Shown here: positions 1 to 64,000 of the stretch, one piece after another | How the letters are laid out: every line of letters starts with the position of its first letter | How positions within the stretch are numbered: position 1 is the stretch's first letter | Sequence record: PP793740.1 | DNA length: 64,000 nucleotides | Strand: one strand, 5' to 3' | Translations under genes and position numbers: made by a program | Notes under the pieces: generated by a model | The model's database searches: none | The model's input: only the letters and a program-made list of their open reading frames with translations | What the model was told of the DNA's origin: nothing

Positions 1-22
1 TCGAGTCCCCTTGGGCGCGCCA
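1..22 (+). tRNA. 3' end of a tRNA cut by the window edge (acceptor end resembles tRNA-Arg)
   Basis: T-loop remnant TCGAGT, stem CCCCT, acceptor strand TGGGCGC, discriminator G, CCA; anticodon outside window so identity is tentative. Confidence 0.8.
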
Positions 23-28
23 TTTAAT

Positions 29-104
<76 letters not shown>

Positions 105-110
105 TATTCT

Positions 111-136
111 AAAGAGTAGCTTCGGCTACTCTTTTA
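111..136 (+). terminator. intrinsic terminator
   Basis: AAAGAGTAGC-TTCG-GCTACTCTTT followed by T. Confidence 0.85.
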
Positions 137-188
137 TGTTGCCATGGGTTATCTTATGAATTAAAATGATTTACTTGAGAGCACACTC

Positions 189-1196
189 ATGTTTGAATTA
201 CTATTATCACCAGATATAGGCGAAGAGTTACCCTTGGTTGGATTTAATGAAATTATTAAATTAGGTGATCTACCTGTAGCGTTAGCTGGTACAATGTCAT
301 ATGTGGATGGAAATACACTGTATGTTGGATCTGGTCATCATACTGAAGGACAAACAGCTGCAACTGTGTTCAGACGTTTTACCATATCGCCATTTGCCGA
401 TATAGGTGCAACTGCTTCTGGAACATTCTTACCAGGGGTATCTTTAGGATTTGGGACATTACATAAGAATAACTTTATTGTTTATGGTGGTATTACTGGA
501 TGGAACTCGGCTGGTAATGGTGGTACGGGAACATCTAACTTTATACAACATTTTGATATAGCTACAGGCAATAGGGTTGAGCGATATAGTGGTCCCGTAC
601 CACTTTGGGGCACAGCCTCCGCATCAGATGGTAATGATCTTATTCTATGCGTTAACCCAATTGGCGTAAACGCAATGCGATTAAAACCATCAAGTAAGTC
701 TTGGCTTAGCGGGCAAGACTATTCAGGTGGTGCTCGTTCAGGTCAACAGTTATTCTTTTATAATGGTTACTTTTACCATTTTGGTGGTTGGGATAATACA
801 AAGAACATACCTAATCTTGAAGTTTATCGATATAATGCAACTACCTTAATATGGGAGCAAACACCTTGGATGATTATACCTGCTGATAAAGGAACAATCT
901 GGCAAGGTAATGGTTATGTAGATGGGGACTATTTTAATTACCTTAACGCTGTTGATGTCGGCGGTGTAACTAAAATGTTTGCACAACGTTTTAATATTAG
1001 GCGCCGGAAATGGGCTGAACCATTTGAACTAGGTATCGGATTCCTTAATATTTCATCTATAGCTAAAGGTCCGGATAATAGCATGATCATTGTAGGTGGA
1101 TCTAAAATGCCAGTTGGTGGTGGAGCATATATGTTGAAAAGCCAATTGTTATCAGGTATCTATCAGGTAAAACTAGCACCATTAATCATTGATTAA
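189..1196 (+). CDS. Kelch-like beta-propeller protein, possibly virion-associated
   Basis: repeated YVGSG / IVYGG / YHFGG / IIVGG with downstream W, typical Kelch blade spacing. Confidence 0.65.
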   Translation: MFELLLSPDIGEELPLVGFNEIIKLGDLPVALAGTMSYVDGNTLYVGSGHHTEGQTAATVFRRFTISPFADIGATASGTFLPGVSLGFGTLHKNNFIVYGGITGWNSAGNGGTGTSNFIQHFDIATGNRVERYSGPVPLWGTASASDGNDLILCVNPIGVNAMRLKPSSKSWLSGQDYSGGARSGQQLFFYNGYFYHFGGWDNTKNIPNLEVYRYNATTLIWEQTPWMIIPADKGTIWQGNGYVDGDYFNYLNAVDVGGVTKMFAQRFNIRRRKWAEPFELGIGFLNISSIAKGPDNSMIIVGGSKMPVGGGAYMLKSQLLSGIYQVKLAPLIID

Positions 1197-1480
1197 AATA
1201 ATAATATTTATAACTATTTAGATAATTATACTGGCACGATGATATTATGTAAGAGTACTATAATAAAGTATTCTTAAATCTATCCACTAAACACACTCGG
1301 TGGTAGAACTTATTATAGAGTGTGTCTAAATGCCAGGGGTTTGCCACCCCTGGTTATATTCATTGTTACTATTATAAATTCATTTATAGATGAGAAAAGG
1401 TTTTATCACCTTTTCAAAATCGGCATTTAATTCCAGTTAAAAAACTGAATCTATGCTACATTGTAATAAAGGAGTCTATT

Positions 1481-1993
1481 ATGACTAACTCTAATCAGTT
1501 TGTAAGAACTATTGTAAAGTACCAAGATATCCTAGATGCTTTAATTCAAAAAACGAATGAGAACTGGGTTAATTATCGATCTAATTCTATTGGTCATATT
1601 GTTATTCGTGAATACAGGACTGTTGGATTATTTGTAGGTCGGCAATGTGGTAGTACAACTGCATTGATTGAGTTTGCTAATCGTCATCCTGGCGAATGTC
1701 TAGCTGTATTTGTAGAAGATAAAATTAAACAGGTTGTACTGGCTAAGTTCCAGAATGCTAAAGATAATATTGTTTCTTGTTTAATTACACACCAACTCCG
1801 TAAATATATTCATCAACCTGAGGAATCATCTATTCAAAAAGATATTAAAGAAGAATTAATATCGTCTGTAAAATATATTCTTGTTGACAATGCCTCATTT
1901 AATCTGAACCTACGCGGTATCACTGATAAAGAATTTAACCAGTGGGTTGCAGATACTTTTGGTACAGAGGTAATGGTGGTTCGTTTTAGTTAG
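1481..1993 (+). CDS. hypothetical protein with degenerate P-loop NTPase motifs
   Basis: GRQCGSTT (Walker A-like) and ILVDNA (Walker B-like); RBS AAGGAG. Confidence 0.6.
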   Translation: MTNSNQFVRTIVKYQDILDALIQKTNENWVNYRSNSIGHIVIREYRTVGLFVGRQCGSTTALIEFANRHPGECLAVFVEDKIKQVVLAKFQNAKDNIVSCLITHQLRKYIHQPEESSIQKDIKEELISSVKYILVDNASFNLNLRGITDKEFNQWVADTFGTEVMVVRFS

Positions 1994-2154
1994 AATTAGT
2001 AACTTTGATAGTTTCTAATAAGATTAACTACACGTTATTTACATAATGTCATAACAAGAAATAAATAATACTCAGATTGTAATAATATGTAGTTATTACA
2101 TATCTATATTAGGTTGTCAGTAACTCATCTCTAATATAAAATCGCCATAATTCT

Positions 2155-2230
<76 letters not shown>

Positions 2231-2274
2231 ATTCATAGTTTTAGATTTAGTTATATTTCACTACTATGTAAACT

Positions 2275-2300
2275 ATAAAGGCAGCTAATGCTGCCTTTAT
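2275..2300 (+). terminator. intrinsic terminator
   Basis: ATAAAGGCAGC-TAAT-GCTGCCTTTAT. Confidence 0.8.
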
Positions 2301-2361
2301 GTCGTCTTGTAAAAGTACCCAGTAGTTGAATCTTATAGCTGAATACAAATAGGGTAAAGAC

Positions 2362-2547
2362 ATGTCACTTAAAGCATTGCAAGATATAGTTAGTAGTGTT
2401 CCTACAAATGAACAAAAGGAACGATTAGTTAAAGTTCGGAAAACGATGGAAGAGCTAAATGAGTCTATTAAGAATCAGATTCGTAATAAACGACCTAGTC
2501 AAGCTCTTCTCGACAAAACGATAAACTGGGGTACCAAGTATGGCTAA
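2362..2547 (+). CDS. hypothetical protein
   Basis: ORF track; overlaps next gene. Confidence 0.65.
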   Translation: MSLKALQDIVSSVPTNEQKERLVKVRKTMEELNESIKNQIRNKRPSQALLDKTINWGTKYG

Positions 2548-2830
2548 GACATTAGTTCGTGCAAAGCTGATTACTGAGGCTGGTCAATGGATGTCGTCTG
2601 ACTGGGAATGTGGTTTCCGTGCATGTCGATTCGTGAAACTTGGTAATGATCATGTAAACATAAAAGACTTTGAGGCTATGATCACGGCATTCGAAGTTGG
2701 TGACATGTTAGTGATTTGGCCAAATGGGCTTAGAACTTCGTATAGTGTGGATAATTTCAATAAGTACTTTTCCCATATCAAAGATGAATACCATGAGACT
2801 GATCTCCGTCCACTCTTTTACCCCAAGTAG
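2540..2830 (+). CDS. hypothetical protein
   Basis: ORF track; coupled to upstream ORF. Confidence 0.7.
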   Translation: MAKTLVRAKLITEAGQWMSSDWECGFRACRFVKLGNDHVNIKDFEAMITAFEVGDMLVIWPNGLRTSYSVDNFNKYFSHIKDEYHETDLRPLFYPK

Positions 2831-3301
2831 TTGAGCTTATGATAACTATATTCGTGTATAAATACATTACATTCGTTATACCCTTTAATTGATTGAAATC
2901 AAGCTACATAAAAGTGATTGAATGGTCCATGTAGGTGATAATTTTAATAAAGGTAAAGGATTTATCAGAGAATATCTCAGTGCATTTAGGTATTTTATCA
3001 CTCGCCTATCTAAATCACATAAAGCCCTTTACCGAGGAATGTGAGAATGTTGGTTGCGATTGATAATACTGGGACAGAATATGATGTCGACCCAACTGAT
3101 GAAGTAGACGTAATGTTTGTATTTAGACCCACACTAAAATAACTTTATATGACTTAATACCCCTCTATATAGAGTGGTCTATTTATAAGTAAAATTATAC
3201 ATAGAGTTAATATTATTTGTAGATTAGTTCTACACATAACTCAACTTGAAACCGGGTGTTAATAAAATTTAACACTACGGAAAACATAAAGGTGTATAAA
3301 A

Positions 3302-3931
3302 ATGGCTTTTCATTTTACTGAAGTAGATTTAAATGATTTTATCAATGAATCAGGTAAAGACTTAAAAATAAATGTTGGTAAACAAACACTAGCAGTTTAT
3401 GATATCGATAGGCTAAATATTGTTAATTCAACTATTAATAAACTAGTTTATAATGAACCTATAAGTGAAGAACACATAGATGCATCACTTACAGATAATT
3501 CATTAAAAGAGCTTAATGATTATTTACTAAATGTTGGTGTTACTGAAAGCGCTAAAATGATGATTGATGCTGTGTTAGAATTAAGCGATTATCATAAAAG
3601 TGATGAATACTTTAACCCAATGATGTATAAATTAAAAAGTATGCACACTAAAAATACAGATGGTGTTTATTTGATATTTTTACCAACGCCTACTATCGAT
3701 GATCAAATTAACACCATGCAAGGGTATATTATCAATAAATCCGGTAATCTCATTAGGACTACTGTACAGTCATGGCGATTTGAGAAAATTGAATTCAAAG
3801 ACTTAGCCAAACATGATAGACGTTGGTTATTTATTGAATATTACATTAATGTTAAACAAACGAAAAATAATATAATCAAAGAGCAACAAGATGAATTAAC
3901 TAAATTTATTTATTATAGTACTCTAAGTTAA
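3302..3931 (+). CDS. hypothetical protein
   Basis: 209-aa ORF with AAGG RBS, followed by terminator. Confidence 0.8.
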   Translation: MAFHFTEVDLNDFINESGKDLKINVGKQTLAVYDIDRLNIVNSTINKLVYNEPISEEHIDASLTDNSLKELNDYLLNVGVTESAKMMIDAVLELSDYHKSDEYFNPMMYKLKSMHTKNTDGVYLIFLPTPTIDDQINTMQGYIINKSGNLIRTTVQSWRFEKIEFKDLAKHDRRWLFIEYYINVKQTKNNIIKEQQDELTKFIYYSTLS

Positions 3932-3955
3932 AACAAATAAAAAAATAAATATAAG

Positions 3956-3978
3956 AGCTAGCCCCTAATGGGCTAGCT
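3956..3978. terminator. bidirectional terminator
   Basis: AGCTAGCCC-CTAAT-GGGCTAGCT between convergent ORFs. Confidence 0.8.
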
Positions 3979-3988
3979 TTATGTTATC

Positions 3989-4126
3989 TTACTCTGCTAC
4001 ATCTTTTACATCAGGTTTATTATTCCAACGTACTGCTCTCGCAATACCATACGTAAGAATAAGAGCACCTACGGTGCCAATAGTGGTGCTAATAATAATG
4101 CCAAGAGTTTTTGGATCAATATTCAT
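3989..4126 (-). CDS. 45-aa single-pass membrane peptide (not in ORF track)
   Basis: translated by hand: MNIDPKTLGIIISTTIGTVGALILTYGIARAVRWNNKPDVKDVAE; RBS AGGA; promoter motif upstream. Confidence 0.7.
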   Translation of the reverse strand: MNIDPKTLGIIISTTIGTVGALILTYGIARAVRWNNKPDVKDVAE

Positions 4127-4183
4127 ATTTAGTATCCTATTTACAATTAATAGAAAATATTACTTTTAGTAATATCAAGTTAA

Positions 4184-4211
4184 TGATATACTGTTTAAAT
4201 ATGTTTGAATA
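4184..4211 (-). promoter_or_regulatory. early-promoter cassette variant
   Basis: 26 bp identical to 34897-34922; transcribed strand reads TTTAAACAGTATATCA. Confidence 0.6.
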
Positions 4212-4273
4212 TAACTTTATTTATTATAATAAATAAAATAATACTTTCATATACACTATATGTAGAAGATTCC

Positions 4274-4350
4274 GCCGCTATAGCTCAGCTAGGTAGAGCA
4301 ACGCACTTGTAATGCGTAGGTCCTCCGTTCGATTCGGAGTGGCGGCACCA
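4274..4350 (+). tRNA. tRNA-Thr(TGT)
   Basis: 77-nt cloverleaf, GCCGCTA/TGGCGGC acceptor, TGT at 4308-4310, T-loop TTCGATT, CCA. Confidence 0.97.
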
Positions 4351-4428
4351 AATTTACTGAGGTTTAAACTATTCTTAAATATATTAGTTAGGATGGGATT
4401 GAACGCGAAAGACTCAGTAAATCATATT

Positions 4429-4448
4429 GCCCCTCCATATGGAGGGGC
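4429..4448 (+). terminator. intrinsic terminator
   Basis: GCCCCTCCA-TA-TGGAGGGGC then TTATG. Confidence 0.75.
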
Positions 4449-4479
4449 TTATGTTTGTCATTAATCAGGAAAATATAAA

Positions 4480-4656
4480 ATGAGTCATCTATTATTTATC
4501 ATCCAAGAATACATTACTAATAAATTTGAGGTAACACGAATTGATATGAAGCCAGGTAATAGAATGTTACGTGTATGTTTATACGGTCAACATGAGGGAA
4601 AAGGTTTCGTCCGTATAGATTTATGGTCAGTTGGTTATCGCATTACAAAGAAATAA
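4480..4656 (+). CDS. 58-aa hypothetical protein (not in ORF track)
   Basis: hand translation MSHLLFIIQEY...GYRITKK; AGGA RBS. Confidence 0.55.
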   Translation: MSHLLFIIQEYITNKFEVTRIDMKPGNRMLRVCLYGQHEGKGFVRIDLWSVGYRITKK

Positions 4657-4698
4657 TACTCCAGATTATTTAATATGTATTAATCAAAGGAGTTTATA

Positions 4699-5109
4699 AT
4701 GAGTAATGAAACTAACTATCTAGGTTATGAATGGAAAACAGATATAACTACTTCAAATCTTAATAGAGTGGTTGATTTATATACACTTGAATTAACATGG
4801 TTAAAAGAAGATTTTAATGATACTCTTTTTATAAAGTCTTATAAAGTGCTAGAGGGTCTATTAGAGGAACCGTCTAGGGCAATCCATGATGATACAGTAA
4901 CCGTTCAAGATCAATTAGATGAATTAAATACTGTTTTTAAATTAGTATTTGGAAAAGATAATGACGTAGAGTTATCAATTAATAATGATTCAATTATTGT
5001 GATCGGTGCTACAGATGCAACTAAAGAAAAATTAGAAGCAGAGGTGCGTGAGTTTGCATATAGAAAATCATTAATTGATGAACGTTATCCAGACATTGTA
5101 ACGGATTAA
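4699..5109 (+). CDS. hypothetical protein
   Basis: ORF track; RBS AAGGAG. Confidence 0.8.
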   Translation: MSNETNYLGYEWKTDITTSNLNRVVDLYTLELTWLKEDFNDTLFIKSYKVLEGLLEEPSRAIHDDTVTVQDQLDELNTVFKLVFGKDNDVELSINNDSIIVIGATDATKEKLEAEVREFAYRKSLIDERYPDIVTD

Positions 5110-5189
5110 AATACTTACAGCTATCTAGTATGTAACTAGGCGGATTGCCATTTGTAAATTATCTATTTAATCAAACTGAGGAAATACTA

Positions 5190-5579
5190 ATGAAACAATT
5201 CTTTCAACTACTTCTAAGCCTACTTTTCAAACTACCGGTTCTATCATATTTTGCTGAGAAGAAACGACTAGAGAAAGAGAAAAAGGAAGAAGAAAAGCGT
5301 CAGCAAGAACAACGTCAAAAAGAACTACTTGACGAACAGCGTCGCGAACAAGAAGATCATTATCGAAAGACGGCTTACGATCGCCTAGCAAAACTTATTC
5401 ATACTCGGTGGTATGATGAGTTTAATGCATATGAAAAGAAACTAGTTGATCTTGCCGTGTCTACTGGTAAAGCAGTTAGTGTTAAGTATGGTAAAGTTAC
5501 TAAGATGCAACACCCTCATCAATTTAAACTACTTAATGATTGGCTGGATGATATTCCAGTAGAAGATTTTTCTAAGTGA
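5190..5579 (+). CDS. hypothetical protein, N-terminal hydrophobic segment plus charged coiled coil
   Basis: start moved to MKQFF (GAGGA RBS); EKKRLEKEKKEEEKRQQEQRQKE helix. Confidence 0.75.
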   Translation: MKQFFQLLLSLLFKLPVLSYFAEKKRLEKEKKEEEKRQQEQRQKELLDEQRREQEDHYRKTAYDRLAKLIHTRWYDEFNAYEKKLVDLAVSTGKAVSVKYGKVTKMQHPHQFKLLNDWLDDIPVEDFSK

Positions 5580-5605
5580 GTTTAAATAAAAAAATAAAGA
5601 CATAT

Positions 5606-5627
5606 CCCCTCTCCATACGGAGAGGGG
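5606..5627. terminator. bidirectional terminator at convergence of gene blocks
   Basis: CCCCTCTCC-ATAC-GGAGAGGGG flanked by A- and T-rich tracts. Confidence 0.85.
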
Positions 5628-5639
5628 TTTATGCCGTAA

Positions 5640-6320
5640 TTATACACTTACTTTGATAAGATTTTTAATATCAGTAAAATGGGTATATGTTGCCTTTTTA
5701 TCTTTGTGAACCAGTAAGCAACAGGTGCCTTCATTTACTGTATTGGTTTGTTTTAATGGGATATTTAAAGCATATTCAAACAGATCATCCATCCAGTTAA
5801 ATACCATGAACTTACTGATAAGGACATGATCGAAATCAATTAATCCAATAAACGAATCGATCTCAAATTGATAATACTCTACAACCATTTTAGACCATTC
5901 TTTGTTTATTGCCTCAATGACATTAGGATTATTTATTTTATTAAATAACTCAGTGCGTTCCTTAGTAGGTAAACTGAGGTAATAATTAATATTACTCCTA
6001 ACGATATCTGGATTAGTGATATCAATTTTTTCTGGTAAGTTATATTTACTATCTACATAATTCTTAGTTTCTGGCGTCATTCTCCAGCAACCATAATCAG
6101 CAGTAGTACTTGATAGATCTACTCTAGCCTCTACTACTTTAGAAAATACATTTACATATAAATTAACAGATTCACATATATCAGGTCTGATTGAATTAAA
6201 GTTTAAACTTTTAATAAGACCCCTAACTGGTCGAGTACCAATTAGACAATGCAATTCAAGCTTAACATTTTCCTCTTTAGCCATCTTAAATATATCAGCA
6301 AAACTGAGCTTTTCTGCCAT
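5640..6320 (-). CDS. hypothetical protein
   Basis: ORF track; packed operon. Confidence 0.8.
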   Translation of the reverse strand: MAEKLSFADIFKMAKEENVKLELHCLIGTRPVRGLIKSLNFNSIRPDICESVNLYVNVFSKVVEARVDLSSTTADYGCWRMTPETKNYVDSKYNLPEKIDITNPDIVRSNINYYLSLPTKERTELFNKINNPNVIEAINKEWSKMVVEYYQFEIDSFIGLIDFDHVLISKFMVFNWMDDLFEYALNIPLKQTNTVNEGTCCLLVHKDKKATYTHFTDIKNLIKVSV

Positions 6321-6470
6321 TTAGAATATACCTTTTATTAATTGGACAAATAGATTAGATACACATAGCAATAGAATAAACCATAAACCTAGTCTTTGTA
6401 ATTTATCTATACGCTTAGCTTTTTGTTTCCTCTCTAATCTAACTAATAATGTATTTTTAATATCATTCAT
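6321..6470 (-). CDS. 49-aa membrane peptide (not in ORF track)
   Basis: hand translation MNDIKNTLLVRLERKQKAKRIDKLQRLGLWFILLLCVSNLFVQLIKGIF; stop abuts next start. Confidence 0.6.
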   Translation of the reverse strand: MNDIKNTLLVRLERKQKAKRIDKLQRLGLWFILLLCVSNLFVQLIKGIF

Positions 6471-6488
6471 TAAATTATCTCAGATTTT

Positions 6489-7019
6489 TTAGACGGTGTA
6501 TAAACCCTCAGTATTACATGTTGTTATGATATTGTAAAGACGATGCCAATAGCGATCATACGTATTTTTACGTTTGTAGCTATTGGTGCGGATAATTAGA
6601 TTGGCGACCCAGTGATTTTTATCAATGGTCTCATGTAGATGCCCGAAATAAACCCCCAGTTCAATTTCGAATGGGATCTTACACTCACGCCCCTTACACA
6701 TTGCTTCACGCAATAAACGCATTACAGAATTCTCTGCATTGGTATCTTGAAATAAAATACTAATGTATCCAGGGCTACCACCAGTTTCTTCATCAACATG
6801 ACCTGAACAGCAATAAATAGTTGCAATATTGGTGAATTGGTTAAACCATTTAATCAATGGTCTACATGCTTCATCAATAAGATCTTCATATTCAGGTTTA
6901 TACATTACTTTAACAGTATCATCTGCCCGTTGTTTCACGTGATGAAAATATTGTTCCCAATTTACATTAGTGTAATATAGCATATCCATATTAGAATCAC
7001 TCATACAAATCAACCCCAT
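6489..7019 (-). CDS. TYW3/Taw3-like protein
   Basis: IDEACRPLIKWFNQFTNIATIYCCSGH resembles the TYW3 DxxIxxLLxxIN...TTSSCSGR signature. Confidence 0.45.
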   Translation of the reverse strand: MGLICMSDSNMDMLYYTNVNWEQYFHHVKQRADDTVKVMYKPEYEDLIDEACRPLIKWFNQFTNIATIYCCSGHVDEETGGSPGYISILFQDTNAENSVMRLLREAMCKGRECKIPFEIELGVYFGHLHETIDKNHWVANLIIRTNSYKRKNTYDRYWHRLYNIITTCNTEGLYTV

Positions 7020-7741
7020 ATGTTATTGGCATATTCGCGGTCATTGAAAATGCAGGTAAGATCCATCCGCTTTTGAATACGCGCCAGAATCCATTTTAGT
7101 TGTTTAGTTGATAGTTCCTGATTTTGCTTGTACTCACCTGTAGCATGGATGTAATAATCAAATTTACGACTTACAGTAGTAGTATGTGCACATGCAATAG
7201 CAAATGCTTCAAGTGCAGTTAGTTTGGTTGATCCATTATCATTACAATTAGGGATAAACTCAAGTACACTATTAACTGCATCTACACCACTACCTAAATG
7301 AGCCCAATCTTTCTTGGTGATCTCGATACTCATATCTTTAAGAATAACTGTATATATGTCACCATTCTCCATAGTGAACATCATAGAAGTATTACCATTA
7401 AACAACCTGCGTTCTATGACTGGCATGATATTTACTTCAACTTTAAACCAGTCAGCTAAATCAACACCTGCGGTAAGGGCATTCAATAGATCATAAACAT
7501 TATCTATAGTTCCAGCAAAAGCCATAGTTTTAACACGTTTGCCTTGCCAAGTAACAGTCGGATGAAAAATTATCTTGTGGCAATCATTGTAATATACATC
7601 TACACCTTCAGCTTTAGCAGTTAGATCAATATAACCGTTATCTAATACTGGAAGTCGCCCAATGCTATCAGTTGCATTATTCCGCTCAATTAATAGGCAG
7701 TCTGCAATCATGACTTTACCATCATTTACGATATATGTCAT
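7010..7741 (-). CDS. HslV/proteasome-beta-like Ntn-hydrolase
   Basis: RBS places start at M-T-Y-I-V-N-D-G...IADC; later KI, MAFAG, HLGSG, ALEAFAIA motifs. Confidence 0.6.
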   Translation of the reverse strand: MTYIVNDGKVMIADCLLIERNNATDSIGRLPVLDNGYIDLTAKAEGVDVYYNDCHKIIFHPTVTWQGKRVKTMAFAGTIDNVYDLLNALTAGVDLADWFKVEVNIMPVIERRLFNGNTSMMFTMENGDIYTVILKDMSIEITKKDWAHLGSGVDAVNSVLEFIPNCNDNGSTKLTALEAFAIACAHTTTVSRKFDYYIHATGEYKQNQELSTKQLKWILARIQKRMDLTCIFNDREYANNIWG

Positions 7742-7784
7742 TTTCACTCCTTATAATAAAATAAATAGGCTTAAGCGAAATAAA

Positions 7785-7804
7785 GCCCTCCCCGAAGGGA
7801 GGGC
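7785..7804 (-). terminator. terminator, CCCTCCC-CGAA-GGGAGGG family
   Basis: perfect 8-bp stem; on the minus strand a TTCG loop and TTTATTT tail. Confidence 0.85.
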
Positions 7805-7817
7805 ATTATCAATAGGT

Positions 7818-7881
7818 GGGATCTCGGCGGCACCTTCATTTGCGGACGGGAACGCTGAAGGGAGATAGTCCGGGAGATCCC
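7818..7881. ncRNA. candidate structured RNA, strand uncertain
   Basis: 40/64 G+C; nested stems GGGATCTC/GAGATCCC, CCTTCA/TGAAGG, GCG/CGC and alternative CGGAC/GTCCG. Confidence 0.5.
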
Positions 7882-7907
7882 GATTTGGATATTCTTTACA
7901 TATGGTA

Positions 7908-8288
7908 TTACTGCAAGTATTTGTTCCCCGCAGTATAATCACCATTGATCCAATTTTTGATTACAACACTGATCCCTTCATTTTCTTTAACGGTAACCCC
8001 CAACTCAAGATCGATTGATTGATAAGCTACAGCAGCCAGTGTTAACCGAAGATAAACGGATCCATCTTTTTCGATATCGTAGGATACTACGAACCCGTCT
8101 TGTAGATTTTGTAGCTGGAATGTATTAGCATGTTGTGGGTGGAGACGATCCATATTGTACTCGACGACATCTAGTAGATATTGCCGAGCATCAGCAGCAT
8201 TATCAAATCCGAGATCGCACAGACCGATCGGATAGCGAGCTTGCGTGCATGTAACTTTCATAGATACTACACGATGTTGTTTGCACAT
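7908..8288 (-). CDS. hypothetical protein
   Basis: ORF track; bounded by terminators. Confidence 0.7.
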   Translation of the reverse strand: MCKQHRVVSMKVTCTQARYPIGLCDLGFDNAADARQYLLDVVEYNMDRLHPQHANTFQLQNLQDGFVVSYDIEKDGSVYLRLTLAAVAYQSIDLELGVTVKENEGISVVIKNWINGDYTAGNKYLQ

Positions 8289-8313
8289 TATATTTTCCTC
8301 TTAGATGTCAAAA

Positions 8314-8336
8314 ACCCTCCCCGATCAGGGGAGGGT
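8314..8336 (-). terminator. terminator
   Basis: ACCCTCCCC-GATCA-GGGGAGGGT. Confidence 0.8.
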
Positions 8337-8429
8337 ATCTCATTGGTACTTCTTCAGCAAAACTGAAACTAAGATAAAAGAGCAATCGTAAAGGAACTAC
8401 ATAGAATAGTGTATTTCTTTTACTATTTT

Positions 8430-8843
8430 TTACACAACCTCTTTAGATGGGGGTTCTTTATGAATCCAGTCTAAAGTTGTTGGTAAACTATTATCTGATC
8501 TGAAGGTACACACCGTCCGGAACCGAGAGTGATCAACTACAGATAATTGCCCGTTAATCGCAGCCTCATATTGCCTACACAACTTCACACACCTTTTCTC
8601 TAGATCAGTTGGTTCGTAACCTTCTTCTCTTGGTTCAGTGTATGGTCCATCCCAAAAGAATATTAATCTAAGATCAATCCCAGATTTATACTCCGCTTGG
8701 TATGAATATTGATGAACATCAAAATCATCTAATTCTTCAACTAGATGTGATGTTATTGTTCTAGGATGTTCATGAGTTAATTCACTGTATATATGTTTAT
8801 TTCTAGGGTTTTGTAAATCAACTACGATAAGTTGACTAGTCAT
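8430..8843 (-). CDS. hypothetical protein
   Basis: start moved to MTSQL to remove overlap with upstream gene. Confidence 0.7.
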   Translation of the reverse strand: MTSQLIVVDLQNPRNKHIYSELTHEHPRTITSHLVEELDDFDVHQYSYQAEYKSGIDLRLIFFWDGPYTEPREEGYEPTDLEKRCVKLCRQYEAAINGQLSVVDHSRFRTVCTFRSDNSLPTTLDWIHKEPPSKEVV

Positions 8844-8844
8844 T

Positions 8845-9498
8845 TTAACTTTTATCCAGATGTCTATTACGAGTGCGTTCCACTGCTGTAGGTTCGACAG
8901 TGGCTCGCGGTAGATAAGTAATCTCCGGGAAAGTCTTATTAAGAGCATCTTCAATTAGCTCTTTAGCAATCTCTGCATCGATGTAATGGTTTAGAATAAT
9001 ACCACGATGATACAGGAAGAAGCTGTATTCATCATAACCATGGCGAAGACTTACTTTACCACGATACCCACCATAGGTTAGAGTATCTTCGTTAATTTCA
9101 TTCCGATAAATATCAAGTTGGATATTATTTTGAAGATGCATTTGAATGAAGTCATTACTATCACCGCCGAATAGGGTTGGTCGTTTCCGACCGGTAACAA
9201 CATCTTGGATGGAATCCATTAGTCGGTTAATGTCTGTTTCTAATCGTTGGATATCACATTGAGAATTCATTGCTTCATGAAAACGAGTTACAACTGCATT
9301 GAATTCTTCTTCAGTCCAACCATTGGTACGTTTTTCATAATCAACAATGATAATACCGAACCAGGCATAACCGTTAGAATGTTTTACTTTAACACATAGA
9401 TGAGGTACATTATCAGCACCTGACTGATGGTTAACAGTGTAATTATTATTACGGCTGATTACTAGTTTGATAAAAGGTAGACTAATGATTGACGCCAT
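8845..9498 (-). CDS. hypothetical protein
   Basis: ORF track; AAGGA RBS. Confidence 0.8.
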   Translation of the reverse strand: MASIISLPFIKLVISRNNNYTVNHQSGADNVPHLCVKVKHSNGYAWFGIIIVDYEKRTNGWTEEEFNAVVTRFHEAMNSQCDIQRLETDINRLMDSIQDVVTGRKRPTLFGGDSNDFIQMHLQNNIQLDIYRNEINEDTLTYGGYRGKVSLRHGYDEYSFFLYHRGIILNHYIDAEIAKELIEDALNKTFPEITYLPRATVEPTAVERTRNRHLDKS

Positions 9499-9590
9499 GG
9501 AAATATTCCTTTTGTATTCTTTAAATTAAAGTAGGAGTTATTTTTTGAGTTTCAACTCAATACATCAATAACTCCAGTATGTTTTCAAAA

Positions 9591-9989
9591 TTAAATACAT
9601 GTATTTACAGTTACATTGTAACCAGTTAGTTTTGCCAGCAATACGAATGAGCGAACCTGTTCGATTTTTTCAGAAACAATGAAAATATGTGTAATACGAT
9701 CCTCATCAACATACTGATATCGAAATGAAGTATAGCTAAATGACACATCCGTATCGTTTAAATAAGTGATATTAAAATCATCTACTTCCCTATCAAGCTT
9801 ACTAAGCTCTGTAAGTAATACTTGATAGGGCGTAATGGTGATACGGTGGTTTTCACAACGTTGAATAAGCTGATGTAGTTTAGAAGGCAGTTTATCAACT
9901 ACCTTTTTATAACTATCATCACATTCTAGAAAGTTATGCGCCAAACCATTGACCGCTGCAACGGTATTTAAAATGTTAAGTAGACTCAT
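9591..9989 (-). CDS. hypothetical protein
   Basis: ORF track. Confidence 0.75.
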   Translation of the reverse strand: MSLLNILNTVAAVNGLAHNFLECDDSYKKVVDKLPSKLHQLIQRCENHRITITPYQVLLTELSKLDREVDDFNITYLNDTDVSFSYTSFRYQYVDEDRITHIFIVSEKIEQVRSFVLLAKLTGYNVTVNTCI

Positions 9990-10013
9990 TTTACAGATCC
10001 CTTTTTTAGTATA

Positions 10014-11540
10014 TTAATATTTCAATAGACTATTGATAAAAGCATTAGGGTCATAACGGTTATTTGAAAAAGCCGCCATTACATCACACCCTGGCTGATC
10101 TTTAAATCTGATATCTTCAGGAATATCGAAGTCAGGGAACATTAGTTTAATATACTCCCTAACCTCTTGATCTCGTAGATATGGAATCTCCACCATGTAA
10201 TCAACGCGACCTTTCCTTAGAAGTGCTTTATCAATATTCTCAGGATGGTTTGTAGTTAGAATGGTCATAGTCTCATCTAGTGGAACAATGCCATCTAGCC
10301 CATTTAATAGAGCTGACAAAGTTAATCCGCTAGCTGGTTGTTCATACGTGATTCCATTCTTCATGCACTTCTTTAATTTCCACCATCGGCGAATTGTGGT
10401 AAATAATGGATCTTTTTCATCGGCCCATTTTGAAACACCCAGTTCAGCCATAGCATAAGCACTTATCCCAAAACCTTGATCATCGCTATTTTCATCAAAG
10501 ATATAGATGGTGTCATTAAACCCAACTACAGAGTATCCTTCATAGTCATCTTTAAGATCAACCCATGCAGACGGATATTTTTCAATTAAATCAATAAAAG
10601 AATATTTCCTCTCTAATTCCTTTATCTCTTTATCTAGTTTTACAGGATCATTTAAAACGCGATCTTTAACTGCCGGGGTATCATCGAAATCTTCAATTAG
10701 AAGAATATTACCTTTAGGTAGTGTAGTAAATGCCCGCCTAAGACTATCATTGGTCATAGAGGCTAATGACAGTGCACTAACATTTTTATTAAAATGTGAG
10801 GCAATCGCTTTACTGATTGAGGTTTTACCAGTACCAGGAGGACCTGTTAGAACACAAGTGAATTTATAGGGTAGTCCACGATCATCGTACCATTTCCGAT
10901 CAGAATAGAATTCTTCAATCTTATTAAGGAATTCTTCTTTGATCTCTTTACGCAAAATCACCGTGTTGATATCGCGTTTAGTAACTTCAATCTCATTGCC
11001 CCAACGGTTACCATCCCAATGTGAAATAGTCAGACCCCTTTCATTTGGGCGCCAATGGTAAGCATCTACTAAATCAATAATTAGTTTACTACTCCTAGAT
11101 AATCCACGGATAGTAATATCCATTTGATCTCGACTGGCATTTTGACTATCCCGGCGTGCTTTTACAAACCAGAATAACCTACCTTTAAACAGAAAGAAAT
11201 GTAAGCCAAAACCAACACCAATTTTCTGTTTAGTTGCACTATAACTTTGCTCATCAACATTAGTTGAAAAACGTCGATTAAATCCAGCTAATGGCTGCTT
11301 AATATACCATTCCATGAAACAATCAAAGTTCTTCTCGTTCAGCCCATTACCCATGTTGGTAATATGTAGACTAACTGTAAACTGATTTAATGCGAACCTA
11401 GCTAGTTTACTTGGTAAGCCTCTTAGAGTGGTCCAGAATAAACCACCAATTGCCATTCCGATAGCTCCACCCATAACCATATTCTTCTGAGAGATATCGA
11501 TGAACATGGCGTAATATTGCAATAAGGTTTCTATAATCAT
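10014..11540 (-). CDS. BCS1-like membrane-anchored AAA+ ATPase
   Basis: N-terminal hydrophobic segment; RGLPYK; Walker A GPPGTGKT; Walker B LLIEDFD; LTLSALLNGLDG; TTNHPENIDKALLRKGRVD. Confidence 0.85.
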   Translation of the reverse strand: MIIETLLQYYAMFIDISQKNMVMGGAIGMAIGGLFWTTLRGLPSKLARFALNQFTVSLHITNMGNGLNEKNFDCFMEWYIKQPLAGFNRRFSTNVDEQSYSATKQKIGVGFGLHFFLFKGRLFWFVKARRDSQNASRDQMDITIRGLSRSSKLIIDLVDAYHWRPNERGLTISHWDGNRWGNEIEVTKRDINTVILRKEIKEEFLNKIEEFYSDRKWYDDRGLPYKFTCVLTGPPGTGKTSISKAIASHFNKNVSALSLASMTNDSLRRAFTTLPKGNILLIEDFDDTPAVKDRVLNDPVKLDKEIKELERKYSFIDLIEKYPSAWVDLKDDYEGYSVVGFNDTIYIFDENSDDQGFGISAYAMAELGVSKWADEKDPLFTTIRRWWKLKKCMKNGITYEQPASGLTLSALLNGLDGIVPLDETMTILTTNHPENIDKALLRKGRVDYMVEIPYLRDQEVREYIKLMFPDFDIPEDIRFKDQPGCDVMAAFSNNRYDPNAFINSLLKY

Positions 11541-12322
11541 GCTAGCATCCCTCTGGATAGCTTAGGAAAATATTGTCCACAGATCATGTATTCACGTTCT
11601 AGAAAATCTAGAGTATGACTTTCAAATATTTCACCTACATCTTTACCATAGATTTCCGTATACCCATTTTTGAATACGGCCATTACATAAACATCAGACA
11701 TAGTCATGCCGTAGTTATAAATTTGATTGTCGCTGTATTTTGGATGAAATAGGTCATATAAAAAACGAGTCATTGAACTATTGGCAACAGTTGTCACCCC
11801 TTTCTGCTTTAAGGCATAACGTACTTGTTTAACCACATAGTTAACTTTAGAGCGCTCGCCAAATACCGTCAGTTTATCTACATTGCAATTACGATATCCC
11901 ATAACATCAGGATTAGCTATCACGGTGTGTTTTGGAACACGTACATCAAAGATAATGCCATTAGGGGATAGAATAATCTTTTCATGGTTAAATAGAACAT
12001 GAAATAAATGTCGTTCTGGTTTAGTGATTTTGATACTTAACCCAATCACTCCACTAATCTTTCTTTCTAGATCTTCTAGTGACTGCATCACCATGTGATA
12101 TTGATTGAAGAAAGCATTGTTCTTATATTGATCTAATTCAAAGTATTTCCAACTTCCACGAAAATGAATAGCATGGCTTTTGGTATAACCTTTAGTTAAT
12201 CGACACTTGAGTTTGTCAAACCAGCTTTCAAGATAACTCTCGACTGTAAAACCAAGTGGGTTATTATTAATAAGTTTATTGGAATATGATAAGCTAAATC
12301 TGTACATAGTTCGACGATGCAT
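11537..12322 (-). CDS. hypothetical protein
   Basis: start moved to MHRRT (AGGA RBS) because the longer ORF crosses a terminator. Confidence 0.75.
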   Translation of the reverse strand: MHRRTMYRFSLSYSNKLINNNPLGFTVESYLESWFDKLKCRLTKGYTKSHAIHFRGSWKYFELDQYKNNAFFNQYHMVMQSLEDLERKISGVIGLSIKITKPERHLFHVLFNHEKIILSPNGIIFDVRVPKHTVIANPDVMGYRNCNVDKLTVFGERSKVNYVVKQVRYALKQKGVTTVANSSMTRFLYDLFHPKYSDNQIYNYGMTMSDVYVMAVFKNGYTEIYGKDVGEIFESHTLDFLEREYMICGQYFPKLSRGMLA

Positions 12323-12351
12323 TTTATATTCCTGCCAAATAAAGAAAAAAT

Positions 12352-12373
12352 AAAGGGCTCCGAAGAGCCCTTT
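12352..12373 (-). terminator. terminator
   Basis: AAAGGGCTC-CGAA-GAGCCCTTT. Confidence 0.8.
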
Positions 12374-12378
12374 ATGTA

Positions 12379-13251
12379 TTAGATTTTTACAGACCAACTT
12401 TGCTCGAATTCCTGATATAGGAAATTGTCTGACGCATTATCCCAATTTTCTCGATCAGTTACACCATAATAATGGAATTCTAGTTCAGTAGGTCCACCAA
12501 CAAAACCATTCTTAGCATAGCTATAAACTTTGCCATTGGTTAGCTTAATCAGTGTATCCACATAGAAACTATTACGGTTCCATATTTCATTGTGGATGTA
12601 CTTAAATACCACACTGTGGATATACTTAAATTGCGCACTTGGTTTTCCGAGTACACTCCAATAGAATTTACGGATACCTATTTCGGTCTTGAAATTAAAC
12701 TCTCCGTTGCGAATGTTGTTAGAAACAATACGTGCCAGTTTATTAACCCGATTTTCTTCACCGATTAGATAGATCCCGGAAACACTACATCCATCTCCTA
12801 TTGATCCATTATTAACTAGTGGATCAACACCATATTCATCAGTGAAAATGGTTTTGATAACCTCTTTACCTTCTCGACGCACTAACATATTCAGGTGACC
12901 ATCTTCGATATATGACATATGGCTAGGCTGAATATATTCACTTGTATCGACGATAACATCATTCGCCATTACATTAAACTGTAGATGGTTTACCAGATCA
13001 CTAATACCTTTAAAACGAATGGCTTGGTTCGCTGTATTTAGATCGACATACACCACGACATCAATAATGCCTTGTTTTAGTGATTTGTCATCTTTGTCAG
13101 TAGTTGTATCAATTTTTACGTAATTTTGATATAGTTCACTAAAACAAGATATGATGTCATCATGTAGTTTAATTACATCAGATCCATTTCGTTCAAGCGC
13201 TTTAAGCGATACGTTAAAACCAATACGAATTTTATTAGAACGACGTGCCAT
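12379..13251 (-). CDS. hypothetical protein
   Basis: 290-aa ORF; weak similarity to downstream neighbour. Confidence 0.8.
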   Translation of the reverse strand: MARRSNKIRIGFNVSLKALERNGSDVIKLHDDIISCFSELYQNYVKIDTTTDKDDKSLKQGIIDVVVYVDLNTANQAIRFKGISDLVNHLQFNVMANDVIVDTSEYIQPSHMSYIEDGHLNMLVRREGKEVIKTIFTDEYGVDPLVNNGSIGDGCSVSGIYLIGEENRVNKLARIVSNNIRNGEFNFKTEIGIRKFYWSVLGKPSAQFKYIHSVVFKYIHNEIWNRNSFYVDTLIKLTNGKVYSYAKNGFVGGPTELEFHYYGVTDRENWDNASDNFLYQEFEQSWSVKI

Positions 13252-13292
13252 GGTTATATCACCTATGTTAAATTAATGAATTATTTATTCAA

Positions 13293-13655
13293 TTACCGTA
13301 CTACATCTGTGATTAGAATAAGTTCACCATCACTATTGATAACACTATAGCTTTTTACAATTTCGATGCGCTTACTAATAATCTTATTCTCTAGATCTAC
13401 TTTTACGATATTAACACGAATTACCTTATTCGATTGATCATGCATTTCTTTAAAAATGCATTCGATATTTTTACCAATGACAGCTTTTAATTTTTCAATG
13501 CTGTCAATGGATGAATATTTAAAACTATATGCTTCTGCCAGGGTTTTTGCATTACCCACAACCGTAGTTAGGGTACCCCAATAATCATAAACATACAACG
13601 CAGTATCACTATTGGGATTATCGATAATTTCAATTATAAAATCCACTTGTATCAC
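13293..13655 (-). CDS. hypothetical protein
   Basis: GTG start with AGGA RBS directly after promoter motif. Confidence 0.75.
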   Translation of the reverse strand: MIQVDFIIEIIDNPNSDTALYVYDYWGTLTTVVGNAKTLAEAYSFKYSSIDSIEKLKAVIGKNIECIFKEMHDQSNKVIRVNIVKVDLENKIISKRIEIVKSYSVINSDGELILITDVVR

Positions 13656-13681
13656 TCCTATTAGTTTATTGATAGTACACT

Positions 13682-13704
13682 TGTAATATAGATCTTAAAT
13701 AAAT
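13682..13704 (-). promoter_or_regulatory. phiKZ-type early promoter
   Basis: transcribed strand TTTAAGATCTATATTACA. Confidence 0.75.
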
Positions 13705-13710
13705 TATGAT

Positions 13711-14175
13711 CTAACCATTTAAAATAGATAAAGCCTCTATATGCCAATGGTGTATTAGTTCTTCTTTACTAATAATATTATTGAAGTAGTTTAACCGATG
13801 TGATACCATTAATTTAGAATGCATATCGACTTCACTACTTACCTTAATCACCCCAGTCTCTAATAATTGCAGAGAGCCAACATACGCAAATAAAGTTGGT
13901 TTTAAATACCAGTGTTCCCTATATTGTTTTTGATCAGGTACATTTCCTATAATGTAGTCAGTAGAATTACTTCGGTATGCGTAAATAGTTGATTTAGAAC
14001 CAAGTAAATTAAGATCGATATCATAACTCCCGCTTTTAGCTGCAATACATTCAATAACTGATGGGGCCACACATATACGGTTGGTTACACTGTCTTCGCC
14101 ATCAGCTCTATTACTTGGAATATATGGCCTTAATAAAACATAATCCCCAAGGTATACTGTCGATATGTGATACAT
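13711..14175 (-). CDS. putative ADP-ribosyltransferase-fold protein
   Basis: YHIS ... RICVAPS ... IYAY ... VPD ... EHW in ART strand order. Confidence 0.45.
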   Translation of the reverse strand: MYHISTVYLGDYVLLRPYIPSNRADGEDSVTNRICVAPSVIECIAAKSGSYDIDLNLLGSKSTIYAYRSNSTDYIIGNVPDQKQYREHWYLKPTLFAYVGSLQLLETGVIKVSSEVDMHSKLMVSHRLNYFNNIISKEELIHHWHIEALSILNG

Positions 14176-14190
14176 AATTAACCTATTTAA

Positions 14191-14718
14191 TTAAAACAGA
14201 TAACGCTCTGTTACTGAACGATATTGTGACATGATGTTTAATGGATCAACATCCACTGGTGCTTTAGTGACAGTTAAGCGAGCACCTTTTAAAAATTCAC
14301 CAATATCTAATTTCCTTACAGTAACATCATGGATAGTGTTTTTCGTAATCCACTCAGTATCAATGCTATTGTGAGGATTATTATTCTTAATCCATTTGTC
14401 AGAGTCCCTAAATGGAATGGTATAAACATACACAACCATTTTTAAAATATCACTTTTATCGATATTATTTTGACAATAGATTGTAATATCCCTATCAACA
14501 GTAGCATATCTATCACTATCAAATAACTTTTCGATAGCGCTACCAATACCTAAATAAGATGCATCTTTTTCAGATGACGTTGCATATAGGTATTGGTTAG
14601 ACTCAATACCATCCCACATAACAAGTTCACCAGATCTTTTAAATCCTGGCATTAATTCATCTTGTTTATAAAGAGAACCATGGTAAAGTAATTCTGGTTT
14701 ATTCATAATAAAATCCAC
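14191..14718 (-). CDS. putative ADP-ribosyltransferase-fold protein (H-Y-E-like)
   Basis: LYHGS ... YLYAT ... YVY ... TEW. Confidence 0.6.
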   Translation of the reverse strand: MDFIMNKPELLYHGSLYKQDELMPGFKRSGELVMWDGIESNQYLYATSSEKDASYLGIGSAIEKLFDSDRYATVDRDITIYCQNNIDKSDILKMVVYVYTIPFRDSDKWIKNNNPHNSIDTEWITKNTIHDVTVRKLDIGEFLKGARLTVTKAPVDVDPLNIMSQYRSVTERYLF

Positions 14719-14752
14719 TATGCTTTATAAGAGTTATGGTTATCAATTAACT

Positions 14753-15109
14753 TCAAGGTAGTAGTGTGGCAGTATCGAAGTGATTGGTTACTGCTTCGAT
14801 CAGCATTTGCTCGATGTTGATTTTGTAGTATTCTGGTTCTTCGTTCAATTCCCAAATAATAGTCGCACGTAATAGTGCAGGTGCTATGAATCTAACTACC
14901 TTACCATGTGTGTCAAACTCTACATTGAACATTGCATATTGTTCAGTAGTGTGATTTTTATAGAAAATGAAATTACCAGCGTAACTGCGAACCTCTATTT
15001 CACCATGAATACTGGAGTAGGTTTCCTGGTGGAATACTTTACCTTTAAGGCGTGTATTCTCTTCAATGATATTTACCAATTCTTTCAATTTGTCTTTATC
15101 TAGTTGCAT
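14753..15109 (-). CDS. hypothetical protein
   Basis: ORF track. Confidence 0.75.
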   Translation of the reverse strand: MQLDKDKLKELVNIIEENTRLKGKVFHQETYSSIHGEIEVRSYAGNFIFYKNHTTEQYAMFNVEFDTHGKVVRFIAPALLRATIIWELNEEPEYYKINIEQMLIEAVTNHFDTATLLP

Positions 15110-15149
15110 TTGTAGGTTCCTATTAATAAATGTATACGATGGATATCTT

Positions 15150-15515
15150 TTACGATTTCCGGTGCTTATCCATATCTAGTTTTATATCAGTATATATCTT
15201 GAATCTATTAGATAGGCTATCCATATCTACGCGCAATGCCCGAATATGCATATCAGTATCTTTTGGTTTACCTTCAGACTCCCATACGGCCTTTGCGATA
15301 TCAAATGCTACATTGTTCAAATAGTATTCGACTTCATGTTCATCAAGCAAAAGAGCATCATGGAAACCAATACGTGATAGAATGGCGTAATCACGCTGAT
15401 TAACATCTCTCCAATCTTTACGCACTAAGTAACTTTTACCAATTCCATCTTTTTTACAACTTTTACTAATAATTTCTATAATGAACTTATCATGCCATTT
15501 ATAATCCATAATCAT
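15150..15515 (-). CDS. hypothetical protein
   Basis: ORF track; AAGGAG RBS. Confidence 0.75.
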   Translation of the reverse strand: MIMDYKWHDKFIIEIISKSCKKDGIGKSYLVRKDWRDVNQRDYAILSRIGFHDALLLDEHEVEYYLNNVAFDIAKAVWESEGKPKDTDMHIRALRVDMDSLSNRFKIYTDIKLDMDKHRKS

Positions 15516-15522
15516 TACTCCT

Positions 15523-16035
15523 TTATTTAATCAGCTTCATTACTAGAGGAACAGATAGACTTATGCCATTAGCCATTTTAGCTAGAATATGATAGACATC
15601 GTCTGCTTCTTGATTATTGGTACAAGGTATAGAAATGGCATCACCATAGTAAGGACTGTAGTTAATACGGTTGCCATATACACCACTTACAAAACTATAA
15701 TCTAATCCATCCGTAGTGGTCATAATAACTACAACATGATCATCCCCAACCATACCGGATTCCAGATAGTCACATAGTTCTAGTTTTTGTTGCACACCTC
15801 GTTGACAGATCCATACTTCACGGTATTGATGATGAGGATATGGATTACATGCTACATCATTTTCACTAACGAAGTACATAGTCCCCCAGTTGTAAGACTG
15901 GAATTGGGTTGTTTGTTTGTGGGCTTCCCATACCTCTTCCATACAAAAGGTATGTTTGTTAACCCATAGACCATCGTTATTAAGACTATCAACGATCCCA
16001 TCACGGACACGTACTACACGGAGTGTTTTTGCCAT
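15523..16035 (-). CDS. hypothetical protein
   Basis: ORF track. Confidence 0.75.
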   Translation of the reverse strand: MAKTLRVVRVRDGIVDSLNNDGLWVNKHTFCMEEVWEAHKQTTQFQSYNWGTMYFVSENDVACNPYPHHQYREVWICQRGVQQKLELCDYLESGMVGDDHVVVIMTTTDGLDYSFVSGVYGNRINYSPYYGDAISIPCTNNQEADDVYHILAKMANGISLSVPLVMKLIK

Positions 16036-16067
16036 TTTTAATTATCCTAAATACATAAAGGAATCAC

Positions 16068-16529
16068 TTAGTAAACACCATTGACAATAGCATCGCGGAA
16101 ACGAGACCATTCCGTTTGACCAACTACGAATACTCGTTCTTTAGGACGCCATAGATGATCACCGCAGTCAAGACCCAAGTAAAGCATATTGGTTTTCCAA
16201 TGATTGCGATGAACACGTAGTTTAGCTGATACACTGAACTCACACATTACTTCATTTACATCAAGATGTGTTAGTGTATCACTAATCATACCTGACATAC
16301 TGATACCAATTGATTTACGAACTCGGATTAGATCCTCAGTCATCACCCGCCAAGTTACCAGATGCTCGTAATACTCATCTGGGGTCATGTTGTTTTTATA
16401 ATTCAGTGCACCTGGAGTCATTGACATCCAGTTAGTGAACTGGGAAGTCATGTAATACATCCAATCACTATTATGACGGAGTTCTTTAAGCTTCTCTTGT
16501 ATTATGATATTAGTAGTTGCTTTAGTCAT
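16068..16529 (-). CDS. hypothetical protein
   Basis: ORF track; overlaps upstream stop. Confidence 0.75.
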   Translation of the reverse strand: MTKATTNIIIQEKLKELRHNSDWMYYMTSQFTNWMSMTPGALNYKNNMTPDEYYEHLVTWRVMTEDLIRVRKSIGISMSGMISDTLTHLDVNEVMCEFSVSAKLRVHRNHWKTNMLYLGLDCGDHLWRPKERVFVVGQTEWSRFRDAIVNGVY

Positions 16530-16962
16530 CTACGTAACCCTCATCAGATACATAAGTACGTTCAGGGCTGAACACATATTTGATGTTATTAATTACAGCT
16601 GTGATATAAACCTGATATTCTTTTGAAATAGATTCCATCAGTTCAATAGATACGGAATTTGAACTCTGAATAAGTTTATTTACTTTCTTTAGTTCATCAA
16701 ATTCTAACCGACCGTAGATTACACCAACATCTCTGAAACTGATAACTGGATAGTGTTTCCAAATATAACAATTCAGTTTACCAAGATGAATTACTTGAAT
16801 TGTTTCATCGCACCATTGTTTCTTTTTCTTATTGTAGTATTCAACACGACGTTCGATGAAGACGCGAGTACCAGAAACAGAGGTGTACGCATTCAGTTCA
16901 TAACCATACTTATGGTCAACGTTATTTGGGTCTTGGCGCCATTTTGGGATGAACGCTTTCAT
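16522..16962 (-). CDS. hypothetical protein
   Basis: ORF track; AAGGA RBS. Confidence 0.75.
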   Translation of the reverse strand: MKAFIPKWRQDPNNVDHKYGYELNAYTSVSGTRVFIERRVEYYNKKKKQWCDETIQVIHLGKLNCYIWKHYPVISFRDVGVIYGRLEFDELKKVNKLIQSSNSVSIELMESISKEYQVYITAVINNIKYVFSPERTYVSDEGYVDD

Positions 16963-16989
16963 TTGTATTTTCCTTTTTACGAAATAGAA

Positions 16990-17007
16990 GCCCTCCCGAA
17001 GGAGGGC
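16990..17007 (-). terminator. terminator
   Basis: GCCCTCC-CGAA-GGAGGGC. Confidence 0.75.
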
Positions 17008-17020
17008 AATTATACCATTA

Positions 17021-17335
17021 TTAAATTACGAGTCTATATACTTCTTTTAATTTCTCACCAGGGGTAGCTAGATAATCGACATTATATTTAATAGCAATTA
17101 CACCCACAAGTTCTTTTCTCAGTAGTAGTTCTACCTGATCGCATAATTTATCGATAGCTTCATCTTCTACATCCTCGTATAATGGATATTGACTATAAAT
17201 ATTATCAGGTGTAAGTACAGACAGTTTCAATTCCCCATCTTTACCAATGACTGGGTGATATGTCTGTTTAAGACCTTTACAATGATAGTGATAGGTAATG
17301 CGCTGCTGTTTAGTGGTCATGTAAAGATACCTCAA
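17021..17335 (-). CDS. hypothetical protein
   Basis: ORF track. Confidence 0.7.
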   Translation of the reverse strand: MRYLYMTTKQQRITYHYHCKGLKQTYHPVIGKDGELKLSVLTPDNIYSQYPLYEDVEDEAIDKLCDQVELLLRKELVGVIAIKYNVDYLATPGEKLKEVYRLVI

Positions 17336-17853
17336 ATAAACCGTTGGGTAGTTCCGTCTTTAAAGACAGTTAGTTGATTAACATCTTTCAATGAATTATC
17401 TGCAATATTCTTAGCCAATAGCAGTAGATCATTGTGATATGTTTTAATGAGAACTTTAAGCCTCTCCCTCTGTTTATAGCGGAAACCTTTATTAATCACA
17501 GTAACTCCATCTGGGTTATTTTTATAATTCAGTACAGTGATTGGTGTATTCGGTACAAAGACGGCTAGTTCGTCATCGAATACAATGTAAACCATCACTT
17601 TATAATTATTAACCGATTCTTGGAATTGTTGTGTGATTACATTATAGTCTTTTGTGCGATGACTAAGAAATAGCTCTCTATTAGCTCGGCAGAAACTATG
17701 TCGTGCTTCTTTATCAGCACTCATAACAGCGATACCACGGATAATGAATTTATTATCTAAGGTATATTTTCTTTGAGACATTGCATAATCGACTACATCA
17801 ACATCACCGCCGAATAGTACGGCATTTTCACCATATCCACAAATAAGAGCCAT
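17332..17853 (-). CDS. hypothetical protein
   Basis: ORF track. Confidence 0.75.
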   Translation of the reverse strand: MALICGYGENAVLFGGDVDVVDYAMSQRKYTLDNKFIIRGIAVMSADKEARHSFCRANRELFLSHRTKDYNVITQQFQESVNNYKVMVYIVFDDELAVFVPNTPITVLNYKNNPDGVTVINKGFRYKQRERLKVLIKTYHNDLLLLAKNIADNSLKDVNQLTVFKDGTTQRFI

Positions 17854-17867
17854 TTATAATTACCTGT

Positions 17868-18227
17868 TTAAAAATTATATTCAATAAATTGGAGAGTGAA
17901 TAGTTCACTACATTCCCATGTACGACTTGCTAATTTATATTTACCTTTAACAGGTAAGTCATATTCATGTAATGCCTTTTCTACTGAACCTGCCTCATGA
18001 TTGGCTAATAGCACCTGTCTAGCTTTTATGATTTCTGAGCAATTAACTAACTCATAATCATCTCGCTTTGGTGTCCAAATGGCAACATTGGTGCCTGGCT
18101 TTCTAGCATACCAGAGTACATCATGGCCCTCTGGATTAATAATAGAGATGTATAGCTGACGTGCAGCGGGTAACCATAAGTTACGTGGATCATATTCTCC
18201 ATTAACATCAAAGAATTTAAATATCAT
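17868..18227 (-). CDS. hypothetical protein
   Basis: ORF track; 4-nt overlap with neighbour. Confidence 0.75.
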   Translation of the reverse strand: MIFKFFDVNGEYDPRNLWLPAARQLYISIINPEGHDVLWYARKPGTNVAIWTPKRDDYELVNCSEIIKARQVLLANHEAGSVEKALHEYDLPVKGKYKLASRTWECSELFTLQFIEYNF

Positions 18228-18463
18228 AGAGTTGGAACCGGTTTTGATGGATCAGCAATTAGTGCAGATTCGTCTACATAAACCATTGCAAAGTTTTCAC
18301 CTTCTTTACGAATACCAGTAGAAGGTGTTTTCGATGGATCATAAACGATAATTTGGCACTGCTGTCCAGCTGTTAAATAAGTTGGGCCAGTTAATGCATT
18401 GGGTTTTGGATGAGGAATATCAATTTTAGTAATACAATATTGACCAGTACGAAACTCACGCAT
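18224..18463 (-). CDS. small beta-rich protein, SH3-like paralogue family
   Basis: FRTGQYCITKIDI...AGQQCQII pattern shared with 20326, 20547, 53729. Confidence 0.65.
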   Translation of the reverse strand: MREFRTGQYCITKIDIPHPKPNALTGPTYLTAGQQCQIIVYDPSKTPSTGIRKEGENFAMVYVDESALIADPSKPVPTL

Positions 18464-18475
18464 TATATTAACCTC

Positions 18476-19162
18476 TTAATGAATAACTGTTGCAGAAGGA
18501 CGACATTTCATAGTTTTAAAAATGTCAGTAGGATAGATATTACCAGCTTGTCCGAAAGGTTTATCGGCTAGAAGAAACTGCGGACAAACTGTTTGTAGAT
18601 AACCACTATCAGTGGGTAGGAATCCTTCAATATCACTGATGAGAATTTGCCAGATGGGCAATTGGTTATAATAGTCATCCATATTGTAGTATGCGTGGAG
18701 TTTACCACCAAAACCATATACAAATTGACGAGTATCAATTAGGCGAATACCAAATTTAGGTTGGCGTCCCATCCGTTGATCTTCTTCAAATGCACTCAGT
18801 AAATCTGCAATCTCTACGCCACCCGTGATCTGTTTCACTTCTTTTAATTTTTCAAAAATGGCGTAAAAGGTATTTACTGCCGATTCCTTAGTAATGCAGG
18901 CAGTGATCACCAGTTCAGGAAAGAGTGGATCTTCTTTATTACATCCACACGTGTAATAAACAACATTGGAACCAATATCACCTTCTCGTTCAACCACGGC
19001 AAAAGGTTTTTTGGATAGTTTCATTTGCTTTTCAATTAACTGTCTGCTATTCTCACGAATAGATTCATATTCGTGACTGGCCTTAAAAATAGGTGCTTTG
19101 TAATCTATCTCTTTTGGTTCTACTAGATCACTTGCCGATTTGATAACTAATGGATTACTCAT
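18476..19162 (-). CDS. hypothetical protein
   Basis: ORF track. Confidence 0.8.
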   Translation of the reverse strand: MSNPLVIKSASDLVEPKEIDYKAPIFKASHEYESIRENSRQLIEKQMKLSKKPFAVVEREGDIGSNVVYYTCGCNKEDPLFPELVITACITKESAVNTFYAIFEKLKEVKQITGGVEIADLLSAFEEDQRMGRQPKFGIRLIDTRQFVYGFGGKLHAYYNMDDYYNQLPIWQILISDIEGFLPTDSGYLQTVCPQFLLADKPFGQAGNIYPTDIFKTMKCRPSATVIH

Positions 19163-19190
19163 TGTATATTTCCTTTTCTTATATAAGAAA

Positions 19191-19210
19191 AGGGAGGTAT
19201 TACCCTCCCT
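19191..19210 (-). terminator. terminator
   Basis: AGGGAGG-TATTAC-CCTCCCT; TTTT tail on minus strand. Confidence 0.7.
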
Positions 19211-19544
19211 AATTAAGCATTAAATATTTAGGTTCAGTAGTGGCTCGGATCTTAGCAATAAGTGCTTTTTGATCACTAACCTTACTAATGGGATATTCTA
19301 ATAAACGTAAATCCATGTCCCGATGTACTAAACCTAACATTGCCTTATTTTGATGACTATTATTACGTAATGCAGCGATATGTTTATCAACTTCATTACT
19401 AACAGTCTTTGAAAGCCCTACCAAATACTTCCCAGTTGCAATGTGTTCAATAACATAAACACCTGCTCCAACTATTTCGCTTCTTTTCCCACGACCGTGC
19501 GAAGTACTTGACCAACTATAACACTTATCATCAACTATAAACAT
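19209..19544 (-). CDS. GIY-YIG-like domain protein
   Basis: GVYVIEHIATGKYLVGLS...H...L...SHQN. Confidence 0.65.
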   Translation of the reverse strand: MFIVDDKCYSWSSTSHGRGKRSEIVGAGVYVIEHIATGKYLVGLSKTVSNEVDKHIAALRNNSHQNKAMLGLVHRDMDLRLLEYPISKVSDQKALIAKIRATTEPKYLMLN

Positions 19545-19587
19545 GGTTAATTCCCGTCCTATAACTATCTAATTGGACGGTCAAGTA

Positions 19588-19950
19588 TTAGCTACCAGTC
19601 CATGAATACTTATCATAAACTAACCACATTGAATGGATCTTATTGATGATATTGAAAATAGGTTCTTGGACCTCTTCAAAATCACCTAGGTTAGCTGCCA
19701 GATTGGCCATGTATTGGAATAGCCACTCAATTGACACATCCACTAGATTGGTAAATGGGATACTGGCATATGGGATTTGCTTTGACATACCAAACTGATA
19801 AACCTTAGCAAACCATGCATCCAACATTGCAACATCTGCTTTAAGCATCCAATTAATTTCAGCAGGATGTGCGCCATAGGTGATGTTAAATAAATCACCA
19901 GTAACTGTTTTAACAAGCATTTCCACTTCAGTCGCATTAAATTCAATCAT
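19588..19950 (-). CDS. hypothetical protein
   Basis: ORF track. Confidence 0.75.
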   Translation of the reverse strand: MIEFNATEVEMLVKTVTGDLFNITYGAHPAEINWMLKADVAMLDAWFAKVYQFGMSKQIPYASIPFTNLVDVSIEWLFQYMANLAANLGDFEEVQEPIFNIINKIHSMWLVYDKYSWTGS

Positions 19951-19951
19951 C

Positions 19952-20329
19952 TCAACCCACCTTTAGTTTACTGCAATATAGTCTAAACTTAAGAATATCC
20001 TCTACTAAGTTAGACCACAGGGTATACCTATTTCGTGATGCATTTACTTCTTCAATCTTAGCATTTATATTTTGGCGAAGAACTTTGTAATGCTGATACG
20101 CATTAGTCGCATGTTTAGAGAACATGATGATAATATCATCAGGACTTTTATTTAGCACATCAGCTAGTGAATCATCATCATATATTTCAATAAGTGTATT
20201 AACGATACGATGATGAAGATGGGTTAGTAATTGGTAAATATGATATTCGCTACCAATATAATCACCTTTTATAAAAGCTCTTTTACTGTAGAAGATCTGT
20301 GCAGTATCTCTTATGCATTCAAGTTTCAT
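19952..20329 (-). CDS. hypothetical protein
   Basis: ORF track. Confidence 0.75.
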   Translation of the reverse strand: MKLECIRDTAQIFYSKRAFIKGDYIGSEYHIYQLLTHLHHRIVNTLIEIYDDDSLADVLNKSPDDIIIMFSKHATNAYQHYKVLRQNINAKIEEVNASRNRYTLWSNLVEDILKFRLYCSKLKVG

Positions 20330-20538
20330 TGTGCATTAACCTGATGTAGATGAACATAAAATCCATTACTAGGACCACTATTAGATGGATAAACTAACAG
20401 ATGGTCTCCATTAACAGATTCGATTATAACTACAGTACCAGCTTTACATAGTGTAAGATCATAACCGCATTCACCGGTGCTATTAATAATATCTGTATTG
20501 ACTACAACTTTGTCACCGGCTTTAAATGAATTTGACAT
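20326..20538 (-). CDS. small beta-rich protein, SH3-like paralogue family
   Basis: FKAGDKVVVNTDII...KAGTVVIIESV. Confidence 0.7.
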   Translation of the reverse strand: MSNSFKAGDKVVVNTDIINSTGECGYDLTLCKAGTVVIIESVNGDHLLVYPSNSGPSNGFYVHLHQVNAQ

Positions 20539-20546
20539 ATACCACC

Positions 20547-20849
20547 TCAGTTATATGCGTGAAGAATATCATCCATATCTGTACATTGTACAGTTTCAAT
20601 TTGATTATAATTGTCGGCATTTAAAACTCTAAAGCCGCCTTCGGGATTACCCTCATCAACGCCTAATACGGTTAGGTCATCTCCTTCATCGGCAAACTTC
20701 CATTCTAGATAACCATTCTTTTTACAAGTACGCATGATCCAAATATCCTGTGTTGCTTGTAGAATCATACCAACTTGAACTTTATTCTTAGCGATAAGAC
20801 TAATACCATTAGCTAGCGCGTTTGCTAGACAGCTCACTGTTGAACTCAT
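20547..20849 (-). CDS. small beta-rich protein, SH3-like paralogue family
   Basis: VQVGMILQATQDI...EGDDLTVLGV. Confidence 0.7.
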   Translation of the reverse strand: MSSTVSCLANALANGISLIAKNKVQVGMILQATQDIWIMRTCKKNGYLEWKFADEGDDLTVLGVDEGNPEGGFRVLNADNYNQIETVQCTDMDDILHAYN

Positions 20850-20905
20850 TTCTTTTTACCTCTTTACAACTCTTCTCTTCAGTCAGCCATGACTTGTTAA
20901 AGATG

Positions 20906-21058
20906 CTATTTATGATAGGATTGAATTTCGGTGATTCTTTCTTTTTCTGATCGGTATCCATCGATATCACCTATATTGATAATTTTATTAATACCAATTA
21001 GCGTACTACCTAAAACCGCTATAACTAAAAACAATGCTACATATTTCATTCCTTCCAT
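20906..21058 (-). CDS. 50-aa membrane peptide (not in ORF track)
   Basis: hand translation MEGMKYVALFLVIAVLGSTLIGINK...SYHK; GAGG RBS. Confidence 0.65.
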   Translation of the reverse strand: MEGMKYVALFLVIAVLGSTLIGINKIINIGDIDGYRSEKERITEIQSYHK

Positions 21059-21143
21059 TTGTGATACCTCAGATAATATTTATTTTATTTGGCATGGTTG
21101 TTATATAACTTTAAATTTTATTATAATAAACTATTACCCCGTA

Positions 21144-21446
21144 TTAAGGTAATAGTTTATTATATTTATTATAGTTATCGATAACCCATTGGCATGACAT
21201 ATGTTTAGGAGTATCACCTAGTAATTTGGTGTACGTTAGAAAATATATTACTTGGGCTTTGTTAAAGTCCAATCCAGCTTCTTCCCAGATATAACGATAC
21301 TGTTCAGTTTTATCCCCATGTGCAGCAACCAGACCAGCGCATGCATCAATGTATCGATCCTCACCAGAGAAAACAGCACTTATGAATTTATCAGTATTAT
21401 CCAACATATACTGAGTCGATTTGATTACCTTATCATTCATTTTCAT
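21144..21446 (-). CDS. hypothetical protein
   Basis: ORF track. Confidence 0.75.
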   Translation of the reverse strand: MKMNDKVIKSTQYMLDNTDKFISAVFSGEDRYIDACAGLVAAHGDKTEQYRYIWEEAGLDFNKAQVIYFLTYTKLLGDTPKHMSCQWVIDNYNKYNKLLP

Positions 21447-21480
21447 TTGAATATACCTGTTTATATAAAAGGATATAAAA

Positions 21481-21498
21481 GCCTCCCCGAAGGGAGGC
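21481..21498 (-). terminator. terminator
   Basis: GCCTCCC-CGAA-GGGAGGC. Confidence 0.8.
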
Positions 21499-21508
21499 CA
21501 TTATGACG

Positions 21509-21943
21509 TTACATTGTGAAACGAATTGACACACCACAAATAGGACTATTGTCATCTGTCCAAATTTTTGCAGTACCATCATTTTTAATAGTTAAACAAT
21601 AACCCCAACGGAGATTATTTATTTTAGTGGTATAACCACTTTTGAATACAGCCATGTCTTTATAAAGCTGAGGGATAGTTGGCACTACCTTTGACTGCAT
21701 TTTACCAGATAAATCACGATAGTAGAGTTTATCTACAATCACATTATCAAATTTTTTGTAATCACCAAAGACTTCAGATAGATTAAACTCTACCCCATCT
21801 GTTTTCAGTGGGGCTGTCATAAAACTACCTTGCTCAGTTGTAACCATACTGATAGCAACATCATGGTCTAATAGAAATCGAGTTTCACCAATAGTTTTCT
21901 TATATACTGGGAAACTTCCTAGCGGTTGTAGAACACTCATCAT
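21509..21943 (-). CDS. hypothetical protein
   Basis: ORF track; AGGAG RBS. Confidence 0.75.
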   Translation of the reverse strand: MMSVLQPLGSFPVYKKTIGETRFLLDHDVAISMVTTEQGSFMTAPLKTDGVEFNLSEVFGDYKKFDNVIVDKLYYRDLSGKMQSKVVPTIPQLYKDMAVFKSGYTTKINNLRWGYCLTIKNDGTAKIWTDDNSPICGVSIRFTM

Positions 21944-21976
21944 TAACTCCTGATTGACGGTCTATAAAATTGACCA

Positions 21977-22423
21977 TTATAAACCTTTATAGCATTCTAC
22001 GCTAATTTTCTTTATGGTCATATCAAACTCACTATCAACATACTCATTGTCATGATAGTATTCATCTGAATAACCTATGAGTTTTTTCTGGTTATGATAA
22101 TTTAAAAAGAAAATAACACGCATCACAATACAAGCATGTTCGGGATGATTAAGGTATAATTCTTTCTTATTTAGGTCTAAATAAAGTGTTTTTATTTGAA
22201 CTGGTTCATTAGTGAAAACTAGTTTTACAGGGTTATCCAGCTGTATTACTTTGGGTTCACTATTAAAAAATGTATCACCGGGTTCACCTAAGTAATACGT
22301 AATTGATTTAACATAATAGGCTATATCTTCGGTTTTCTCTAACCGGGTTATACAATAGCCGGTTATGACTGAAAGAACAAACAATGATAAAATAACTAAT
22401 ATTATCTCAGTCACATTGACCAC
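21977..22423 (-). CDS. hypothetical membrane-anchored protein
   Basis: N-terminal IILVILSLFVLSVITGY. Confidence 0.7.
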   Translation of the reverse strand: MVNVTEIILVILSLFVLSVITGYCITRLEKTEDIAYYVKSITYYLGEPGDTFFNSEPKVIQLDNPVKLVFTNEPVQIKTLYLDLNKKELYLNHPEHACIVMRVIFFLNYHNQKKLIGYSDEYYHDNEYVDSEFDMTIKKISVECYKGL

Positions 22424-22703
22424 CCATATAAAGTGTTGTTATATCGATACACTGTGAAACAGAATGTTTACGTGGAATAAATATTTCATCGATGGTTAAA
22501 TCATCATCAATGGGTTGAATACTTTCTAATCTACCAAATCCATCACAGTTAAATTTAAGTGCTGGATAACCTTCAATACCCATGCTAACCCAACTATTTT
22601 TATTTTTAGTTACATGGTTGAATTTAAAATTACGCATCTTTCCTAGAAATTCAATTGTCCATGTAGCATCCTTCTGTTTCTTCAAATGGTAATATTTATT
22701 CAT
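22407..22703 (-). CDS. hypothetical protein
   Basis: ORF track. Confidence 0.7.
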   Translation of the reverse strand: MNKYYHLKKQKDATWTIEFLGKMRNFKFNHVTKNKNSWVSMGIEGYPALKFNCDGFGRLESIQPIDDDLTIDEIFIPRKHSVSQCIDITTLYMGGQCD

Positions 22704-22749
22704 TAGTATTCACCATTATTAAGATTAGTTTCATTCTATTAAATAGATA

Positions 22750-22767
22750 GGGGGTCTTTAGACCCCC
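22750..22767 (-). terminator. terminator
   Basis: GGGGGTC-TTTA-GACCCCC. Confidence 0.7.
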
Positions 22768-22781
22768 ATTTTCATAATTAA

Positions 22782-23201
22782 TTAGAATGCAGAAATGGTC
22801 AACTCATTGCACTTAACGGCAGCGAGTTTTTCCCAATTTTCTTCATGTTCCATCAAGCATTCAATTACAACATGCATGGACCATGACTCGCCATCAATAT
22901 TTGCAAATACAAAGAAACCATCATCAAGCTCAGTAATGCCACTAATCAGATTATTTTTGATCAGGTAGACCAATTGATCATTAACGATTTTAACTTCATG
23001 ATCAATGAGATGGCTGGCATATTTGCTAGTGATATCAAACACTTCTTTTGATGAAAGTGATCCATCGCGTTTGACGGCAGTTAGGCTCCAATTAACCAAA
23101 GACGGTGAACACCAATGAAGACCATGCACATTCATCAAAACTGGATGTTTGTTATCCATAGCTTTTACAGAATGAGCCCAGTACTTTTCATCAATATACA
23201 T
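22782..23201 (-). CDS. hypothetical protein
   Basis: ORF track. Confidence 0.75.
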   Translation of the reverse strand: MYIDEKYWAHSVKAMDNKHPVLMNVHGLHWCSPSLVNWSLTAVKRDGSLSSKEVFDITSKYASHLIDHEVKIVNDQLVYLIKNNLISGITELDDGFFVFANIDGESWSMHVVIECLMEHEENWEKLAAVKCNELTISAF

Positions 23202-23227
23202 TTATATTTCCTTTTTTTCCAGATTGA

Positions 23228-23506
23228 TTATTTTATTACAATGCCTTCAGCATTGCGTACTGCTTCTTTAGCAAATTGAACATCTCCAAATACATGCTCA
23301 ATAAACTTTGATGCGTCTGACCCAGCTACATCGCTTGATAGTAGTTTCACAGTCTTGGTAATCTTACCAGGATAATAGAGGATGATATCCCATCCATCAC
23401 TTTCTTTAACAGAGCGAATTTTTAGAATAGGTTCTTCTTTACCAAGGTGTTCAAGACTAACACCACTTTTGACAGCGGCTTCAAATACTACATCAGAGAT
23501 AGACAT
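23228..23506 (-). CDS. hypothetical protein
   Basis: ORF track. Confidence 0.75.
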   Translation of the reverse strand: MSISDVVFEAAVKSGVSLEHLGKEEPILKIRSVKESDGWDIILYYPGKITKTVKLLSSDVAGSDASKFIEHVFGDVQFAKEAVRNAEGIVIK

Positions 23507-23533
23507 ATTAGTTACCTTCTTAAAAGAAAGCGG

Positions 23534-23767
23534 TCATGCGACCGCATCTTTAATCAGCGAGATAATTCGCGCTGATGGTTCGCGCCAAAATTCAATACGT
23601 ACATTATTGAACTGGCTATCGTGATGCATAAAAGCTGACGATTGCTTTGCTGCATCGTGATTCATAATAGAACGTAGCTGGATAATATTTTTGTCTTTGA
23701 GTCGGATACCATCCAGATCAATGACTTTCAGTCCAGAGTTCATAGTTTTTACAGTTACATGTTGCAT
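23534..23767 (-). CDS. hypothetical protein
   Basis: ORF track. Confidence 0.7.
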   Translation of the reverse strand: MQHVTVKTMNSGLKVIDLDGIRLKDKNIIQLRSIMNHDAAKQSSAFMHHDSQFNNVRIEFWREPSARIISLIKDAVA

Positions 23768-23818
23768 TTACAATTTCCTTTTAGTTGGATTAAAAATCTG
23801 TTAAACTTCTTTTATAAG

Positions 23819-24241
23819 TTATTTCGGTTTTGCGATAGCTTTAATGAGTTCCTGTTCAAGTTGCACGAGTTCATCATCTGCGATGTCGCGTGAAACACAC
23901 ATACACCGTCCTGGTCGTTTATACCAAGTAATGCAGACATCACGCCAAATAAGCGCACCTTCATCGATATCATTGAGCCTGAAAGTCTTTAGCTCGTCAG
24001 TGTTAAGAGAAGGACCACCAGGATAAGGATAAAATCTTTCGTAATCAATTCCACTATATTTCATCACTAGGGCATATAGTGGTGGTTGAACCATTTTCCA
24101 ATATGAAGCTAATTTAATATCCTCACTTGGTACAGATGCCCAATACTCTTTTTCTGCTTCATCCATTTCTTCTGGTTTAGGAAGTCCACCAATCAGGCAA
24201 TATGCATGTTCAGCAACTTCAACTAAGCGTGTATTTTTCAT
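23819..24241 (-). CDS. hypothetical protein
   Basis: ORF track. Confidence 0.75.
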   Translation of the reverse strand: MKNTRLVEVAEHAYCLIGGLPKPEEMDEAEKEYWASVPSEDIKLASYWKMVQPPLYALVMKYSGIDYERFYPYPGGPSLNTDELKTFRLNDIDEGALIWRDVCITWYKRPGRCMCVSRDIADDELVQLEQELIKAIAKPK

Positions 24242-24582
24242 AGCTTAATCCTAATCTTTGTAATACCGCAATCGTGCTCACCGAACTCGACTTTTCTCCA
24301 GCCCGCTTCACGCAATCGTGCTTTAACAACCTTCATTACAGATGGAGCAATTTCATCCTTATGTTCGACAACAATTTCATAACTGCGAATAAAATGGAAG
24401 TTGTTGAAACCAGGTAGGTCTTCAAGCATCTTTCTCCGAATACCCGCACAGACTTCATTGGCTTGCCGTTCAACCAACATTGCATGAATTTCATTTTTGG
24501 TCGGAATAGAGCAATTGCCAGTTTCTATTTGAAGAGTTTTGATTGCATTTTCCAAAAGAGATTTTGAAATACCAAGAGTCAT
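24238..24582 (-). CDS. hypothetical protein, probable paralogue of 57709 and 58275
   Basis: IPTKNEI...YEIVV...AGWRKV pattern. Confidence 0.7.
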   Translation of the reverse strand: MTLGISKSLLENAIKTLQIETGNCSIPTKNEIHAMLVERQANEVCAGIRRKMLEDLPGFNNFHFIRSYEIVVEHKDEIAPSVMKVVKARLREAGWRKVEFGEHDCGITKIRIKL

Positions 24583-24635
24583 CGTATCAGTTCCCCGTGA
24601 GTTAAATAAATTTTAATACGCGTTTTGATGGTTTA

Positions 24636-24995
24636 TTATTTACCAATAGATACAATTACCTCTTTTAATTTACCATGGTCATTAATTGCCATCTGACAAG
24701 TGGGGCACGGATACGCATCCAATGGCCTGCCATCAGCACCGACCCGCGCAACATAGATCCTATATCCTTTTCCTTTGGAGAGGATGATAGAACGCAACTC
24801 ACTATGCATCTCACAACGTAGATCAGACAATCCTGCTTTTAGAGAATAACGTTTCTGAACAGGATGTGTTTTACCATACATATTTTGGCTTTCACTAATA
24901 ATCCTGCCACGCTTATCAGTAATGACTGAATAAACACGTTGACGATGTTTTACATAAGGGATCTCGCGACACTTTTCCAAAGCATAATCCAACAT
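24636..24995 (-). CDS. zinc-dependent cytidine/dCMP deaminase-fold protein
   Basis: HSE and PCPTC zinc motifs; start moved to MLDYA, downstream of promoter motif. Confidence 0.75.
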   Translation of the reverse strand: MLDYALEKCREIPYVKHRQRVYSVITDKRGRIISESQNMYGKTHPVQKRYSLKAGLSDLRCEMHSELRSIILSKGKGYRIYVARVGADGRPLDAYPCPTCQMAINDHGKLKEVIVSIGK

Positions 24996-25037
24996 AATTG
25001 ATTTACCTATTTGAAATTTAGATAGTTTTATCACATT

Positions 25038-25060
25038 TGTAATATACTGTTTAAAATGCT
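25038..25060 (-). promoter_or_regulatory. phiKZ-type early promoter
   Basis: transcribed strand TTTAAACAGTATATTACA. Confidence 0.75.
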
Positions 25061-25085
25061 TTAAATACAAAAAAATAAAATATAA

Positions 25086-25106
25086 GCCCTCCCGCAATGG
25101 GAGGGC
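25086..25106 (-). terminator. terminator
   Basis: GCCCTCCC-GCAAT-GGGAGGGC, identical to 63583-63603. Confidence 0.8.
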
Positions 25107-25119
25107 AATATAATAACTA

Positions 25120-25554
25120 TTACAATTTATTCGCCATTTTACCTGGTACTATAACCCAGTGTAAATTACATTTAATGTGTTTATTTTTAAGAGACATTCC
25201 TGAGATACACACATCCTCTTTGGTTATGCTAATTTTAAATAAAGCTTCCCATTTATTAGCTGTGATGATTTCATCAACAGTGTGATGGAATTTAAGTGTG
25301 TTATCTAATACTGAAATATAAAAGTCTTTATTGGGTTGACCTTTAGTTAAATCAATTATTAACCTATTATTTAATTTAGGTGAAAAAGTTGTTAATGTAC
25401 CATCTTCATTATTTTCAGATATATAAGAGCAACCAGTAACAATGAAGACATTATCATTTACACTATTGGCATAAATTATTTTTGGGTGTTTAAAAATATT
25501 AATTAGATAAACAATAATTGCTGACAGGATTAGTGCAATTACTATATCAGCCAT
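25120..25554 (-). CDS. hypothetical membrane-anchored protein
   Basis: N-terminal IVIALILSAIIVYLINIF. Confidence 0.7.
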   Translation of the reverse strand: MADIVIALILSAIIVYLINIFKHPKIIYANSVNDNVFIVTGCSYISENNEDGTLTTFSPKLNNRLIIDLTKGQPNKDFYISVLDNTLKFHHTVDEIITANKWEALFKISITKEDVCISGMSLKNKHIKCNLHWVIVPGKMANKL

Positions 25555-25556
25555 TA

Positions 25557-25931
25557 TTAACCCCTATTAACAAAGATAAAATAATCTCGTAGTTCACCAG
25601 CTAAATCTAATGGTTGATAATTATCACTACCATCATCATAAGGGATATAATCAGCACCTGCTTCTACAGCCGCTAAATATTCTTCCTCACCAACTGCTGG
25701 AATTAAATGAAACGCTGGGCAATCGTCATTATTGCCATCTAGTATATCTAGCATGCCTGTAATGACACTATCTGCTACAGCCCTGTCCCGATCAGCTGGC
25801 TCTGTAAATTGATCAAGTTTAGAGTTATTGATAGCATTATCACGCATATTGACAACACTACTAATAAATAGTTCTTTAACTTGTTCCTGTGTTACAGGTT
25901 TAACATTACCATCGCCTTCAAAATAGATCAT
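25557..25931 (-). CDS. hypothetical protein, LDG paralogue family
   Basis: MLDILDGNNDDCPAFHLIP. Confidence 0.75.
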   Translation of the reverse strand: MIYFEGDGNVKPVTQEQVKELFISSVVNMRDNAINNSKLDQFTEPADRDRAVADSVITGMLDILDGNNDDCPAFHLIPAVGEEEYLAAVEAGADYIPYDDGSDNYQPLDLAGELRDYFIFVNRG

Positions 25932-25975
25932 AATTACATACCTTGTTATCAGTAGCTTATAAATTTATTAGTTCA

Positions 25976-26662
25976 TTAACGCATTATTCGACTGATATCA
26001 TCAGCTATTTGTGATTGTATCTTTTCCGCTTTTTCTTTAGCTTTTTCTACTAACATAGCAAGTTGCTCTTGCGTAAAATTACCCGAGTAATACTTAACAG
26101 GTTTCTCACCTGCTAAACTAAGGAAATGGTTCAATAGTGCATGTGGTCCTTTGAAAGGTTCCGTAAATGTCTTAGAAACTTGATAACGTAGATTACCAGA
26201 AATATCAACTGCATCACACTTTGCACGGATATTATCTTTTAAATTTTCAACTGGGTTTACTGGCCAATAATTCTCACCAATACTTATTAGGTAGTCAATA
26301 TCCTCTTGAGTAACATTAGGTATAAGTTTGAATCCGGGTATATTTGGATCATTGCCATCTAGGCCAGCTGCGATGCTATATATAAATCCATCAAGCATAT
26401 CTCTGATAGATAGTGCCTTATCTGTATTTTGAGTATCGGTATACTGTTTATGCCAGTAATTACGTGTGCTTTGAAGCCAATTTACAAAGAGAGAAGTTTG
26501 TTCCTCTTTTGTATATTCTCTCGGATCATCTACTTTCTCCCATTCTTTTTGTTTATTTATCTTAGGAGTCTTAGTTTTCTTTACAGGTTGTTCAATCGGT
26601 GAATCTGAAACCTTTGTTTCAAATCCTATACCAACTATAGTTTTATCGGTTGTATTGATCAT
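25976..26662 (-). CDS. hypothetical protein, LDG paralogue family
   Basis: IAAGLDGNDPNIPGFKLIP. Confidence 0.75.
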   Translation of the reverse strand: MINTTDKTIVGIGFETKVSDSPIEQPVKKTKTPKINKQKEWEKVDDPREYTKEEQTSLFVNWLQSTRNYWHKQYTDTQNTDKALSIRDMLDGFIYSIAAGLDGNDPNIPGFKLIPNVTQEDIDYLISIGENYWPVNPVENLKDNIRAKCDAVDISGNLRYQVSKTFTEPFKGPHALLNHFLSLAGEKPVKYYSGNFTQEQLAMLVEKAKEKAEKIQSQIADDISRIMR

Positions 26663-26889
26663 AGAACATGAAACCTTTGTATATAGTTTGGTTTTATGCG
26701 TTTAGTAAATTGCGCTGAATGCTCAATGTAATAAATGCATTTATCATTAAGTGAATACACTGTATAATAGGTTTTAGCACATATATGTCGTATGCCAATA
26801 GTAACACATATTTCCCAACCGATCTTTGTAAATACATAACCTAACTGATTAGGCTCTATTTCTAAACATCTTTTGTCGAAGTTAACCAT
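26659..26889 (-). CDS. hypothetical protein
   Basis: ORF track. Confidence 0.65.
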   Translation of the reverse strand: MVNFDKRCLEIEPNQLGYVFTKIGWEICVTIGIRHICAKTYYTVYSLNDKCIYYIEHSAQFTKRIKPNYIQRFHVL

Positions 26890-27329
26890 TGTGGCTTCCT
26901 CGGAATAGTTCGCAAGTACTGAACAATAAGTCGCGCGAATTCATCCATATCGTCTTCAACTAGAATTAACTCATCCAATGTATACCAGCCATCATCAGTT
27001 GTTTCAATTAGATTAGAATCATCTTTGATTTCTCTATCTAAGATGGCGTATAATCTAGTTGGTCCAAAATCAGGCTCTTCTATAACCCCAAGATGTATCA
27101 AAGAATTTCTATTATTAGTATCATCTGTGATAGTTGGCTGAACACTAATATTGGAAGTTTCCTCTGGGAAGTTATAACTATCTAAAATAGCAAAATCAGT
27201 TAATTGTCTAATAGCCTTTCTAGTGAAATCATAAACCTTCACTATGGGATGAATCACATAGGTTAGTTTATCATTAACTAAACGTTGCCTTAAATTAATA
27301 AATGCGCAGTTATTCATCGACATACTCAT
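26862..27329 (-). CDS. hypothetical protein, possible degenerate NUDIX fold
   Basis: IHLGVI...GWYTLDEL...; no Nudix box. Confidence 0.6.
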   Translation of the reverse strand: MSMSMNNCAFINLRQRLVNDKLTYVIHPIVKVYDFTRKAIRQLTDFAILDSYNFPEETSNISVQPTITDDTNNRNSLIHLGVIEEPDFGPTRLYAILDREIKDDSNLIETTDDGWYTLDELILVEDDMDEFARLIVQYLRTIPRKPQWLTSTKDV

Positions 27330-27684
27330 GTACCATTTTAATAGTTTTCAAAAATACTTCTTGATTATTACTATCATCTGCTTTTAGAATAACAGGATGA
27401 CACATAAATTCATTTTCCAATGATACTCGATAATATTCATTAATTGTCTGAATGAAATCAAGCGGGGGATAAATAATAATATCCTTATCTGTTTCGGCGT
27501 AATTAACTACATTTGGTTCATGTTTAAATTTGGATTTATTTAATTTATAAACAAAGTATTTTATATCATTTTTATCTACTTGTGATACAAATACAATTCG
27601 TTCATACATTGATAAATCAATATCTTTACCAATATTGATAGACAGTGGCATACCAATAAATGAGCGTTTAATATTTTCATTCAT
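27310..27684 (-). CDS. hypothetical protein
   Basis: first gene after promoter motif. Confidence 0.75.
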   Translation of the reverse strand: MNENIKRSFIGMPLSINIGKDIDLSMYERIVFVSQVDKNDIKYFVYKLNKSKFKHEPNVVNYAETDKDIIIYPPLDFIQTINEYYRVSLENEFMCHPVILKADDSNNQEVFLKTIKMVHEYVDE

Positions 27685-27722
27685 TTTTTAATTACCTATT
27701 TAATAGTTTAATGTTGTATTAG

Positions 27723-27755
27723 TGTAATATAGATTTCAAAAAAAATTTAATGTAA
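27723..27755 (-). promoter_or_regulatory. phiKZ-type early promoter cassette
   Basis: transcribed strand TTTGAAATCTATATTACA; 33 bp identical to 43189-43221. Confidence 0.8.
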
Positions 27756-27757
27756 AA

Positions 27758-27779
27758 GCCCTCTCCTTTGGGAGAGGGT
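27758..27779 (-). terminator. terminator
   Basis: GCCCTCTCC-TTTG-GGAGAGGGT. Confidence 0.75.
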
Positions 27780-27787
27780 TTATGACT

Positions 27788-27895
27788 TTATTTATATTTT
27801 TTCTTATGAGTGTGGTAAATATAGCTAAATAGCATACCGATTGACATTGATACAGCTACCATACCCACATAGAAAAGTTCATTACTAAGTTGCAT
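27788..27895 (-). CDS. 35-aa membrane peptide (not in ORF track)
   Basis: hand translation [35 protein letters not shown]; GAGGA RBS. Confidence 0.65.
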
Positions 27896-27931
27896 TAGAT
27901 TTCCTCAAATAGTTTAATTTATCCCACCTAG

Positions 27932-27975
27932 TTTTAACCGTCCAGTCGGTTAAAAAGAGGACCCGAAGGTCCTCT
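27932..27975 (-). terminator. tandem hairpins / terminator
   Basis: TTTTAACCG-TCCAGT-CGGTTAAAA immediately followed by AGAGGACC-CGAA-GGTCCTCT. Confidence 0.7.
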
Positions 27976-27977
27976 AA

Positions 27978-28217
27978 TTATTTCTTATAACTCTCAGGGC
28001 ATCCCATTTTGAGTTTGCCATCCTTTGGGTCTTCAGCGAATAATACTTCATCTGGACACTTCTTAACAGGAGTGTCCTTCGCCTTATCTTCCCATTCTAC
28101 AACAGGCATTTCTAATTTCTTACGAAATTGATACGTATCATAAAGAACATACGTAATCATTCCCATAAGAGAGATTACCCATACCCATGCAACAATTAGG
28201 ATGATTCTAGTTATCAT
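27978..28217 (-). CDS. small membrane-anchored protein
   Basis: IILIVAWVWVISLMGMITYVLY; two C-terminal Cys. Confidence 0.75.
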   Translation of the reverse strand: MITRIILIVAWVWVISLMGMITYVLYDTYQFRKKLEMPVVEWEDKAKDTPVKKCPDEVLFAEDPKDGKLKMGCPESYKK

Positions 28218-28584
28218 ACAACTCCTCGCCGACTATATTGAAACACCCATTACTGAGTTTTTCAGTCAGCATCTCACCAAGATCACTTCCCTCGCTCTTT
28301 GCCAAAAGCTTAAGTGCGGGATCAGTGAGATTTTGGTATATTACATCGACATTATCCAATGCGATATTAATAGCGAGTGCCTTATCACTCTGGTTTTTAT
28401 CTATGGCAATGGATAGTTCATCTTGCAGTATTGCATACATCTCCAATGGCTCACCGCCATTAGTGTAGAATTGAACCATATTCTTTGCCAAGCTGTGCAG
28501 CACGTAGCAAGATGACACGGTTACGGGTTGTGCATTAACCGACATTGCTACCATAGTGATAATGAGCGAGAAGACGTATTTCAT
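28207..28584 (-). CDS. secreted two-Cys protein, paralogue family
   Basis: signal MKYVFSLIITMVAMSVNA; TVSSC ... GCFNIVG. Confidence 0.75.
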   Translation of the reverse strand: MKYVFSLIITMVAMSVNAQPVTVSSCYVLHSLAKNMVQFYTNGGEPLEMYAILQDELSIAIDKNQSDKALAINIALDNVDVIYQNLTDPALKLLAKSEGSDLGEMLTEKLSNGCFNIVGEELYDN

Positions 28585-28616
28585 CCTATTTTCCTTTTGA
28601 AAGTATTCGATATGAA

Positions 28617-29072
28617 TTAAATGAGTTCAACGATTACCATGTGAGTGAATTTCTCACCAATATGCTTCATGCAGTAATTGCCATAATACCCGCTGATAAA
28701 AGCTGCCAGATTAGGAGTAGTCACATTGTAACCTTGACTACGGATATAATCATGGATCTCTTTACTGTTAAGGTCATTATTGATTTTATTAAGACTATTG
28801 AATACGAATGTTAACGCAATCCAATTATTGGTATCCAACTCATCTTTGAGTTTAGCAGAGTTGTTGAGCATAAGCACACCAACTTCATCTGCGCTATGAC
28901 CTTCACTCATTCGAAATACAGCTTGTTTAGTAATGGTTTCAACCATTGCACACGACTGCACAGTGAGTTGAGCATCTTTTTTACCAATCTTGATTTCAGC
29001 CATTGCGGTATTGAACATGATACCGGTAATGGCAATGAGACCAGCGAAAGCTGCTGCAATTACATTTTTCAT
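28617..29072 (-). CDS. secreted two-Cys protein, paralogue family
   Basis: signal ending AMA; TVQSC ... YCMKHIG. Confidence 0.75.
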   Translation of the reverse strand: MKNVIAAAFAGLIAITGIMFNTAMAEIKIGKKDAQLTVQSCAMVETITKQAVFRMSEGHSADEVGVLMLNNSAKLKDELDTNNWIALTFVFNSLNKINNDLNSKEIHDYIRSQGYNVTTPNLAAFISGYYGNYCMKHIGEKFTHMVIVELI

Positions 29073-29089
29073 TTTAAATCCTTCTTCAT

Positions 29090-29473
29090 TTATTTAATGG
29101 TAAGAATAGTAATTTTTTCAGGATTTACTGGAACTTTAATTTTAGATTTATGTTGGAGAAACTCAACAACCACCATAGACTTATCCATTTTATACACTTC
29201 ACATACTTTGACAAGCCTATCTACTACGCAACCAATTTTACCGGCATTTTGAGAAAAGAAAGATTTTGCTTTTCTAATAGCCTCGCGTTTCTCAAGCATT
29301 TCCATACGCATATTTTCAATATGTTTATCGCGTTGAACACGATTAAACTTACGCATATGTCGTTCGATCTTACTAATTTCAGAAGAGTGTAATGAATAAG
29401 CAGCAGCTTCTTTCAGTTTCTCATATACTTCCACTGCCATTACCACGTGATCATCTTCAAAATTTCTTTTCAT
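29090..29473 (-). CDS. hypothetical protein
   Basis: ORF track; charged helical N-half. Confidence 0.75.
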   Translation of the reverse strand: MKRNFEDDHVVMAVEVYEKLKEAAAYSLHSSEISKIERHMRKFNRVQRDKHIENMRMEMLEKREAIRKAKSFFSQNAGKIGCVVDRLVKVCEVYKMDKSMVVVEFLQHKSKIKVPVNPEKITILTIK

Positions 29474-29486
29474 ATCTATGCCTTTT

Positions 29487-30281
29487 TCACTGTTTGATTA
29501 AATTTGACACTGCTTCTTGTTTACATTGAGTATTCATCCATAATGCAATGTCTTTGGGTTCTTGTCCAGTTTCCACCATATCGATAATGATACGGGTATT
29601 ACGTTGTGCTTTCTCACGGGCATTTAACATATCAGGATCATTAATAATGAATTCCCTACCCATAACTGGATCTAATCCAATATAAGCTTTAGATGCAATA
29701 GTTCTCACCATTGCTTCATATTGGTCACATCCACGTTCAGTTAATACAAGGTTATCTGCATTGGCACTACCGCCAAATAGCAAACCTAGGAATCCATAGA
29801 AAAAAGTGTGACGTATTGTCTTCCAACAAATACGCATCTCTTCATTTTTTGTATAAAGCTTTTCCCAATCAAACATTAAATAGAAACTTTCTTTTTGGAT
29901 AGAAGGGTGTAACCAAATAGGTTTAATACTTACTTCAAGAAGTTTACTATTTGGATTTTTACCAATAAAGATAACTTCAACAATGGCTCGTGCTAAAGCA
30001 TCTTTTTCTTTACCATTCCATCCAAATTTTATTTCATCAGCCGTGATATAAAGACGTATTCCGTCACCCACGTATTTGGGTAACCAAACAGCTTTACCTA
30101 GTTGCATTGGAACACTATTAGGGATCCCCCCAACCATCCAGGTAGCATTGGTGAAATGAATAGCGACATCATCATTTAACCACTTTAGAATAGCTGGCCT
30201 TACCCAGCTATCTACCAAATTACCACATGTCAATGCAGCTAGCATAGCCATGAGTATAATGACAATATAAATACTAACCAT
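29487..30281 (-). CDS. membrane protein with C-terminal two-Cys family domain
   Basis: N-terminal TM; internal FFYGFLGLLFGGSANA then TERGC ... QCKQ. Confidence 0.7.
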   Translation of the reverse strand: MVSIYIVIILMAMLAALTCGNLVDSWVRPAILKWLNDDVAIHFTNATWMVGGIPNSVPMQLGKAVWLPKYVGDGIRLYITADEIKFGWNGKEKDALARAIVEVIFIGKNPNSKLLEVSIKPIWLHPSIQKESFYLMFDWEKLYTKNEEMRICWKTIRHTFFYGFLGLLFGGSANADNLVLTERGCDQYEAMVRTIASKAYIGLDPVMGREFIINDPDMLNAREKAQRNTRIIIDMVETGQEPKDIALWMNTQCKQEAVSNLIKQ

Positions 30282-30284
30282 ATT

Positions 30285-30644
30285 CTACTCCAAGTTAAAT
30301 TTAGTACCAATTGCTTCAACACAGTTTTCAGCTAGCCTATCTAGAATAGCTCCATTGGTAAATCCTTTTCGTTTATTTACGCGAATATCAACTAAGTTTA
30401 ATTTAGCATATACGGTACCTGCATAGAACTCTAAGTCATCCATATCCTTACGAGAGATCATATCTAACTGCATCATTATCTCAAATTGGGATAGGTTCTT
30501 ATCATAAAGCTCAGTTGCTTTTTGTGAAAGATTTACTGCCACATTACATGATTTCTTAGTAATACCCACTTCTACAGCGTGGGCAGGCTGACATGCAATG
30601 GACAGGATTGGCAGGAAAAGGAATAATAGCCAATTCTTAAGCAT
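30285..30644 (-). CDS. secreted two-Cys protein, paralogue family
   Basis: signal ending AHA; TKKSC ... NCVEAIG. Confidence 0.75.
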   Translation of the reverse strand: MLKNWLLFLFLPILSIACQPAHAVEVGITKKSCNVAVNLSQKATELYDKNLSQFEIMMQLDMISRKDMDDLEFYAGTVYAKLNLVDIRVNKRKGFTNGAILDRLAENCVEAIGTKFNLE

Positions 30645-30656
30645 GTTGTACCTCCA

Positions 30657-31064
30657 TTATTTTAGAGTAAGTGGTTTTGCTTCAAACGCACCTGCCGCTA
30701 CACAACGCTGGAAATAACCATCAATGATGAATTTCTCAGGAGTGGTCTTATAGACTTTAGCAGCATTTGTTGCACGTGGCAAACTTGCCTCAATTGCCAT
30801 TTTATCTACCTTAGACCATAGGTAAAATAGACCAGTGAGTTCTTCAACTTTAGACTGGTTGGTCTTTAGATCTTTAGTGTTATTAAGGATATAATGAATC
30901 CTTTCATAAGTCTTCATTTGCACTTCAGTTACAGATGCACCTTTTACAAACAATTCATCTGCCTGTTTTACAAACTCGATGCATGAATCACGATTAGTGT
31001 ACATGACAGCCGAGTTAGCAGTGATAGTTACAATAGACAACATAAATGCAATTACATATTTCAT
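30657..31064 (-). CDS. secreted two-Cys protein, paralogue family
   Basis: signal MKYVIAFMLSIVTITANS; TNRDSC ... RCVAAG. Confidence 0.75.
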   Translation of the reverse strand: MKYVIAFMLSIVTITANSAVMYTNRDSCIEFVKQADELFVKGASVTEVQMKTYERIHYILNNTKDLKTNQSKVEELTGLFYLWSKVDKMAIEASLPRATNAAKVYKTTPEKFIIDGYFQRCVAAGAFEAKPLTLK

Positions 31065-31090
31065 AATGAATTACCTCAAAATTAATTTTA

Positions 31091-31354
31091 TTAACTATTG
31101 GTTTCACCACGAGTATTGAATTCTAAATCCAATACAACTTTAGTAAATTCTTCCAGTGCACCACCCTCGTAGATGAGTGGGTCACTGTCACCCCGGTACA
31201 TGCTACCTACCGGTACTTGACCACGAAACACCATCAGCATATCGTTTTTTACTATGACATGATGTTCATCCCCGACAGCAATGTCTTGGATGTGTCTCCA
31301 GCGTTCACGCAGTAAGCTGCAAGCGCACCATACGGATTTCAAACGTTCAGTCAT
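31091..31354 (-). CDS. hypothetical protein
   Basis: first gene after promoter motif. Confidence 0.7.
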   Translation of the reverse strand: MTERLKSVWCACSLLRERWRHIQDIAVGDEHHVIVKNDMLMVFRGQVPVGSMYRGDSDPLIYEGGALEEFTKVVLDLEFNTRGETNS

Positions 31355-31386
31355 TGTATTGCCCTCTTGGTTATTAAATTCATATT

Positions 31387-31410
31387 TGTAATATAGCTTT
31401 TTAAATAGTT
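31387..31410 (-). promoter_or_regulatory. phiKZ-type early promoter
   Basis: transcribed strand TTTAAAAAGCTATATTACA. Confidence 0.75.
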
Positions 31411-31434
31411 TAAATACAAAAAAAGATAAATAAA

Positions 31435-31454
31435 ACCCTCCCCGAAGGGAGGGT
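31435..31454 (-). terminator. terminator
   Basis: ACCCTCCC-CGAA-GGGAGGGT. Confidence 0.8.
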
Positions 31455-31472
31455 GTATATTAAGTAATTATT

Positions 31473-32129
31473 TTAACATACAATTTCATTATCAGAAAAT
31501 AGTTTATTATATTCTTTTAGTGCATCCCCACCAACCATAGTACACCTGCCATAGAGAACAGATATAGCCAGATCTTTAATAGCGGGGTGACAATTATTTA
31601 ACTTACTGATTAGTTGAGCTTTCTCAGTCAGATACAGTTCAGCAAAATCAGGCTTATCATTAACAATCGACCACATGTTTGAAATGGAATCTAGTAACTT
31701 AAGAGATTGACCACTCCATGAAATGCGAGAAAGTCTTTCATGTTGTAAACTAATCCTAGTTTTACGATTACCTTCGTAAGTTACATTTGTTAGTTCAGTT
31801 ACTAAATTAACAACAGGGATTGAGAATAGTTTAGTTAGATCAGAAGCAGTTACAGCAGTATCCTCAATTACATCATGTAACCATGCTGCTTTATAAGCAG
31901 CGTGAGATAGGTCGAATAATTGCGCCATCTCAGCTACTTGTAATAAATGATGCCAGTAAGGTTTTCCTGAACCATCTCGCAATTGACCAACAGCAGTATG
32001 TGCCGCAATGGCATATGATGCAGCCATTGCATTACCCGCATTGGAATATTTGCCATTACCTAGATGGTTAGTTAAGAGAATATTCTCTTTCCCTCCTTCT
32101 AGAATATCGATAATTTCATTCATTAGCAT
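31473..32129 (-). CDS. HD-domain (p)ppGpp hydrolase-like protein (small alarmone hydrolase, Mesh1/SpoT-like)
   Basis: AHTAVGQLRDGSGKPYWHHLLQV; AAWLHDVIEDT; VVNLVTELT; KLLDSISN. Confidence 0.85.
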   Translation of the reverse strand: MLMNEIIDILEGGKENILLTNHLGNGKYSNAGNAMAASYAIAAHTAVGQLRDGSGKPYWHHLLQVAEMAQLFDLSHAAYKAAWLHDVIEDTAVTASDLTKLFSIPVVNLVTELTNVTYEGNRKTRISLQHERLSRISWSGQSLKLLDSISNMWSIVNDKPDFAELYLTEKAQLISKLNNCHPAIKDLAISVLYGRCTMVGGDALKEYNKLFSDNEIVC

Positions 32130-32159
32130 AGCTATATTCCTATTTAAATTATTGGAAAC

Positions 32160-32594
32160 CTAATATAGGTCTTCACTAAATAAATATTTAGTTACTAATC
32201 TATTTTCTAATTCAGCTCGATATAACTGATTATTATTCTTAGCGATAATTACTGCTTCTTCCCTAGAGTGGAAGTTTTCATACTGATCAATAAAACCTTG
32301 TTCATGATCATCTCCTGCATATTCATGCAATACCTTAAGACCACCATACATTAGCTGTTGTTGAGTCATTATGATTGATGAATGCCTCGCTGCAATGAAA
32401 TAAACATCCTTCCATCTATTGCAGGCGGCAACTATCCTTAATTTCACATCGGGATGTTGTTCCCACCACCATAGACCAGTTTCCTCATTCCAATACCTTT
32501 CTTTCATTTGAGTTTTTCTAAACTCGCCTTGTATGTCTAAAAGTCTAAATGCCTCTTCTTTAGACATAGCTTGTAGAATAGGATACTTATCCAT
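32160..32594 (-). CDS. conserved phage hypothetical protein
   Basis: RIVAACN...RH...QGFIDQ...SREEA...LFSEDLY pattern. Confidence 0.75.
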   Translation of the reverse strand: MDKYPILQAMSKEEAFRLLDIQGEFRKTQMKERYWNEETGLWWWEQHPDVKLRIVAACNRWKDVYFIAARHSSIIMTQQQLMYGGLKVLHEYAGDDHEQGFIDQYENFHSREEAVIIAKNNNQLYRAELENRLVTKYLFSEDLY

Positions 32595-32623
32595 TTAATA
32601 CAGATACCTAATTGCGAAATAGA

Positions 32624-32643
32624 AAGAGCCCCGAAGGGCTCTT
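32624..32643 (-). terminator. terminator
   Basis: AAGAGCCC-CGAA-GGGCTCTT. Confidence 0.8.
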
Positions 32644-32644
32644 A

Positions 32645-33001
32645 TTATACAAGTAGCTTTTCAATAGTGAAGCTTGTCCAGACCATTGCCCTATAACCAA
32701 CACTCTCTTCAGTATAAGTGATATCATCAAACTTATTAGGTGGCATGAAACCACGTTGTGTACTAGCATCAGTCACAACAAGATTAGAATCTTTTAAAGT
32801 TTCATTTAGAGCCTTAAGTTTATCCTTACTAATTGATCCCTTAACATGGAACTTAAAATAAGCATAGCCTTTATGATTGATACGACAACTGTCAAGAACA
32901 GTTTGTTTATCATTCATTTGACTCATCAGATCACTAATAACTGCATCATCTACAGGAGTATCATCATTGACAATATTGATTAATTCAATATAAGTTGGCA
33001 T
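32645..33001 (-). CDS. hypothetical protein
   Basis: ORF track; AAGGA RBS. Confidence 0.75.
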   Translation of the reverse strand: MPTYIELINIVNDDTPVDDAVISDLMSQMNDKQTVLDSCRINHKGYAYFKFHVKGSISKDKLKALNETLKDSNLVVTDASTQRGFMPPNKFDDITYTEESVGYRAMVWTSFTIEKLLV

Positions 33002-33058
33002 TCTTTTTGTTTCCTTAATTAGATAAACTACATAAGATAATTTTTAATTGATATTCTA

Positions 33059-33958
33059 TTAAATTTTTAATAGGAGTCCACTGTGATTAAATGAGATAAT
33101 ACAGTTATGTCCCATCATGGCAATATGATAAGATATTATATTATCACGTGTATCATTTGAAATCTTGTTCACCTTAAATTCATTCATGATCGCATTATGA
33201 ATGGCTAAGTCTTTTTCTCGATACTGCTTTGAGAAAAACATAATATCATTATGATTAATATTGATAGTATCCATTGTATTAAGAAAATCTTCAACATCAA
33301 ACTTTTTAATAGTTTCAGATTTTCCAACACAACGCTCGGTTTTATCAATTAATGAAAAACCAATAGTCCTAATTGGTTCATCCTTATTATGGAAGCTATA
33401 ATTGGTAATACTCATACCTACCAATAGTCCATTTTTATCTACATTAACTACTTTAGAATCAGTGTACTTATAAATATCATTGATTGCATAACCAGCTGAA
33501 TATAATACATCTTTAAAATGACTAGTTACTTTATCAATAATAAAGTTTTGATAATCTGATTGATATAGTTTATCACTATATTCAAGCTTTTTGATAATAT
33601 CACTTAGTTCATGATACACATTAGTAAAACTATTCGAAAAATAATTATCTTTTATTCCTAACCTAGTTAACAGATCTAGCTGGATTTCTTTTTTAGATAG
33701 TTTCGTAGAATTACTAAGTTTTTCAATGACGGATGTAATTGTACGTAGATCAATTGCTAGTGAAAGTGATTTAAAGATATTATTAATTGGTGTATCAGAT
33801 AGCTTTGAAATAGCTATTAGTAGATTATCTAATTCATCATTAGTAATTTTCAGTTCTTTCACAATGTCATTATATTCAATTAGTTTACCATCAATAATAT
33901 TACAGATTAGAAGTTTATGTAATTCTTTAATAGTGGTATTAACTTGTAGATTATTCAT
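33059..33958 (-). CDS. hypothetical protein
   Basis: 299-aa ORF. Confidence 0.8.
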
Positions 33959-33978
33959 TTTTTTACCTTTTAGTTAAT

Positions 33979-34416
33979 TTAAAATTTATTTACAGTTCTA
34001 AGAAAATATTCAGATGGATCGTCGAAGAAGACAATACTATCAACAACACTATTTTGTCGAGTACACCTTACTTTGATAAGATTATATTCTCTGAATTTAT
34101 TAAGACCCCAAGCTTCTTTAGCACGATGGCGTAATCCACTACCAACAATAGCCCCATACCTAGTTTGTTCAACAAATAAATAAACATCCCAGCCATGATG
34201 ATTATCATGGTATTTTGCGTAGTATTTATTGTCTTTAGTTTTGTTTAAACTAAGACTATACCTTTCTGTCTGTAGTTGATTAATATTCGATTTAATCATT
34301 TCATTTAATTTGGGTTCCACTATATGAATGACATCGCCAGCAGTAGTGGCCATTACCTTTAGTTTGTGATGCACGTTCGTAAGAACGTCCTCCCAAATGT
34401 TAGTAACTACGTCCAT
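33979..34416 (-). CDS. hypothetical protein
   Basis: first gene after promoter motif. Confidence 0.75.
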   Translation of the reverse strand: MDVVTNIWEDVLTNVHHKLKVMATTAGDVIHIVEPKLNEMIKSNINQLQTERYSLSLNKTKDNKYYAKYHDNHHGWDVYLFVEQTRYGAIVGSGLRHRAKEAWGLNKFREYNLIKVRCTRQNSVVDSIVFFDDPSEYFLRTVNKF

Positions 34417-34460
34417 CTATTAAAACCTCGACACATTAATTTGATTTTGTAATACACACA

Positions 34461-34521
34461 TGTAATATATATCTCAAATAAAATTTAGTGCAATAGCCCT
34501 CCCCGAAGGGAGGGCTTTATG
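34461..34521 (-). repeat. terminator plus early-promoter cassette, copy A1
   Basis: 34471-34521 is 51 bp identical to 49943-49993; GTAATA core at 34462-34467; hairpin 34496-34515. Confidence 0.9.
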
Positions 34522-34527
34522 CTCTTA

Positions 34528-34857
34528 TTATCTGTTAACTACACGGTAATTATCAATAATAAAATCGATATGTTGTTCAACCTCAGCTAGGAAACACCCA
34601 TAGGTGAATCGATCTAGTTTATTAAGGGCCTCAGTTAGTAGAGGTTCGATATAAATATTTACTTCAGCTGTTGAGGGTACTTCTACATATTTGTTTTCAT
34701 ATTCGGTGAGTTTCTCTTTTACTTTTGTCAATTGCTTTTTATAATAGATTTCCATAGCCAGTTCTTTATAAACTGAATGCACACCATTGCAAATGCTATA
34801 ACCAAATGCCAGTCCGCCCAGCACCAGAATACCAGTAGAAATAGTGGACATATTCAT
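34528..34857 (-). CDS. small membrane-anchored protein
   Basis: ISTGILVLGGLAFGYSIC; flanked by promoter and terminator. Confidence 0.75.
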   Translation of the reverse strand: MNMSTISTGILVLGGLAFGYSICNGVHSVYKELAMEIYYKKQLTKVKEKLTEYENKYVEVPSTAEVNIYIEPLLTEALNKLDRFTYGCFLAEVEQHIDFIIDNYRVVNR

Positions 34858-34892
34858 GGTATATCTCCTTTTTTCAAGATTGAATTCACTGT

Positions 34893-34922
34893 TGTAATAT
34901 ACTGTTTAAATATGTTTGAATA
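34893..34922 (-). promoter_or_regulatory. phiKZ-type early promoter
   Basis: transcribed strand TTTAAACAGTATATTACA. Confidence 0.8.
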
Positions 34923-34941
34923 CAAAAAAACACAATATAAA

Positions 34942-34959
34942 ACCTCCCCGAAGGGAGGT
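34942..34959 (-). terminator. terminator
   Basis: ACCTCCC-CGAA-GGGAGGT. Confidence 0.8.
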
Positions 34960-34986
34960 ATTTATGGTAACTTTGTAAAATACTTA

Positions 34987-35517
34987 TTATAGTTGAAAGT
35001 CTTTATCTTCTTCAATGATTTTATAACCTGGTGAATTAACTATATTTTTATTTAAACGAACTCGTTCATCTACTAAGTATTTAACTACTTTAAGTAATTG
35101 ACTTATCGACAGGTCATTATTTCCATCAGTATCTGATTTAAAGATACGACCACTGGTAGGTGAAGAATTTGTAAAACAAATACTACTTTCATCATCTACA
35201 TAAATATCGTAATACCATACTGCATGTGGCTTTTCAGTATTACTTATGACGAATACTAAAAATAGATCTTCATCATCACCTTGACCACACAGGATCCCGA
35301 TATTTTTTCGATGCGTTATACCACCTGTAATTACCAGGCCATTAACATCATCACTGAATTTAAATATACTATAACCACCTTCAAGTTTACCATTTTCAAA
35401 ATACTGTAATAGTGCACCACCTACTACAGCACCCCATGAAAAGAAGTTATCTTTATTTAAAATATCAGTCATTTTAAAAATCCTCTTTGGGTTCAATAAG
35501 TCAAGAATAAAGAACAA
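34987..35517 (-). CDS. hypothetical protein
   Basis: ORF track; true start probably MTDIL at 35472. Confidence 0.7.
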   Translation of the reverse strand: MFFILDLLNPKRIFKMTDILNKDNFFSWGAVVGGALLQYFENGKLEGGYSIFKFSDDVNGLVITGGITHRKNIGILCGQGDDEDLFLVFVISNTEKPHAVWYYDIYVDDESSICFTNSSPTSGRIFKSDTDGNNDLSISQLLKVVKYLVDERVRLNKNIVNSPGYKIIEEDKDFQL

Positions 35518-35592
35518 ACATATCAGTTAGGATATTTTTTGTTTATTCCATAATTATCTTTTAGACTAAATATAAGTTATAAAACAACATAA

Positions 35593-35621
35593 AAAGAGAG
35601 AGGAATTTATCCTCTCTCTTT
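35593..35621 (-). terminator. terminator
   Basis: AAAGAGAGAGGA-ATTTA-TCCTCTCTCTTT. Confidence 0.8.
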
Positions 35622-35637
35622 ATGCAATCAAATAGTT

Positions 35638-35760
35638 TTATTCTTTTTGCTTTTCTTTAGCTTCCCGCTTAGCTTTAAGCTCTGCGTTATTTAAACGCCA
35701 TGCGGCTTGCATAGTAGCTAGATTGACAAATTTAGGCTGTTGCTTATTTTTAACTTTCAT
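35638..35760 (-). CDS. 40-aa basic peptide (not in ORF track)
   Basis: hand translation MKVKNKQQPKFVNLATMQAAWRLNNAELKAKREAKEKQKE; GGA RBS. Confidence 0.6.
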   Translation of the reverse strand: MKVKNKQQPKFVNLATMQAAWRLNNAELKAKREAKEKQKE

Positions 35761-35831
35761 TTAATTATTCCAAATTTATTTCGAATGGTTAATCTAAACT
35801 ATTAAATTGCTTCGTACTCTTCATACATTGT

Positions 35832-36125
35832 TCAATCCTCATTTAGCTCAGCAATGTCTCTACTAATTTCAGTTAATTGTTCTTTTAATGAAATATTAAT
35901 TTTAATCTCATTAAGAGTAAGTCTATTCCAACGCTTACGGGGATTACCACATAGCATACAACGAGACCTACCACAATTAAATGGATTATGTTTACGCCAT
36001 TTACCTTTAGCTTTTGCTGAAGGATTGGTGTCGCCATAACGACTTGCGGCTAGTGAGACATAATAATTAACTATACGAGTATTGTGATGATGATTGAGTT
36101 GTGCAGATAGTTTGTTGCTTGACAT
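35832..36125 (-). CDS. small basic putative zinc-binding protein
   Basis: HNPFNCGRSRCMLCGNPRK...TLNE. Confidence 0.7.
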   Translation of the reverse strand: MSSNKLSAQLNHHHNTRIVNYYVSLAASRYGDTNPSAKAKGKWRKHNPFNCGRSRCMLCGNPRKRWNRLTLNEIKINISLKEQLTEISRDIAELNED

Positions 36126-36214
36126 ATTTATACCCCACCTTAATACCCCTACCCCAATATGGAGTAGGGTAACGTATGTAATGGAGTATATTAGATGAAT
36201 ATGTTTTTAACATA

Positions 36215-36709
36215 TTAACTTTCCATGATATCAAGAATATCTAGTAAACGGCCATGCACCGTCTTTAAGAAATTATAATCTTGATTATTTGTCCATCTAA
36301 AATGTTTTAATGCTTTGGTAGTATTTTCTAGGCAGTCGACATACTTATAAAGATTGATGGTATATGATCGATTATTAAGATTAGGATGAGTAGTAACTGG
36401 AATAATATAATTCAAGATAGTGTATTCATTAACAATACGACTATTATCGTGTTCTACAATAATAGGCATTTTATCAATGTATTCTTGAGCTTCTTTTTCT
36501 TTTAGAATATAATCTTCCCGTTCAACAATCTCATGTAATAATGGACCTAAGAAGTCCATTGGAATTTTACCATAGGTTTTGGTAAATTTCTTAATATCTT
36601 CATAAGTTACCTCTGGATTAGGATAGATATTATCCTTACGATTAGTAACCATGTATAGTTTTTCTAGTACTAGGATATTCTCAATACATACTTCTTTTTT
36701 AAATAACAT
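36215..36709 (-). CDS. hypothetical protein
   Basis: ORF track. Confidence 0.75.
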   Translation of the reverse strand: MLFKKEVCIENILVLEKLYMVTNRKDNIYPNPEVTYEDIKKFTKTYGKIPMDFLGPLLHEIVEREDYILKEKEAQEYIDKMPIIVEHDNSRIVNEYTILNYIIPVTTHPNLNNRSYTINLYKYVDCLENTTKALKHFRWTNNQDYNFLKTVHGRLLDILDIMES

Positions 36710-36769
36710 AGTATATTTCCTTTTAATAAGATGGTATTAGACTTTTTTCTTTATTGACTAATATTTTCT

Positions 36770-37198
36770 TCATTCGGTACCAGGTAGTTTTACGAATGTG
36801 TCGAGCTTGTACTGGTCAACAAAATGCCAGGCTAGGTCGGTAAGTGCATAGATGTCCGGACGTTTATATTTACCGAAGTTGGGTTTCTCTTTAGCCAGAT
36901 GGAAGTCAATGAACCGATCCAGAACTGGGCAACGATCAATCAGATCCTATTCAGTAGCTCCAACCTTAGCGTTAACCAATTCTTGGATACGTTTATACAA
37001 GATAGGATCTGACAGGATAGGTAACAGTTCATGGAAAACCATGGGCGGATGTTCATGGCTAGTCTCAACCCACAATGCTGCAAGGAGAGGACGCAATGAA
37101 TAGAAGTATTTCTTCATCCGAACCTTCTCATCTGACAACCAACGCATTTTGTTTTGTTTGGCCATCGAGATATAATGCATGTAACTCGATACAATGGA
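36770..37198 (-). pseudogene. C-terminal remnant of a YcgL-like nucleotidyltransferase with internal amber stop
   Basis: HYISMAKQN...KKYFYSLRPLLAALWVE...PPMVF...GATE*DLIDRCPVLDRFID; N-terminal catalytic core absent. Confidence 0.7.
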
Positions 37199-37492
37199 TC
37201 ACCGAGTTCTGCCAAGCGCTCGTTGACCTTATCGAGGAAGTAAGGTGAGATCGGGTTGATAGCCTTACCAGCAGTATCCATCAGTAGATTGTCGATAAGG
37301 AATGCCGTGGTATATTTCCTGACAGCTGCTTCAAAATCAGCCATTGATTGATGGTAACCGAGAGCTGGAAGATCATCCAAATAGAGCTTCTTCATCTCAG
37401 TATAATTGGGTAAAGCGAACCATTGGGAGATAACTTTCTCACCAACTTTGATATTTTCAATATTACTGGGTAGATCACTTTTTTACAAACAT
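37114..37492 (-). pseudogene. hypothetical gene with probable +1 frameshift near the start
   Basis: GAGG RBS and ATG at 37492 are out of frame by one base at an A6 run (37479-37484). Confidence 0.55.
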
Positions 37493-37520
37493 TTGGACCT
37501 CACATGTTTACGATATAAAA

Positions 37521-37540
37521 GGGAGTCCAAATGGACTCCC
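37521..37540 (-). terminator. terminator
   Basis: GGGAGTCC-AAAT-GGACTCCC. Confidence 0.75.
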
Positions 37541-37550
37541 GATATACTGT

Positions 37551-38063
37551 TTAACGACTCTGGTTTTCCGTAGTGGTGTGAACAATATAACCAGATCCCG
37601 TCTTGACAACAATGTCACCTGGATAAAGAGTAATATACTTTCCATCAGTATCTGGATCATTGATCTGGAATACAGCATAATCGTGCTCGCTGGTCAGATC
37701 AGAGATCTTGAAGCCCGCAGTTTGAATCAGATCACGAACAAAGACGATGTTGTCATCATGGTCACTCAGTACCCGAATAGGTTTACCGTCAAGTTCACCA
37801 TTACCACAACGTTCAGCGAAGTCAATCTTGAAACCGATCAGTTCTTTATGGTTGACAATGTGATCACCAACAACAGAACCCAATAGAGTCAACTCAATGC
37901 CGGAACCATCCGGGAAGTAATCAATCAGTCGAAGCTGTTCAAGATCGACGGCGCCAGCTTTAGATGGGATCTCACCTGGTTCACGGAAACCATGACGAAC
38001 TAGTTGATATAGCGTGTCCAGAGCACCGCCATTTAAATCCCAACCAAGAGTAGACATAGTCAT
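37551..38063 (-). CDS. hypothetical protein
   Basis: ORF track; GEIPSKAG motif; AGGA RBS. Confidence 0.75.
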   Translation of the reverse strand: MTMSTLGWDLNGGALDTLYQLVRHGFREPGEIPSKAGAVDLEQLRLIDYFPDGSGIELTLLGSVVGDHIVNHKELIGFKIDFAERCGNGELDGKPIRVLSDHDDNIVFVRDLIQTAGFKISDLTSEHDYAVFQINDPDTDGKYITLYPGDIVVKTGSGYIVHTTTENQSR

Positions 38064-38074
38064 TTCATTTTTCC

Positions 38075-38464
38075 TTATTTAAGTTTTTCTGTTTTACCAG
38101 CATCAAGCCACATGAATATCGGTGTCCTGAGAATATTGTAGACCAACCATCCTTCCGAGATCAGTTCTTCCTCGAATTCAAGAGAAGTAGGCATGTCGTA
38201 GATAGCTTTGTATGGGATGACAATAGGCTCTTTCTCGGGCTTATTGAGAATCAATGCATCGTCAGTGTGTTCAAGCAATTGCTTTCGGCTAACAATTCCA
38301 AGACTGATACTGAATTCCCTACCTGGATCTTTCCCATTGAAAATACTGCATCGAGTTGCAGTATCAACTCGATCACCAGCGATACCGATTTTAAGTGGAG
38401 CAGGGTCTATACCCATCAGTTCCTCGGCGAGTTAAAGTTGACGTTTAAGTTCGATAATGTTCAT
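38075..38464 (-). pseudogene. hypothetical gene with premature ochre at codon 11
   Basis: GGAGG RBS, ATG at 38464 in frame: MNIIELKRQL*LAEELMGIDP (TAA at 38432-38434). Confidence 0.6.
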
Positions 38465-38492
38465 AAGAAGTATACCTCCAAAGGAAAATAAA

Positions 38493-38510
38493 GCCTCCCC
38501 GAAGGGAGGC
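38493..38510 (-). terminator. terminator
   Basis: GCCTCCC-CGAA-GGGAGGC. Confidence 0.8.
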
Positions 38511-38518
38511 GTTTTATG

Positions 38519-39985
38519 TTAAACAGCAACTTTACCAGCAATGTGTGGATGATATTCATAGTTCTCGATAACAAAATCATCTACACCAATTTCCCGAATA
38601 TCTTTACCAATAGCTTCTTCTTTAAAACGGATGGTAGGTAGAACCTTCGGTTCACGAGTTAATTGAAGATCAGTTTGTTCTTGGTGGTTAGAGTAAATAT
38701 GTACATCACCACCAGTCCAGATAAACTCTTCAGCAATCATATTCATTTGGTTAGCTAACATATGGGTCAGCAGACTGTAGAACGTGATATTAAAGGGTTT
38801 TCCTAAGAAAGTATCACAAGATCTTTGATAGAGTTGGCAACTCAATGCACGTTTAGGAACACCATGTTGATCCAGCCATTCTACTACTGCTTCATCTGTA
38901 GCCTTTTCATAACCACGACAGACACGCAGAAGTGCTTTAACCTGCTCAGCACTATCGAATGGAGGTTGACCACGAGTAATCTCACCACTAATCTTATCAT
39001 GATAAGCATCAGCTTCGAACTGGGTTTGGTCTAGAGCTTGCACTCGTTCATCTACGGTCAGTTCACGGGTCCAGAACTGAATAAATGCGTGGCAAGGTGG
39101 GAGTGCCTGCTCATCAATAAGATGTGGCGCCCATGCACAAACAATGATCCGACGAGAATCCGGGTTGGTGCGAAGTTGATCGATGATGTCTTGGATTTGG
39201 TCGATACGTCGAGTAACCACGCATCGATCGGTTTCCATGGTTGTACCTGGGATATCCGCCACGAAGTCAAAACCACGCTTCTCATAATCAAACCACTCAT
39301 ATTTAGGGATTACACGAGTGTCTTCAAGATTACGCCATGTCTTACCGTAAACAGCACCTAGATCGCCGCCGACCAGACGCTCTGGTTCTTTATGCATCAA
39401 AGCACGATACAGTCGCTTGTTATATTCAGCACGAATACCTTCAGGATTTTTGGCTTCATCGAACCCTTCAGTAGCGAACCTATTCCACGACGTTACGCTA
39501 ACTCCAATGATGTATTGGATTTCCTCACGGTTAACTGGATATTCATCCCAGAAGGCCTGAATAGTCTCTGGAGTCATACCCGACTCGAATTCCGCTACAG
39601 TCTCAATGAATGGAGTAGAGTCATCGTTCATACAATGTAAGTACATTACGAATGGGGCACCAATGAGGGCAGTTACTGCTTTAAGAACGGCCTCATCGGT
39701 CATCGGCTCATATACTGCGGTTTCAGGTTTAACCCACTCGTTCCAGATGCGTACACCATTAGCGATCAGGTAATCCACCTTAGTATCACCTGACAGCATC
39801 CAGAACAATTCATGAATTACAGAAGCTAGATGAATCTTCTTGGTGGTTACAACTGGTAGCCGATTATTACGCAGACTATAACGTTCTTGTTGACCAAACA
39901 TGCTCTGAGTACCAGTACCAGTACGGTCACCTTTATGTACACCGTGTTCTTTAACTAAACGGATTGAATTAAGATATTGTTCCAT
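38519..39985 (-). CDS. thyA: thymidylate synthase with three insertions
   Basis: DRTGTGT; TTKK; RRIIVCAW; LPPCH; YQRSCD..LG.PFN; GDVHIYSNH. Confidence 0.95.
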   Translation of the reverse strand: MEQYLNSIRLVKEHGVHKGDRTGTGTQSMFGQQERYSLRNNRLPVVTTKKIHLASVIHELFWMLSGDTKVDYLIANGVRIWNEWVKPETAVYEPMTDEAVLKAVTALIGAPFVMYLHCMNDDSTPFIETVAEFESGMTPETIQAFWDEYPVNREEIQYIIGVSVTSWNRFATEGFDEAKNPEGIRAEYNKRLYRALMHKEPERLVGGDLGAVYGKTWRNLEDTRVIPKYEWFDYEKRGFDFVADIPGTTMETDRCVVTRRIDQIQDIIDQLRTNPDSRRIIVCAWAPHLIDEQALPPCHAFIQFWTRELTVDERVQALDQTQFEADAYHDKISGEITRGQPPFDSAEQVKALLRVCRGYEKATDEAVVEWLDQHGVPKRALSCQLYQRSCDTFLGKPFNITFYSLLTHMLANQMNMIAEEFIWTGGDVHIYSNHQEQTDLQLTREPKVLPTIRFKEEAIGKDIREIGVDDFVIENYEYHPHIAGKVAV

Positions 39986-40185
39986 TACTTGATCCTCGGA
40001 TTGTCTACTAGTCCACAGTTGAACCAGAGATGTTTATCATGGCGGCGATCATCACTAATAGATACGATCGTACCCTTACCATCTTTAAAGTTAATAATCA
40101 ATGCCCGAACTCGGCCATGGGAGAGAGCATTGAAAATTTTGTACGACTTTACACTGAATGCGATTCTTTCATCAAGACGATCCAT
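39985..40185 (-). CDS. hypothetical protein
   Basis: stop overlaps thyA start. Confidence 0.7.
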   Translation of the reverse strand: MDRLDERIAFSVKSYKIFNALSHGRVRALIINFKDGKGTIVSISDDRRHDKHLWFNCGLVDNPRIK

Positions 40186-40212
40186 ACTTCATTCCTCTAA
40201 CCTTACTGGTAA

Positions 40213-40506
40213 TCATAGATCAACCTCTATCCGTTTGTATTTGATATTAACTGGAATACCTAATTCATTTTTTACAAGATTAAATGAGTTTTTCGATGGA
40301 GTGTATGTAGCGACTATAACTGCTTGACTATCAGCTACAACTACATCTCGCCATTCCATGTGCATGTTATCGAAATCATCTTTACCCATAATCAAGTAAT
40401 AAGACGTATCATTATGCGTAATGGTATTTTCAAACGGTCTAATTACAAAAGCACTTAAACTAGACTGTATACGGTGTCCTACTTGTTCAAGTGTAACTGT
40501 ATACAT
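40213..40506 (-). CDS. hypothetical protein
   Basis: AGGAGG RBS. Confidence 0.75.
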   Translation of the reverse strand: MYTVTLEQVGHRIQSSLSAFVIRPFENTITHNDTSYYLIMGKDDFDNMHMEWRDVVVADSQAVIVATYTPSKNSFNLVKNELGIPVNIKYKRIEVDL

Positions 40507-40611
40507 AAAACCTCCTAGACGGCATACGGGAGTCCCGAAGGACCCCCTAAGCGCAACTAACCAATCGGCCAGTATTTTGCCTATAATATTAGTCTATTAA
40601 AAGTATTTTTA

Positions 40612-41319
40612 TTACAGACCAATACGAGTCAAAATTTCAGCCCAACCTTTCTCTTTAGCATATCGCAATAGGCTATTTTCAATATGGGTTTCACTATAGA
40701 CAATAGGCTCATGACCACCTTGTACATGATACATTGTTAATGGTTCCACCACATGTTGACTAGACCAAGCATCGTATAAACGATCATTGATTTTAATCAC
40801 CACATATACCATCAATTTATCGTCGATGTCAAGATCAATACCTGCTACAAATGCATTAACATTGGAACGCACTTGGTCAGCAGTTAGTTGCACTTGCAGC
40901 CCGCCATGTACTTCAAATTCGATATCACAGATATTCTTATTTAACCAAGTATACACTGCCTGATTAGCATATGTCTCAATTGGATCACTACTACGTAAAT
41001 CTATTAATGGACCATATGTTTCTAATGATGAGACACTGGTATCAACTAAGTCATTCAATGAGTATTCGGTACTAGAACAACTATCTAAAACACAGATAGT
41101 GTTATCCTCGATATGGATAGGTAATACCTTGAATACCACATTAGCAACATTAGGTAATGACGTATCTGGTTCAGAACTATTGAATGGAGTATAAAATAAT
41201 CGATCAGCCACTTCAGTATCAATAGTTGATACATCCATTGGAATGAATCCATTAAGATCTTGTTTGATTACGTCATTGTGTCCAATTCCAGAAAAAGATA
41301 AATACATTTTCTCAGACAT
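40612..41319 (-). CDS. hypothetical protein
   Basis: ORF track. Confidence 0.8.
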   Translation of the reverse strand: MSEKMYLSFSGIGHNDVIKQDLNGFIPMDVSTIDTEVADRLFYTPFNSSEPDTSLPNVANVVFKVLPIHIEDNTICVLDSCSSTEYSLNDLVDTSVSSLETYGPLIDLRSSDPIETYANQAVYTWLNKNICDIEFEVHGGLQVQLTADQVRSNVNAFVAGIDLDIDDKLMVYVVIKINDRLYDAWSSQHVVEPLTMYHVQGGHEPIVYSETHIENSLLRYAKEKGWAEILTRIGL

Positions 41320-41327
41320 ATCCGTAC

Positions 41328-41585
41328 CTATTTATTTACACAGATTAGAGTATGTTCTACTTTACTGGTACTAGAAGAAAAATAACGTAATAGAACACCA
41401 TCGCTGATTTTTACAGTCTCTACATTATTACGAATAGCACTTGCTTTAGCTAGTTTTTGAATACGCTCAATCGCGCTAAAACAAGTAGTCATGTCAGAGA
41501 ACTCAGTGGTTGACTGCGATGCACCATTGGCTTGATAACCAGCGATACTGATACTACTAAAAAGAATTGCTAAAGTTGCATTCAT
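41328..41585 (-). CDS. small secreted or membrane protein with two Cys
   Basis: hydrophobic N-terminus; EFSDMTTC ... LICV. Confidence 0.7.
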   Translation of the reverse strand: MNATLAILFSSISIAGYQANGASQSTTEFSDMTTCFSAIERIQKLAKASAIRNNVETVKISDGVLLRYFSSSTSKVEHTLICVNK

Positions 41586-42490
41586 TTCTTACCACCTTTA
41601 ATAACAGTGAGTTTTGGTGGACCAGTAGGACGAGAAGGTTTATTAATAATAATCTGCGAATTGGAAGAATTATTGAAATCCTCAACCATCTTATTTACAT
41701 CATTGTCAAATGAATTAGATGTATTATCACCCGAGTCCACAGTTGATTCACTAACCACATTTGAAATAGGGTAACTGAGGAGTTCCATCATAAGTACATT
41801 GATGTTATCCTGATAGTTTTCATTACGTGTACAATTAATAACCCGCTCACACCAATCCATAATTAATTCTGGTGCATTCTGTTTAATTGCAGTTACCGCT
41901 ACTCTAATATGTGCATCTAATTCTGGATTACTAAATTCAGTTACTCTGTTAATGGCGCTTTCAATCATCTGATCATGCTCATTCTCAGATGTATTCCTTA
42001 CAACTAACTTACCATTAGTGGTATCGGCTTTATTTTTAAAATTAACCTCAGTGACATTACCTACGGTAGTTAATACTGGGTTTTTGTCAACTACATTATT
42101 AACAGTTCCTTCTAATGTTGCACGAATAGTATCTGCATTGAGATATCTATCCACTAGCGGCATTTCAAAGAATGCGTTAGAATTATCATCAATAGGTGTA
42201 ACTACACCCAATACTGCATAAAGAGGAAGTTTAATACTGACCCCAACTCCATTTACTGTTACATTGAAAGAGATATATTCGTCACTGATATAAAAATTCT
42301 TTGCACAGCGTGGATGGATATTGAAAGTGATAGTGTGATCTTCTTTCGCATGCTTTAGAGCTACCTCAGATAAATCAGGTACTAATTGAGTATGTGCTAC
42401 AATTAGAATATCTCTGAAGTTATTCTCAAGAAACCAATCATAGGTAGCTCGAAGAATATGGCCAGTAAGTAATGATTTTACCTTTAGCAT
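41582..42490 (-). CDS. sspB: SspB-like ClpXP adaptor
   Basis: ILRATYDWFLEN; ITFNIHPR; ISFNVTVNGV...LPLYAVLGV; tail RPTGPPKLTVIKGGKK resembling the ClpX-binding motif. Confidence 0.8.
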   Translation of the reverse strand: MLKVKSLLTGHILRATYDWFLENNFRDILIVAHTQLVPDLSEVALKHAKEDHTITFNIHPRCAKNFYISDEYISFNVTVNGVGVSIKLPLYAVLGVVTPIDDNSNAFFEMPLVDRYLNADTIRATLEGTVNNVVDKNPVLTTVGNVTEVNFKNKADTTNGKLVVRNTSENEHDQMIESAINRVTEFSNPELDAHIRVAVTAIKQNAPELIMDWCERVINCTRNENYQDNINVLMMELLSYPISNVVSESTVDSGDNTSNSFDNDVNKMVEDFNNSSNSQIIINKPSRPTGPPKLTVIKGGKK

Positions 42491-42512
42491 ATTTGTATTA
42501 CCTTTAAATAAA

Positions 42513-42980
42513 TTATAGGAAGATATCTTCTACTGAGGGCACTATATTCTTTTCTTTTACAAGTTCAGTAGATTTGGTATAATGTGCATTAAATAGTTTC
42601 TTTAAATCTGCTTTTTCATATTTTACAGTATCTGCTAATTTCCAAATAGTAAGACCTAGATGAATACTAACTGAATTAACATGTTTTACGCATAGATCAA
42701 TTAATTTGTTAAACTCTTCTAATTCATTTTTAATCAACGTTGCATCTAAAGCTTGGTGCAAACGATTAGATAATTTAACTTTATCTTTGTCAATTGTAAA
42801 GTTATTTTCAATATCCTTAGCACTCATCGGTGGTTCAACTTTATACCACACATTGGTTAGTTTACCGTCCACACGCGTCGTGATGGGATGTTTATAATCA
42901 GTCCAACTTCTATGTAGATTATGTTTATCATCAAGAACATCTACAGTAACTTTCTCATTACCTGTAAAGAATGGATACAT
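42513..42980 (-). CDS. hypothetical protein
   Basis: ORF track. Confidence 0.75.
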   Translation of the reverse strand: MYPFFTGNEKVTVDVLDDKHNLHRSWTDYKHPITTRVDGKLTNVWYKVEPPMSAKDIENNFTIDKDKVKLSNRLHQALDATLIKNELEEFNKLIDLCVKHVNSVSIHLGLTIWKLADTVKYEKADLKKLFNAHYTKSTELVKEKNIVPSVEDIFL

Positions 42981-43153
42981 TAGGTTGCCTTTATTTTATC
43001 AATGAGTAATTTTAATAGTTCATCATTAGTTAAATTGTCTTTATTTTTAATAATGTCTTTTAGTTTAAACATATTGAAAGTATACCACAACCACTTATGA
43101 ATTATATAACAAATCACTATAACTAATAATAGTAGTGAATGTAATGCTAGCAT
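42980..43153 (-). CDS. 57-aa membrane peptide (not in ORF track)
   Basis: hand translation MLALHSLLLLVIVICYIIHKWLW...KIKAT; TAATG coupling to next gene. Confidence 0.65.
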   Translation of the reverse strand: MLALHSLLLLVIVICYIIHKWLWYTFNMFKLKDIIKNKDNLTNDELLKLLIDKIKAT

Positions 43154-43188
43154 TATAACTACCTATTTTGATATGACTTGACCAAATA

Positions 43189-43221
43189 TGTAATATAGAT
43201 TTCAAAAAAAATTTAATGTAA
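43189..43221 (-). promoter_or_regulatory. phiKZ-type early promoter cassette
   Basis: 33 bp identical to 27723-27755. Confidence 0.8.
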
Positions 43222-43224
43222 TAA

Positions 43225-43246
43225 AGGAGAGCTAAATAGCTCTCCT
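43225..43246 (-). terminator. terminator
   Basis: AGGAGAGCTA-AA-TAGCTCTCCT. Confidence 0.7.
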
Positions 43247-43254
43247 ATTTATGC

Positions 43255-43545
43255 TTATTTATTTTTCTTTCTTGACTTATCTTTAATAACTAAGTCTAAT
43301 GCTTCAAACATTTTAACAGCAGTTAAATGGTCGATAGAGTATGCCTTTTTACGTAAACGTCCAATAGCTACTGTATACTGGTATTCAGATAAACCATCAC
43401 TCATATTGTCAATAATTGATAGTGCTTCTTTATAAAGCCTGTTACACTTTATCGTGTGTTTGATGGCATAATAACCCCAGTTAATTAAAGCCATCATTAT
43501 AATCAGAAACAAAATACCTATAATTACTGTCATGATATCATTCAT
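43255..43545 (-). CDS. small membrane-anchored protein
   Basis: N-terminal TM; IIDNMSDGLSEYQY. Confidence 0.7.
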   Translation of the reverse strand: MNDIMTVIIGILFLIIMMALINWGYYAIKHTIKCNRLYKEALSIIDNMSDGLSEYQYTVAIGRLRKKAYSIDHLTAVKMFEALDLVIKDKSRKKNK

Positions 43546-43855
43546 TTGCTGTTTCCCTATTATTACATTTTAATATAATCAATGAGTTGATATCGTAAAT
43601 AAAAGATGTAAAAATATGTTGATTTGTTATTTTAGATGATTCTTTATCTATAATGTCTTGGACAGCATTTTGATAGAAAAAATAACTTATGCCATTGGGC
43701 ATTTTATCTAATACATATCTAACCTTATAAACACCCATCCAGTGAATATAATGATTTTTTATATTAATAATGAAAGTTACACATGTTGATATAGCCGTTA
43801 GTGTTATCATTGATATAACAAATACTTTATACATTTGCAACCCACAGATTCTCAT
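43538..43855 (-). CDS. small membrane-anchored protein, paralogue of 43255
   Basis: N-terminal TM; VLDKMPNGISYFFY. Confidence 0.7.
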   Translation of the reverse strand: MRICGLQMYKVFVISMITLTAISTCVTFIINIKNHYIHWMGVYKVRYVLDKMPNGISYFFYQNAVQDIIDKESSKITNQHIFTSFIYDINSLIILKCNNRETANE

Positions 43856-43868
43856 CTAGATGAAATAA

Positions 43869-43888
43869 ACCAGCCCCGAAGGGCTGGT
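43869..43888 (-). terminator. terminator
   Basis: ACCAGCCC-CGAA-GGGCTGGT. Confidence 0.8.
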
Positions 43889-43890
43889 AT

Positions 43891-44259
43891 TTATTTTACA
43901 ACCACAGCTTTACCGTAGTTGTTATCCATACAGGTTTTAAATGATGTAACGTATGCATCACGTGGGCTTTGTCTACGTGAATACACAACGTGCACCTCTT
44001 TAATTGCTGCTGGGAGAACATTGTAAAGAACGTTATCTTTGTTCTTCACGCCGTACCCTTTTAGGGATCGTAGGTTTTCTTCCCATTGTAAAATGGGTGT
44101 TTTACGCTGACGTGCTTCTGCTGTGGCATGTGCTATAAGTGCAACACCATTACAGTAATTCTCGTCAACTACCAACGATGCAGCTAGTGGGTTTGATACG
44201 TATAACAACGTACTTAATACGGCCACTAACTTCATTACGTGTGTTAAACATTGCATCAC
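43891..44259 (-). CDS. secreted two-Cys protein, outlying paralogue
   Basis: signal MKLVAVLSTLLYVSNPLAA; DENYC ... TCMDNNYG. Confidence 0.7.
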   Translation of the reverse strand: MMQCLTHVMKLVAVLSTLLYVSNPLAASLVVDENYCNGVALIAHATAEARQRKTPILQWEENLRSLKGYGVKNKDNVLYNVLPAAIKEVHVVYSRRQSPRDAYVTSFKTCMDNNYGKAVVVK

Positions 44260-44312
44260 GTTGTACCTAGGTTGCTAAGATCAGAATATAAAGCTACTAA
44301 AATAGCCTTAAA

Positions 44313-44912
44313 TCATTCTACAACCTTAACGTTACCATCTTCAATAACTAGATCTTTACCTACAACATCGGCAAGATCTAACTTATCCTTTACTTCCAGT
44401 TTCTTGATACTGTGTACAAAACGGAATACAGATAGACGAAGAATTAGTTCTTCTGGTACATCAACAACATCAATAAAGTATTCTGATGGGTTGATATCAC
44501 AATTGACATATTCCCAACTTTGTCTTAGTTCAGTTTCATTCTCAGTTACTTGTGCATCAAGAACTTCTTCAAAGTTAATATTGGCAATATTAGTATCATT
44601 ATCATTCAGATAAGTAAATTGAAGACTAGCATTATTAATGAATTCTTCTTCAACTACAGTTAGTGCACGTTGAGCGTGAATGGGTAGATGATATCGAATA
44701 CACCCATTAATAATAACCTCATTTGCCTTTTCAATATAACGTTCTTCTTTGAATTTTACATTAGATACGACGTAATCTAGGATTGCCTTGTAATATTCTT
44801 TATGATCTGGGTGGCTCTTTTCAATCCACTGTCGGCTACTTACGCTAATTTTTTTCTCGGCTAGAAAATCTCGGAATTTAGCACGATCGATATAAGCGGT
44901 ACGTTTTTTCAT
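44313..44912 (-). CDS. hypothetical protein
   Basis: ORF track. Confidence 0.8.
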   Translation of the reverse strand: MKKRTAYIDRAKFRDFLAEKKISVSSRQWIEKSHPDHKEYYKAILDYVVSNVKFKEERYIEKANEVIINGCIRYHLPIHAQRALTVVEEEFINNASLQFTYLNDNDTNIANINFEEVLDAQVTENETELRQSWEYVNCDINPSEYFIDVVDVPEELILRLSVFRFVHSIKKLEVKDKLDLADVVGKDLVIEDGNVKVVE

Positions 44913-44924
44913 CAGTAGTTCCTA

Positions 44925-45440
44925 TTATTTAACATTTCTAGGTGTTAGTTCGATATGTGAACAGATCACATAAGATGCACATGCCAGTACATCTAAACCA
45001 TAATACTCATCATAATGGAAATATCCTCTGAGATTACCTTGTTTAGTAAAGGTGTATTCATCAGCTAAATCTAACTCGTTACTTGTCTCTAGCACATTGA
45101 TTAATTTATCATATTCAACTTTTAGTGCTATATCAGTACAGATTATTTGCTTGATATATTTATCAGAGTTTGGATCATTTTTATAATCTAAAGTATCAGT
45201 TAATACAGTGGTTAATGCTAGAATAACATAGTCATGGTAACTTTCCGGTTGTTTAATCTCACCTTCAGGTATTTCAATCCATTCCCAACCATGTCGTAAT
45301 ATATTTAGCATTACATGCCACTTACTGGTTTCATTACTAACCACAGCTATTGGTGAATCATTATAAGGTTTATACAAACCTGTTGTTTTTAAAAGATCTT
45401 TTTTAATAGCAGCTATATATAACGGGCGGTTTTCTGACAT
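44925..45440 (-). CDS. hypothetical protein
   Basis: ORF track. Confidence 0.75.
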   Translation of the reverse strand: MSENRPLYIAAIKKDLLKTTGLYKPYNDSPIAVVSNETSKWHVMLNILRHGWEWIEIPEGEIKQPESYHDYVILALTTVLTDTLDYKNDPNSDKYIKQIICTDIALKVEYDKLINVLETSNELDLADEYTFTKQGNLRGYFHYDEYYGLDVLACASYVICSHIELTPRNVK

Positions 45441-45449
45441 TTTTATAAC

Positions 45450-45779
45450 TCACATATATTTCAAATGTTTGCCAATTGGTCTGTTAGGGTTATACATATA
45501 ACCACGACCTGCTGCTGCCCTAATTACTAATTTCTGCATATCTGTTAATTTTCTATAATTATCACCAATTAATTTAAGTATAATACTTTCTATAGAATCA
45601 TTAGTTAATTCAGAAGGATCTGTTACTTTGAAATAATTATATACTAATTCTCTTTTAACTAGAAAATCAACTCTTCGTTTTTCTTTAATTCGTTTATAAC
45701 GTTGCGATACATGGATAAATGAAAATAAAACAACTATCCAGAATAAGGTCAAAAGTAGGTACTCATCAACTACATTCAT
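45450..45779 (-). CDS. small membrane-anchored protein
   Basis: LLLTLFWIVVLFSFI. Confidence 0.7.
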   Translation of the reverse strand: MNVVDEYLLLTLFWIVVLFSFIHVSQRYKRIKEKRRVDFLVKRELVYNYFKVTDPSELTNDSIESIILKLIGDNYRKLTDMQKLVIRAAAGRGYMYNPNRPIGKHLKYM

Positions 45780-45781
45780 TT

Positions 45782-46105
45782 TTAATCCCTATCTTTTTTT
45801 TTCAAATTATCTTGTAACTCAACTAGTGTTCTGTTTAATAAACTAATTTGTTTCTGTTGTTCACATACAAGTTCACTTAACGTATTAATCTGTGCCTGTA
45901 GTTCTTTAGTATTAGTATCAATAACATCAAGAATATATTCTTTATTTTTCTTAGGCATTCTTTGCTTCCTCAACGTTAATTCACCAAACGGCAGAAAAGA
46001 TGACTGGGCAGCCAACACTCTTTTAGAATGTCTTTTGCCCAGTCTTTTAAATGTCTTACGAAGTTTAATTGGTATAAGCATTAAATAATATCTCTTGATG
46101 CCCAT
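45782..46105 (-). CDS. hypothetical protein, C-terminal coiled coil
   Basis: ORF track; heptad-like LQAQINTLSELVCEQQKQISLL. Confidence 0.7.
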   Translation of the reverse strand: MGIKRYYLMLIPIKLRKTFKRLGKRHSKRVLAAQSSFLPFGELTLRKQRMPKKNKEYILDVIDTNTKELQAQINTLSELVCEQQKQISLLNRTLVELQDNLKKKDRD

Positions 46106-46515
46106 GTACCATCTACAGAGTCATTTACAAATGGTGCACGGTCACCAGGTATTACTTGAGCCCATAAATCCACTTCAAGTAATATCCGACGACATGCATA
46201 AAAAGGCTCTACTTCTACCCTGTATGAATTATCTTTAGGATCAATATACACAGTAGCAACTAGCTTAGGCTGGGCTCTTCGCCATTTATCCCATACTTTA
46301 AGAATTACTTCGCCTTCCATTCTGGCTATACGTGGAGTTATCTTTACCTCACTAATGATTAGCCCATCTGGACCTACCACTCGTTTAGGGGATAGCCATT
46401 TATGATAACCAATATCATTAATCCCATTCTTTGAAAATACCGAGTCTTCAAGATATCCTCTCACACCAGGGTATAACGGAACCATTGTAAGCATATGACA
46501 CCTATAGTGATCCAT
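46081..46515 (-). CDS. hypothetical protein
   Basis: ORF track. Confidence 0.75.
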   Translation of the reverse strand: MDHYRCHMLTMVPLYPGVRGYLEDSVFSKNGINDIGYHKWLSPKRVVGPDGLIISEVKITPRIARMEGEVILKVWDKWRRAQPKLVATVYIDPKDNSYRVEVEPFYACRRILLEVDLWAQVIPGDRAPFVNDSVDGTWASRDII

Positions 46516-46900
46516 TGGATGCCCATAAAACTGAATAAGGATTTTGAGTTAATTGGAATCTAATTGCAAAGTTTTCGATTTCCCAAAAACGATCAGTCTT
46601 ATTCCACTCTAATTCCTTTTTCGCCAGATCAACATTAATTGTTGATATAATACGATTACGCTCTTCTTCAAATACAGTAAACCTGACGATTGCTGGAAAT
46701 AAGCAATCTCTTTCTTTATAAAAGTTTAGAGTATTCTTATCGATATAACCTGGTCCTGGAATAATTTCAAGGATATTAAAATCAGTCCATCCTAAGTCTG
46801 GTGTACCTAGATCAGGTAAATGTTTTAAAACCCCATTGCGTATAAAGGGTTTTCCATATTCTAGTGTGACCTCATGAAAAGAAGAACCATAGATTTTCAT
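46502..46900 (-). CDS. hypothetical protein
   Basis: ORF track. Confidence 0.75.
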   Translation of the reverse strand: MKIYGSSFHEVTLEYGKPFIRNGVLKHLPDLGTPDLGWTDFNILEIIPGPGYIDKNTLNFYKERDCLFPAIVRFTVFEEERNRIISTINVDLAKKELEWNKTDRFWEIENFAIRFQLTQNPYSVLWASNGSL

Positions 46901-47060
46901 ACAACCACCGTGCGTTTTAATTCATAGGGTTAGTATGTTTAGTACCGTTTGAATTTTATTTCATTACAGATGATCGCTTTGTTATATTTGGTGTTTGAAT
47001 ATTTTAGACTAGTTTCAATAAATGCTTTCTTTTTCATATATACACTTACGCAAAATAAAT

Positions 47061-47083
47061 AGGGACTCTCATTAAGAGTCCCT
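47061..47083 (-). terminator. terminator
   Basis: AGGGACTCT-CATTA-AGAGTCCCT. Confidence 0.75.
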
Positions 47084-47088
47084 TAATA

Positions 47089-47421
47089 TTAAACGAATAA
47101 TAACTCCAGTACTAATACTGGAAATTTATGCCGATATTGTGGATGTACATACGTATGAAATTTATGTGTGCCTAAATGGAATTCAACGTACAGTACAATA
47201 AAATCTTTAGCTACATTTCGATCATGTACGTAAATAGTGAGTATTTCACCATCATCATCTTTCTTACGTCCATAATCAAAATAGTAATTTTTGTTATCAG
47301 CTATCCCTTCAGCATTTAATTGAATGCCCCTTACATCAACAACATTTAAACTAGAATCTTCATTAAATAAAGATCTAGTGCTACCATGGTAAACCATTAA
47401 TGGATCTAATTGAATCTGCAT
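47089..47421 (-). CDS. hypothetical protein
   Basis: GAGGA RBS. Confidence 0.75.
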   Translation of the reverse strand: MQIQLDPLMVYHGSTRSLFNEDSSLNVVDVRGIQLNAEGIADNKNYYFDYGRKKDDDGEILTIYVHDRNVAKDFIVLYVEFHLGTHKFHTYVHPQYRHKFPVLVLELLFV

Positions 47422-47489
47422 GTGTTAGTCCTCTACTATGTAGTGAGGCACATGCCTCACTTATATTGTTTTAATTTTCATATTAATGA

Positions 47490-47837
47490 TCAATTAAAGT
47501 TAACAGTGCTATAAGCTTTGCCTAAAGCTGTAAATAGTTCTTCATTAAGTTCATCAAATTCTAACCAACCATTCATTTCACCTAAGATAGTTTTAACAAT
47601 CGTAAGATTAACAATCTCAGAGCTAGGAATGATATCTCGAATTCGCTCATGGAAATTAACTACTTGTTGAATACTTACTTTAGTATCATTGACTGAGATA
47701 TCATCATCAGTTAACTTATTAATAGCCATCATCGCTATACGTGAGAATAGATCAGTATGTTCTTCCTTAACAATTTCCCATGCTGCATTAAAGGAGTCAA
47801 GAACATCTAGATCATCAGAATTTAGTTGCTTTTGCAT
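47490..47837 (-). CDS. hypothetical protein
   Basis: GAGG RBS. Confidence 0.75.
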   Translation of the reverse strand: MQKQLNSDDLDVLDSFNAAWEIVKEEHTDLFSRIAMMAINKLTDDDISVNDTKVSIQQVVNFHERIRDIIPSSEIVNLTIVKTILGEMNGWLEFDELNEELFTALGKAYSTVNFN

Positions 47838-47939
47838 TTTAACCTCTTAAACATTATAACACATATACCCCACAACATAAGTCATGGAGTATATGCCTCG
47901 AAAGGTACGTAATAGAAATACTACTACATAGTATTGTAT

Positions 47940-48410
47940 TTACTCATTAATAACAGATACTTTGTTATTCTCAGCTTTACTTTTAGCCGATAGCGCTAAA
48001 TAGAGACAACTATACCAAGTGAAGTAGTCTCTTGGGAAATAGCCCTTTAAAAAAGTAGCCATATTTTTAGCACACGCTTTATTAATATTCTTATTAATGA
48101 TTTTCCTCTCATTCATTATTTTACAAGCTAACAATGAATAATGTAGTTGATTATTAGTACTTAGGTCTTCAAGGAATAGTTCTTTCACTGCTTGTGGCTT
48201 AGAACTTAGACACATTATAATTTCTTGAACAATATAGTCATTCGTCACTGAATGAATAAGTTCAAGATAGAGTGAAAGATTAATCGAATACAGATCTTGT
48301 TTATTATTGAAAATGTATCCATTTCTATCTAATGTAACTAATTTCTTATATGTGGGTGACATCTTTTCATTAACTATTTTATAAAAAAGACTAATCACTA
48401 ATTTAATCAT
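47940..48410 (-). CDS. hypothetical protein
   Basis: ORF track. Confidence 0.7.
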   Translation of the reverse strand: MIKLVISLFYKIVNEKMSPTYKKLVTLDRNGYIFNNKQDLYSINLSLYLELIHSVTNDYIVQEIIMCLSSKPQAVKELFLEDLSTNNQLHYSLLACKIMNERKIINKNINKACAKNMATFLKGYFPRDYFTWYSCLYLALSAKSKAENNKVSVINE

Positions 48411-49540
48411 TTTAATAAACTTCCATCTACTCTATAAAAACCATGGACATCACGTTTACCATTTAGACTAGGTATCTCATATGGATCAGTTGATGGATTT
48501 ATCAGTTTGATTTTGCATTTATCTAAACGATCACGCAAGCTGATATTACCAGATAATGTTAAACCACGATACTGAATATCGACATTATCTAAATCAACAA
48601 TGAGCGTACTAAGCTCCCCATTTGTTAAGTATGGTACCACAACCGAGTCAATTACTTTTGCAATTGTTTTAGCTTCAATATGTATCCAGTTTCCAATATG
48701 ATTAACAATCTCTGGAAACTTATCTAGATCTAATATGATACTATAGTCACACCTAATTTTGATAATTCCATTACTTGACCAATAATGCATTGCACTATTT
48801 ATACCACCTAAATGATTCTCCATAGGTGTGAACTTTAGCCGTCCATTGAAATCTATAAGCACTTTTGAGTTATTACATGTATCAACTATTCTTGACTGAT
48901 ACATAAACATATTAAGTAGTTTTCTATTGATGGCCACAGTTGTACCATTAGTTAATTCAACTACGACGATATCACCATCTGCTTCATAAGACTCTACAAT
49001 TAGAGTTATTGGGTTACTATCAAATTTGGAATTATTAGATAACCCACCCATCACAATCTTGTAATTACTATTAACTGATTTAACTTGATCTATTAAAGAT
49101 GGATCAATGAAATCCTTAGTGAGTGGTTTTGATGTGAAAATTACAGCCACATTTAGATCACTATTGATTGGTGTATTTACAGGTATGTATTGTTCATTAG
49201 AGAAATAGAATAATTTAAGATCTTCTATATCAGTTAGATTAATAATATCTAATGAATTATTAGTTACTTTATACATGAATGAATCAAAATTTTGTTCAAC
49301 AAAATAAATCATCCATGTCTTAGTTTCTTTGGTATAATAACCCCATACTAAACTTCGATCATGTAATTTCCCAGATAGCATTCCTGTGAAATAACCTGAC
49401 AGAATATCAATTTGATCAACATCTACATTTTCTCTGATGTATTTATCATTTAGATTAGCTATCTTTTGTTCTAATGTATCTACCTTTTTTGGTTTGTTAA
49501 AAATATCAATAACATTTTTTAAGTACTTAAACATAATCAT
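48407..49540 (-). CDS. hypothetical protein
   Basis: 377-aa ORF. Confidence 0.8.
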   Translation of the reverse strand: MIMFKYLKNVIDIFNKPKKVDTLEQKIANLNDKYIRENVDVDQIDILSGYFTGMLSGKLHDRSLVWGYYTKETKTWMIYFVEQNFDSFMYKVTNNSLDIINLTDIEDLKLFYFSNEQYIPVNTPINSDLNVAVIFTSKPLTKDFIDPSLIDQVKSVNSNYKIVMGGLSNNSKFDSNPITLIVESYEADGDIVVVELTNGTTVAINRKLLNMFMYQSRIVDTCNNSKVLIDFNGRLKFTPMENHLGGINSAMHYWSSNGIIKIRCDYSIILDLDKFPEIVNHIGNWIHIEAKTIAKVIDSVVVPYLTNGELSTLIVDLDNVDIQYRGLTLSGNISLRDRLDKCKIKLINPSTDPYEIPSLNGKRDVHGFYRVDGSLLK

Positions 49541-49589
49541 AAATTACCTTTTGAGTATAAACACGGAATAAAAGCGGTGTACACACCGC

Positions 49590-49889
49590 TTATTGTTCAA
49601 ATTTGATTTTGATATATCCACCACCAACATTAGGCTGCTTAGGTCTTAGCCATCCTAGATTAAGATCCATATTCAAAACAAACGTATATGCTGTTACTCC
49701 ATTTTCATCATCAACACTAATGGAGTGCCATCCATCATGATTTTGATCTTTAAGAGAATGGATTTTGGGATATAGTTGATTATGATTCAAATCAAATACT
49801 GTAACATCTCCAATTGATCTAATTGGATAACCGCGAGATCCTAAATGATGGGCTCCTCTGCGGTCCAGTGAAATAATAGCTTCGTTCAC
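49590..49889 (-). CDS. hypothetical protein
   Basis: GTG start, GAGG RBS, after promoter cassette. Confidence 0.7.
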   Translation of the reverse strand: MNEAIISLDRRGAHHLGSRGYPIRSIGDVTVFDLNHNQLYPKIHSLKDQNHDGWHSISVDDENGVTAYTFVLNMDLNLGWLRPKQPNVGGGYIKIKFEQ

Positions 49890-49932
49890 GATAATTACCT
49901 CATGTAGATGTTTCCATTAGTATATGCTAATC

Positions 49933-49993
49933 TATAATGTAGATCTCAAATAAAATTTAGTGCAATAGCCCTCCCCGAAGGGAGGGCTTTATG
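49933..49993 (-). repeat. terminator plus promoter cassette, copy A2
   Basis: 49943-49993 identical to 34471-34521; promoter core variant TACATTAT. Confidence 0.9.
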
Positions 49994-49999
49994 ACAACA

Positions 50000-50230
50000 T
50001 TACCGCTTACTCATTATCGCAGCTAGTTCAACTTTAAATAATGCTTCTTCGACTTTACGAGAAATAGCATTTATTTGAACACGTTTATTATTTTCACGAT
50101 CTAATGCAATTGTATTTTTTCGTGTACAATAATCGTGTAAACCCAGTTGTCGCCTAACATAGAAAATAACAATTAATTTCAAAACACGAATATATCTCAT
50201 AACGCGCTTGAACATTTTATAAATCCTCAA
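50000..50230 (-). CDS. hypothetical basic protein
   Basis: ORF track. Confidence 0.65.
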   Translation of the reverse strand: MRIYKMFKRVMRYIRVLKLIVIFYVRRQLGLHDYCTRKNTIALDRENNKRVQINAISRKVEEALFKVELAAIMSKR

Positions 50231-50234
50231 TAAT

Positions 50235-50426
50235 TTAAGGAATTGCTTTTAAAGCTTCTTCGCGTTCAGCTAAAAGCTTATCATATTGTATTTGTAATCG
50301 GTTAATTTCCGCACGAGTTAATTTTGTCTTAGCATTAGGTTTCAACTTATGGTTAATATCAACGGTAATACCATGGTACCTAAATAGAGCTTCCATTTTG
50401 GCTATTTTCTTTTCAATATCATCCAT
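50235..50426 (-). CDS. hypothetical protein
   Basis: ORF track. Confidence 0.7.
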   Translation of the reverse strand: MDDIEKKIAKMEALFRYHGITVDINHKLKPNAKTKLTRAEINRLQIQYDKLLAEREEALKAIP

Positions 50427-50458
50427 AGCTAAAATCCAAAAAAAATAATAATGACTAA

Positions 50459-50476
50459 GGGGACCAGAAGGTCCCC
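50459..50476 (-). terminator. terminator
   Basis: GGGGACC-AGAA-GGTCCCC. Confidence 0.75.
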
Positions 50477-50483
50477 TATATCG

Positions 50484-50960
50484 TTAGGCAGTAATAGCGC
50501 GGCGGAAGACTGAATCAAACTCTTCCTGGTATGCTTTAATCAGCTTTGCAGTTTCTTCACAAATGGTATTATTACCATAAAATGCATCTGCAAAAGATTC
50601 TTGCTTACGTACTTCACAACCGAATAGCTCAAGACCATTTTTTGCTAGCTCAACTTTGAACTTAGCTAATTCGGTCATACCAATTGGTTTGGCCCGCCCT
50701 TCTTCGATACCATTTTCTTTTAGTTTAATATTATCACATACACTGCAATGACGAACATCTTTTTGTTTGTTCTTACGGAAGTTAGGACTTGATTTAGTTT
50801 GTTTTGCAGCAATGTCCATAAAGGTTTCCCTAGAATTTTTACGAACCGCAGCTTCATGATTCTTTTTAGCTCGATTTTTCTGTTTCTTCTGAACCGGCTT
50901 CGGCTGTACACCCAGCATTGAACCAAGTTCGCTCCAGGAAGAAATAGTATTGCGTGACAT
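50484..50960 (-). CDS. hypothetical basic protein with CxxC
   Basis: AGGAG RBS; Lys-rich N-half; HCSVC. Confidence 0.75.
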   Translation of the reverse strand: MSRNTISSWSELGSMLGVQPKPVQKKQKNRAKKNHEAAVRKNSRETFMDIAAKQTKSSPNFRKNKQKDVRHCSVCDNIKLKENGIEEGRAKPIGMTELAKFKVELAKNGLELFGCEVRKQESFADAFYGNNTICEETAKLIKAYQEEFDSVFRRAITA

Positions 50961-50989
50961 GTATTAGAATCTCCTATATATGTTGATTA

Positions 50990-51023
50990 TATCACATTTG
51001 TGATATACTGTTTAAAATGCTTT
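50990..51023 (-). promoter_or_regulatory. early-promoter cassette variant
   Basis: 33/34 identical to 25029-25062 (core TATCAC instead of TATTAC). Confidence 0.7.
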
Positions 51024-51050
51024 GAATGTATAAACCACTATGTTGGTCAA

Positions 51051-51287
51051 TCATAGATAGAATGGTTCATGAATAACAACCCGATAACGAGTGTTATATT
51101 GGTTAATTGGAAACATATGAACAATCTTAAAATGCAGTTCAGCAACCAAATTAAAGAATTCAGCATGCATGTTATCAGTTGAAATATCAAATGAGATTGT
51201 ATCATTAACTGCACAAAGTTCTGAATCAGATGCCTTTGTAATTTCAGTTAGCCGACTGACAAACTTTTCTTGGTTAGGACTAAGCAT
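51051..51287 (-). CDS. hypothetical protein
   Basis: ORF track. Confidence 0.7.
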   Translation of the reverse strand: MLSPNQEKFVSRLTEITKASDSELCAVNDTISFDISTDNMHAEFFNLVAELHFKIVHMFPINQYNTRYRVVIHEPFYL

Positions 51288-51289
51288 TA

Positions 51290-51859
51290 TTAAAGTCTCG
51301 CTGTTGTGATACCAATTTGATTTTGATATTTACCATTACGTTTTGCATAACTAACTTCACATGGGGCATCACCTCTAAAGAACATAAACTGAGCAATACC
51401 CATATCAGCATAAATTTTTAGAGGTAGTGTAGTGCAGTTTGCAATCTCAATAACGACTTGTCCTTTGAAACCTGGTTCAATAGGAGTGACATTAACAATT
51501 GCACCTAGTCGTGCATAGGTTGATTTACCTGTGCAAATAGCTAGGACATCATCTGGAATATTAAACGATTCTACAGTATGACCAAGAATATAACTGTTAG
51601 GTGGAATAATACAATAATCACCAGTCCAATCTACTAAGAATCCATCACTAGGGTCTAATGGGTCAATAACTGCACTTGTTACATTAGAAAAGATCTTAAA
51701 ATTACGGGCTAGCCTTACATCGTACCCATATGAACTAAGCCCATAACTAATAATCTTTTTACCATCTTTTTCACGGACCTGGTGACCAATGAAATCCGTA
51801 ATCATTGGTTCACGACCTTTAGATAAGTCAGTGATTGTTTTATCAGATAGAATAGCCAT
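51290..51859 (-). CDS. dcd: dCTP deaminase
   Basis: SYGYDVRL; GKSTYARLG; IEPGFKGQVVIEI; IAQFMF; GKYQNQ. Confidence 0.92.
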   Translation of the reverse strand: MAILSDKTITDLSKGREPMITDFIGHQVREKDGKKIISYGLSSYGYDVRLARNFKIFSNVTSAVIDPLDPSDGFLVDWTGDYCIIPPNSYILGHTVESFNIPDDVLAICTGKSTYARLGAIVNVTPIEPGFKGQVVIEIANCTTLPLKIYADMGIAQFMFFRGDAPCEVSYAKRNGKYQNQIGITTARL

Positions 51860-51882
51860 TTTTAACTTTTCCTGTTAAGTAA

Positions 51883-52467
51883 TCATCCCCAGAATCGGGC
51901 GATGAAGTGAACACACTCCATCTTTTTAGTTTCTTCCAGGAACTTGAAATAACCATCATCCACACCATTGCTCAAAAATAGCTGGCGATAGGTTTTTTCC
52001 GAAATGACTTCACCATTAACATCTTGATCGAACATCGTTGGCTTCTGATCATAATCGAAGTTCCAGAGGTCTTCCATATTGAAGATCATTGTAAGTGGGT
52101 ACCAACCATCTTCACTATAATAGGCGTACGGTGTTAGATTGTCCTGTTTGGAATTGACAATTTGTGAAAGGCGACCTTCAAAGTTGTTCCATACTGGATG
52201 CGAGTCATCACTGACGAGTGTACCAAATCCACAGCCTTTAAGAGTCGGTCGACAGAATCGGTTGGTATACTCATTATTATCGGTTAACCAATCCCAAAGA
52301 TAATAGCAACGGCTAAAGTTAAGAGCCTCGCATGTATGCATGTCAATGAATTTAAGTACACGTGCACCATCTGAAGAACGTGTGGAACGTTTGGTAACTA
52401 CAGGGAAAACATCAATACCCATTTTAATCATCCATTTAACAGAATTTTTCTTGACCAGGGATTTCAC
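51883..52467 (-). CDS. conserved phage hypothetical protein
   Basis: MGIDVF...SRCYYLWDWL; possibly same family as 56756. Confidence 0.7.
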   Translation of the reverse strand: MKSLVKKNSVKWMIKMGIDVFPVVTKRSTRSSDGARVLKFIDMHTCEALNFSRCYYLWDWLTDNNEYTNRFCRPTLKGCGFGTLVSDDSHPVWNNFEGRLSQIVNSKQDNLTPYAYYSEDGWYPLTMIFNMEDLWNFDYDQKPTMFDQDVNGEVISEKTYRQLFLSNGVDDGYFKFLEETKKMECVHFIARFWG

Positions 52468-52780
52468 CGTCCATAACCTCTAGTACCCAACGGCCAGTCA
52501 TCAACTCACGTGCAACATCACATGCCGCCCCGCCAATCTTCTCAGCTACTTTGTCCAGCAGAATTGGATGATAGTTGTGATCACCCATTACTGCGAACTT
52601 GCTTTCCCGTTCTATTTCAGCAAGTAAATCAGTGTCAACCCATTCAACACGCCCATCTGGATAGACAATATTAAGACCATACCACTTACAATAGTTTTCG
52701 ATGGTTACAACTGGAATGTCATAAACACCTTTAAAACACAGCGGTAACTTACGATCTGAGTAATGAATACGTTCAGTCAT
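52436..52780 (-). CDS. hypothetical protein
   Basis: ORF track. Confidence 0.75.
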   Translation of the reverse strand: MTERIHYSDRKLPLCFKGVYDIPVVTIENYCKWYGLNIVYPDGRVEWVDTDLLAEIERESKFAVMGDHNYHPILLDKVAEKIGGAACDVARELMTGRWVLEVMDGEIPGQEKFC

Positions 52781-53196
52781 TTGCCATTCACCAATTCAAA
52801 ATAATTTTTTAGTAGATCTTCAGTTATTGGACGAGTATGTTCTTTAATCGATAATTCCTTACTGTCCATTTCAATTTCATATTCAGAAATTTGAAATTGC
52901 TTATGTGGCACTGAACCATCTAACATAATGATCACATCTGCTAAGACTTGATCCACTGCACATTGCAACAAATTATTAACTTGTTGATTATCAGTAAGTG
53001 AGTAATCATTGATGGCTTTATTACGAATGTCATATAGCCTTTTACTTAAAGGAGTATTACGTTCAATATGTTCTGTTCGCCACTCTTCTAAAATCTGTTC
53101 TGTACTTAGTTTGGATAATGACGATCCGCCAAGTTTCTTCCTAACTTCATTTTCTGAAAATGGTTTATCATGCCAGAATTGATGATCTTGTTTCAT
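52777..53196 (-). CDS. hypothetical protein, distant LDG family member
   Basis: AVDQVLADVIIMLDGSVPHKQF. Confidence 0.7.
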   Translation of the reverse strand: MKQDHQFWHDKPFSENEVRKKLGGSSLSKLSTEQILEEWRTEHIERNTPLSKRLYDIRNKAINDYSLTDNQQVNNLLQCAVDQVLADVIIMLDGSVPHKQFQISEYEIEMDSKELSIKEHTRPITEDLLKNYFELVNGK

Positions 53197-53208
53197 AGTA
53201 AATCCTTT

Positions 53209-53466
53209 TTATAATTTAGAAATAGGTTTTAATACCGTATCTTTTTCATTGAATGGATTATAAACTTTATGCGGATTAATCATCTTTAGTTGCTCATTCT
53301 TTCTTTCTAAATAAGCATCTGATGGTTTAATTGTTTTAGTTTTCCAAAAGTCATCGATTGGTTTTAACTTATCCATTTCTGACTGTTCGTTATCAAAAGG
53401 AGTTTCCCGATTTCTTAGTCGGGTCGAATTGAATAGGAGTCGTAAACTCCCGTCGTAATTCCTCAT
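53209..53466 (-). CDS. hypothetical protein
   Basis: ORF track. Confidence 0.65.
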   Translation of the reverse strand: MRNYDGSLRLLFNSTRLRNRETPFDNEQSEMDKLKPIDDFWKTKTIKPSDAYLERKNEQLKMINPHKVYNPFNEKDTVLKPISKL

Positions 53467-53582
53467 CTAAATTCTTCTCTTGAATTAATTTAGGAAAATG
53501 TTTTCTAACTGTTTTAATTGAAGCTATTAAATTGGAATAGGCTTTTTCTATGGACATTTTTATAACTCAAAATACATTATAA

Positions 53583-53606
53583 AGACAGTGGCTAAAACCA
53601 CTGTCT
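53583..53606 (-). terminator. terminator
   Basis: AGACAGTGG-CTAAAA-CCACTGTCT. Confidence 0.7.
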
Positions 53607-53728
53607 AATTATTTCCCATAATGATCCACCTATAACTGCACTTAGAAAAAGCATTTTGAATATGGGTGGTTCTTCTTGTTCATGTTGCATGTCTGATTTA
53701 TTATTTTCGCTAGCCATTTTCTTTTACT

Positions 53729-54097
53729 CTAATGCCCACCATATTCTCTAATTTTCTCACCATCCCAAAACTCATAACCAGTCATATTGTGATTAAATGG
53801 CTTTATTTTAGTAAACCCACTACGATAGATCCAGAAATGACCAGTGCCTCTTTTTAAGCGGCACTTATACATTGCTTTTTTCTCATATTCCGTGGGAGGG
53901 CTAATTTCTAGAACTTCAAGTTCATCACCCCGTATACAGAATAGCGCTGGTGGATGCTCACAAGATGCTTTCATACCGAGAACACCTGTTGACCAAACTG
54001 TATCACCTGGCTTAATAACAGTGATGTCATTTGATACAGGTATTACAGGAATTGCACACATATTAGATGCTCCAGAGTAATTACCTCCAAAGAGCAA
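53729..54097 (-). CDS. small beta-rich protein, SH3-like paralogue family
   Basis: IKPGDTVWST...IRGDELEVLEI. Confidence 0.65.
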   Translation of the reverse strand: MLFGGNYSGASNMCAIPVIPVSNDITVIKPGDTVWSTGVLGMKASCEHPPALFCIRGDELEVLEISPPTEYEKKAMYKCRLKRGTGHFWIYRSGFTKIKPFNHNMTGYEFWDGEKIREYGGH

Positions 54098-54188
54098 ACA
54101 CTGATATATTCATAGTCTGCTCTTTAGTAATATTTAAGAAGTTGGAATATTCATACTGGAGATAAACTAATGTCCATTTATACTAATC

Positions 54189-54791
54189 TCATTGTGTATA
54201 ATAATTCTTTTTGAGATTATCCATATCGTAAGAATCATGTTTGAACTCAAACTTCTTAGCTATCTCACTCGAAAAAGCTTGTTTACGTTTTTCTTCTTGT
54301 TCACGGATATCGTAAGGACCATTCTCTTTAACAAGATATTTTTTATACGGCCCAGTTCCTTGGATATATCCATCAGGAATAATGGTTGTGAGATATTTAG
54401 CCTCTACCAACCGGATGCACCGTCCATAACCAACTTCATTGGCATGACGAACTTGGATTAGTTGTCTATTCTTGGCAATACGTTCAGATATGCATGGGAA
54501 GTAAACCGGATCATCTCCTTTTTTACAGTTACCCATATCAACCTTTGCGTACAGAATTTTTCTATGATTGGCTTCGAAGAAAGCCCGAGCTTCACGAATA
54601 CGTTGGGACCGAATAGCTTCCTTAGTTCTGACATTCTTTAGATGTGCAGGTTGTAAAAAAGGATTCATCTTTCGCACGTGACGTTGGATAAGTTTTGTCG
54701 TGTAATGAGGTGAATCATTAGCCATAGCCAGTAGGCTATTGTACATCTCAATCGACATGATTACTTGCTGCGGGTCATTATTGCGCTGCAT
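54189..54791 (-). CDS. hypothetical protein
   Basis: GGAG RBS. Confidence 0.75.
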   Translation of the reverse strand: MQRNNDPQQVIMSIEMYNSLLAMANDSPHYTTKLIQRHVRKMNPFLQPAHLKNVRTKEAIRSQRIREARAFFEANHRKILYAKVDMGNCKKGDDPVYFPCISERIAKNRQLIQVRHANEVGYGRCIRLVEAKYLTTIIPDGYIQGTGPYKKYLVKENGPYDIREQEEKRKQAFSSEIAKKFEFKHDSYDMDNLKKNYYTQ

Positions 54792-54898
54792 GCTGATCTC
54801 CGTATGTGAAATAATGCTTTACTTTAAGGTCATCAGGATTATAAATAACACGTTGGAATTCATGTTTCTTCGCTAGTTTAAAAGCAGCTTACTTTTCC

Positions 54899-55999
54899 TT
54901 AGAAACCTACACGACTTGCTTTGCGTGGGCTACTGCAAGAACTAGTATTCAATGCTTCAGCTAAAGTAAGATTATTACCGACAAACTCAACTGGATCTAG
55001 ACCATTAGCTAAACGAGCTGCATTCGCTTGTTCAGCAGTAAGTGTTTTGAAGGTAAGAATATCGAAAGCACGGCCAGGTCGAACTAAAGCTTCATCAACA
55101 TCACGAAGAGTCGGAAGATTAGTAGAAATGATAATCTTGGTCTTAGTAGATACTAGACCAGCTGTAGCATTTAATAGCCCTGACATATTACTATTACCAT
55201 CTACACGTTTAGCCACCATTTTATCAGAGTCTTCTGTAATAATGAGTGAATTATCCTCAACACCACGAATAAAATTAGTCAAACCGGCGTGGCCAAGTAC
55301 ATCATCTTGATCAGCTAGATACACATTACGATCATTATAACCACGAGCCCGAATAATCTCATTGATATAATTAGACTTACCAGTACCAGGAGGACCAATC
55401 AATAGTAGAACATTAGATTCAGATGCAGCGAATTCAGTCCAGATTTCAGCTGGAGATCGATCTAGGAATGGATACATTTCCATCATATTTGGATTGTAGT
55501 TACGAACAGAAATAACTTCACTAAAGCTATATAGTTCATTATTTTGATAGTTAACCCGAATTCTTTTAATACTAGGTGGACGAGTCTGATCAAATACTTC
55601 TTCAAAACGTAATTTAAATACTTTGATCAGTTCTTCATTGGAGTATAATCTAAAGTTCTGACTAGTGGTACCTTCCATTCCATTCATTAGGAAACCAATG
55701 ATTCCTTCATCATCTAGTAATGCAAAACCACCACTAATTCTGAATGCTTTCAGATTTAAAGGGCTTATAACTTCATCACATAGTTTGTAAATTTGTTCTT
55801 TGATGAATTCTTTTCTATCAACTCCAAAAGGATAGTGAATACGTAGATCTTCACTATCTGAACTAATTCCCTGTTCATTAAGAGTATAGCGATATGCATT
55901 GGAAATTGCACGGCCATTATCAACCTCCATAGCAATGGAGATAAAACGATCAATCCACTTCTGCTGGACTAACGTAAGTTTGCTATTACGATAATTCAT
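54899..55999 (-). CDS. AAA+ ATPase
   Basis: Walker A GPPGTGKS; Walker B LIITEDSD; SGLLN; ISTNL; VDEALVRPGR. Confidence 0.88.
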   Translation of the reverse strand: MNYRNSKLTLVQQKWIDRFISIAMEVDNGRAISNAYRYTLNEQGISSDSEDLRIHYPFGVDRKEFIKEQIYKLCDEVISPLNLKAFRISGGFALLDDEGIIGFLMNGMEGTTSQNFRLYSNEELIKVFKLRFEEVFDQTRPPSIKRIRVNYQNNELYSFSEVISVRNYNPNMMEMYPFLDRSPAEIWTEFAASESNVLLLIGPPGTGKSNYINEIIRARGYNDRNVYLADQDDVLGHAGLTNFIRGVEDNSLIITEDSDKMVAKRVDGNSNMSGLLNATAGLVSTKTKIIISTNLPTLRDVDEALVRPGRAFDILTFKTLTAEQANAARLANGLDPVEFVGNNLTLAEALNTSSCSSPRKASRVGF

Positions 56000-56042
56000 T
56001 TGATGTTCCTTTTCTAATTGATAATCTAATTTGAGACGATAT

Positions 56043-56068
56043 AAACCCTCCTACTAAGAGGAGGGTTT
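56043..56068 (-). terminator. terminator
   Basis: AAACCCTCCT-ACTAAG-AGGAGGGTTT. Confidence 0.8.
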
Positions 56069-56102
56069 ATTTTGGCTATTATAACTAATTCATTTGAGAA
56101 AA

Positions 56103-56756
56103 TTAATTATTATATTCATCCATCAATTCAGGTAGACGGCTATCTCTAGGATCTAAGATTTCAGACCAATCAATTGGCATATATGGCTCATCAGATTCAT
56201 TTTTATTTAACCATTCTTCTAGTCTCTTTACATCATCGGACCAGTATAGGTTATACATAGTTGGCACATTTGCATCTAATGCCAACTGCCACGCTGTATT
56301 AGTACCACCACTAATTACAGAGGTTGGTGTCTTTTGTTCACCGTATGCAATAATAGTTGAAACAGGTTCACGTAAAGTATGGCCATGAATTTGAAATACA
56401 TTACGAGTATGTAGTTCAATACCTGTTCTACCTAAACCATTGAAACTTCCCCGAGCTGCACAGGCCATTGCCATAGCTGTGGGAATGGTATCAGTATATA
56501 CGGAGGCATCATGAAACCACGCTAGATTCTCAATTCGTCTTCCAAGAAATCCATTTCGAATAATGTAAATACGACTTTCTACTGTATCCCATTTATCAGA
56601 CTGAATTGCACCATACCAACCAGCTCTATCTGATCCATATGCATCGCCTGATGAAATACCTATACCTAGATCAACAAATGTTCTTCCTGCGCGTATCATC
56701 AATTCTAGGGCCCATGTAGGGGCATAGCGACTACCGACAATAGCTGTCATTGCCAT
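56103..56756 (-). CDS. SLOG-superfamily (DprA/Smf-like) protein
   Basis: AIVGSR; SSGDAYGSD; RNVFQIHG; GGTNTAWQLA. Confidence 0.7.
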   Translation of the reverse strand: MAMTAIVGSRYAPTWALELMIRAGRTFVDLGIGISSGDAYGSDRAGWYGAIQSDKWDTVESRIYIIRNGFLGRRIENLAWFHDASVYTDTIPTAMAMACAARGSFNGLGRTGIELHTRNVFQIHGHTLREPVSTIIAYGEQKTPTSVISGGTNTAWQLALDANVPTMYNLYWSDDVKRLEEWLNKNESDEPYMPIDWSEILDPRDSRLPELMDEYNN

Positions 56757-57466
56757 TATCTAACCCTCATTAGAAGACGGATATCACCGTACTTAAGAAC
56801 GGCATTTCGGACTTGATAAATAAAAGGTTTAAATTCTTTTCGCTGTTGATCAGCCGTGAGTGTATAAGTTACTTTGATAGGTTCATTAGGAACATTGCAG
56901 AAAGATAGATAACGCGATACTCGACGTAGATTACGTAGGTGATTCTTACCACATTTAGGCCCGACTCGTTGTAACCGACCGTCGATAACCTTCCAATCAT
57001 AATTAGCTTTAAGGTTTAGAGAATAAAAACTTTCAGTTAAATTCTTATAATACTGTAATTGTTTTTGAGAGATTTTATTAATTTTTGGTTCATCTGTTAC
57101 AAGACGTGGGCTATACCGTGAATAGCAATCTGGTTCTGACATACGATCCCAGGACATATAAGTATATAGACTCATATATACTGTTTTAGTAACTGGTTTA
57201 AGCTCACTCATACCTTTTAGAATAGCTTCACCACTAATCCATGCATCACAGCGTGGATCATCATCATAACTACTCCACCATTCTGGTTTCTTTTTCAGAT
57301 CATCAGGAACACCATTATGGTAAGCAAATGGTTTTACATCCCAATAATTGCGAATATCAAGTAGATATGCATAAAGATCATAATTCTGTGTTAGTTCAAT
57401 ATCTTCGATACCAATCCATTCATTATTTACTTTAGCTTGAGTTTCTAAATATACATAATCACCCAT
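56756..57466 (-). CDS. conserved phage hypothetical protein
   Basis: QNYDLYAYLLDIRN...GVPDD...W. Confidence 0.75.
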   Translation of the reverse strand: MGDYVYLETQAKVNNEWIGIEDIELTQNYDLYAYLLDIRNYWDVKPFAYHNGVPDDLKKKPEWWSSYDDDPRCDAWISGEAILKGMSELKPVTKTVYMSLYTYMSWDRMSEPDCYSRYSPRLVTDEPKINKISQKQLQYYKNLTESFYSLNLKANYDWKVIDGRLQRVGPKCGKNHLRNLRRVSRYLSFCNVPNEPIKVTYTLTADQQRKEFKPFIYQVRNAVLKYGDIRLLMRVR

Positions 57467-57670
57467 TTTCTTTATTTCCTGTATTAGATTAATATAAATG
57501 TTTTATAACAACTATTTCAATATTGAATAACGTATTATTGGTTGTTTTAATTTACTACTCAACCTGATAATGTGTAATACGTCTATCTATATATCTCTTT
57601 TCTCTGGTGAAGAGCATTAGCATTATTCCAAGGTAGAGTCCTTATTCTATTAAACATATAAGTAAATAAT

Positions 57671-57692
57671 CCCTCCCCAATAAAGGGGAGGG
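57671..57692 (-). terminator. terminator
   Basis: CCCTCCCC-AATAAA-GGGGAGGG. Confidence 0.8.
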
Positions 57693-57708
57693 TATATGTT
57701 ATCTTAAT

Positions 57709-58110
57709 TCATGCTTTTGAAAGATCATATTTAATAGCTTCATCTTTCATAGGAGTTAATACAATAGTCACTTTTTCAAAACCATGTATATCCCTACCAT
57801 TATAAGAAATATCAATACTCTCCCAATCCTGGTTAACTACTTCAGCATGAAGAATATTTTTAATATTGATAGCATCTGTTTTATCAAACCATTTAAAAAC
57901 CTTTGGGTTAAATACAAGTTCGAAAGTAGTTTGATATGGATAGCTTTTCTGTTTAACAAGCCTACTAGATGCTAGTGATGTATTCTCAATATTTCGAATA
58001 ACATCAATCATTGCTTTACGGATAGTAAGTAATTTACTTTTCAGAACCAAATCAATAAATGCTGGATCAGTTGTCATTACTTCTTTTACAGATGGAAATG
58101 TGATTTCCAT
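57709..58110 (-). CDS. hypothetical protein, probable paralogue of 24238 and 58275
   Basis: FPSVKEV...FELV...QDWESI. Confidence 0.7.
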   Translation of the reverse strand: MEITFPSVKEVMTTDPAFIDLVLKSKLLTIRKAMIDVIRNIENTSLASSRLVKQKSYPYQTTFELVFNPKVFKWFDKTDAINIKNILHAEVVNQDWESIDISYNGRDIHGFEKVTIVLTPMKDEAIKYDLSKA

Positions 58111-58126
58111 AGCATCCTCTTATAGG

Positions 58127-58303
58127 TTAATTATTAAAAGATAAATCATAATCACTTTGTCTGCGATTCGGATTAACAGGATCAGGATATTTTCCAGTTT
58201 TGATAACTTCTTTTATAGCTCTAAAATCACGTTCTAGAAAATCTAGTTTTTTAACTAACTCTTTTTCTAATTCTTTATTGAGTAGTCTTCTTAATTTGCT
58301 CAT
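58127..58303 (-). CDS. 58-aa hypothetical protein (not in ORF track)
   Basis: hand translation MSKLRRLLNKELEKELVKKLDF...DLSFNN. Confidence 0.55.
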   Translation of the reverse strand: MSKLRRLLNKELEKELVKKLDFLERDFRAIKEVIKTGKYPDPVNPNRRQSDYDLSFNN

Positions 58304-58670
58304 CTACGTATACTCTCACAATGAACCAATTGATTAGGCCAAAACCTTTTGGTGTGATGGTAATGTCATCTTTATATCCATTTTTAGTGATTACATTACG
58401 TAATATTTTAATTGCTTCAGGTGGAATAAGATTAGCATTACCGGTAACACTATACTCGAAATAATAACCTACACCTGGTAAATAACCTGATGCAATCTGG
58501 TTAGTACCTGTGATATTACTAACGTGTTGGAAGTCACTAAAAGCATTCTTGTAGAATAACAAAATATTAGGAATTACTTCATCCCTAATAGTAGAACTAG
58601 TAATGGCATCCGCCGATGGAAAATAAGGTACTAATTCATCTGTTACATTGGTGCTATTAATATCGGACAT
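58275..58670 (-). CDS. hypothetical protein, probable paralogue of 24238 and 57709
   Basis: FPSADAI...FEYSV...NGYKDDI; first gene after promoter. Confidence 0.7.
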   Translation of the reverse strand: MSDINSTNVTDELVPYFPSADAITSSTIRDEVIPNILLFYKNAFSDFQHVSNITGTNQIASGYLPGVGYYFEYSVTGNANLIPPEAIKILRNVITKNGYKDDITITPKGFGLINWFIVRVYVDEQIKKTTQ

Positions 58671-58715
58671 AATCTTTTCCTCATTATAAAAGGATAAATA
58701 TCTTTATGGTAATCC

Positions 58716-58738
58716 TGTAATATAGATTTAAATTAATT
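58716..58738 (-). promoter_or_regulatory. phiKZ-type early promoter opening the leftward block
   Basis: transcribed strand AATTTAAATCTATATTACA. Confidence 0.75.
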
Positions 58739-58752
58739 TATAATGAATGGCA

Positions 58753-58779
58753 TAAAGGAGCCCACCAGGGGCTCCTTTA
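58753..58779. terminator. symmetric terminator hairpin
   Basis: TAAAGGAGCCC-ACCAG-GGGCTCCTTTA; no CDS ends near it. Confidence 0.75.
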
Positions 58780-58790
58780 ATGTAATAGGT

Positions 58791-58955
58791 CCGACCCCTA
58801 TCTAGAGGTCGGTGAGTAGCAAGGCACCGTAGTTGGGGTTCGTGTCGTTCCTGACGATACTTTAGTACCCCGGTTTATTTACGACTGGATCACCCCCTTA
58901 AAGTGCAGTGCGTTTTACGCAAACTGCCTTGCTCTATATCATTGCACTGTGCGTA
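58791..58955. ncRNA. candidate pseudoknotted structured RNA
   Basis: 80/160 G+C over 58791-58950, no ORF; stems AGCAAGGCA/TGCCTTGCT, AGTGCAGTG/CATTGCACT, AGTTGGGGT/ACCCCGGTT, GTGTCGT/ACGATAC, CCGACC/GGTCGG. Confidence 0.55.
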
Positions 58956-59020
58956 TTTTTATTCGTTAGCTAATCTTATGACTTAGAGTTATATTTACAT
59001 ACCCCTTAAGGAAAAATGCA

Positions 59021-61132
59021 ATGATAGACTCATTTAGGAAGCTAATGGGCTCGCTATCAATTACTGAAACTGATCAAGAAATTATCATCAGTGGTTTTGA
59101 TGGTGCTGCATTCATTAGAGATATTAACAAGTATTGGCGAACCACTAAATTAGCTACGCAGTTATTTAACACGGTTAGTCGTCGTAGTATTTCATTTTAT
59201 AAATTCTTTGCTCCTGAAATATATTACATGCTAGAAGCAGTAAAGAATTATAGAAGTAGATACATCTCTATTAAAACTGTTAATGCCATCCGTGAAGCAA
59301 TGCTTCAATATACCTGGTTAAAAAATACTCGTCCTGTAGATACCAACTCTGTACCAGGTAGACTCAATTTCAAGATGTTAGACAAATTGACATTTACACC
59401 AGATGAGTCTCAAAAAGCTTATTTTGAAAATTATAATTATCGAATTGACCAGTATGGTTTACGTGGTGATATTGTTGCAGGTAAACCTGGTACTGGTAAG
59501 ACATTCATGACGATGGCTATTGCTGAAATGGTTGAGTCGGATATCATTATAGTTGTTTGTGAAAAGAAGTCTATTGATCTAATATGGAAGCCATCTATTA
59601 TTGAGATGTATAAGGAAAGACAAAAAGTATGGTCGACCATTGATGATAAAGCCTACAACGGTCAAAGAATACTTATATCCCATTACCAGGCGCAAGATAA
59701 AATAATTGATCTATTAAGAAGCGGTATATTCAAAGGTAAGAACATTACGGTGATTCTGGATGAATCACACAATATGAACGATCCTAATTCTGCACAATCT
59801 CTTAAGTTCCAGCAAATATGTTTTATGTCTAACTCTAATAACAGATTATTAGCGTCAGGTACCCCTGTTAAAGCACTTGGTTCTGAATTAGTAAGTGCAT
59901 TAAGAGTATTAGACGATCTCTTCACCAATGAGGTTGAAGAACGTTTTAAGAAAGCATTTGGAAAAGAGACACAGAAAGGATTAGATATTGTCCAACATCG
60001 CTTTGGGTTAATTGCGTACGTCATTGAAAAGAAAGATACTGAGGTTTTACCACCGAGGATAAAAGCGTATCGTATCAAGATACCAAATGGATCACAGTAT
60101 ACTCTTAATGCCATTAAACGTGATTGTGAAGCTTTTATTAGAGAACGTGTAAAGTTCTATGCTGCGCGCCGACCAGAAGATGAGAAGTATTGGGCTAAAC
60201 TAATGGCGATACACGAGAACTCTCTTAAGACCCAGGCGCAGAAAGATGGTTTCGCTCGCTATAAGAATTTGATTAAAATAATTCAGAAGAATCAAGACCC
60301 GCGATACATTGGTGAAGAAATTAAAGAATCTAACCAATATGAAAAAATGTTTATAGAGCCAACTTTACCTCGTAATGAAATAGCTGCTTTTAGAGATATT
60401 AAATCAGTTATAAAATACGTTATGCTAAAGATACAAGGTGAATGTTTGGGAAGGGTTTTAGGTGCTAAACGCATTCAGTGCCATGTGGACATGGTACCGT
60501 ATATTGACTGGGTTGGTATCACTGAATCAACTATGAAGAAAACGATTGCATTTACATCGTTTGTTGAGGTTGTTGATACTGTTGATAAGTACACCAATAA
60601 ATTAGGTATGCATCCGGCGGTGGTGTATGGTAAAACCAATGACAATTTACCTCAAATAATCAGTAGATTTGAGAAAGACCCTAAATTAAATCCATTGGTA
60701 GCTACATATGCTTCCCTTTCAACAGCGGTCCGTATGACGATGGCTGATACTATGGTGACAATTAATTCACCGTTTAGGCATTACATTCTAGAACAAGCTA
60801 TTGCTCGAATTTACCGTAAAGGTCAGGATTCACAAACAGTCGTATATCAATGTACTCTCGATACAGAAGATGAACCGAATATCTCAACAAGGTCAGATGA
60901 CATTCTAAAATGGAGTCAGGCAATGGTTGAAGCTATTATGGGTATTAAATCTCCATTTGAGATCACAGAGTCATTAGAAAGTTATGTTGATAAAAATAAT
61001 AATTTTGATGAAAATAAAATCATTTATCAGATGCTAAAAGAATCATTTGAGAAGTATGATATCGCAATTGATTTTAATGACTTTGATACACGTATGTATA
61101 AACCATATCAGCCCGCATATATGCGGTTTTAA
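59021..61132 (+). CDS. SF2 (SNF2-like) helicase/ATPase
   Basis: motif I GKPGTGKT; motif II VILDESHN; motif III ASGTP; motif VI QAIARIYRKGQ. Confidence 0.88.
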   Translation: MIDSFRKLMGSLSITETDQEIIISGFDGAAFIRDINKYWRTTKLATQLFNTVSRRSISFYKFFAPEIYYMLEAVKNYRSRYISIKTVNAIREAMLQYTWLKNTRPVDTNSVPGRLNFKMLDKLTFTPDESQKAYFENYNYRIDQYGLRGDIVAGKPGTGKTFMTMAIAEMVESDIIIVVCEKKSIDLIWKPSIIEMYKERQKVWSTIDDKAYNGQRILISHYQAQDKIIDLLRSGIFKGKNITVILDESHNMNDPNSAQSLKFQQICFMSNSNNRLLASGTPVKALGSELVSALRVLDDLFTNEVEERFKKAFGKETQKGLDIVQHRFGLIAYVIEKKDTEVLPPRIKAYRIKIPNGSQYTLNAIKRDCEAFIRERVKFYAARRPEDEKYWAKLMAIHENSLKTQAQKDGFARYKNLIKIIQKNQDPRYIGEEIKESNQYEKMFIEPTLPRNEIAAFRDIKSVIKYVMLKIQGECLGRVLGAKRIQCHVDMVPYIDWVGITESTMKKTIAFTSFVEVVDTVDKYTNKLGMHPAVVYGKTNDNLPQIISRFEKDPKLNPLVATYASLSTAVRMTMADTMVTINSPFRHYILEQAIARIYRKGQDSQTVVYQCTLDTEDEPNISTRSDDILKWSQAMVEAIMGIKSPFEITESLESYVDKNNNFDENKIIYQMLKESFEKYDIAIDFNDFDTRMYKPYQPAYMRF

Positions 61133-61143
61133 AGGAGACAGAA

Positions 61144-61614
61144 ATGTCTGATCCACATTCATCTAATACTGGTGAAGATCTTATTCTTGGGCCTGAAGCC
61201 ACCAGTGAAGAAATGTATAATGCGATTTTAAGGTGGGTTGACAAAGTAACAACCATCCTAGAATCTGGTGGTGGCCCTGGTCCAGGTCCTAGTACTGGTT
61301 TAAAACCAATTCTATTTCAAACTGGTACATTAAACCCAGGAGATGTAGTTACTTATGATCTTTCCAAAGTTATTACTTCTATGGGTGATTATACTCTGGC
61401 TACAGCCATCGTTGATCTCAAGATTATCGACCCTGAAACTACTAGTCCTACTAGTGGTAAGCTTATTAGCGCTTCTGCTAGTATTGGTTGGGATCTCGAT
61501 TCATCTACAGGGATTTTAAATATCCGTGGGTATAGCCTGTCTGTACCAATCACTTATTATATTCGAGTTGACTCACCTATTAAGACGGCTGATATTCCCG
61601 TGTATACCCCGTAA
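61144..61614 (+). CDS. probable virion structural protein
   Basis: AAGGAG RBS; beta-rich; GGGPGP linker; co-transcribed with next gene. Confidence 0.55.
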   Translation: MSDPHSSNTGEDLILGPEATSEEMYNAILRWVDKVTTILESGGGPGPGPSTGLKPILFQTGTLNPGDVVTYDLSKVITSMGDYTLATAIVDLKIIDPETTSPTSGKLISASASIGWDLDSSTGILNIRGYSLSVPITYYIRVDSPIKTADIPVYTP

Positions 61615-61624
61615 GGAGTGAGAA

Positions 61625-63574
61625 ATGCCTTCTATTGTCCCGTCGCAAGTGCCGGGTCCTGTGGCACTAAACTCTAAAGTTAAATTTAACTTTAGTTCAG
61701 ATATTCAGAAGGTGTATTATACAGTGAGCCCGGAGTTACCTCCGGTGCTCTCTGAATACATTGCTTATGATGGTGACCCTGCAACAGGTGGTAGTCCATT
61801 TATTGCTGTTGTGCAAGATGGCACTGGTAATGTTCTTTATGATTGTAGTTTTCCAAAATTCTATAATTTAAACTATGATACTTACCAAATTCCGGCTAAT
61901 ACAACAAACCCTCAAGATCTATGGGGATGGGTAAGATATTTTTATAATGCTATTGGGTTTATTAGGAATGGTAGTAAGTACGAATCAACTGGAAAGAAAT
62001 TCTTAGTAATCACAGATAGTAATCCTAGTGAACCTTATTCAGTCCTCAATACGTCAGGTAATGGTTTTAAAAAGATACTAGATACGGCTGCTCGTGTACA
62101 AGATTCTACCTATGATGTTTATTACCCAGAAATGATGGGTGGCACAGTAGACCTTACTTTAACAGATCTTAATAAGTATTATGCATGTATTCTATTCTCT
62201 ACTAAAGATCATAATACTGGTGCATTAACTCCTGAAAGAGTGAGTCAGGCGACTATTGATAATCTAGCTACTTGGCGTAAATCGGGTAATGGTATCTTTG
62301 TTATAACTGATTCTGCTTCAAGAGATTACACTAATATTGAAGATGCTAAAGAAAATAATGGTAGTTTTGCATTTACCGCTAATAGACTAGCCTTTAATTT
62401 TGGTTCTTATTTCTCTGGTGTTGTTGATAGGTCAGATGTTCAATATACTGTAAATCAGATGCTAAGCTGGTCACCAAAAGCTGCATCATCTGGTTTGTTT
62501 ACAGGTATGAATAAATCTATTGGTAATGGTCAAGTAACTGACTTTGTTATCAAAGGTGATTCAAGTGAAAGTGAGATTAAGCTTGTTACTTTCCCAGCGT
62601 ATAACAAAGAAGATATTCCTGAATTTACCTTCGATCATACTGGCGAGTACATTTACAATTTTCTTTGTACGACATCTGAAAATCCTAATAAACCGTATGC
62701 TATTTCATTTAGATTCCAAGTTGGTGTAGATGATGGTATCTTTGTTGCACGTGATAATGGCCAAGCTATTGATACTACTCAGATACTAACAGCTAAGCGT
62801 TATTTTGATCTTAATCTAGGTTACTCAAATGGTACTGACCATCAGGATTATCTAGGCGATATTCAAATAAATGGCTATTTAGTTGGATCATTCTTATTTA
62901 GTCAGGGCATTACTCAGTGGGATCTGATAACTCATGGATCAACTCTTTTAATCCATGATAATGATCAGATACGTATTAACGTACGTGTACCTTATACTTA
63001 CACAATGCAGCATCAGGTGGTACTTAGTTCAAAACCTGCTTCTCTTTATAATGAAGCATCCCTTATAGGTACAATGGCATGGGATGATTATAAAGGGATA
63101 AGTAAAGCTAAAATTTATGAATATATTAATCTTAGCATGACCAAGTATATGTATCGTGTAGAGAATGCATATAAGAATAACATTAATATAAAACCAATAG
63201 TATTGACTGCATTACGCCGTACATTCCTTGGTGAGACATTAAATACAGCTAATGTATATGTTTATGATAATAACTCCACATGGGGTAAACTATCACAACG
63301 TGTCCAGAACGGACGACATGGTGATATTGTTATCTTTGCAGATACTTCTAAAGTTGTCCAGTATGATGAACTGGCTTCAACACCTGGCTGGTATGTAATG
63401 AAAGATCCAGGATTAGCTGATGTAACAGTAGCTAAACTAGTTCCATTCTTTGGAAATAACCGAGCTATTAAAAATAGGTTAAAGACTGGTGACATTCTTG
63501 ATGAGACCACTGGTCAACCAATTTCTTTCCATGCTAATTGGAAAATAGAAAATGATAAACTTGTAAAAGTTTAA
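61625..63574 (+). CDS. probable virion structural protein
   Basis: 649-aa Gly/Ser/Thr/Asn-rich, beta-rich ORF; function inferred from composition and context. Confidence 0.55.
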   Translation: MPSIVPSQVPGPVALNSKVKFNFSSDIQKVYYTVSPELPPVLSEYIAYDGDPATGGSPFIAVVQDGTGNVLYDCSFPKFYNLNYDTYQIPANTTNPQDLWGWVRYFYNAIGFIRNGSKYESTGKKFLVITDSNPSEPYSVLNTSGNGFKKILDTAARVQDSTYDVYYPEMMGGTVDLTLTDLNKYYACILFSTKDHNTGALTPERVSQATIDNLATWRKSGNGIFVITDSASRDYTNIEDAKENNGSFAFTANRLAFNFGSYFSGVVDRSDVQYTVNQMLSWSPKAASSGLFTGMNKSIGNGQVTDFVIKGDSSESEIKLVTFPAYNKEDIPEFTFDHTGEYIYNFLCTTSENPNKPYAISFRFQVGVDDGIFVARDNGQAIDTTQILTAKRYFDLNLGYSNGTDHQDYLGDIQINGYLVGSFLFSQGITQWDLITHGSTLLIHDNDQIRINVRVPYTYTMQHQVVLSSKPASLYNEASLIGTMAWDDYKGISKAKIYEYINLSMTKYMYRVENAYKNNINIKPIVLTALRRTFLGETLNTANVYVYDNNSTWGKLSQRVQNGRHGDIVIFADTSKVVQYDELASTPGWYVMKDPGLADVTVAKLVPFFGNNRAIKNRLKTGDILDETTGQPISFHANWKIENDKLVKV

Positions 63575-63582
63575 CGGCATAA

Positions 63583-63603
63583 GCCCTCCCGCAATGGGAG
63601 GGC
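63583..63603. terminator. bidirectional terminator
   Basis: GCCCTCCC-GCAAT-GGGAGGGC between convergent genes. Confidence 0.85.
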
Positions 63604-63614
63604 ATTATGTTGTT

Positions 63615-63998
63615 TTAACCACGCGTTATATTAAATAACCGTCTTTTCTGATCAAGTAATAAAATAGCGCTTGTGGTAATTTTAATGTTAAACCTACGTT
63701 TAGCTAAACTCTGAGCTACTAGTTCAATAGCATCAACTAGATCGATTGATTCTATATCACCTGTATTTTTAGATTTACTAATTGGTTTACTAAGAATTTT
63801 CCATCCCTTAGTAAAATTACTAGCTGATGGCTTTTGACCTATCTTGCTACGAAAAAATAGTCCAACTAATTTACTAGCCAGTTCACGTGGATCATTAAAA
63901 TCTGCTTCTGGTGAATGTAAGGTAATATTACTGTTTGCCAGGAATTCATGGTTCTCCGCACGATCCTCGATAGTTTTAGCACGTGGATCAAAATCCCA
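63615..63998 (-). CDS. 3' part of a hypothetical CDS (start beyond window)
   Basis: open frame WDFDPRAKTIEDRAENHEF...LFNITRG then TAA, running off the edge. Confidence 0.75.
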   Translation of the reverse strand, partial: WDFDPRAKTIEDRAENHEFLANSNITLHSPEADFNDPRELASKLVGLFFRSKIGQKPSASNFTKGWKILSKPISKSKNTGDIESIDLVDAIELVAQSLAKRRFNIKITTSAILLLDQKRRLFNITRG

Positions 63999-64000
63999 AC

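Follow-up and report, generated by a model that had tools for sequence, protein, structure and literature searches.

A covarying hairpin ahead of PHIKZ289 forms the body of a small RNA in phiKZ-like jumbo phages of Pseudomonas

Bacteriophage phiKZ is a model nucleus-forming jumbo phage whose genome is transcribed by RNA polymerases of its own. The DNA analysed here, a stretch of 64,000 nucleotides from sequence record PP793740.1 (hereafter the window), comes from a phiKZ-like jumbo phage of Pseudomonas aeruginosa, as established by blastn of positions 7400-8400, which match vB_PaM_W10-2 at 100% and phiKZ at 99.5% identity. The minus strand is the coding strand for the genes around 7818-7881, where a 64-nt element (about 263189-263252 on the plus strand in phiKZ numbering) is located 26 nt beyond the stop codon of PHIKZ288 (7908-7910) and 13 nt ahead of a terminator hairpin. 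Among the relatives compared, the PHIKZ288 family is confined to phiKZ and T2P-type phages. The product of PHIKZ289, the gene on the other side, gives weak HslV-like peptidase signals (PHROG 1040, E = 1.9e-6; PDB 1g3i, E = 0.067), and these PHROG and PDB searches returned nothing related to RNA. The features of the locus are listed in Table 1.

Table 1. Features of the PHIKZ288-PHIKZ289 intergenic region (window positions)
Feature	Position	Strand	Basis or remark
PHIKZ288, upstream gene; mRNA also stops at T119	7908..8288	-	phiKZ annotation; TU197 262671-263292
Upstream promoter box AAATACTTG, about -16 to -24 from start; within last PHIKZ288 codons	7914..7922	-	resembles phiKZ middle-promoter motif
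TATG initiator (7902-7899) and transcription start (G 7899 / T 7898)	7898..7902	-	cDNA contig end, published start
5' leader, single-stranded	7882..7897	-	unpaired in whole-transcript fold
64-nt element	7818-7881	-	between PHIKZ288 and PHIKZ289
P1 helix	7874-7881 with 7818-7825	-	MFE fold and covariation
P2 helix	7870-7872 with 7828-7830	-	MFE fold and covariation
Internal loop ACUAUCUC, 8 nt	7862-7869	-	MFE fold and covariation
P3 helix	7856-7861 with 7833-7838	-	MFE fold and covariation
P4 helix	7853-7855 with 7842-7844	-	MFE fold and covariation
Apical loop UUCCCGUC	7845-7852	-	MFE fold and covariation
Linker ACCUAUUGAUAAU, pyrimidine-rich then A/U-rich, conserved	7805..7817	-	alignment of relatives
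Intrinsic terminator T119: hairpin 7785-7804, U-tract 7778-7784	7778..7804	-	fits phiKZ terminator consensus
PHIKZ289, downstream gene reached via read-through	7010..7741	-	phiKZ annotation

With 40 of its 64 nucleotides being G or C (62.5%, versus 34.8% for the window), the element is closed by a perfect 8-bp stem (GGGATCTC/GAGATCCC) that encloses CCTTCA/TGAAGG and GCG/CGC stems. This composition, the stems and the placement between gene end and terminator had all been described in the original prediction and are present in the sequence; all the stems form part of the MFE fold of both strands. The minus strand, which corresponds to the RNA, folds with -23.9 kcal/mol (z = -3.07), a stability reached by none of 200 shuffled sequences, and the plus strand with -27 (z = -2.4). 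The pattern of the closing stem occurs once in the window, with a chance expectation of 0. The folds, together with the covariation described below, show that the element adopts one unbranched hairpin built of four helices, and in the fold of the whole transcript this hairpin is followed by a free linker and the terminator, competing pairing being absent.

The element is transcribed from a start site of its own. Upstream of the hairpin, an A-rich/TACTTG box is similar to the middle-promoter motif of phiKZ (AAanTTACc, with its centre near -24), and the non-virion RNA polymerase of phiKZ initiates at the G of T-3ATG+1 (PMC4666361). The start site was previously mapped at phiKZ position 263172 (window 7898) as promoter P130, of class 'middle', in cap-enriched data obtained by ONT-cappable-seq (Putzeys et al., 2024, PMC10914365; bioRxiv 10.1101/2023.10.13.562163 tables), and one Nanopore cDNA contig terminates precisely at 7899. 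The corresponding transcription unit TU198 (263172-263292, 120 nt) contains no gene and ends at terminator T119, whose termination site 263292 equals window position 7778 (PMC10914365), in agreement with poly(A) loose ends at 7777/7778 in the Nanopore cDNA contigs. A minor 3' end lies at about 7813/7814, where two Nanopore contigs have poly(A)-tail loose ends before 7813. Taken together, the 64-nt element is shown to be the body of a primary small transcript that extends on the minus strand from window position 7898/7899 to 7778. Summed contig depth in the Nanopore cDNA reaches about 1800-2300 over 7792-7873, about 60 over PHIKZ288 and about 26 beyond the terminator, i.e., roughly 40-fold more over the small RNA than over the neighbouring gene, a rough figure given that it derives from the assembled contigs of a single run (X14), which are a poor measure of abundance and biased toward 3' ends. 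A comparable depth peak is found at the next terminator (about 8310-8399) and corresponds to the listed leader RNA of PHIKZ288.

These ends bear on the origin of the molecule, which the original prediction had placed in the 3'UTR of PHIKZ288 as a small RNA or a processing/stability element. The PHIKZ288 transcript TU197 starts at the early promoter P129, passes through the element and likewise ends at T119 (PMC10914365), so that the element is physically located in the 3'UTR of that mRNA too, and the minor 3' end just past the hairpin hints at processing or pausing. Against excision from the PHIKZ288 mRNA stand the start site and its cognate promoter motif in the cap-enriched data, 17-18 nt upstream of the hairpin, the conservation of both promoter box and TATG in relatives lacking a PHIKZ288 homologue, and the protection that the terminator hairpin already affords to the 3' end. 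A 3'UTR origin is thus considered improbable: the discrete, structured minus-strand RNA that had been predicted does exist, and it is its processing from the 3'UTR, as far as the main species is concerned, that had to be given up in view of the separate start site. Owing to its own mapped start and its end at T119, the main species is classed as 5'UTR-derived; it has the phage promoter motif directly upstream of its start, is shorter than 250 nt and, by the rough contig depth, exceeds the read-through in abundance.

Sequence comparison revealed that positions 7818-7913 are 97% identical to phage T2P while the DNA of the flanking genes is 70-85% identical. The two T2P substitutions within the element both fall at unpaired positions, and the adjoining terminator is altered in sequence in the T2P clade, with compensating substitutions in the T119 stem. 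RVTF4 and Psa21, whose PHIKZ289 homologues show 74 and 39% protein identity, respectively, encode a similar element upstream of this gene, with different stem sequences. A motif scan of IMG/VR recovered, among chance matches, the PhiPA3 copy and those of four kinds of uncultivated jumbo contig, and a search for related loci with the PHIKZ289 family added one new locus. A covariance model trained on nine sequences (R1) matched the window once, at the element (93 bits, E = 2e-25), and gave one match per whole genome in phiKZ, RVTF4, Psa21, PhiPA3, a 307-kb uncultivated genome, D6, PA1C, Viktualia and 201phi2-1, with E-values from 2e-24 to 3e-6; an additional match was found in contig L081. The family thereby spans several genera and about 10 distinct jumbo phages of Pseudomonas, including T2P, each with a single copy. 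No match to R1 was found in a T4-like Aeromonas phage, nor to a second model (R2) in five phiKZ-like jumbo phages of Burkholderia, Erwinia, Klebsiella, Vibrio and Proteus, and among the matches listed from a metagenome pattern scan all 120 of 120 were judged to be chance by the covariance model. As far as tested, the family is restricted to Pseudomonas phages of the phiKZ-like group. A repeat or mobile element was also considered and discarded, the element being single-copy and the extra blastn places in each genome corresponding only to the common terminator motif.

The helices are maintained by compensatory change. The covariance-model alignment comprises 13 sequences, of which only some 10 are distinct, and is fitted to the modelled structure. 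Pairing holds in 97.6% of its cells, and in 13 of the 16 base pairs both partners have changed; a control in which the partners were shifted by 1-3 columns left 39-48% paired. None of 500 shuffles reached the observed value on four of five measures, and 45 of 500 did so for further pair types. An independent plain MAFFT alignment retained compensation in 10 of 16 pairs, and single-sequence folding returned the four-helix architecture for 12 of the 13 homologues, with seven different P4 stems forming the apical 3-5 bp. The single-stranded positions behave in the opposite way: GGA..AUCUC(C/U)C (with AUCUCYC in the 5' internal loop), CCCGUC in the apical loop and GRUGCC are invariant, a pyrimidine-rich tail is also conserved across the family (as CCACCUAUU, identical in the linker of eight short-form members), and an ACGAAC-type leader is kept in most other members. 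The covariation in relatives places the stems beyond chance and shows that this is a structure-conserved RNA family whose pairs are kept through compensatory changes in the homologues; the element is under selection, which is purifying in the loops, and its stems carry compensatory changes.

The same data weigh on two simpler accounts, namely, that the element is part of a short coding gene or that it is a GC-rich hairpin formed by chance and devoid of function. A 64-aa ORF (7751-7945) does cover it and is entered as the CDS of a hypothetical protein in the GenBank records of PhiPizzaParty and KEN49, but this ORF begins within PHIKZ288 in another frame, crosses the terminator and lacks a PHROG match, and distant homologues retain base pairs by double substitution rather than the reading frame. 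A chance hairpin would not account for an island of 97% conservation between much more divergent flanks, nor for one copy in each Pseudomonas jumbo phage tested. Neither account is regarded as credible.

Several further pairings were explored. The competing helix CGGAC (7843-47) / GTCCG (7868-72) proposed originally can be drawn, as both sequences exist, but it is not conserved in relatives; likewise, GGGAGAT does occur twice, at 7860 and 7872, and the choice between two partners that this would offer to the closing strand is not kept across relatives. A pseudoknot between leader and loop (GACG/CGUC) is feasible in Psa21-type members and missing from phiKZ, and was dropped. A classical riboswitch was discarded after no alternative pairing with the terminator appeared in the whole-transcript fold, nor by eye across eight short forms, and an antiterminator pairing between AUCUCCC and the 3' strand of the terminator is available in phiKZ only and fails in RVTF4 and Psa21.

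A self-cleaving ribozyme of the HDV type or a tRNA-like element with a CCA-like end had been suggested by two features of the minus strand: the apical hairpin GCG-UUCCCGUC-CGC, which had been likened to the P3/L3 hairpin of the CPEB3 ribozyme, and the ACCU that directly follows P1. What is held in common with HDV-like (CPEB3-type) ribozymes amounts to a 3-bp GCG/CGC hairpin with a U/C-rich loop. The nested double pseudoknot of that class (P1, P1.1, P2, P3, P4) is replaced here by a single unbranched hairpin backed by covariation, in which the would-be P3 is not directly succeeded by the P1 strand: its 3' strand leads into the partner of the helix before it, and 16 nt that pair with the helix outside this 'P3' lie in between. 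In addition, a P2 partner is absent downstream, and the stem sequence of 'P3' differs in every lineage. The tail after P1 varies among members (ACCU, ACUU, GCCU, CCCU), being ACUU in KEN49 and PhiPA3 and GCCUAA in 201phi2-1. Two of the checks proposed at the outset, a search of Rfam and an analysis of covariation across related phages, were carried out, and the latter found the element in relatives, with covarying stems. Rfam yielded no family at the element and none at gathering score in the window; at E<=10, positions 7700-8000 (301 nt) and the relatives' loci returned only terminator-driven noise (Phe_leader, STnc and similar), and no HDV, CPEB3, drz or other ribozyme, tRNA or large RNA was found at the element. 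ARAGORN and the Rfam tRNA model detected only three true tRNAs in the window, none of them at the element. A ribozyme or tRNA-like identity is therefore regarded as very unlikely. The element at 58791, to which the same stem-loop arrangement had been attributed, is not matched by the covariance model.

The genomic setting is conserved as well. An A-rich plus TAC(T/C)T box and a TAT(G/A) initiator are found at the same spacing in 11 of the 13 members. A gene of the PHIKZ289 family lies downstream in at least 9 of 13 genomes, directly or after an ORF for a membrane protein of 62-77 aa, and the genes upstream of the RNA vary among phages. Wherever this was checked, the RNA is encoded 5' of a gene of this family. 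In Viktualia, and probably in 201phi2-1 likewise, other genes intervene, the PHIKZ289-like gene of Viktualia being located about 1.3 kb further on. The transcript is predicted in two sizes. In the short form (about 120 nt; phiKZ, T2P, RVTF4, Psa21, D6 and three uncultivated types) the terminator follows the hairpin after 12-14 nt, and in the long form (about 400 nt; PA1C, PhiPA3, Viktualia, 201phi2-1, L081 and the 307-kb contig) some 250-300 additional nucleotides precede the terminator. This 3' domain contains conserved blocks and no conserved ORF; neither MAFFT/RNAalifold on the domain nor Rfam searches of the long forms produced a convincing structure or a family match, respectively. The phiKZ-like phage KEN49 has a unique extra stretch of about 290 nt exactly after the hairpin region, whose first 36 nt or so are significantly similar to where the 3' domain of PhiPA3 begins (z = 6.4, 0/300 shuffles); beyond them homology was not detectable, and a sequence HMM of the domain did not detect KEN49 or the G003 contig.

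Taken as a whole, the element is best explained as the folded core of a small RNA of about 120 nt of phiKZ-like phages, belonging to a structure-conserved family and perhaps acting on its own (a probability of about 0.65 is assigned to this reading in its entirety). The covarying helices would serve as a scaffold that presents the invariant C-rich loops to a partner, which may be a G-rich RNA site, e.g., a Shine-Dalgarno-like GGGAG, or a phage or host protein, while the A/U linker, the terminator hairpin and the U-tail would constitute a typical 3' module of small RNAs. A terminator hairpin with a U-tail and a conserved single-stranded seed, features of base-pairing sRNAs, are indeed present. 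In the 64-kb window the complements of the loops, GGGAGAT and AATAGGTGG, showed no enrichment, and a target or partner was not found there. Abundance, the efficient independent terminator and the survival of the 5' domain in both the 120-nt and the 400-nt forms speak in favour of a stand-alone RNA; taken as one functional alternative among several, this part of the interpretation is tentative and stands at slightly less than even odds.

Occasional read-through of T119 would leave the PHIKZ289 mRNA with this structure at its 5' end, and the position of the RNA ahead of a PHIKZ289-family gene, seen wherever it was checked, fits a cis-acting leader at least as well as a stand-alone RNA. In such a leader the structured domain would set the read-through of T119 from P130 into the PHIKZ289 operon, with a protein, a metabolite or the RNA polymerase of the phage as its binding partner (as an attenuator, in a riboswitch-like or in a put-like manner), the abundant short RNA being a by-product. 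The persistence of the RNA immediately 5' of PHIKZ289-family genes, with or without the membrane ORF and despite differing upstream genes, is consistent with this function, as are the classical leader order of promoter, structured RNA, terminator, ribosome-binding site and gene, the placement of conserved nucleotides in loops on covarying stems, as in aptamers and protein-binding leaders, and the two strict read-through modes described for such phiKZ terminators (Putzeys et al., PMC10914365). On the other hand, terminator and antiterminator pairings that exclude each other are lacking, P1 is a stable 8-bp helix followed by a free linker of 13 nt before the terminator, and terminator sequences vary between phages without a matching change in the element. 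In addition, domain and terminator are separated by about 300 nt of other RNA in the long forms, the PHIKZ289-like gene is not adjacent in Viktualia and probably in 201phi2-1, and termination looks efficient, so that an antiterminator role is not obvious. A cis-acting leader is accordingly viewed as possible, though on balance rather unlikely; the stand-alone and leader functions are not mutually exclusive.

Some known regulatory RNAs share traits with the family. The put RNAs of phage HK022, cis-acting elements of processive antitermination, consist of two hairpins; their action on the RNA polymerase of the host suppresses termination. They, too, are promoter-proximal structured RNAs, about 65-70 nt long, encoded ahead of terminators and carrying conserved loops on stems that covary; in the phages studied here, in contrast, the adjacent terminator is efficient, transcription is by a non-canonical phage polymerase, and Rfam searches detected no similarity in sequence or model. 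In staphylococcal RsaE-type RNAs, UCCC or C-rich loops pair with Shine-Dalgarno regions. The invariant C-rich motifs AUCUCCC, UCCCGUC and CCACCU of the present RNA are similarly exposed in loops and followed by a terminator hairpin; there is no homology, and the resemblance would lie only in a possible mode of working. Closer in biological context, the 201phi2-1 sRNA005 / phiKZ gp182-leader sRNA is also a 5'UTR-derived sRNA of jumbo phages, with position and fold conserved in phiKZ, 201phi2-1, EL and PhiPA3 (PMC11512511), but its locus is another one, ahead of the tail gene gp182/gp277, and it is unrelated in sequence, and in phiKZ and 201phi2-1 the model of the present family matches the PHIKZ289-side locus only and not that of sRNA005. 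The leaders of PHIKZ221 and PHIKZ302, which have been validated in phiKZ, are comparable in that a short promoter-proximal RNA arises by intrinsic termination ahead of a gene (PMC10914365).

The transcript itself has already been published and is therefore not a new RNA: it is one entry (263172, 263292, 120 nt, T119, PHIKZ289) among the phiKZ candidates for 5'UTR-derived ncRNAs, listed as unvalidated and with no Northern blot (PMC10914365; Table S7 in the bioRxiv version), where coordinates, sequence and a single-sequence fold energy are provided and neither PHIKZ288 nor PHIKZ289 is named in the main text. What appears to be new is the structure backed by covariation, the invariant loops, the single-copy family extending across genera, the conserved promoter and synteny, and the dimorphism between long and short forms. 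No paper on this family was found in the literature on structured RNAs of jumbo phages, and a transposon-mutagenesis preprint and the literature on 'gp289' contained nothing on the PHIKZ289-side locus.

To our knowledge, the RNA biology of phiKZ is almost unexplored, dozens of its short promoter-proximal transcripts having been catalogued and almost none provided with functional evidence. Loop selection, stem compensation, single copy number, a conserved promoter and synteny, the hallmarks gathered for this RNA, turn one of them into a concrete and testable candidate for a regulatory RNA. The family could be added to Rfam, and the spurious 'hypothetical protein' annotations that cover the element in several GenBank records could be corrected. 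A more far-reaching proposal, which we hold to be unlikely at present, would make the conserved 5' domain a dedicated riboregulator in nucleus-forming jumbo phages. It might bind the non-canonical phage RNA polymerase or a phage factor and set termination and read-through at the PHIKZ289 operon, or it might be an abundant decoy whose C-rich loops, resembling an anti-Shine-Dalgarno sequence, modulate translation in the infected cell; in both versions the variable 3' domain of the long forms would add a second function. If true, this would represent a new class of phage regulatory RNA.

The long forms of the RNA family carry a 3' domain of ~250-300 nt which is closed by a canonical terminator and contains the conserved blocks CUUUCGG ... 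CCGAAGC, GAAGUUAC, AGCUGGCCAGC and UUAAACC. No conserved ORF was found in this domain across the five loci (L062, L063, L070-L072), and no Rfam family matched it. A non-coding stretch located between the tail of the hairpin and the terminator is unique to one phiKZ-like phage, KEN49; it had no further match in the phage collection and none in Rfam, and only over its first ~36 nt does it resemble the beginning of the 3' domain in the PhiPA3 long form. This stretch represents either a 3' domain, retained or regained, or else a foreign insertion.

Features in and around the small RNA (window positions; L-prefixed loci of related phages in their own coordinates)
Feature	Location	Strand	Remarks
Long forms	L063:1594-1875	-	PhiPA3
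	L070:1590-1885	-	PA1C
	L071:1603-1890	-	Viktualia
	L072:1602-1885	-	201phi2-1
	L062:1215-1500	-	
KEN49 stretch, ~290 nt	L003 ~1205-1495	-	PP456877; equivalent to window 7805/7806
Minor 3' end	7813/7814	-	
Second short RNA	8310-8399	-	immediately upstream of PHIKZ288
'Hypothetical protein' over small RNA and terminator	L004:1472-1666		PhiPizzaParty WNV50345.1
	L003:1453-1635		KEN49_CDS0069
Hydrophobic ORF, 62-77 aa	L005:974-1207		RVTF4
	L006:1019-1207		Psa21; equivalents in D6 and uncultivated contigs
PHIKZ289	7010-7741	-	
GC-rich structured stretch (58791 element)	58780-58940	-	
Terminator-like hairpin	~58750-58775		adjoins 58791 element

In two Nanopore contigs, poly(A) tails mark a minor and thinly supported 3' end directly after the hairpin and ACCU(A), which could reflect a processed or paused species of ~86 nt. 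The second short RNA is abundant (Nanopore contig depth ~5000-5800), with its poly(A) end at 8311, and corresponds to the published 5'UTR-derived ncRNA candidate of PHIKZ288 (phiKZ 262671-262760, early promoter P129, terminator T118; Putzeys et al., PMC10914365). The 58791 element, cross-referenced in the original prediction, does not belong to the small-RNA family according to the covariance model.

In several GenBank records, the small RNA and its terminator are covered by a 'hypothetical protein' annotation, which is very probably an over-call. Between this terminator and the PHIKZ289-like gene, a small hydrophobic ORF is conserved in several genera and is missing in phiKZ and T2P. The PHIKZ289 family, downstream of the small RNA and with the N-terminus MTYIV.., has no Pfam family; PHIKZ289 weakly matches HslV/proteasome-type peptidases, namely PHROG 1040 (E = 1.9e-6) and, as its sole PDB match, 1g3i (E = 0.067). 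PHIKZ289 may be an N-terminal-threonine hydrolase.

Follow-up and report, generated by a model that had tools for sequence, protein, structure and literature searches.

Organization of the transcription unit

The analyzed window, a stretch of 64,000 nucleotides from sequence record PP793740.1, is phiKZ-type Pseudomonas jumbo phage DNA. A sequence comparison showed that the region described here matches Pseudomonas phage vB_PaM_W10-2 at 100% identity and phiKZ at 99.9%, and its open reading frames (ORFs) correspond to PHIKZ246.1, 247, 248, 249, 250, 251, 252, and 253 (gp246.1 to gp253 below), with an outlier at 43891-44259 corresponding to PHIKZ229. The eight genes form one minus-strand unit, delimited by an early-promoter motif of phiKZ and by a pair of intrinsic terminators, and Shine-Dalgarno sites were found in 8/8 of them. 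This agrees with the preliminary description of the locus, in which a single unit running from an early-type promoter to a terminator was proposed. The upstream boundary of the operon is the terminator hairpin at 31454-31435 (minus strand; 8-bp GC-rich stem, 4-nt loop, and T-run), which closes the preceding unit of gp246, an HD phosphohydrolase. The promoter occupies AT-rich intergenic DNA at 31388-31432 (minus strand) and comprises a T-rich stretch, a TTTAAA-type element, and TATATTAC at 31395-31388, with the T-rich element on the upstream side. The extended architecture of this promoter is common to seven other intergenic sites of the window (34901, 25046, 43197, 27731, 34469, 58724, and 13690). 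The motif is conserved ahead of the array in L013, L011, phiPA3, and HPP-Temi, and the motif-array-motif layout is also found in relatives. TATATTAC has been named as the phiKZ promoter motif (PMC7058600), and the early motif of phiKZ has been described as a T-rich element with an extended -10 (PMC8244752). The unit ends at a second intrinsic terminator at 27956-27975 (minus strand), GAGGACC-TTCG-GGTCCTC followed by TTTTT; this hairpin is palindromic, and the scan lists it on the plus strand.

All genes of the unit and the outlier are encoded on the minus strand. The first gene, PHIKZ246.1 (31091-31354), is annotated in NC_004629, has a good Shine-Dalgarno site, and encodes 87 aa without an export signal; there is no room for it in the relative L013, where the flanking genes are only 132 nt apart. 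PHIKZ247 (30657-31064; 135 aa), with homologues in PS119XW (gp302) and P0085, has a predicted cut after residue 19 followed by a 116-aa two-Cys helical domain. PHIKZ248 (30285-30644; 119 aa) carries either an AHA|V site after residue 23 or a lipobox-like LSIAC18, followed by a helical two-Cys domain of 96 aa. No other member is as widespread, with orthologues in phiPA3 (gp303), Phabio, PS119XW, Psa21, D6, RVTF4, and 201phi2-1. PHIKZ250 (29090-29473; 127 aa; phrog_26931, partial phrog_18482) lacks an export signal and is 59% identical in L013, with a dN/dS of 0.23. PHIKZ251 (28617-29072; 151 aa), which has relatives in PS119XW, HPP-Temi, Psa21, RVTF4, D6, and L011, combines an AMA|E site after residue 25 with a 126-aa two-Cys domain, and PHIKZ252 (28207-28584; 125 aa) combines a VNA|Q site after residue 18 with a very acidic (pI 4.2) two-Cys domain of 107 aa. 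The outlier PHIKZ229 (43891-44259; 121-122 aa) has an LAA|S signal peptide and a basic two-Cys domain of 95 aa (pI 9.4), and is conserved as phiPA3 gp269, 201phi2-1 gp343, and PS119XW gp264.

Two genes of the unit encode proteins of a different design. PHIKZ249 (29487-30281) encodes a two-part membrane protein of 264 aa, consisting of an N-terminal transmembrane segment, a Cys-free domain of ~125 aa, an internal signal-like segment, and a C-terminal two-Cys domain of 89 aa (29487-29756). The internal segment, coded around 29757-29837, is basic and hydrophobic and ends in SANA|D. The architecture is identical in L013, L011, and L010, and the N-terminal domain is homologous in L011 (2e-19). The C-terminal domain had been regarded as a fused fifth copy of the secreted proteins; a copy is supported by predicted fold and Cys geometry, but an accidental fusion can be set aside because the two-part design is conserved in relatives. 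A nested gene inside PHIKZ249 was also considered and rejected, since Shine-Dalgarno spacing is poor at the internal Met, which L011 and L010 lack. Charge bias suggests that the two-Cys domain is periplasmic and that the Cys-free domain lies on the other side of the membrane. PHIKZ253 (27978-28217; 79 aa), which overlaps the end of PHIKZ252 by 11 nt, has an N-terminal transmembrane anchor and a tail of ~50 aa in which a Cys pair (C54 and C73) is conserved; no gene of the unit is better conserved (96% identity in L013). The strongly basic N-terminus of its L011 homologue argues for an N-in, C-out orientation. This further Cys-pair membrane protein is an addition to the preliminary description.

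Export signals, cysteine pattern, and conservation

By inspection, gp247, gp248, gp251, gp252, and gp229 carry Sec-type signal peptides in which a basic n-region and a hydrophobic h-region precede a small-x-small site, as had been proposed for the four proteins of the unit. The predicted cut sites are ANSA|V in gp247, AHA|V in gp248, AMA|E in gp251, VNA|Q in gp252, and LAA|S in gp229. The same inspection found the tripartite signal (7-17 residues in the h-region, and small residues at both -3 and -1) in these five proteins and in at least 14 relatives. Four of the six signal-peptide ORFs found among ~111 genes lie within one eight-gene run (crude scan-corrected p ~0.02). Export and signal-peptide cleavage are predicted for the family, as is disulfide formation. 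For gp248, lipidation would be another route to the envelope, and the protein may be a lipoprotein: the lipobox [LVI][ASTVI][GAS]C closing the h-region occurs in 10/18 gp248-like proteins under a permissive PROSITE-style pattern and in 0/18 under the strict pattern. Two gp248 orthologues lack the lipobox Cys, and nearly all retain an A-x-A-type site a few residues downstream. The possible lipoprotein nature of gp248 had not figured in the preliminary description.

The Cys motifs quoted previously are present as written. Exactly two Cys residues, in invariant columns, were found in 41/41 mature domains examined from six subfamilies including relatives; the first lies 8-23 residues past the predicted cut, and 11-22 residues separate the second from the C-terminus, so that the placement near the cut and near the C-terminus holds throughout. 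A loose form of the two-Cys pattern is present in five further ORFs of the window. In a relative of ~75% identity, gene order and gene lengths are unchanged and no Cys of gp247-249 or gp251-253 is lost, and Cys positions in cytoplasmic neighbors vary in the same comparison. Against this relative, dN/dS was 0.03-0.16 for the five measurable exported-protein genes, a range that excludes gp251 because its dS was saturated and that is similar to that of the neighboring genes. Across the genes of the unit, dN/dS was 0.03-0.23, indicating purifying selection. The proteins had been called diversified, and these values do not show diversification in the sense of fast evolution; they also run against a fast arms race with receptors. 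The family is restricted to phiKZ-like phages of Pseudomonas (13 cluster representatives among 1.84e9 at E <= 1e-3), within which the tandem arrangement recurs in PS119XW, HPP-Temi, Psa21, RVTF4, D6, L011, and L013.

Predicted fold and relationships of the two-Cys domains

The six two-Cys domains had been described as paralogous. Profile-profile comparison of the mature domains gave homology for gp248, gp251, and gp252 only (P 6e-6, 1.2e-5, and 6e-4): gp251 matched the gp248 family profile over its full length (prob 85%, P 6e-6), and gp252 likewise matched the gp251 family profile (prob 81%, P 1.2e-5). For gp247, the gp249 C-terminal domain, and gp229, comparison with the core family profiles gave P >= 0.0026 and alignments that were out of register. 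Paralogy at the sequence level therefore stands for three of the domains, and the other three are linked to this core by predicted fold and Cys geometry. In the PHROGs collection, the proteins belong to separate families, all without function (gp247, 27482; gp248, 15284; gp249, 22383; gp251, 22400; gp252, 26535; gp229, 16193), and the only cross-hint is a match of gp251 to the gp248 family (E 0.0026). These six families are kept apart there, and structure models would join them here into one fold family. No sequence relative was found in Pfam, NCBIfam, or the PDB, and no catalytic family was detected, consistent with the earlier statement that no named family could be recognized.

The helical nature of the mature parts was confirmed in the AlphaFold2 models of gp248 and gp247. 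The gp248 model (pLDDT 95.5) consists of a beta-strand, four or five helices, and a second beta-strand. The best gp247 model (pLDDT 83.8, the other four of the five models being poor at 51-61) has a beta-H-H-H-H-beta arrangement, in which the elements follow each other as in gp248 and the Cys residues occupy the same positions. In the models, the first Cys sits at position four of the first helix, and the second lies three or four residues before the end of the last helix. When the gp248 model was compared with BFVD models, it matched the gp229-like PS119XW gp264 (TMq 0.78, rmsd 2.6, prob 1.0) and the gp247-like PS119XW gp302 (TMq 0.69, prob 0.91). It also matched two A0A494W... entries that were assigned from length alone, one of 264 aa that is probably gp249 (TMq 0.72, rmsd 1.7, 85 columns) and one of 151 aa that is probably gp251 (TMq 0.74). 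A shared fold is supported by these matches (TMq 0.69-0.78), but the BFVD model of PA7 gp247 matched the gp248 model weakly (TMq 0.40).

The best PDB matches of the gp248 model were saposin-fold proteins (TMt 0.55-0.68), with E-values of 0.6-1.4, all >= 0.6. They include saposin A (4uex, prob 0.90, TMq 0.59, TMt 0.68; 2dob, TMt 0.68, rmsd 2.9), saposin C (2gtg), Na-SLP-1 (3s63), and the swaposin insert of prophytepsin (1qdm). For the gp247 model, there was no saposin among the top 50 PDB matches, and the best TM was 0.41. The weak saposin-like resemblance of the gp248 model is the sole structural lead.

Possible roles of the predicted envelope-directed proteins

The combination of helical proteins bearing export signals with one conserved Cys pair makes it very likely that the phage delivers a related protein set to the host cell envelope. 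Expression data are available for a near-identical gp248 homologue in phage Churi, which was detected by mass spectrometry 15 min post infection, is listed as non-virion, and was not growth-inhibitory or toxic when overexpressed (PMC11849849); it fits an early accessory protein. In the annotation of NC_004629, none of gp246.1-253 is structural, while gp244 and gp228 are; together with the non-virion Churi homologue, this speaks against ordinary virion proteins. A TnSeq study of phiKZ has described the orf184-304 block, which includes the region, as largely non-essential and host-interaction-like (10.1101/2025.11.23.690004). Overall, the earlier interpretation is partly sustained: it holds as regards an early-type promoter and related helical two-Cys proteins with export signals, but not as regards fast diversification, and the roles suggested there (superinfection exclusion, receptor shutdown, and envelope-stress interference) are hypothetical.

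On balance, we favor the explanation that the genes of the unit, gp246.1-253, and gp229 encode small envelope-targeted proteins of one family, specific to phiKZ-like Pseudomonas phages, that may act in exclusion or receptor blocking. The virion RNA polymerase would transcribe the unit from its early promoter shortly after injection. Sec would export gp247, gp248, gp251, gp252, and gp229, and signal peptidase I would cleave them, or gp248 would alternatively be lipidated. Oxidation of the invariant Cys pair in the periplasm would then give one disulfide, stapling the first helix to the last in a compact bundle of a beta-strand, four to five helices, and a beta-strand. The same domain would be presented periplasmically by gp249 on a two-segment membrane protein with its Cys-free domain on the opposite side, and gp253 would be a small membrane-anchored Cys-pair protein. 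The stapled bundles could serve as stable, non-enzymatic binding modules, and because their surfaces differ (pI 4.2 to 9.4), we propose that each engages a different host-envelope component. The net role would be to protect the envelope of the infected cell from attack by further phages or from envelope-based interference.

Superinfection exclusion or receptor blocking is the leading but unproven role for such modules. T5 Llp, a lipoprotein, and T4 Imm and Sp are early exported superinfection-exclusion proteins of virulent phages. The phiKZ proteins are similarly small, would likewise be early products of a lytic phage, dispensable in the laboratory and non-enzymatic, and are predicted to reach the envelope through a signal peptide, lipobox, or membrane anchor. 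What sets them apart is that they form a family of several paralogous copies, helical bundles in which a Cys pair of the disulfide type is conserved, and no sequence, Pfam, PHROG, NCBIfam, or PDB-fold match to T4 RI, Imm, or Sp or to T5 Llp was found. Coinfection of a single cell by phiKZ-like phages has been described (PMC12908238), and therefore any exclusion cannot be absolute.

The proteins might instead inhibit host periplasmic enzymes or envelope defense and competition factors (peptidoglycan hydrolases, proteases, or the sensors of defense systems, for example) and thereby stabilize the envelope during a long infection. Paralogues with such widely different surface charge would suit several distinct targets, and the early detection and lack of toxicity of the gp248 homologue, the largely non-essential block, and the presence nearby of other host-interaction genes (e.g., gp241, reported as an activator of Juk defense) are all compatible with inhibition. 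However, these data fit exclusion or receptor blocking equally, and the PDB searches gave no similarity to known periplasmic inhibitor folds; we regard inhibition as unlikely.

Lipid binding is a more doubtful explanation. Here opening of the bundle would allow it to bind or extract lipids of the host envelope, be they phospholipid, lipid A, or the acyl chains of lipoproteins, so that the outcome would be membrane remodeling and not the engagement of protein targets. Like the SAPLIP proteins (saposins A-D, Na-SLP-1, and plant swaposin inserts), which supply the best PDB matches of gp248, the phiKZ domains are bundles of ~80-100 residues with four or five helices and a predicted disulfide that would link the first and last helices in saposin fashion, and several weak BFVD matches are annotated as lipoproteins (e.g., Burkholderia jumbo phage BcepSauron, TMq 0.54). 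However, they have two Cys residues where saposin-like proteins have six that form three disulfides, bear terminal beta-strands that are foreign to saposins, and have no SapB match in Pfam. Moreover, the PDB E-values are not significant, the resemblance does not extend to gp247, and chance matches are frequent for small helical bundles.

A role as lysis-timing sensors or regulators is improbable. The T4 periplasmic antiholin RI is likewise small, exported, and helical, features that are shared here with export predicted, and as its functional analogue, gp249, with its conserved design of one domain per membrane side, would sense secondary infection in the periplasm through its two-Cys domain and pass the signal to its cytoplasmic domain and then to the holin-regulator pair gp142/gp143. 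phiKZ lyses more slowly at high multiplicity, and a lysis inhibition with an unidentified periplasmic receiver has been suggested (PMC12894885). However, no sequence or fold match to RI (RI-T among the PDB matches) was found, the unit is distant from and unlinked to the lysis cassette gp141-144, the periplasmic domain of the phiKZ holin is small and its regulator is cytoplasmic, and charge bias is the sole indicator of the gp249 topology. Least probable of all is that signal peptide, two Cys, and helices arose convergently in unrelated adjacent small ORFs: gp247, gp249C, and gp229 have no significant profile link to the others and the loose two-Cys pattern occurs elsewhere in the window, but the full-length alignments of gp248, gp251, and gp252 (P ~1e-5), the fold matches connecting the remaining three groups, the identical Cys geometry in two independent models, and the tandem arrangement in seven relatives all argue against it.

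A bolder reading, to which we give little credence, is that phiKZ-like phages secrete a new fold family of single-disulfide saposin-like bundles that bind or move envelope lipids, with the gp249 copy coupling periplasm to cytoplasm. If it were true, nucleus-forming phages would own an early program for remodeling or sensing the host envelope, and the family would possibly include the receiver, so far missing, that detects superinfection for lysis inhibition. The family described here is lineage-specific and previously uncharacterized, and it belongs to a hardly studied side of jumbo-phage biology, namely envelope-directed protein export.

Identity of the unit and evidence for early expression

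Across positions 27900–31500, the window matched Pseudomonas phage vB_PaM_W10-2 with 100% identity and phiKZ with 99.9%. The phiKZ reference lists the minus-strand ORFs of the unit (27978–31410) as PHIKZ246.1, 247, 248, 249, 250, 251, 252, and 253, none of which has an annotated function; their products are referred to here as gp246.1 to gp253. The GC content of the window is approximately 35%, and nearly all of its genes lie on the minus strand. The upstream gene product, gp246, is an HD-domain phosphohydrolase (Pfam HD_4), and a canonical terminator hairpin lies 3′ of its gene (31454–31435, minus strand). About 40 bases past this terminator is the early-type promoter TATATTAC (31395–31388, minus strand), with a T-run and a TTTAAA-type element ahead of it. 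A GC hairpin plus TTTTT (27975–27956, minus strand) terminates the unit, with the next early-type motif at 27731–27724 (minus strand). A plausible Shine-Dalgarno site precedes each of the eight genes. The bare TATATTAC octamer occurs 15 times in the window, a mild excess over the 8.75 expected. Eight of its 12 minus-strand copies are intergenic, most of them directly 3′ of a terminator hairpin and with an extended pattern in common. These eight sites are at 58724, 43197, 34901, 34469, 31395, 27731, 25046, and 13690, and the extended pattern has two flavours, ...TTTTTTTGTATTTAAA..TTTAAA.AG and ...ACATTAAATTTTTTTTGAAATC, each immediately followed by TATATTAC. The phiKZ promoter has been given as TATATTAC (PMC7058600), and the phiKZ early motif as an extended −10 box plus a T-rich element (PMC8244752). 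The early motif also occurs directly 5′ of the array in phiPA3, HPP-Temi, and two metagenomic contigs of phiKZ-like phages, L011 and L013, and it occurs again directly 3′ of the array in eight relatives. The preliminary description had proposed a single unit with an early-type promoter and a terminator, which was borne out by the motif context, the hairpins, and the Shine-Dalgarno sites. Between the terminator of the unit and a second terminator (27778–27759) sits PHIKZ253.1 (∼27790–27894, minus strand), whose 35 codons specify a hydrophobic peptide; it has a Shine-Dalgarno site of its own and no early-type motif ahead of it.

In the phiKZ-like phage Churi, the proteins of the unit region are identical or near-identical to those of the window. 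In two infection set-ups, mass spectrometry revealed the Churi gp248 homologue at 15 min post infection; the protein was classed as non-virion, and PAO1 growth was not inhibited by its overexpression (PMC11849849). The direct expression evidence comes from this one study and concerns the gp248 homologue, so that for this member the results are in line with the early, non-virion product that had been proposed. A TnSeq analysis of phiKZ describes the block containing the unit as largely non-essential and possibly related to host interaction (10.1101/2025.11.23.690004).

Putatively exported two-cysteine proteins and their relationships

By inspection, the N-termini of gp247, gp248, gp251, gp252, and gp229 (the product of the outlying gene PHIKZ229, 43891–44259) each contain a basic n-region, a hydrophobic core, and a small-x-small site, and the predicted cut sites are, in that order, ANSA/V, AHA/V, AMA/E, VNA/Q, and LAA/S. 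The Sec-type signal peptides claimed for the four unit proteins and gp229 were thus recognised as tripartite signals, and the cysteine motifs that had been listed were all present as quoted. Each mature part contains exactly two cysteines, the first 8–23 residues past the predicted cut and the second 11–22 residues from the C-terminus. All 41 mature domains that we aligned, from six subfamilies and including other phages and metagenomes, contain exactly two cysteines, both in invariant columns. A loose version of the two-cysteine pattern was found in five further ORFs of the window, so the cysteine pattern alone is not diagnostic. When combined with a signal peptide, it selects the five proteins and a small ORF at 41328–41585, and four of these six signal-peptide ORFs lie inside one eight-gene run (crude scan-corrected p ∼0.02). 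In most gp248-like proteins, the hydrophobic core ends in a cysteine (LSIAC, FVGC, FTGC). Among 18 such proteins, a permissive lipobox pattern was matched by 10 and a strict one by none, the cysteine was absent in two, and nearly all have an A-x-A-type site five residues downstream of the cysteine. From these sequences, gp248 is a possible lipoprotein.

Several other small ORFs have comparable features. At 41328–41585 (minus strand), the 85-aa product has an N-terminus that resembles a signal peptide and contains two cysteines (C35 and C82); no similarity to the family was detectable. Roughly there, two shorter ORFs, PHIKZ232.1 and 232.2, are annotated in the phiKZ reference. In Psa21, RVTF4, and D6, ORFs of 82–85 aa with a signal peptide and two cysteines occur a few kb upstream of the arrays (L006, 1650–1898; L008, 1247–1504; L009, 887–1141), and any relationship to 41328–41585 would be putative. 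PHIKZ241 (34528–34857, minus strand), which reportedly activates the anti-jumbo-phage defence Juk (10.1101/2025.11.23.690004), may be membrane-associated too, given its hydrophobic N-terminal segment and two cysteines (C23 and C88). Directly 3′ of PHIKZ229, PHIKZ230 and 230.1 (43255–43855, minus strand) encode proteins of 105 and 96 aa with one strong transmembrane segment each, so that PHIKZ229–230.1 is a second small cluster of predicted envelope-directed proteins.

Pairwise BLASTP and phmmer comparisons among the six proteins (the five above and gp249) gave weak links, partly via the signal peptides, and the comparison was therefore redone on mature domains with subfamily profiles. For the subfamily alignments, signal peptides were removed, and database matches were combined with syntenic relatives (phiPA3 gp303, Phabio 362, PS119XW gp300–302, HPP-Temi, Psa21, RVTF4, D6, and the contigs L010, L011, and L013). 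The gp251 family matched the gp248 family (probability 85%, P = 6e-6) and gp252 (81%, P = 1.2e-5) over the full length, and the gp248 family matched gp252 with P = 6e-4. At the level of sequence profiles, the homology of gp248, gp251, and gp252 is thus proven, and the three have the C-terminal motif C-x4-G-x-[KE]-[FIY] in common. The gp247, gp249-C (the C-terminal domain of gp249), and gp229 families gave no sequence-profile signal in the profile–profile comparison of mature domains.

Structures were predicted for two proteins, mature gp248 and mature gp247. The AlphaFold2 model of gp248, built from a 15-sequence alignment, had a pLDDT of 95.5 and a pTM of 0.85. In it, two short strands flank five helices, and Cys10 and Cys85 lie in the first and the last helix, respectively. 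Against BFVD, this model matched its orthologues with TM scores by query length (TMq) of 0.80–0.93. It also matched PS119XW gp264 (A0A5C1K8Y4, verified as a PHIKZ229 homologue; TMq 0.78, rmsd 2.6, prob 1.0) and PS119XW gp302 (A0A5C1K949, verified as a gp247 homologue; TMq 0.69, prob 0.91). Two further matches, A0A494W8Q1 and A0A494WC04, were assigned by protein length only: one of the two, with 151 aa, was judged to be gp251 of a phiKZ-type phage (TMq 0.74) and the other, with 264 aa, to be gp249 (85 columns, TMq 0.72, rmsd 1.7). The best gp247 model, built from four sequences, had a pLDDT of 83.8 and the remaining four models 51–61. Its order of elements is that of the gp248 model, and its cysteines have a gp248-like geometry, the first at residue four of helix 1 and the second four residues before the last helix ends. 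The BFVD model of PA7 gp247 matched the gp248 model poorly (TMq 0.40). Because the few-sequence models mostly had a low pLDDT and the PA7 match was poor, gp247 is the least secure of the predicted members.

Based on these results, the proteins are assigned to one fold family, at the sequence level for gp248, gp251, and gp252; the membership of gp247, gp249-C, and gp229 is supported by predicted structure, cysteine geometry, signal peptide, and tandem synteny. The paralogy suggested earlier therefore stood for the first three by profiles, and for the other three by predicted fold and not by profiles, and the helical nature of the mature domains was seen in both models, between short terminal strands. 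The gp248 model also matched, with confident probability, B3FJU6 of 201phi2-1 (161 aa, TMq 0.76) and A0A1Y0SWC8 of Phabio (157 aa, TMq 0.79), and more weakly a BFVD entry from the Burkholderia jumbo phage BcepSauron that is labelled “lipoprotein” (TMq 0.54), which suggests additional and more distant members beyond those seen in sequence searches.

Pfam, NCBIfam, and PDB sequence searches with the family proteins gave no functional match, and in PHROGs the six proteins fall into six separate families of unknown function, in agreement with the earlier remark that no named family was recognised. The gp248 model had no significant match among solved structures. Five of its 10 best PDB matches were saposin folds (saposin A, saposin C, Na-SLP-1, and the prophytepsin insert), with TM scores by target length of 0.55–0.68, prob up to 0.90, and E of 0.6–1.4. 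Saposins are likewise bundles of four or five helices in which a disulfide, predicted in the present family, joins the first and last helices. However, the family lacks the six-cysteine pattern and sequence signature that define saposins, and the gp247 model matched no saposins among solved structures (best TM 0.41). We therefore rejected saposin membership and treat the weak resemblance of the gp248 model as a plausible lead. The family looks like a structural novelty, a small, predicted disulfide-stapled bundle with no solved relative.

gp249, gp253, and the conservation of the array

The protein gp249 comprises an N-terminal hydrophobic segment, a cysteine-free domain of ∼125 residues, a basic stretch, a signal-like segment that is short and ends small-x-small, and a two-cysteine domain starting L[TS]E[RS]GC. 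This five-part architecture is kept in L013 (70% identity), in the distant L011, and in L010 to the end of the contig, and the gene directly follows the gp248-like gene in all three and in phiKZ. The N-domains of gp249 and its L011 counterpart are homologous (E = 2e-19). A nested gene starting from an internal Met is unlikely, given the poor Shine-Dalgarno spacing, the absence of the Met in L011 and L010, and the conserved architecture. A recent accidental fusion was rejected, since L013 and L011 each retain the two halves in one protein, and a fusion derived from the cytoplasmic gene between the Psa21, RVTF4, and D6 copies was rejected because no similarity was found. Thus, of the “fused fifth copy” described initially, the two-cysteine C-half is present, as part of a conserved design. 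Judging from charge bias, the first segment would be N-out, the middle domain cytoplasmic, and the C-domain exported.

The highest conservation in the unit is that of the gp253 gene (96% identity to L013), whose 79-aa product has a single membrane segment and a tail containing a conserved cysteine pair. We argue that this tail is probably periplasmic because the N-terminus of the L011 homologue is strongly basic. Together with gp247–249, gp251, and gp252, six of the eight products therefore appear to be directed to the envelope; the remaining two, gp246.1 and gp250, lack an export signal.

In L013, whose proteins are ∼75% identical to those of phiKZ, the order gp246–gp255 is kept and gene lengths are nearly equal. 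The dN/dS values against L013 were 0.03–0.23 over the genes of the unit and 0.03–0.16 for the five measurable exported-protein genes, with dS saturated. Every cysteine of gp247, 248, 249, 251, 252, and 253 is in place in L013, whereas cysteine positions vary in the cytoplasmic neighbours gp245, gp246, and gp250. These are real genes under purifying selection, and rapid diversifying selection was rejected at this divergence; a “diversified” family in the sense of rapid evolution was not borne out. The contigs L011 (Logan SRR23684510, 47 kb) and L013 (Logan SRR33991144, 6.4 kb) represent two undescribed phiKZ-like phages. The identity of L013 spans gp244–gp255; the much more distant L011 has the order HD hydrolase, gp248-like, gp249-like, gp251-like, and gp253-like, with an NAD-dependent DNA ligase inserted behind the HD gene.

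The number of copies differs among phages: five in the unit plus gp229 in phiKZ; three in tandem plus a gp229-like gene in PS119XW and HPP-Temi; gp303 and gp269 in phiPA3; and two with a cytoplasmic gene between them in Psa21, RVTF4, and D6. With tblastn, gp251 and gp249 matched in phiKZ-species phages only, and gp248 and gp229 are present across the Pseudomonas phiKZ-like genera. A HMMER search of 1.84 billion cluster representatives with the gp248/251/252 profile returned 13 proteins at E ≤ 1e-3, all evident orthologues or members. At this sensitivity no cellular or bacterial homologue was found among the representatives, and there was no function to borrow. Word-based searches found close relatives only, and the sole IMG/VR match of gp248 was a near-identical phage. 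By these sequence searches, the family was shown to be limited to Pseudomonas phiKZ-like phages. The 90%-identity clusters of gp247, gp249, gp251, gp252, and gp229 contain many partial “Klebsiella pneumoniae” proteins on 210–635 bp contigs (MFO5...) and several full-length “Pseudomonas aeruginosa” copies on phage-sized contigs of 274–280 kb; rather than bacterial genes, these entries appear to be DNA of phiKZ-type phages that entered bacterial assemblies as contamination or in a carrier state.

Proposed role and significance

DsbA-type oxidation of periplasmic cysteine pairs is well established. We propose that Sec would export the family proteins, that their signal peptides would then be cleaved, and that the cysteine pair would be oxidised in the periplasm in this way. 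In the models, a disulfide between the invariant pair would hold the first helix of a compact bundle to the last. The exported bundles may be stable binding modules for host envelope components; that different paralogues may have different targets is suggested by the lack of a catalytic signature and the wide spread of surface charge (pI 4.2–9.4). Among candidate physiological roles, superinfection exclusion or receptor blocking comes first in our ranking, by analogy with T4 and T5 proteins that are exported early; T4 RI, T4 Imm/Sp, T5 Llp, and known periplasmic inhibitor folds did not appear among the matches of the sequence and fold searches run. Inhibition of host periplasmic enzymes or of envelope-located defences is ranked second. 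Further down are saposin-type lipid binding and control of lysis timing, the latter drawing on the multiplicity-dependent lysis delay of phiKZ, for which a periplasmic signal receiver has been suggested (PMC12894885).

Early exported accessory proteins are an already known kind of lytic-phage product. What appears to be new is that six “unknown” PHROG families are united into one putatively exported two-cysteine fold family, and that gp249 carries a conserved membrane-embedded version of the domain. Research on phiKZ and other nucleus-forming phages has centred on the cytoplasm: the phage nucleus, early vesicles, RNA polymerases, and ribosome takeover. The words periplasm, secreted, and envelope are absent from a 2025 review of these phages, and our literature search found no paper naming PHIKZ247–253, apart from the Churi table entry. 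Since phage therapy work makes use of phiKZ relatives, their effects on the Pseudomonas envelope are of practical interest. A conserved early unit with six of eight products apparently aimed at the envelope, together with the outlying gene, suggests that the phage manages the envelope from the first minutes, which bears on the handling of superinfection, the sensing behind the reported lysis delay, and the countering of envelope-located defences.

Follow-up and report, generated by a model that had tools for sequence, protein, structure and literature searches.

Phages of the phiKZ type carry, close to their gp203 helicase gene, a new and so far unannotated family of RNA with defined helices, strand and borders. 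This conclusion is well supported, and it holds even if the link to the ribosome that we propose for the RNA should fail. The link comes from a 14-nt motif within the RNA that is exactly complementary to the host 16S rRNA at its 3' tail. Our best explanation, which we give an even chance of being right, is a stand-alone gene on the minus strand for a structured noncoding RNA with a predicted length of about 147–185 nt, which would pair in trans with the 16S tail. The window, i.e., the whole stretch of 64,000 nt that was analyzed, was identified by sequence match as Pseudomonas phage phiKZ type (100% to vB_PaM_W10-2 and 99.7% to phiKZ), and its minus strand corresponds to the plus strand of the phiKZ GenBank record. 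The RNA was unannotated in the GenBank records examined.

In the window, the element is flanked by PHIKZ204 (start at 58670, minus strand) and by the helicase gene PHIKZ203 (gp203; start at 59021, plus strand). The original prediction of an ORF-free, G+C-rich island was borne out, with no ORF of at least 30 aa within 58671–59020 and a G+C content of 0.51–0.54 at 58750–58899 vs 0.23–0.36 in the flanks. ARAGORN placed no tRNA- or tmRNA-like gene at the element, the only three tRNAs being located at 29, 2155 and 4274, and Pfam returned nothing for PHIKZ204, PHIKZ204.1 and PHIKZ205. Rfam searches yielded no family on either strand, for the whole window at the gathering threshold as well as for 58600–59100 at E values up to 10, where weak chance matches were the only hits. 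Eighteen lineages of phiKZ-like jumbo phages were found to have the element, at approximately 0.1–1.7 kb from the gp203 helicase gene, including phiKZ, SL2, PA1C, PhiPA3, 201phi2-1, Noxifer and uncultivated jumbo-phage contigs. An alignment query was needed to find the helicase locus in the relatives, as a single-protein query found phiKZ alone. In the rearranged genomes of PhiPA3 and lineage L173, the RNA and its terminator are inverted together relative to the helicase gene, in PhiPA3 along with the promoter box.

A covariance model built from phiKZ and SL2 alone recovered 16 distinct members. In a plain MAFFT alignment of 16 lineages the stems were misaligned and RNAalifold collapsed to 10 pairs, and the covariance-model alignment was used instead. 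In this alignment of 16 members, which was itself fitted to the tested structure, 91.5% of cells were paired vs 61.2% in shuffles, 28 of 29 pairs changed on both sides, and the covariation score was 0.69 vs 0.20 in shuffles, a value matched by 0 of 500 shuffles; slid controls were 27–47% paired. Four helices covary strongly. Helix P1, formed by its 5' strand AGCAAGGCA (as RNA; 58925–58933, minus strand) and 58818–58826, had changes on both sides in 11 of 11 pairs across relatives, and its strands formed duplexes of −16.3 kcal/mol on average with their own partners vs −12.4 kcal/mol with partners from other lineages. Hairpin P2 (58905–58924, minus strand) consists of the GCGT-TTT-ACGC hairpin with a GCAG/CTGC extension. 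Six of its seven pairs covary, and its stem sequences vary by lineage, for example GCGC/GCGC, GUGC/GCAC, GGCUAC/GUAGCC, and GACC/GGUC. Helix P3 (GGGGU/ACCCC; 58835–58871, minus strand) surrounds hairpin P3b (58842–58860), and all pairs covary in both (5/5 and 6/6, respectively). On the minus strand, P3b is capped by G-N-G-A, a GNRA tetraloop, in 15 of 18 lineages by pattern scan and additionally in lineage L169 by its fold, while no G-N-G-A-capped hairpin was found at P3b on the plus strand; the phiKZ loop is CAGGA. The junction AACUACGG (58827–58834) and the 3' strand of P1 together form a conserved block (58818–58834, minus strand), in which ACGG and CCUUG are invariant or almost so. Hairpin P4 (CCGACC.../...GGTCGG; 58791–58812, minus strand) occurs at the same position in the folds of most lineages.

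Every stem listed in the original prediction was located where it had been placed, and four of them, namely 58818–58826/58925–58933, the GCGT/ACGC hairpin and both tiers of the central hairpin (P3 and P3b), showed compensatory changes over the 16 distinct relatives. The H-type pseudoknot fared less well: both of its stems exist in phiKZ, where the second (58902–58910/58940–58948) reached −15.4 kcal/mol vs −5.8 ± 2.6 kcal/mol for shuffled arms, but this second stem was no stronger than chance in PA1C, L154, L169, L164 and most other lineages and is a lineage-specific trait rather than a feature of the family.

The strand of the RNA was assigned by four lines of evidence, a promoter-like box, the terminator consensus, the GNRA loop and a published 3' end (T095), all of which point to transcription from the minus strand of the window. 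The promoter-like box (58934–58964, minus strand) comprises an A-rich run, TAC(G), 13 nt, and GATATAG, and transcription is predicted to begin at the base that adjoins it, 58933. Eight lineages (PA1C, L154, L162, L164, L168, L178, 201phi2-1, and L202) have this layout, A-rich, TACT, and a fixed 22-nt string to TATAG, directly 5' of P1. Its sequence would fit the middle-promoter layout, an A-rich stretch with TACT about 22 nt 5' of the start, with TACG in the phiKZ window and TACT in most relatives, and in sequence it resembles the published phiKZ middle promoters P116, P082, and P098. P116, which was found independently here at window position 40581, belongs to PHIKZ234; the position had been considered as the published PHIKZ221 example, which this assignment rules out. 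A start around 58933 from a middle-type promoter is hence predicted from sequence likeness, and the published ONT-cappable-seq tables call no transcription start for the RNA and list it neither among their transcription units nor among their ncRNA candidates.

The terminator (58747–58779, minus strand) is a GGAGCCC/GGGCTCC hairpin followed by UUUAUGCC, in agreement with the published phiKZ terminator motif, a G+C-rich hairpin ending in YTTATKYYGT. A hairpin followed by (Y)TTATG(Y)C(G)T, a TTATGCCGT-type tail, was present in every lineage and on the minus strand only, e.g., GGGCUCC UUUAUGCCAU in the window and GGC UUUAUGUUGU in PA1C, and the plus-strand tail of the hairpin is not T-rich in PA1C and PhiPA3. 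The hairpin noted earlier at 58753–58779 is therefore real, but the puzzle of a terminator with no CDS to terminate was the wrong one, as the consensus tail on the minus strand ends the RNA itself. Minus-strand transcripts end within the element: the 3' end T095 from published ONT-cappable-seq data is located at phiKZ 213001 (+), its 100-nt sequence is the minus strand of 58747–58846, and it falls approximately 4 nt past P4, near 58787. The mapped 3' end sits after P4 and not after the terminator hairpin, an observation that counts against the account given here.

The direction of the G.U wobbles, which had been read as favoring the plus strand, was reversed in the family alignment, where the minus strand has 37 G.U vs 16 A.C cells, and the plus-strand orientation of the original model was the wrong one. 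Folding energies showed a weak asymmetry: the minus strand was the better one in 11 of 16 lineages, with a mean gain of 3.9 kcal/mol, and the plus strand was favored in three. Strand calls from folding energies, or from G.U counts of separate folds, gave no clear answer. A generic scan for sigma-70 promoters and terminators was uninformative, since phiKZ has its own polymerases and terminators with short T tracts. On the opposite strand, the RNA is bounded by the late promoter P107 of the helicase gene (58941–58990, plus strand), which itself lies outside the RNA and has its transcription start at the G of TATG, 58990. Its published 50-nt upstream sequence from ONT-cappable-seq ends in CTAATCTTATG, and a CTAATCTTATGAC box is conserved beside the helicase gene in PhiPA3, L162, L164, and L169. 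Among the three options offered originally, a stand-alone phage ncRNA came closest to these results, which describe a conserved gene for a structured RNA, complete with a promoter-like box and a terminator.

The motif complementary to 16S rRNA is the 14-mer 5'-AGGRGGUGAUCCAG-3' at 58885–58898 of the minus strand, where R is G in the window. It is the exact complement of 16S rRNA 1527–1540, a region that includes the anti-Shine-Dalgarno sequence, and in phiKZ the complementarity extends over approximately 58880–58901. The 14-mer is the only long invariant block in 16–18 lineages, in which the mean column identity was 49%, and it falls in an unpaired junction of the consensus structure. In all 18 RNAs, the best match to a Pseudomonas rrn locus was antisense to the 16S 3' end. 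With flanks, 17–22 bp are possible, and the predicted duplexes have energies of −33 to −42 kcal/mol vs an opening cost of 4.6–8.1 kcal/mol. Variable positions in or beside the motif swap only bases that are compatible with pairing, i.e., A/G opposite U and C/U opposite G of 16S rRNA. The 49-nt 16S tail used for these comparisons is an exact match in many Pseudomonas genomes. The original prediction contained no mention of complementarity or similarity to the 16S rRNA 3' end. No AUG, GUG, or UUG was found at initiation distance behind the 14-mer, and no small ORF is conserved; judged by its sequence, the 14-mer would be an extended Shine-Dalgarno sequence that leads to no start codon. An RNA that titrates RsmA/CsrA by GGA repeats in its hairpin loops was considered and rejected, as the motif reads AGGGGG in 10 of 18 lineages and has no GGA there, and the P3b loops are GNGA with a variable N.

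Based on these data, we propose the following model for the minus-strand RNA. Transcription would start around 58933 at the middle-type promoter and end at the RNA's own terminator at 58747–58779. In the fold, P1 closes a multi-branch junction bearing P2, P3/P3b (with the GNRA cap in most relatives) and the unpaired 14-mer. The RNA would pair in trans with host 16S rRNA at 1527–1540 of its 3' tail, over up to 17–22 bp with the flanks. Occupation of the anti-Shine-Dalgarno site of free or immature 30S subunits could shift which messages can initiate; alternatively, the pairing might shield the 16S 3' end. In the 30S subunit, 1527–1529 form the base of helix 45 and 1530–1534 contact the subunit, and for this reason the full RNA–16S duplex may not form. 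Two further observations count against the mechanism: ribosomes far outnumber most small RNAs, and the phage's own messages use Shine-Dalgarno sequences too.

Alternatively, the minus-strand RNA could act in cis as a leader at the 5' end of the PHIKZ204 operon and conditionally terminate or attenuate transcription, as reported for many phiKZ genes; its untranslated Shine-Dalgarno sequence might in addition bind 30S subunits and stabilize the read-through message as STAB-SD does. We regard this reading as unlikely. A same-strand gene does come after the RNA in phiKZ, SL2, L154, and L169, and prematurely terminated short 5'UTR transcripts are common in phiKZ, with one such layout at window position 40581. 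With regard to the class of 5'UTR-derived ncRNAs (mapped start and end <250 nt apart, ahead of a same-strand gene), the T095 end is mapped and PHIKZ204 follows it; PA1C has no gene at that place. There, as in HHBS36_1, the genes on both sides are on the plus strand, and the unit between them is antisense and leads into no gene. The PA1C arrangement argues against cis stabilization of a message as a general role. The element of PhiPA3 comes after gene 232 and before the helicase promoter, and the terminator-side neighbor varies between lineages. phiKZ transcription takes place inside the phage nucleus, away from ribosomes, which argues against ribosome-coupled attenuation. Furthermore, a simple attenuator would not need four covarying helices.

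The region also bears a likeness to 16S rRNA in the sense direction. The plus strand resembles 16S 1494–1542, with GTCGT, CAAGGNA, CCGTAG, and then CGGCTGGATCACCYCCTTA, and the plus strand of the 58818–58834 block resembles 16S 1500–1514. This likeness could mean that a plus-strand RNA is the functional one, mimicking the 16S 3' terminal region (linker, remodeled helix 45, and anti-Shine-Dalgarno tail) to serve as a decoy for the factors by which it is bound or cut, or else as an sRNA rich in C that masks the Shine-Dalgarno sequences of messages. The helices are possible on either strand, the plus strand folds better in the three lineages mentioned above, and phiKZ and L173 have additional plus-strand complementarity; all the same, we judge such an RNA to be improbable. 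No plus-strand promoter is conserved, and what lies upstream in PA1C is the tail end of a structural gene. The upstream hairpin has its terminator tail on the opposite strand, which is also the strand of the published 3' end, and the G-N-G-A loop of the minus strand would read U-C-N-C on the plus strand. A.C mismatches would land inside P1 in L169, L162, and L170, and the block similar to 16S 1500–1514 changes in a compensatory manner within P1 and does not stay 16S-like. A sense copy of the 16S 3' minor domain was likewise rejected, as there was no SSU match, the apex of helix 45, which in the rRNA has a GGAA loop, is replaced by an insert of 35–60 nt, and the evidence favors transcription of the complementary strand. 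The plus-strand likeness to 16S 1494–1542 rather suggests that the gene may have arisen from a captured piece of rDNA placed in antisense.

Still less probable is a role at the DNA level, e.g., an origin of replication, a promoter for primer RNA or a site for protein binding where the two gene blocks diverge. In phiKZ it sits at a switch of both coding strand and GC skew, and the invariant 14-mer contains GATC. However, the skew change at 58–59 kb coincides with, and is accounted for by, the switch of the coding strand, and PA1C and PhiPA3 have the element with no such switch. A folded RNA is indicated by the compensatory changes of the four helices, by the GNRA loop and by the terminator, and for a DNA element the exact complementarity to the 16S tail would have to be a coincidence; nothing was found in favor of the origin or primer element suggested originally. 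The other original model, a plus-strand pseudoknotted switch or riboswitch-like leader of the helicase gene, or else an HDV-like ribozyme, a class with a nested double pseudoknot around a conserved catalytic core, is scarcely credible. Both pseudoknot stems exist in phiKZ, the second far stronger than its shuffled controls, but that stem is missing in most relatives. The mapped helicase start at 58990 lies 3' of the element, PhiPA3 and L173 have the element in inverted orientation to the helicase gene, and the Rfam scan gave no match on either strand.

Returning to the minus-strand RNA, a broader proposition is that an antisense RNA dedicated to the host 16S 3' end is encoded both by jumbo phages that form a nucleus and, independently of these, by PAK_P3-like phages. 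We advance this tentatively and consider it somewhat doubtful. Such an RNA would be a natural trans-acting Shine-Dalgarno decoy on 30S or pre-30S particles that reprograms or protects host translation, and it might have been born from a fragment of an rRNA gene that was captured and read backwards. The takeover of translation by phiKZ-type giant phages is only partly understood, and phage small RNAs are being catalogued with almost none having an assigned function. A conserved, structured phage RNA that is invariant only in 14 nt, which perfectly complement the anti-Shine-Dalgarno tail, offers a testable idea of direct RNA–rRNA targeting, and a model phage with uses in therapy research gains an unannotated RNA gene.

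Several known systems share individual traits with the element. STAB-SD or polypurine 5' stabilizers, such as those of the Bacillus thuringiensis cryIIIA leader and phage SP82 early RNA, are thought to bind 30S subunits. Like the element, they contain an untranslated Shine-Dalgarno sequence that is complementary to the 16S 3' end and has no start codon, but they are short cis elements at the 5' end of messages in Gram-positive systems, whereas the element is a four-helix RNA that has its own terminator and a 14–22-nt complement and that in some genomes is followed by no gene. Initiation has also been blocked with synthetic oligonucleotides against the 16S 3' end, as reported around 1978–1981; they have the same target site and the same proposed pairing, but are artificial. 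We know of no natural trans-acting RNA that pairs with the 16S 3' end. OLE RNA would also be an ncRNA related in sequence to the 16S 3' end; it reportedly binds the ribosomal protein bS21 through a copied portion of that region and is reported to be a sense-direction mimic, whereas in the element the complementary strand is the transcribed one. 6S RNA, which resembles an open promoter and binds RNA polymerase, is alike in concept alone: a structured RNA keeps a core machine occupied by posing as its nucleic-acid substrate. It has no sequence or structural relation to the element.

The closest comparisons are found among phages of Pseudomonas. 5'UTR-derived and intergenic sRNA candidates of phiKZ and 201phi2-1 have been described by ONT-cappable-seq and Grad-seq (PMC10914365, PMC11512511, PMC8545117). 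They too are short structured transcripts that are conserved in related jumbo phages, and in them a phage promoter, which for the element is a predicted one, is closely followed by a phiKZ-type terminator. In the searchable published text, the locus of the element is not among the named candidates (PHIKZ298 3'UTR, p40 5'UTR, PHIKZ221, PHIKZ302, and gp182/sRNA005) and is listed by its 3' end T095 alone, and none of the candidates is reported there to match rRNA, unlike the element. The unrelated P. aeruginosa phage PAK_P3 has an experimentally delimited transcript of 86 nt, TU125, with mapped start and end. TU125 differs from the element in its fold, in which the motif can pair with a downstream AUCUCC, in its sigma-70 promoter and in its position within a tRNA cluster, and homology between the two was not detectable beyond the motif. 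Nevertheless, the small untranslated transcript TU125 and its Pakpunavirus homologue have exactly the same 14-mer, AGGAGGUGAUCCAG, and the presence of the same motif in an expressed sRNA of an unrelated P. aeruginosa phage suggests that the theme may be wider.

The element, a G+C-rich region at 58791-58955, lies in DNA of a phiKZ-type jumbo phage of Pseudomonas aeruginosa; over window positions 58000-60000, identity was 100% with vB_PaM_W10-2 and 99.7% with phiKZ, and the plus strand of the window corresponds to the minus strand of the phiKZ GenBank record. It is flanked by PHIKZ204 (start 58670, minus strand) and by the helicase gene PHIKZ203 (start 59021, plus strand), whose product is of the SNF2/ResIII type and is called "DarB-like" in some records. 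As originally predicted, no ORF of at least 30 aa was found between the two genes, the G+C content was 0.51-0.54 at 58750-58899 versus 0.23-0.36 in the flanks, and all of the proposed stems were present. An Rfam scan of both strands of the region with E-values up to 10 returned no family, and ARAGORN detected no tRNA-like gene at the element.

BLAST searches detected the element in SL2, the PA1C group and PhiPA3, and pattern scans detected it in a 307-kb IMG/VR contig and a 290-kb metagenome contig. For further relatives, loci around helicase homologues were fetched and scanned, together with the viral collection, for the core motif, giving a total of 18 distinct lineages, 201phi2-1 and Noxifer among them. 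The element was located 0.1-1.7 kb from the helicase gene, with its orientation relative to that gene inverted in PhiPA3 and in locus L173; in PA1C, the plus strand carries both flanking genes. In PA1C, the annotation divides the helicase homologue into two overlapping CDS (L002 3200-4243 and 4183-6194), where HHBS36_1 has one gene; the split could reflect a frameshift or a sequencing error.

With only phiKZ and SL2 as input and the phiKZ fold as its structure, a covariance model recovered 16 distinct members. In the covariance-model alignment, 91.5% of cells held standard pairs, compared to 61.2% in shuffles and 27-47% with slid partners, changes on both sides were seen in 28 of 29 pairs, and there were 122 compensatory cells versus 33 in shuffles. 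The covariation score was 0.69 against 0.20 for the control, and none of 500 shuffles reached it; since the alignment was fitted to the tested structure, these figures are somewhat inflated, with a margin that is still large. The result is backed by an alignment-free test, in which P1 strands paired at -16.3 kcal/mol with their own partners and at -12.4 kcal/mol with those of other lineages. The four supported helices each match a stem of the original prediction: P1 (58818-26 with 58925-33) its first long-range stem, P2 (58905-24) its small nested hairpin, and P3 and P3b (58835-71) its two-tier hairpin. A further hairpin, P4 (58791-58812), is followed by the terminal hairpin. Mean column identity across the family alignment was 49%, and the only long invariant block was 5'-AGGRGGUGAUCCAG-3' (minus strand, 58885-58898; hereafter the 14-mer), located in a junction that the consensus structure leaves unpaired.

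Six independent lines of evidence favour the window's minus strand as the RNA strand, and a structured RNA gene on this strand is in our judgment highly probable. The left-end hairpin is followed on the minus strand in every lineage by a tail of type (Y)TTATGCCGT, the terminator motif published for phiKZ, and its plus-strand tail is not T-rich in PA1C and PhiPA3. Directly 5' of P1, the minus strand carries an A-rich run and then TACT (TACG in phiKZ), set in a constant 22-nt string ending in TATAG. The middle promoter has been described in print as an A-rich repeat followed by a TACT motif, with the motif centre 22 nt before the start. P082, P098 and P116, all mapped middle promoters, share this form, and P116 was recovered independently at window 40581 by scanning with the A-rich/TACT pattern. 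By analogy with the mapped promoters, the RNA 5' end would lie near 58933. P3b is capped by G-N-G-A in 15 of the 18 lineages by pattern scan, and in L169 by its fold, with all four bases found at N; such a cap with a free N is the GNRA tetraloop signature, and the plus strand of the same lineages showed no G-N-G-A-capped hairpin. Minus-strand pairs included 37 G.U cells versus 16 A.C cells, and the inversion in PhiPA3 and L173 takes the RNA and its terminator together as a unit, along with the promoter box in PhiPA3. The mapped transcription end T095, at phiKZ 213001 on the record plus strand (ONT-cappable-seq supplement, bioRxiv 10.1101/2023.10.13.562163), has a 100-nt sequence that is the minus strand of window 58747-58846. 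Folding-energy asymmetry between the strands was not decisive by itself.

T095 lies about 4 nt after P4 and roughly 37 nt short of the end of the terminator hairpin. The published ONT-cappable-seq tables (bioRxiv 10.1101/2023.10.13.562163) give no start site or transcription unit for this RNA and do not list it among ncRNA candidates or antisense RNAs; their only entries in phiKZ 212800-213099 are T095 and P107, the helicase late promoter. Processed RNA ends, or a start below calling thresholds, may account for the missing start and the position of T095. Elsewhere on the minus strand (40513-40605), a hairpin plus GTATGCCGT comes no more than about 65 nt after P116 (start 40581) and just before the Shine-Dalgarno sequence of PHIKZ234, forming a short leader with a terminator-like hairpin. 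On the plus strand, an A-rich/TACT box ending in TATGTAG precedes tRNA-Asn (box 2069-2104, tRNA at 2155) and tRNA-Thr (box 4242-4265, tRNA at 4274), which suggests from sequence that the RNA gene and the phage tRNA genes may have a promoter type in common.

The proposed H-type pseudoknot held in part. Its second stem was well above chance in phiKZ (-15.4 versus -5.8 ± 2.6 kcal/mol) and has an analogue in L173; it was at chance level in PA1C, L154, L169, L164 and most other lineages, and thus the pseudoknot is not a family feature. The pairing (58902-58910 with 58940-58948) joins the region just 5' of the 14-mer to the promoter spacer in a lineage-specific manner; it spans 9 bp in both phiKZ and SL2 and 10 bp in L173, and the complementarity in 201phi2-1 and L202 is weaker. 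Transcripts beginning some 20 nt farther upstream, if there are any, would account for it.

The 14-mer is exactly complementary to 16S rRNA 1527-1540 (E. coli numbering), a stretch that includes the anti-Shine-Dalgarno sequence; where R is G (10 lineages, with A in 8), a single G.U pair results. The 16S tail was checked by scanning bacterial genomes with a 49-nt sequence, and exact matches occurred across many Pseudomonas species as well as other Gammaproteobacteria. The P. aeruginosa tail is the same as this sequence, and that of E. coli departs from it at two bases. All 18 RNAs matched an 8-kb Pseudomonas rrn locus best in antisense to the 16S 3' terminus. The predicted duplexes comprise 17-22 bp at -33 to -42 kcal/mol, compared to about -9 kcal/mol for a good Shine-Dalgarno sequence, and freeing the 14-mer has a predicted cost of 4.6-8.1 kcal/mol. 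At variable positions in or beside the 14-mer (A/G opposite U1537 and U1541, C/U opposite G1526 and G1525), both alternatives pair with the fixed rRNA base, with L170 as the one exception. No start codon at initiation distance after the 14-mer and no conserved ORF were found. On the plus strand, a second block, beside P1, resembles 16S 1494-1514 (14 of 15 bases match in L162, and GGTAGCC is kept in L176 and L173); it evolves by compensatory change within P1, which we take to mark a vestige of an rRNA-gene-fragment origin and not a second targeting arm. In contigs of an unrelated phage group (L007, L008, L011 and related IMG/VR contigs), AAGGGGGTGATCCA stands about 10 nt before an ATG, and hence an extended Shine-Dalgarno sequence of such form also serves as an ordinary ribosome-binding site.

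We propose a stand-alone, middle-expressed structured RNA that would present an extended Shine-Dalgarno sequence with no coding region attached and, acting in trans on free or immature 30S subunits, pair with the 3' tail of their 16S rRNA, thereby competing with messages for initiation or shielding the 16S 3' end. That the 16S tail is the target is a tentative reading, a little short of an even chance. Counted against it are the use of Shine-Dalgarno sequences by phage messages too, the great abundance of ribosomes, and the incomplete accessibility of 16S positions 1527-1534 within the 30S subunit.

A role in cis, as a leader or attenuator for the PHIKZ204 operon, which lies on the same strand beyond the terminator, is unlikely, though the best placed of the alternatives. 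A plus-strand mimic of the 16S 3' region is less likely still. A DNA-level element such as an origin is very improbable. The helicase switch or ribozyme first envisaged is the least credible: the upstream sequence of P107 ends in CTAATCTTATG (bioRxiv 10.1101/2023.10.13.562163), so the helicase message starts at 58990, 3' of the element, which therefore cannot be its leader or switch. Around the helicase start (58981-58993), a box CTAATCTTATGAC is conserved across genera (PhiPA3, L162, L164, L169), even at loci with an inverted RNA gene; in its place, CTAATTTTATAGTC occurs in Noxifer and L170. Overall, the original observation was confirmed in part and its interpretation supported in part, leaving an unannotated, well-supported RNA family that carries a specific, unusual functional hypothesis open to standard experiments.

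A parallel case is provided by phages unrelated to these phiKZ-type carriers. In PAK_P3 (Nankokuvirus), the same 14-mer, AGGAGGUGAUCCAG, lies inside the 86-nt transcript TU125 (plus strand, L226 865-951, NC_022970 85931-86017), which has a mapped sigma-70 start (P073), a mapped end (T040) and no annotated feature; there, an AUCUCC further downstream is a possible pairing partner for the 14-mer. The tRNA cluster of Pakpunavirus phages contains a homologous 47-nt block, immediately 3' of the annotated PAK_P4sRNA1 and between it and tRNA-Cys (L186 2582-2662; PAK_P4, L225 about 950-1011). A 37.7-kb IMG/VR viral contig (L017 70-160) carries 26 nt of complementarity to the 16S 3' end inside a 10-bp stem, GCAGCCTTGC/GCAAGGCTGC, followed by a T-run, with a weak covariance-model score (E = 0.04). 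About 27 chance matches were expected in the scan that yielded these three, by a rough estimate of collection size, so the parallel rests on intergenic position, conservation and, for PAK_P3, mapped expression. Literature searches turned up no report of a phage RNA with complementarity to the 16S 3' end. The small-RNA candidates of phiKZ and 201phi2-1 are the nearest in kind, and none of them is at this locus; the nearest in mechanism are the untranslated STAB-SD and polypurine stabilisers of Gram-positive systems and synthetic oligonucleotides directed against the 16S tail.
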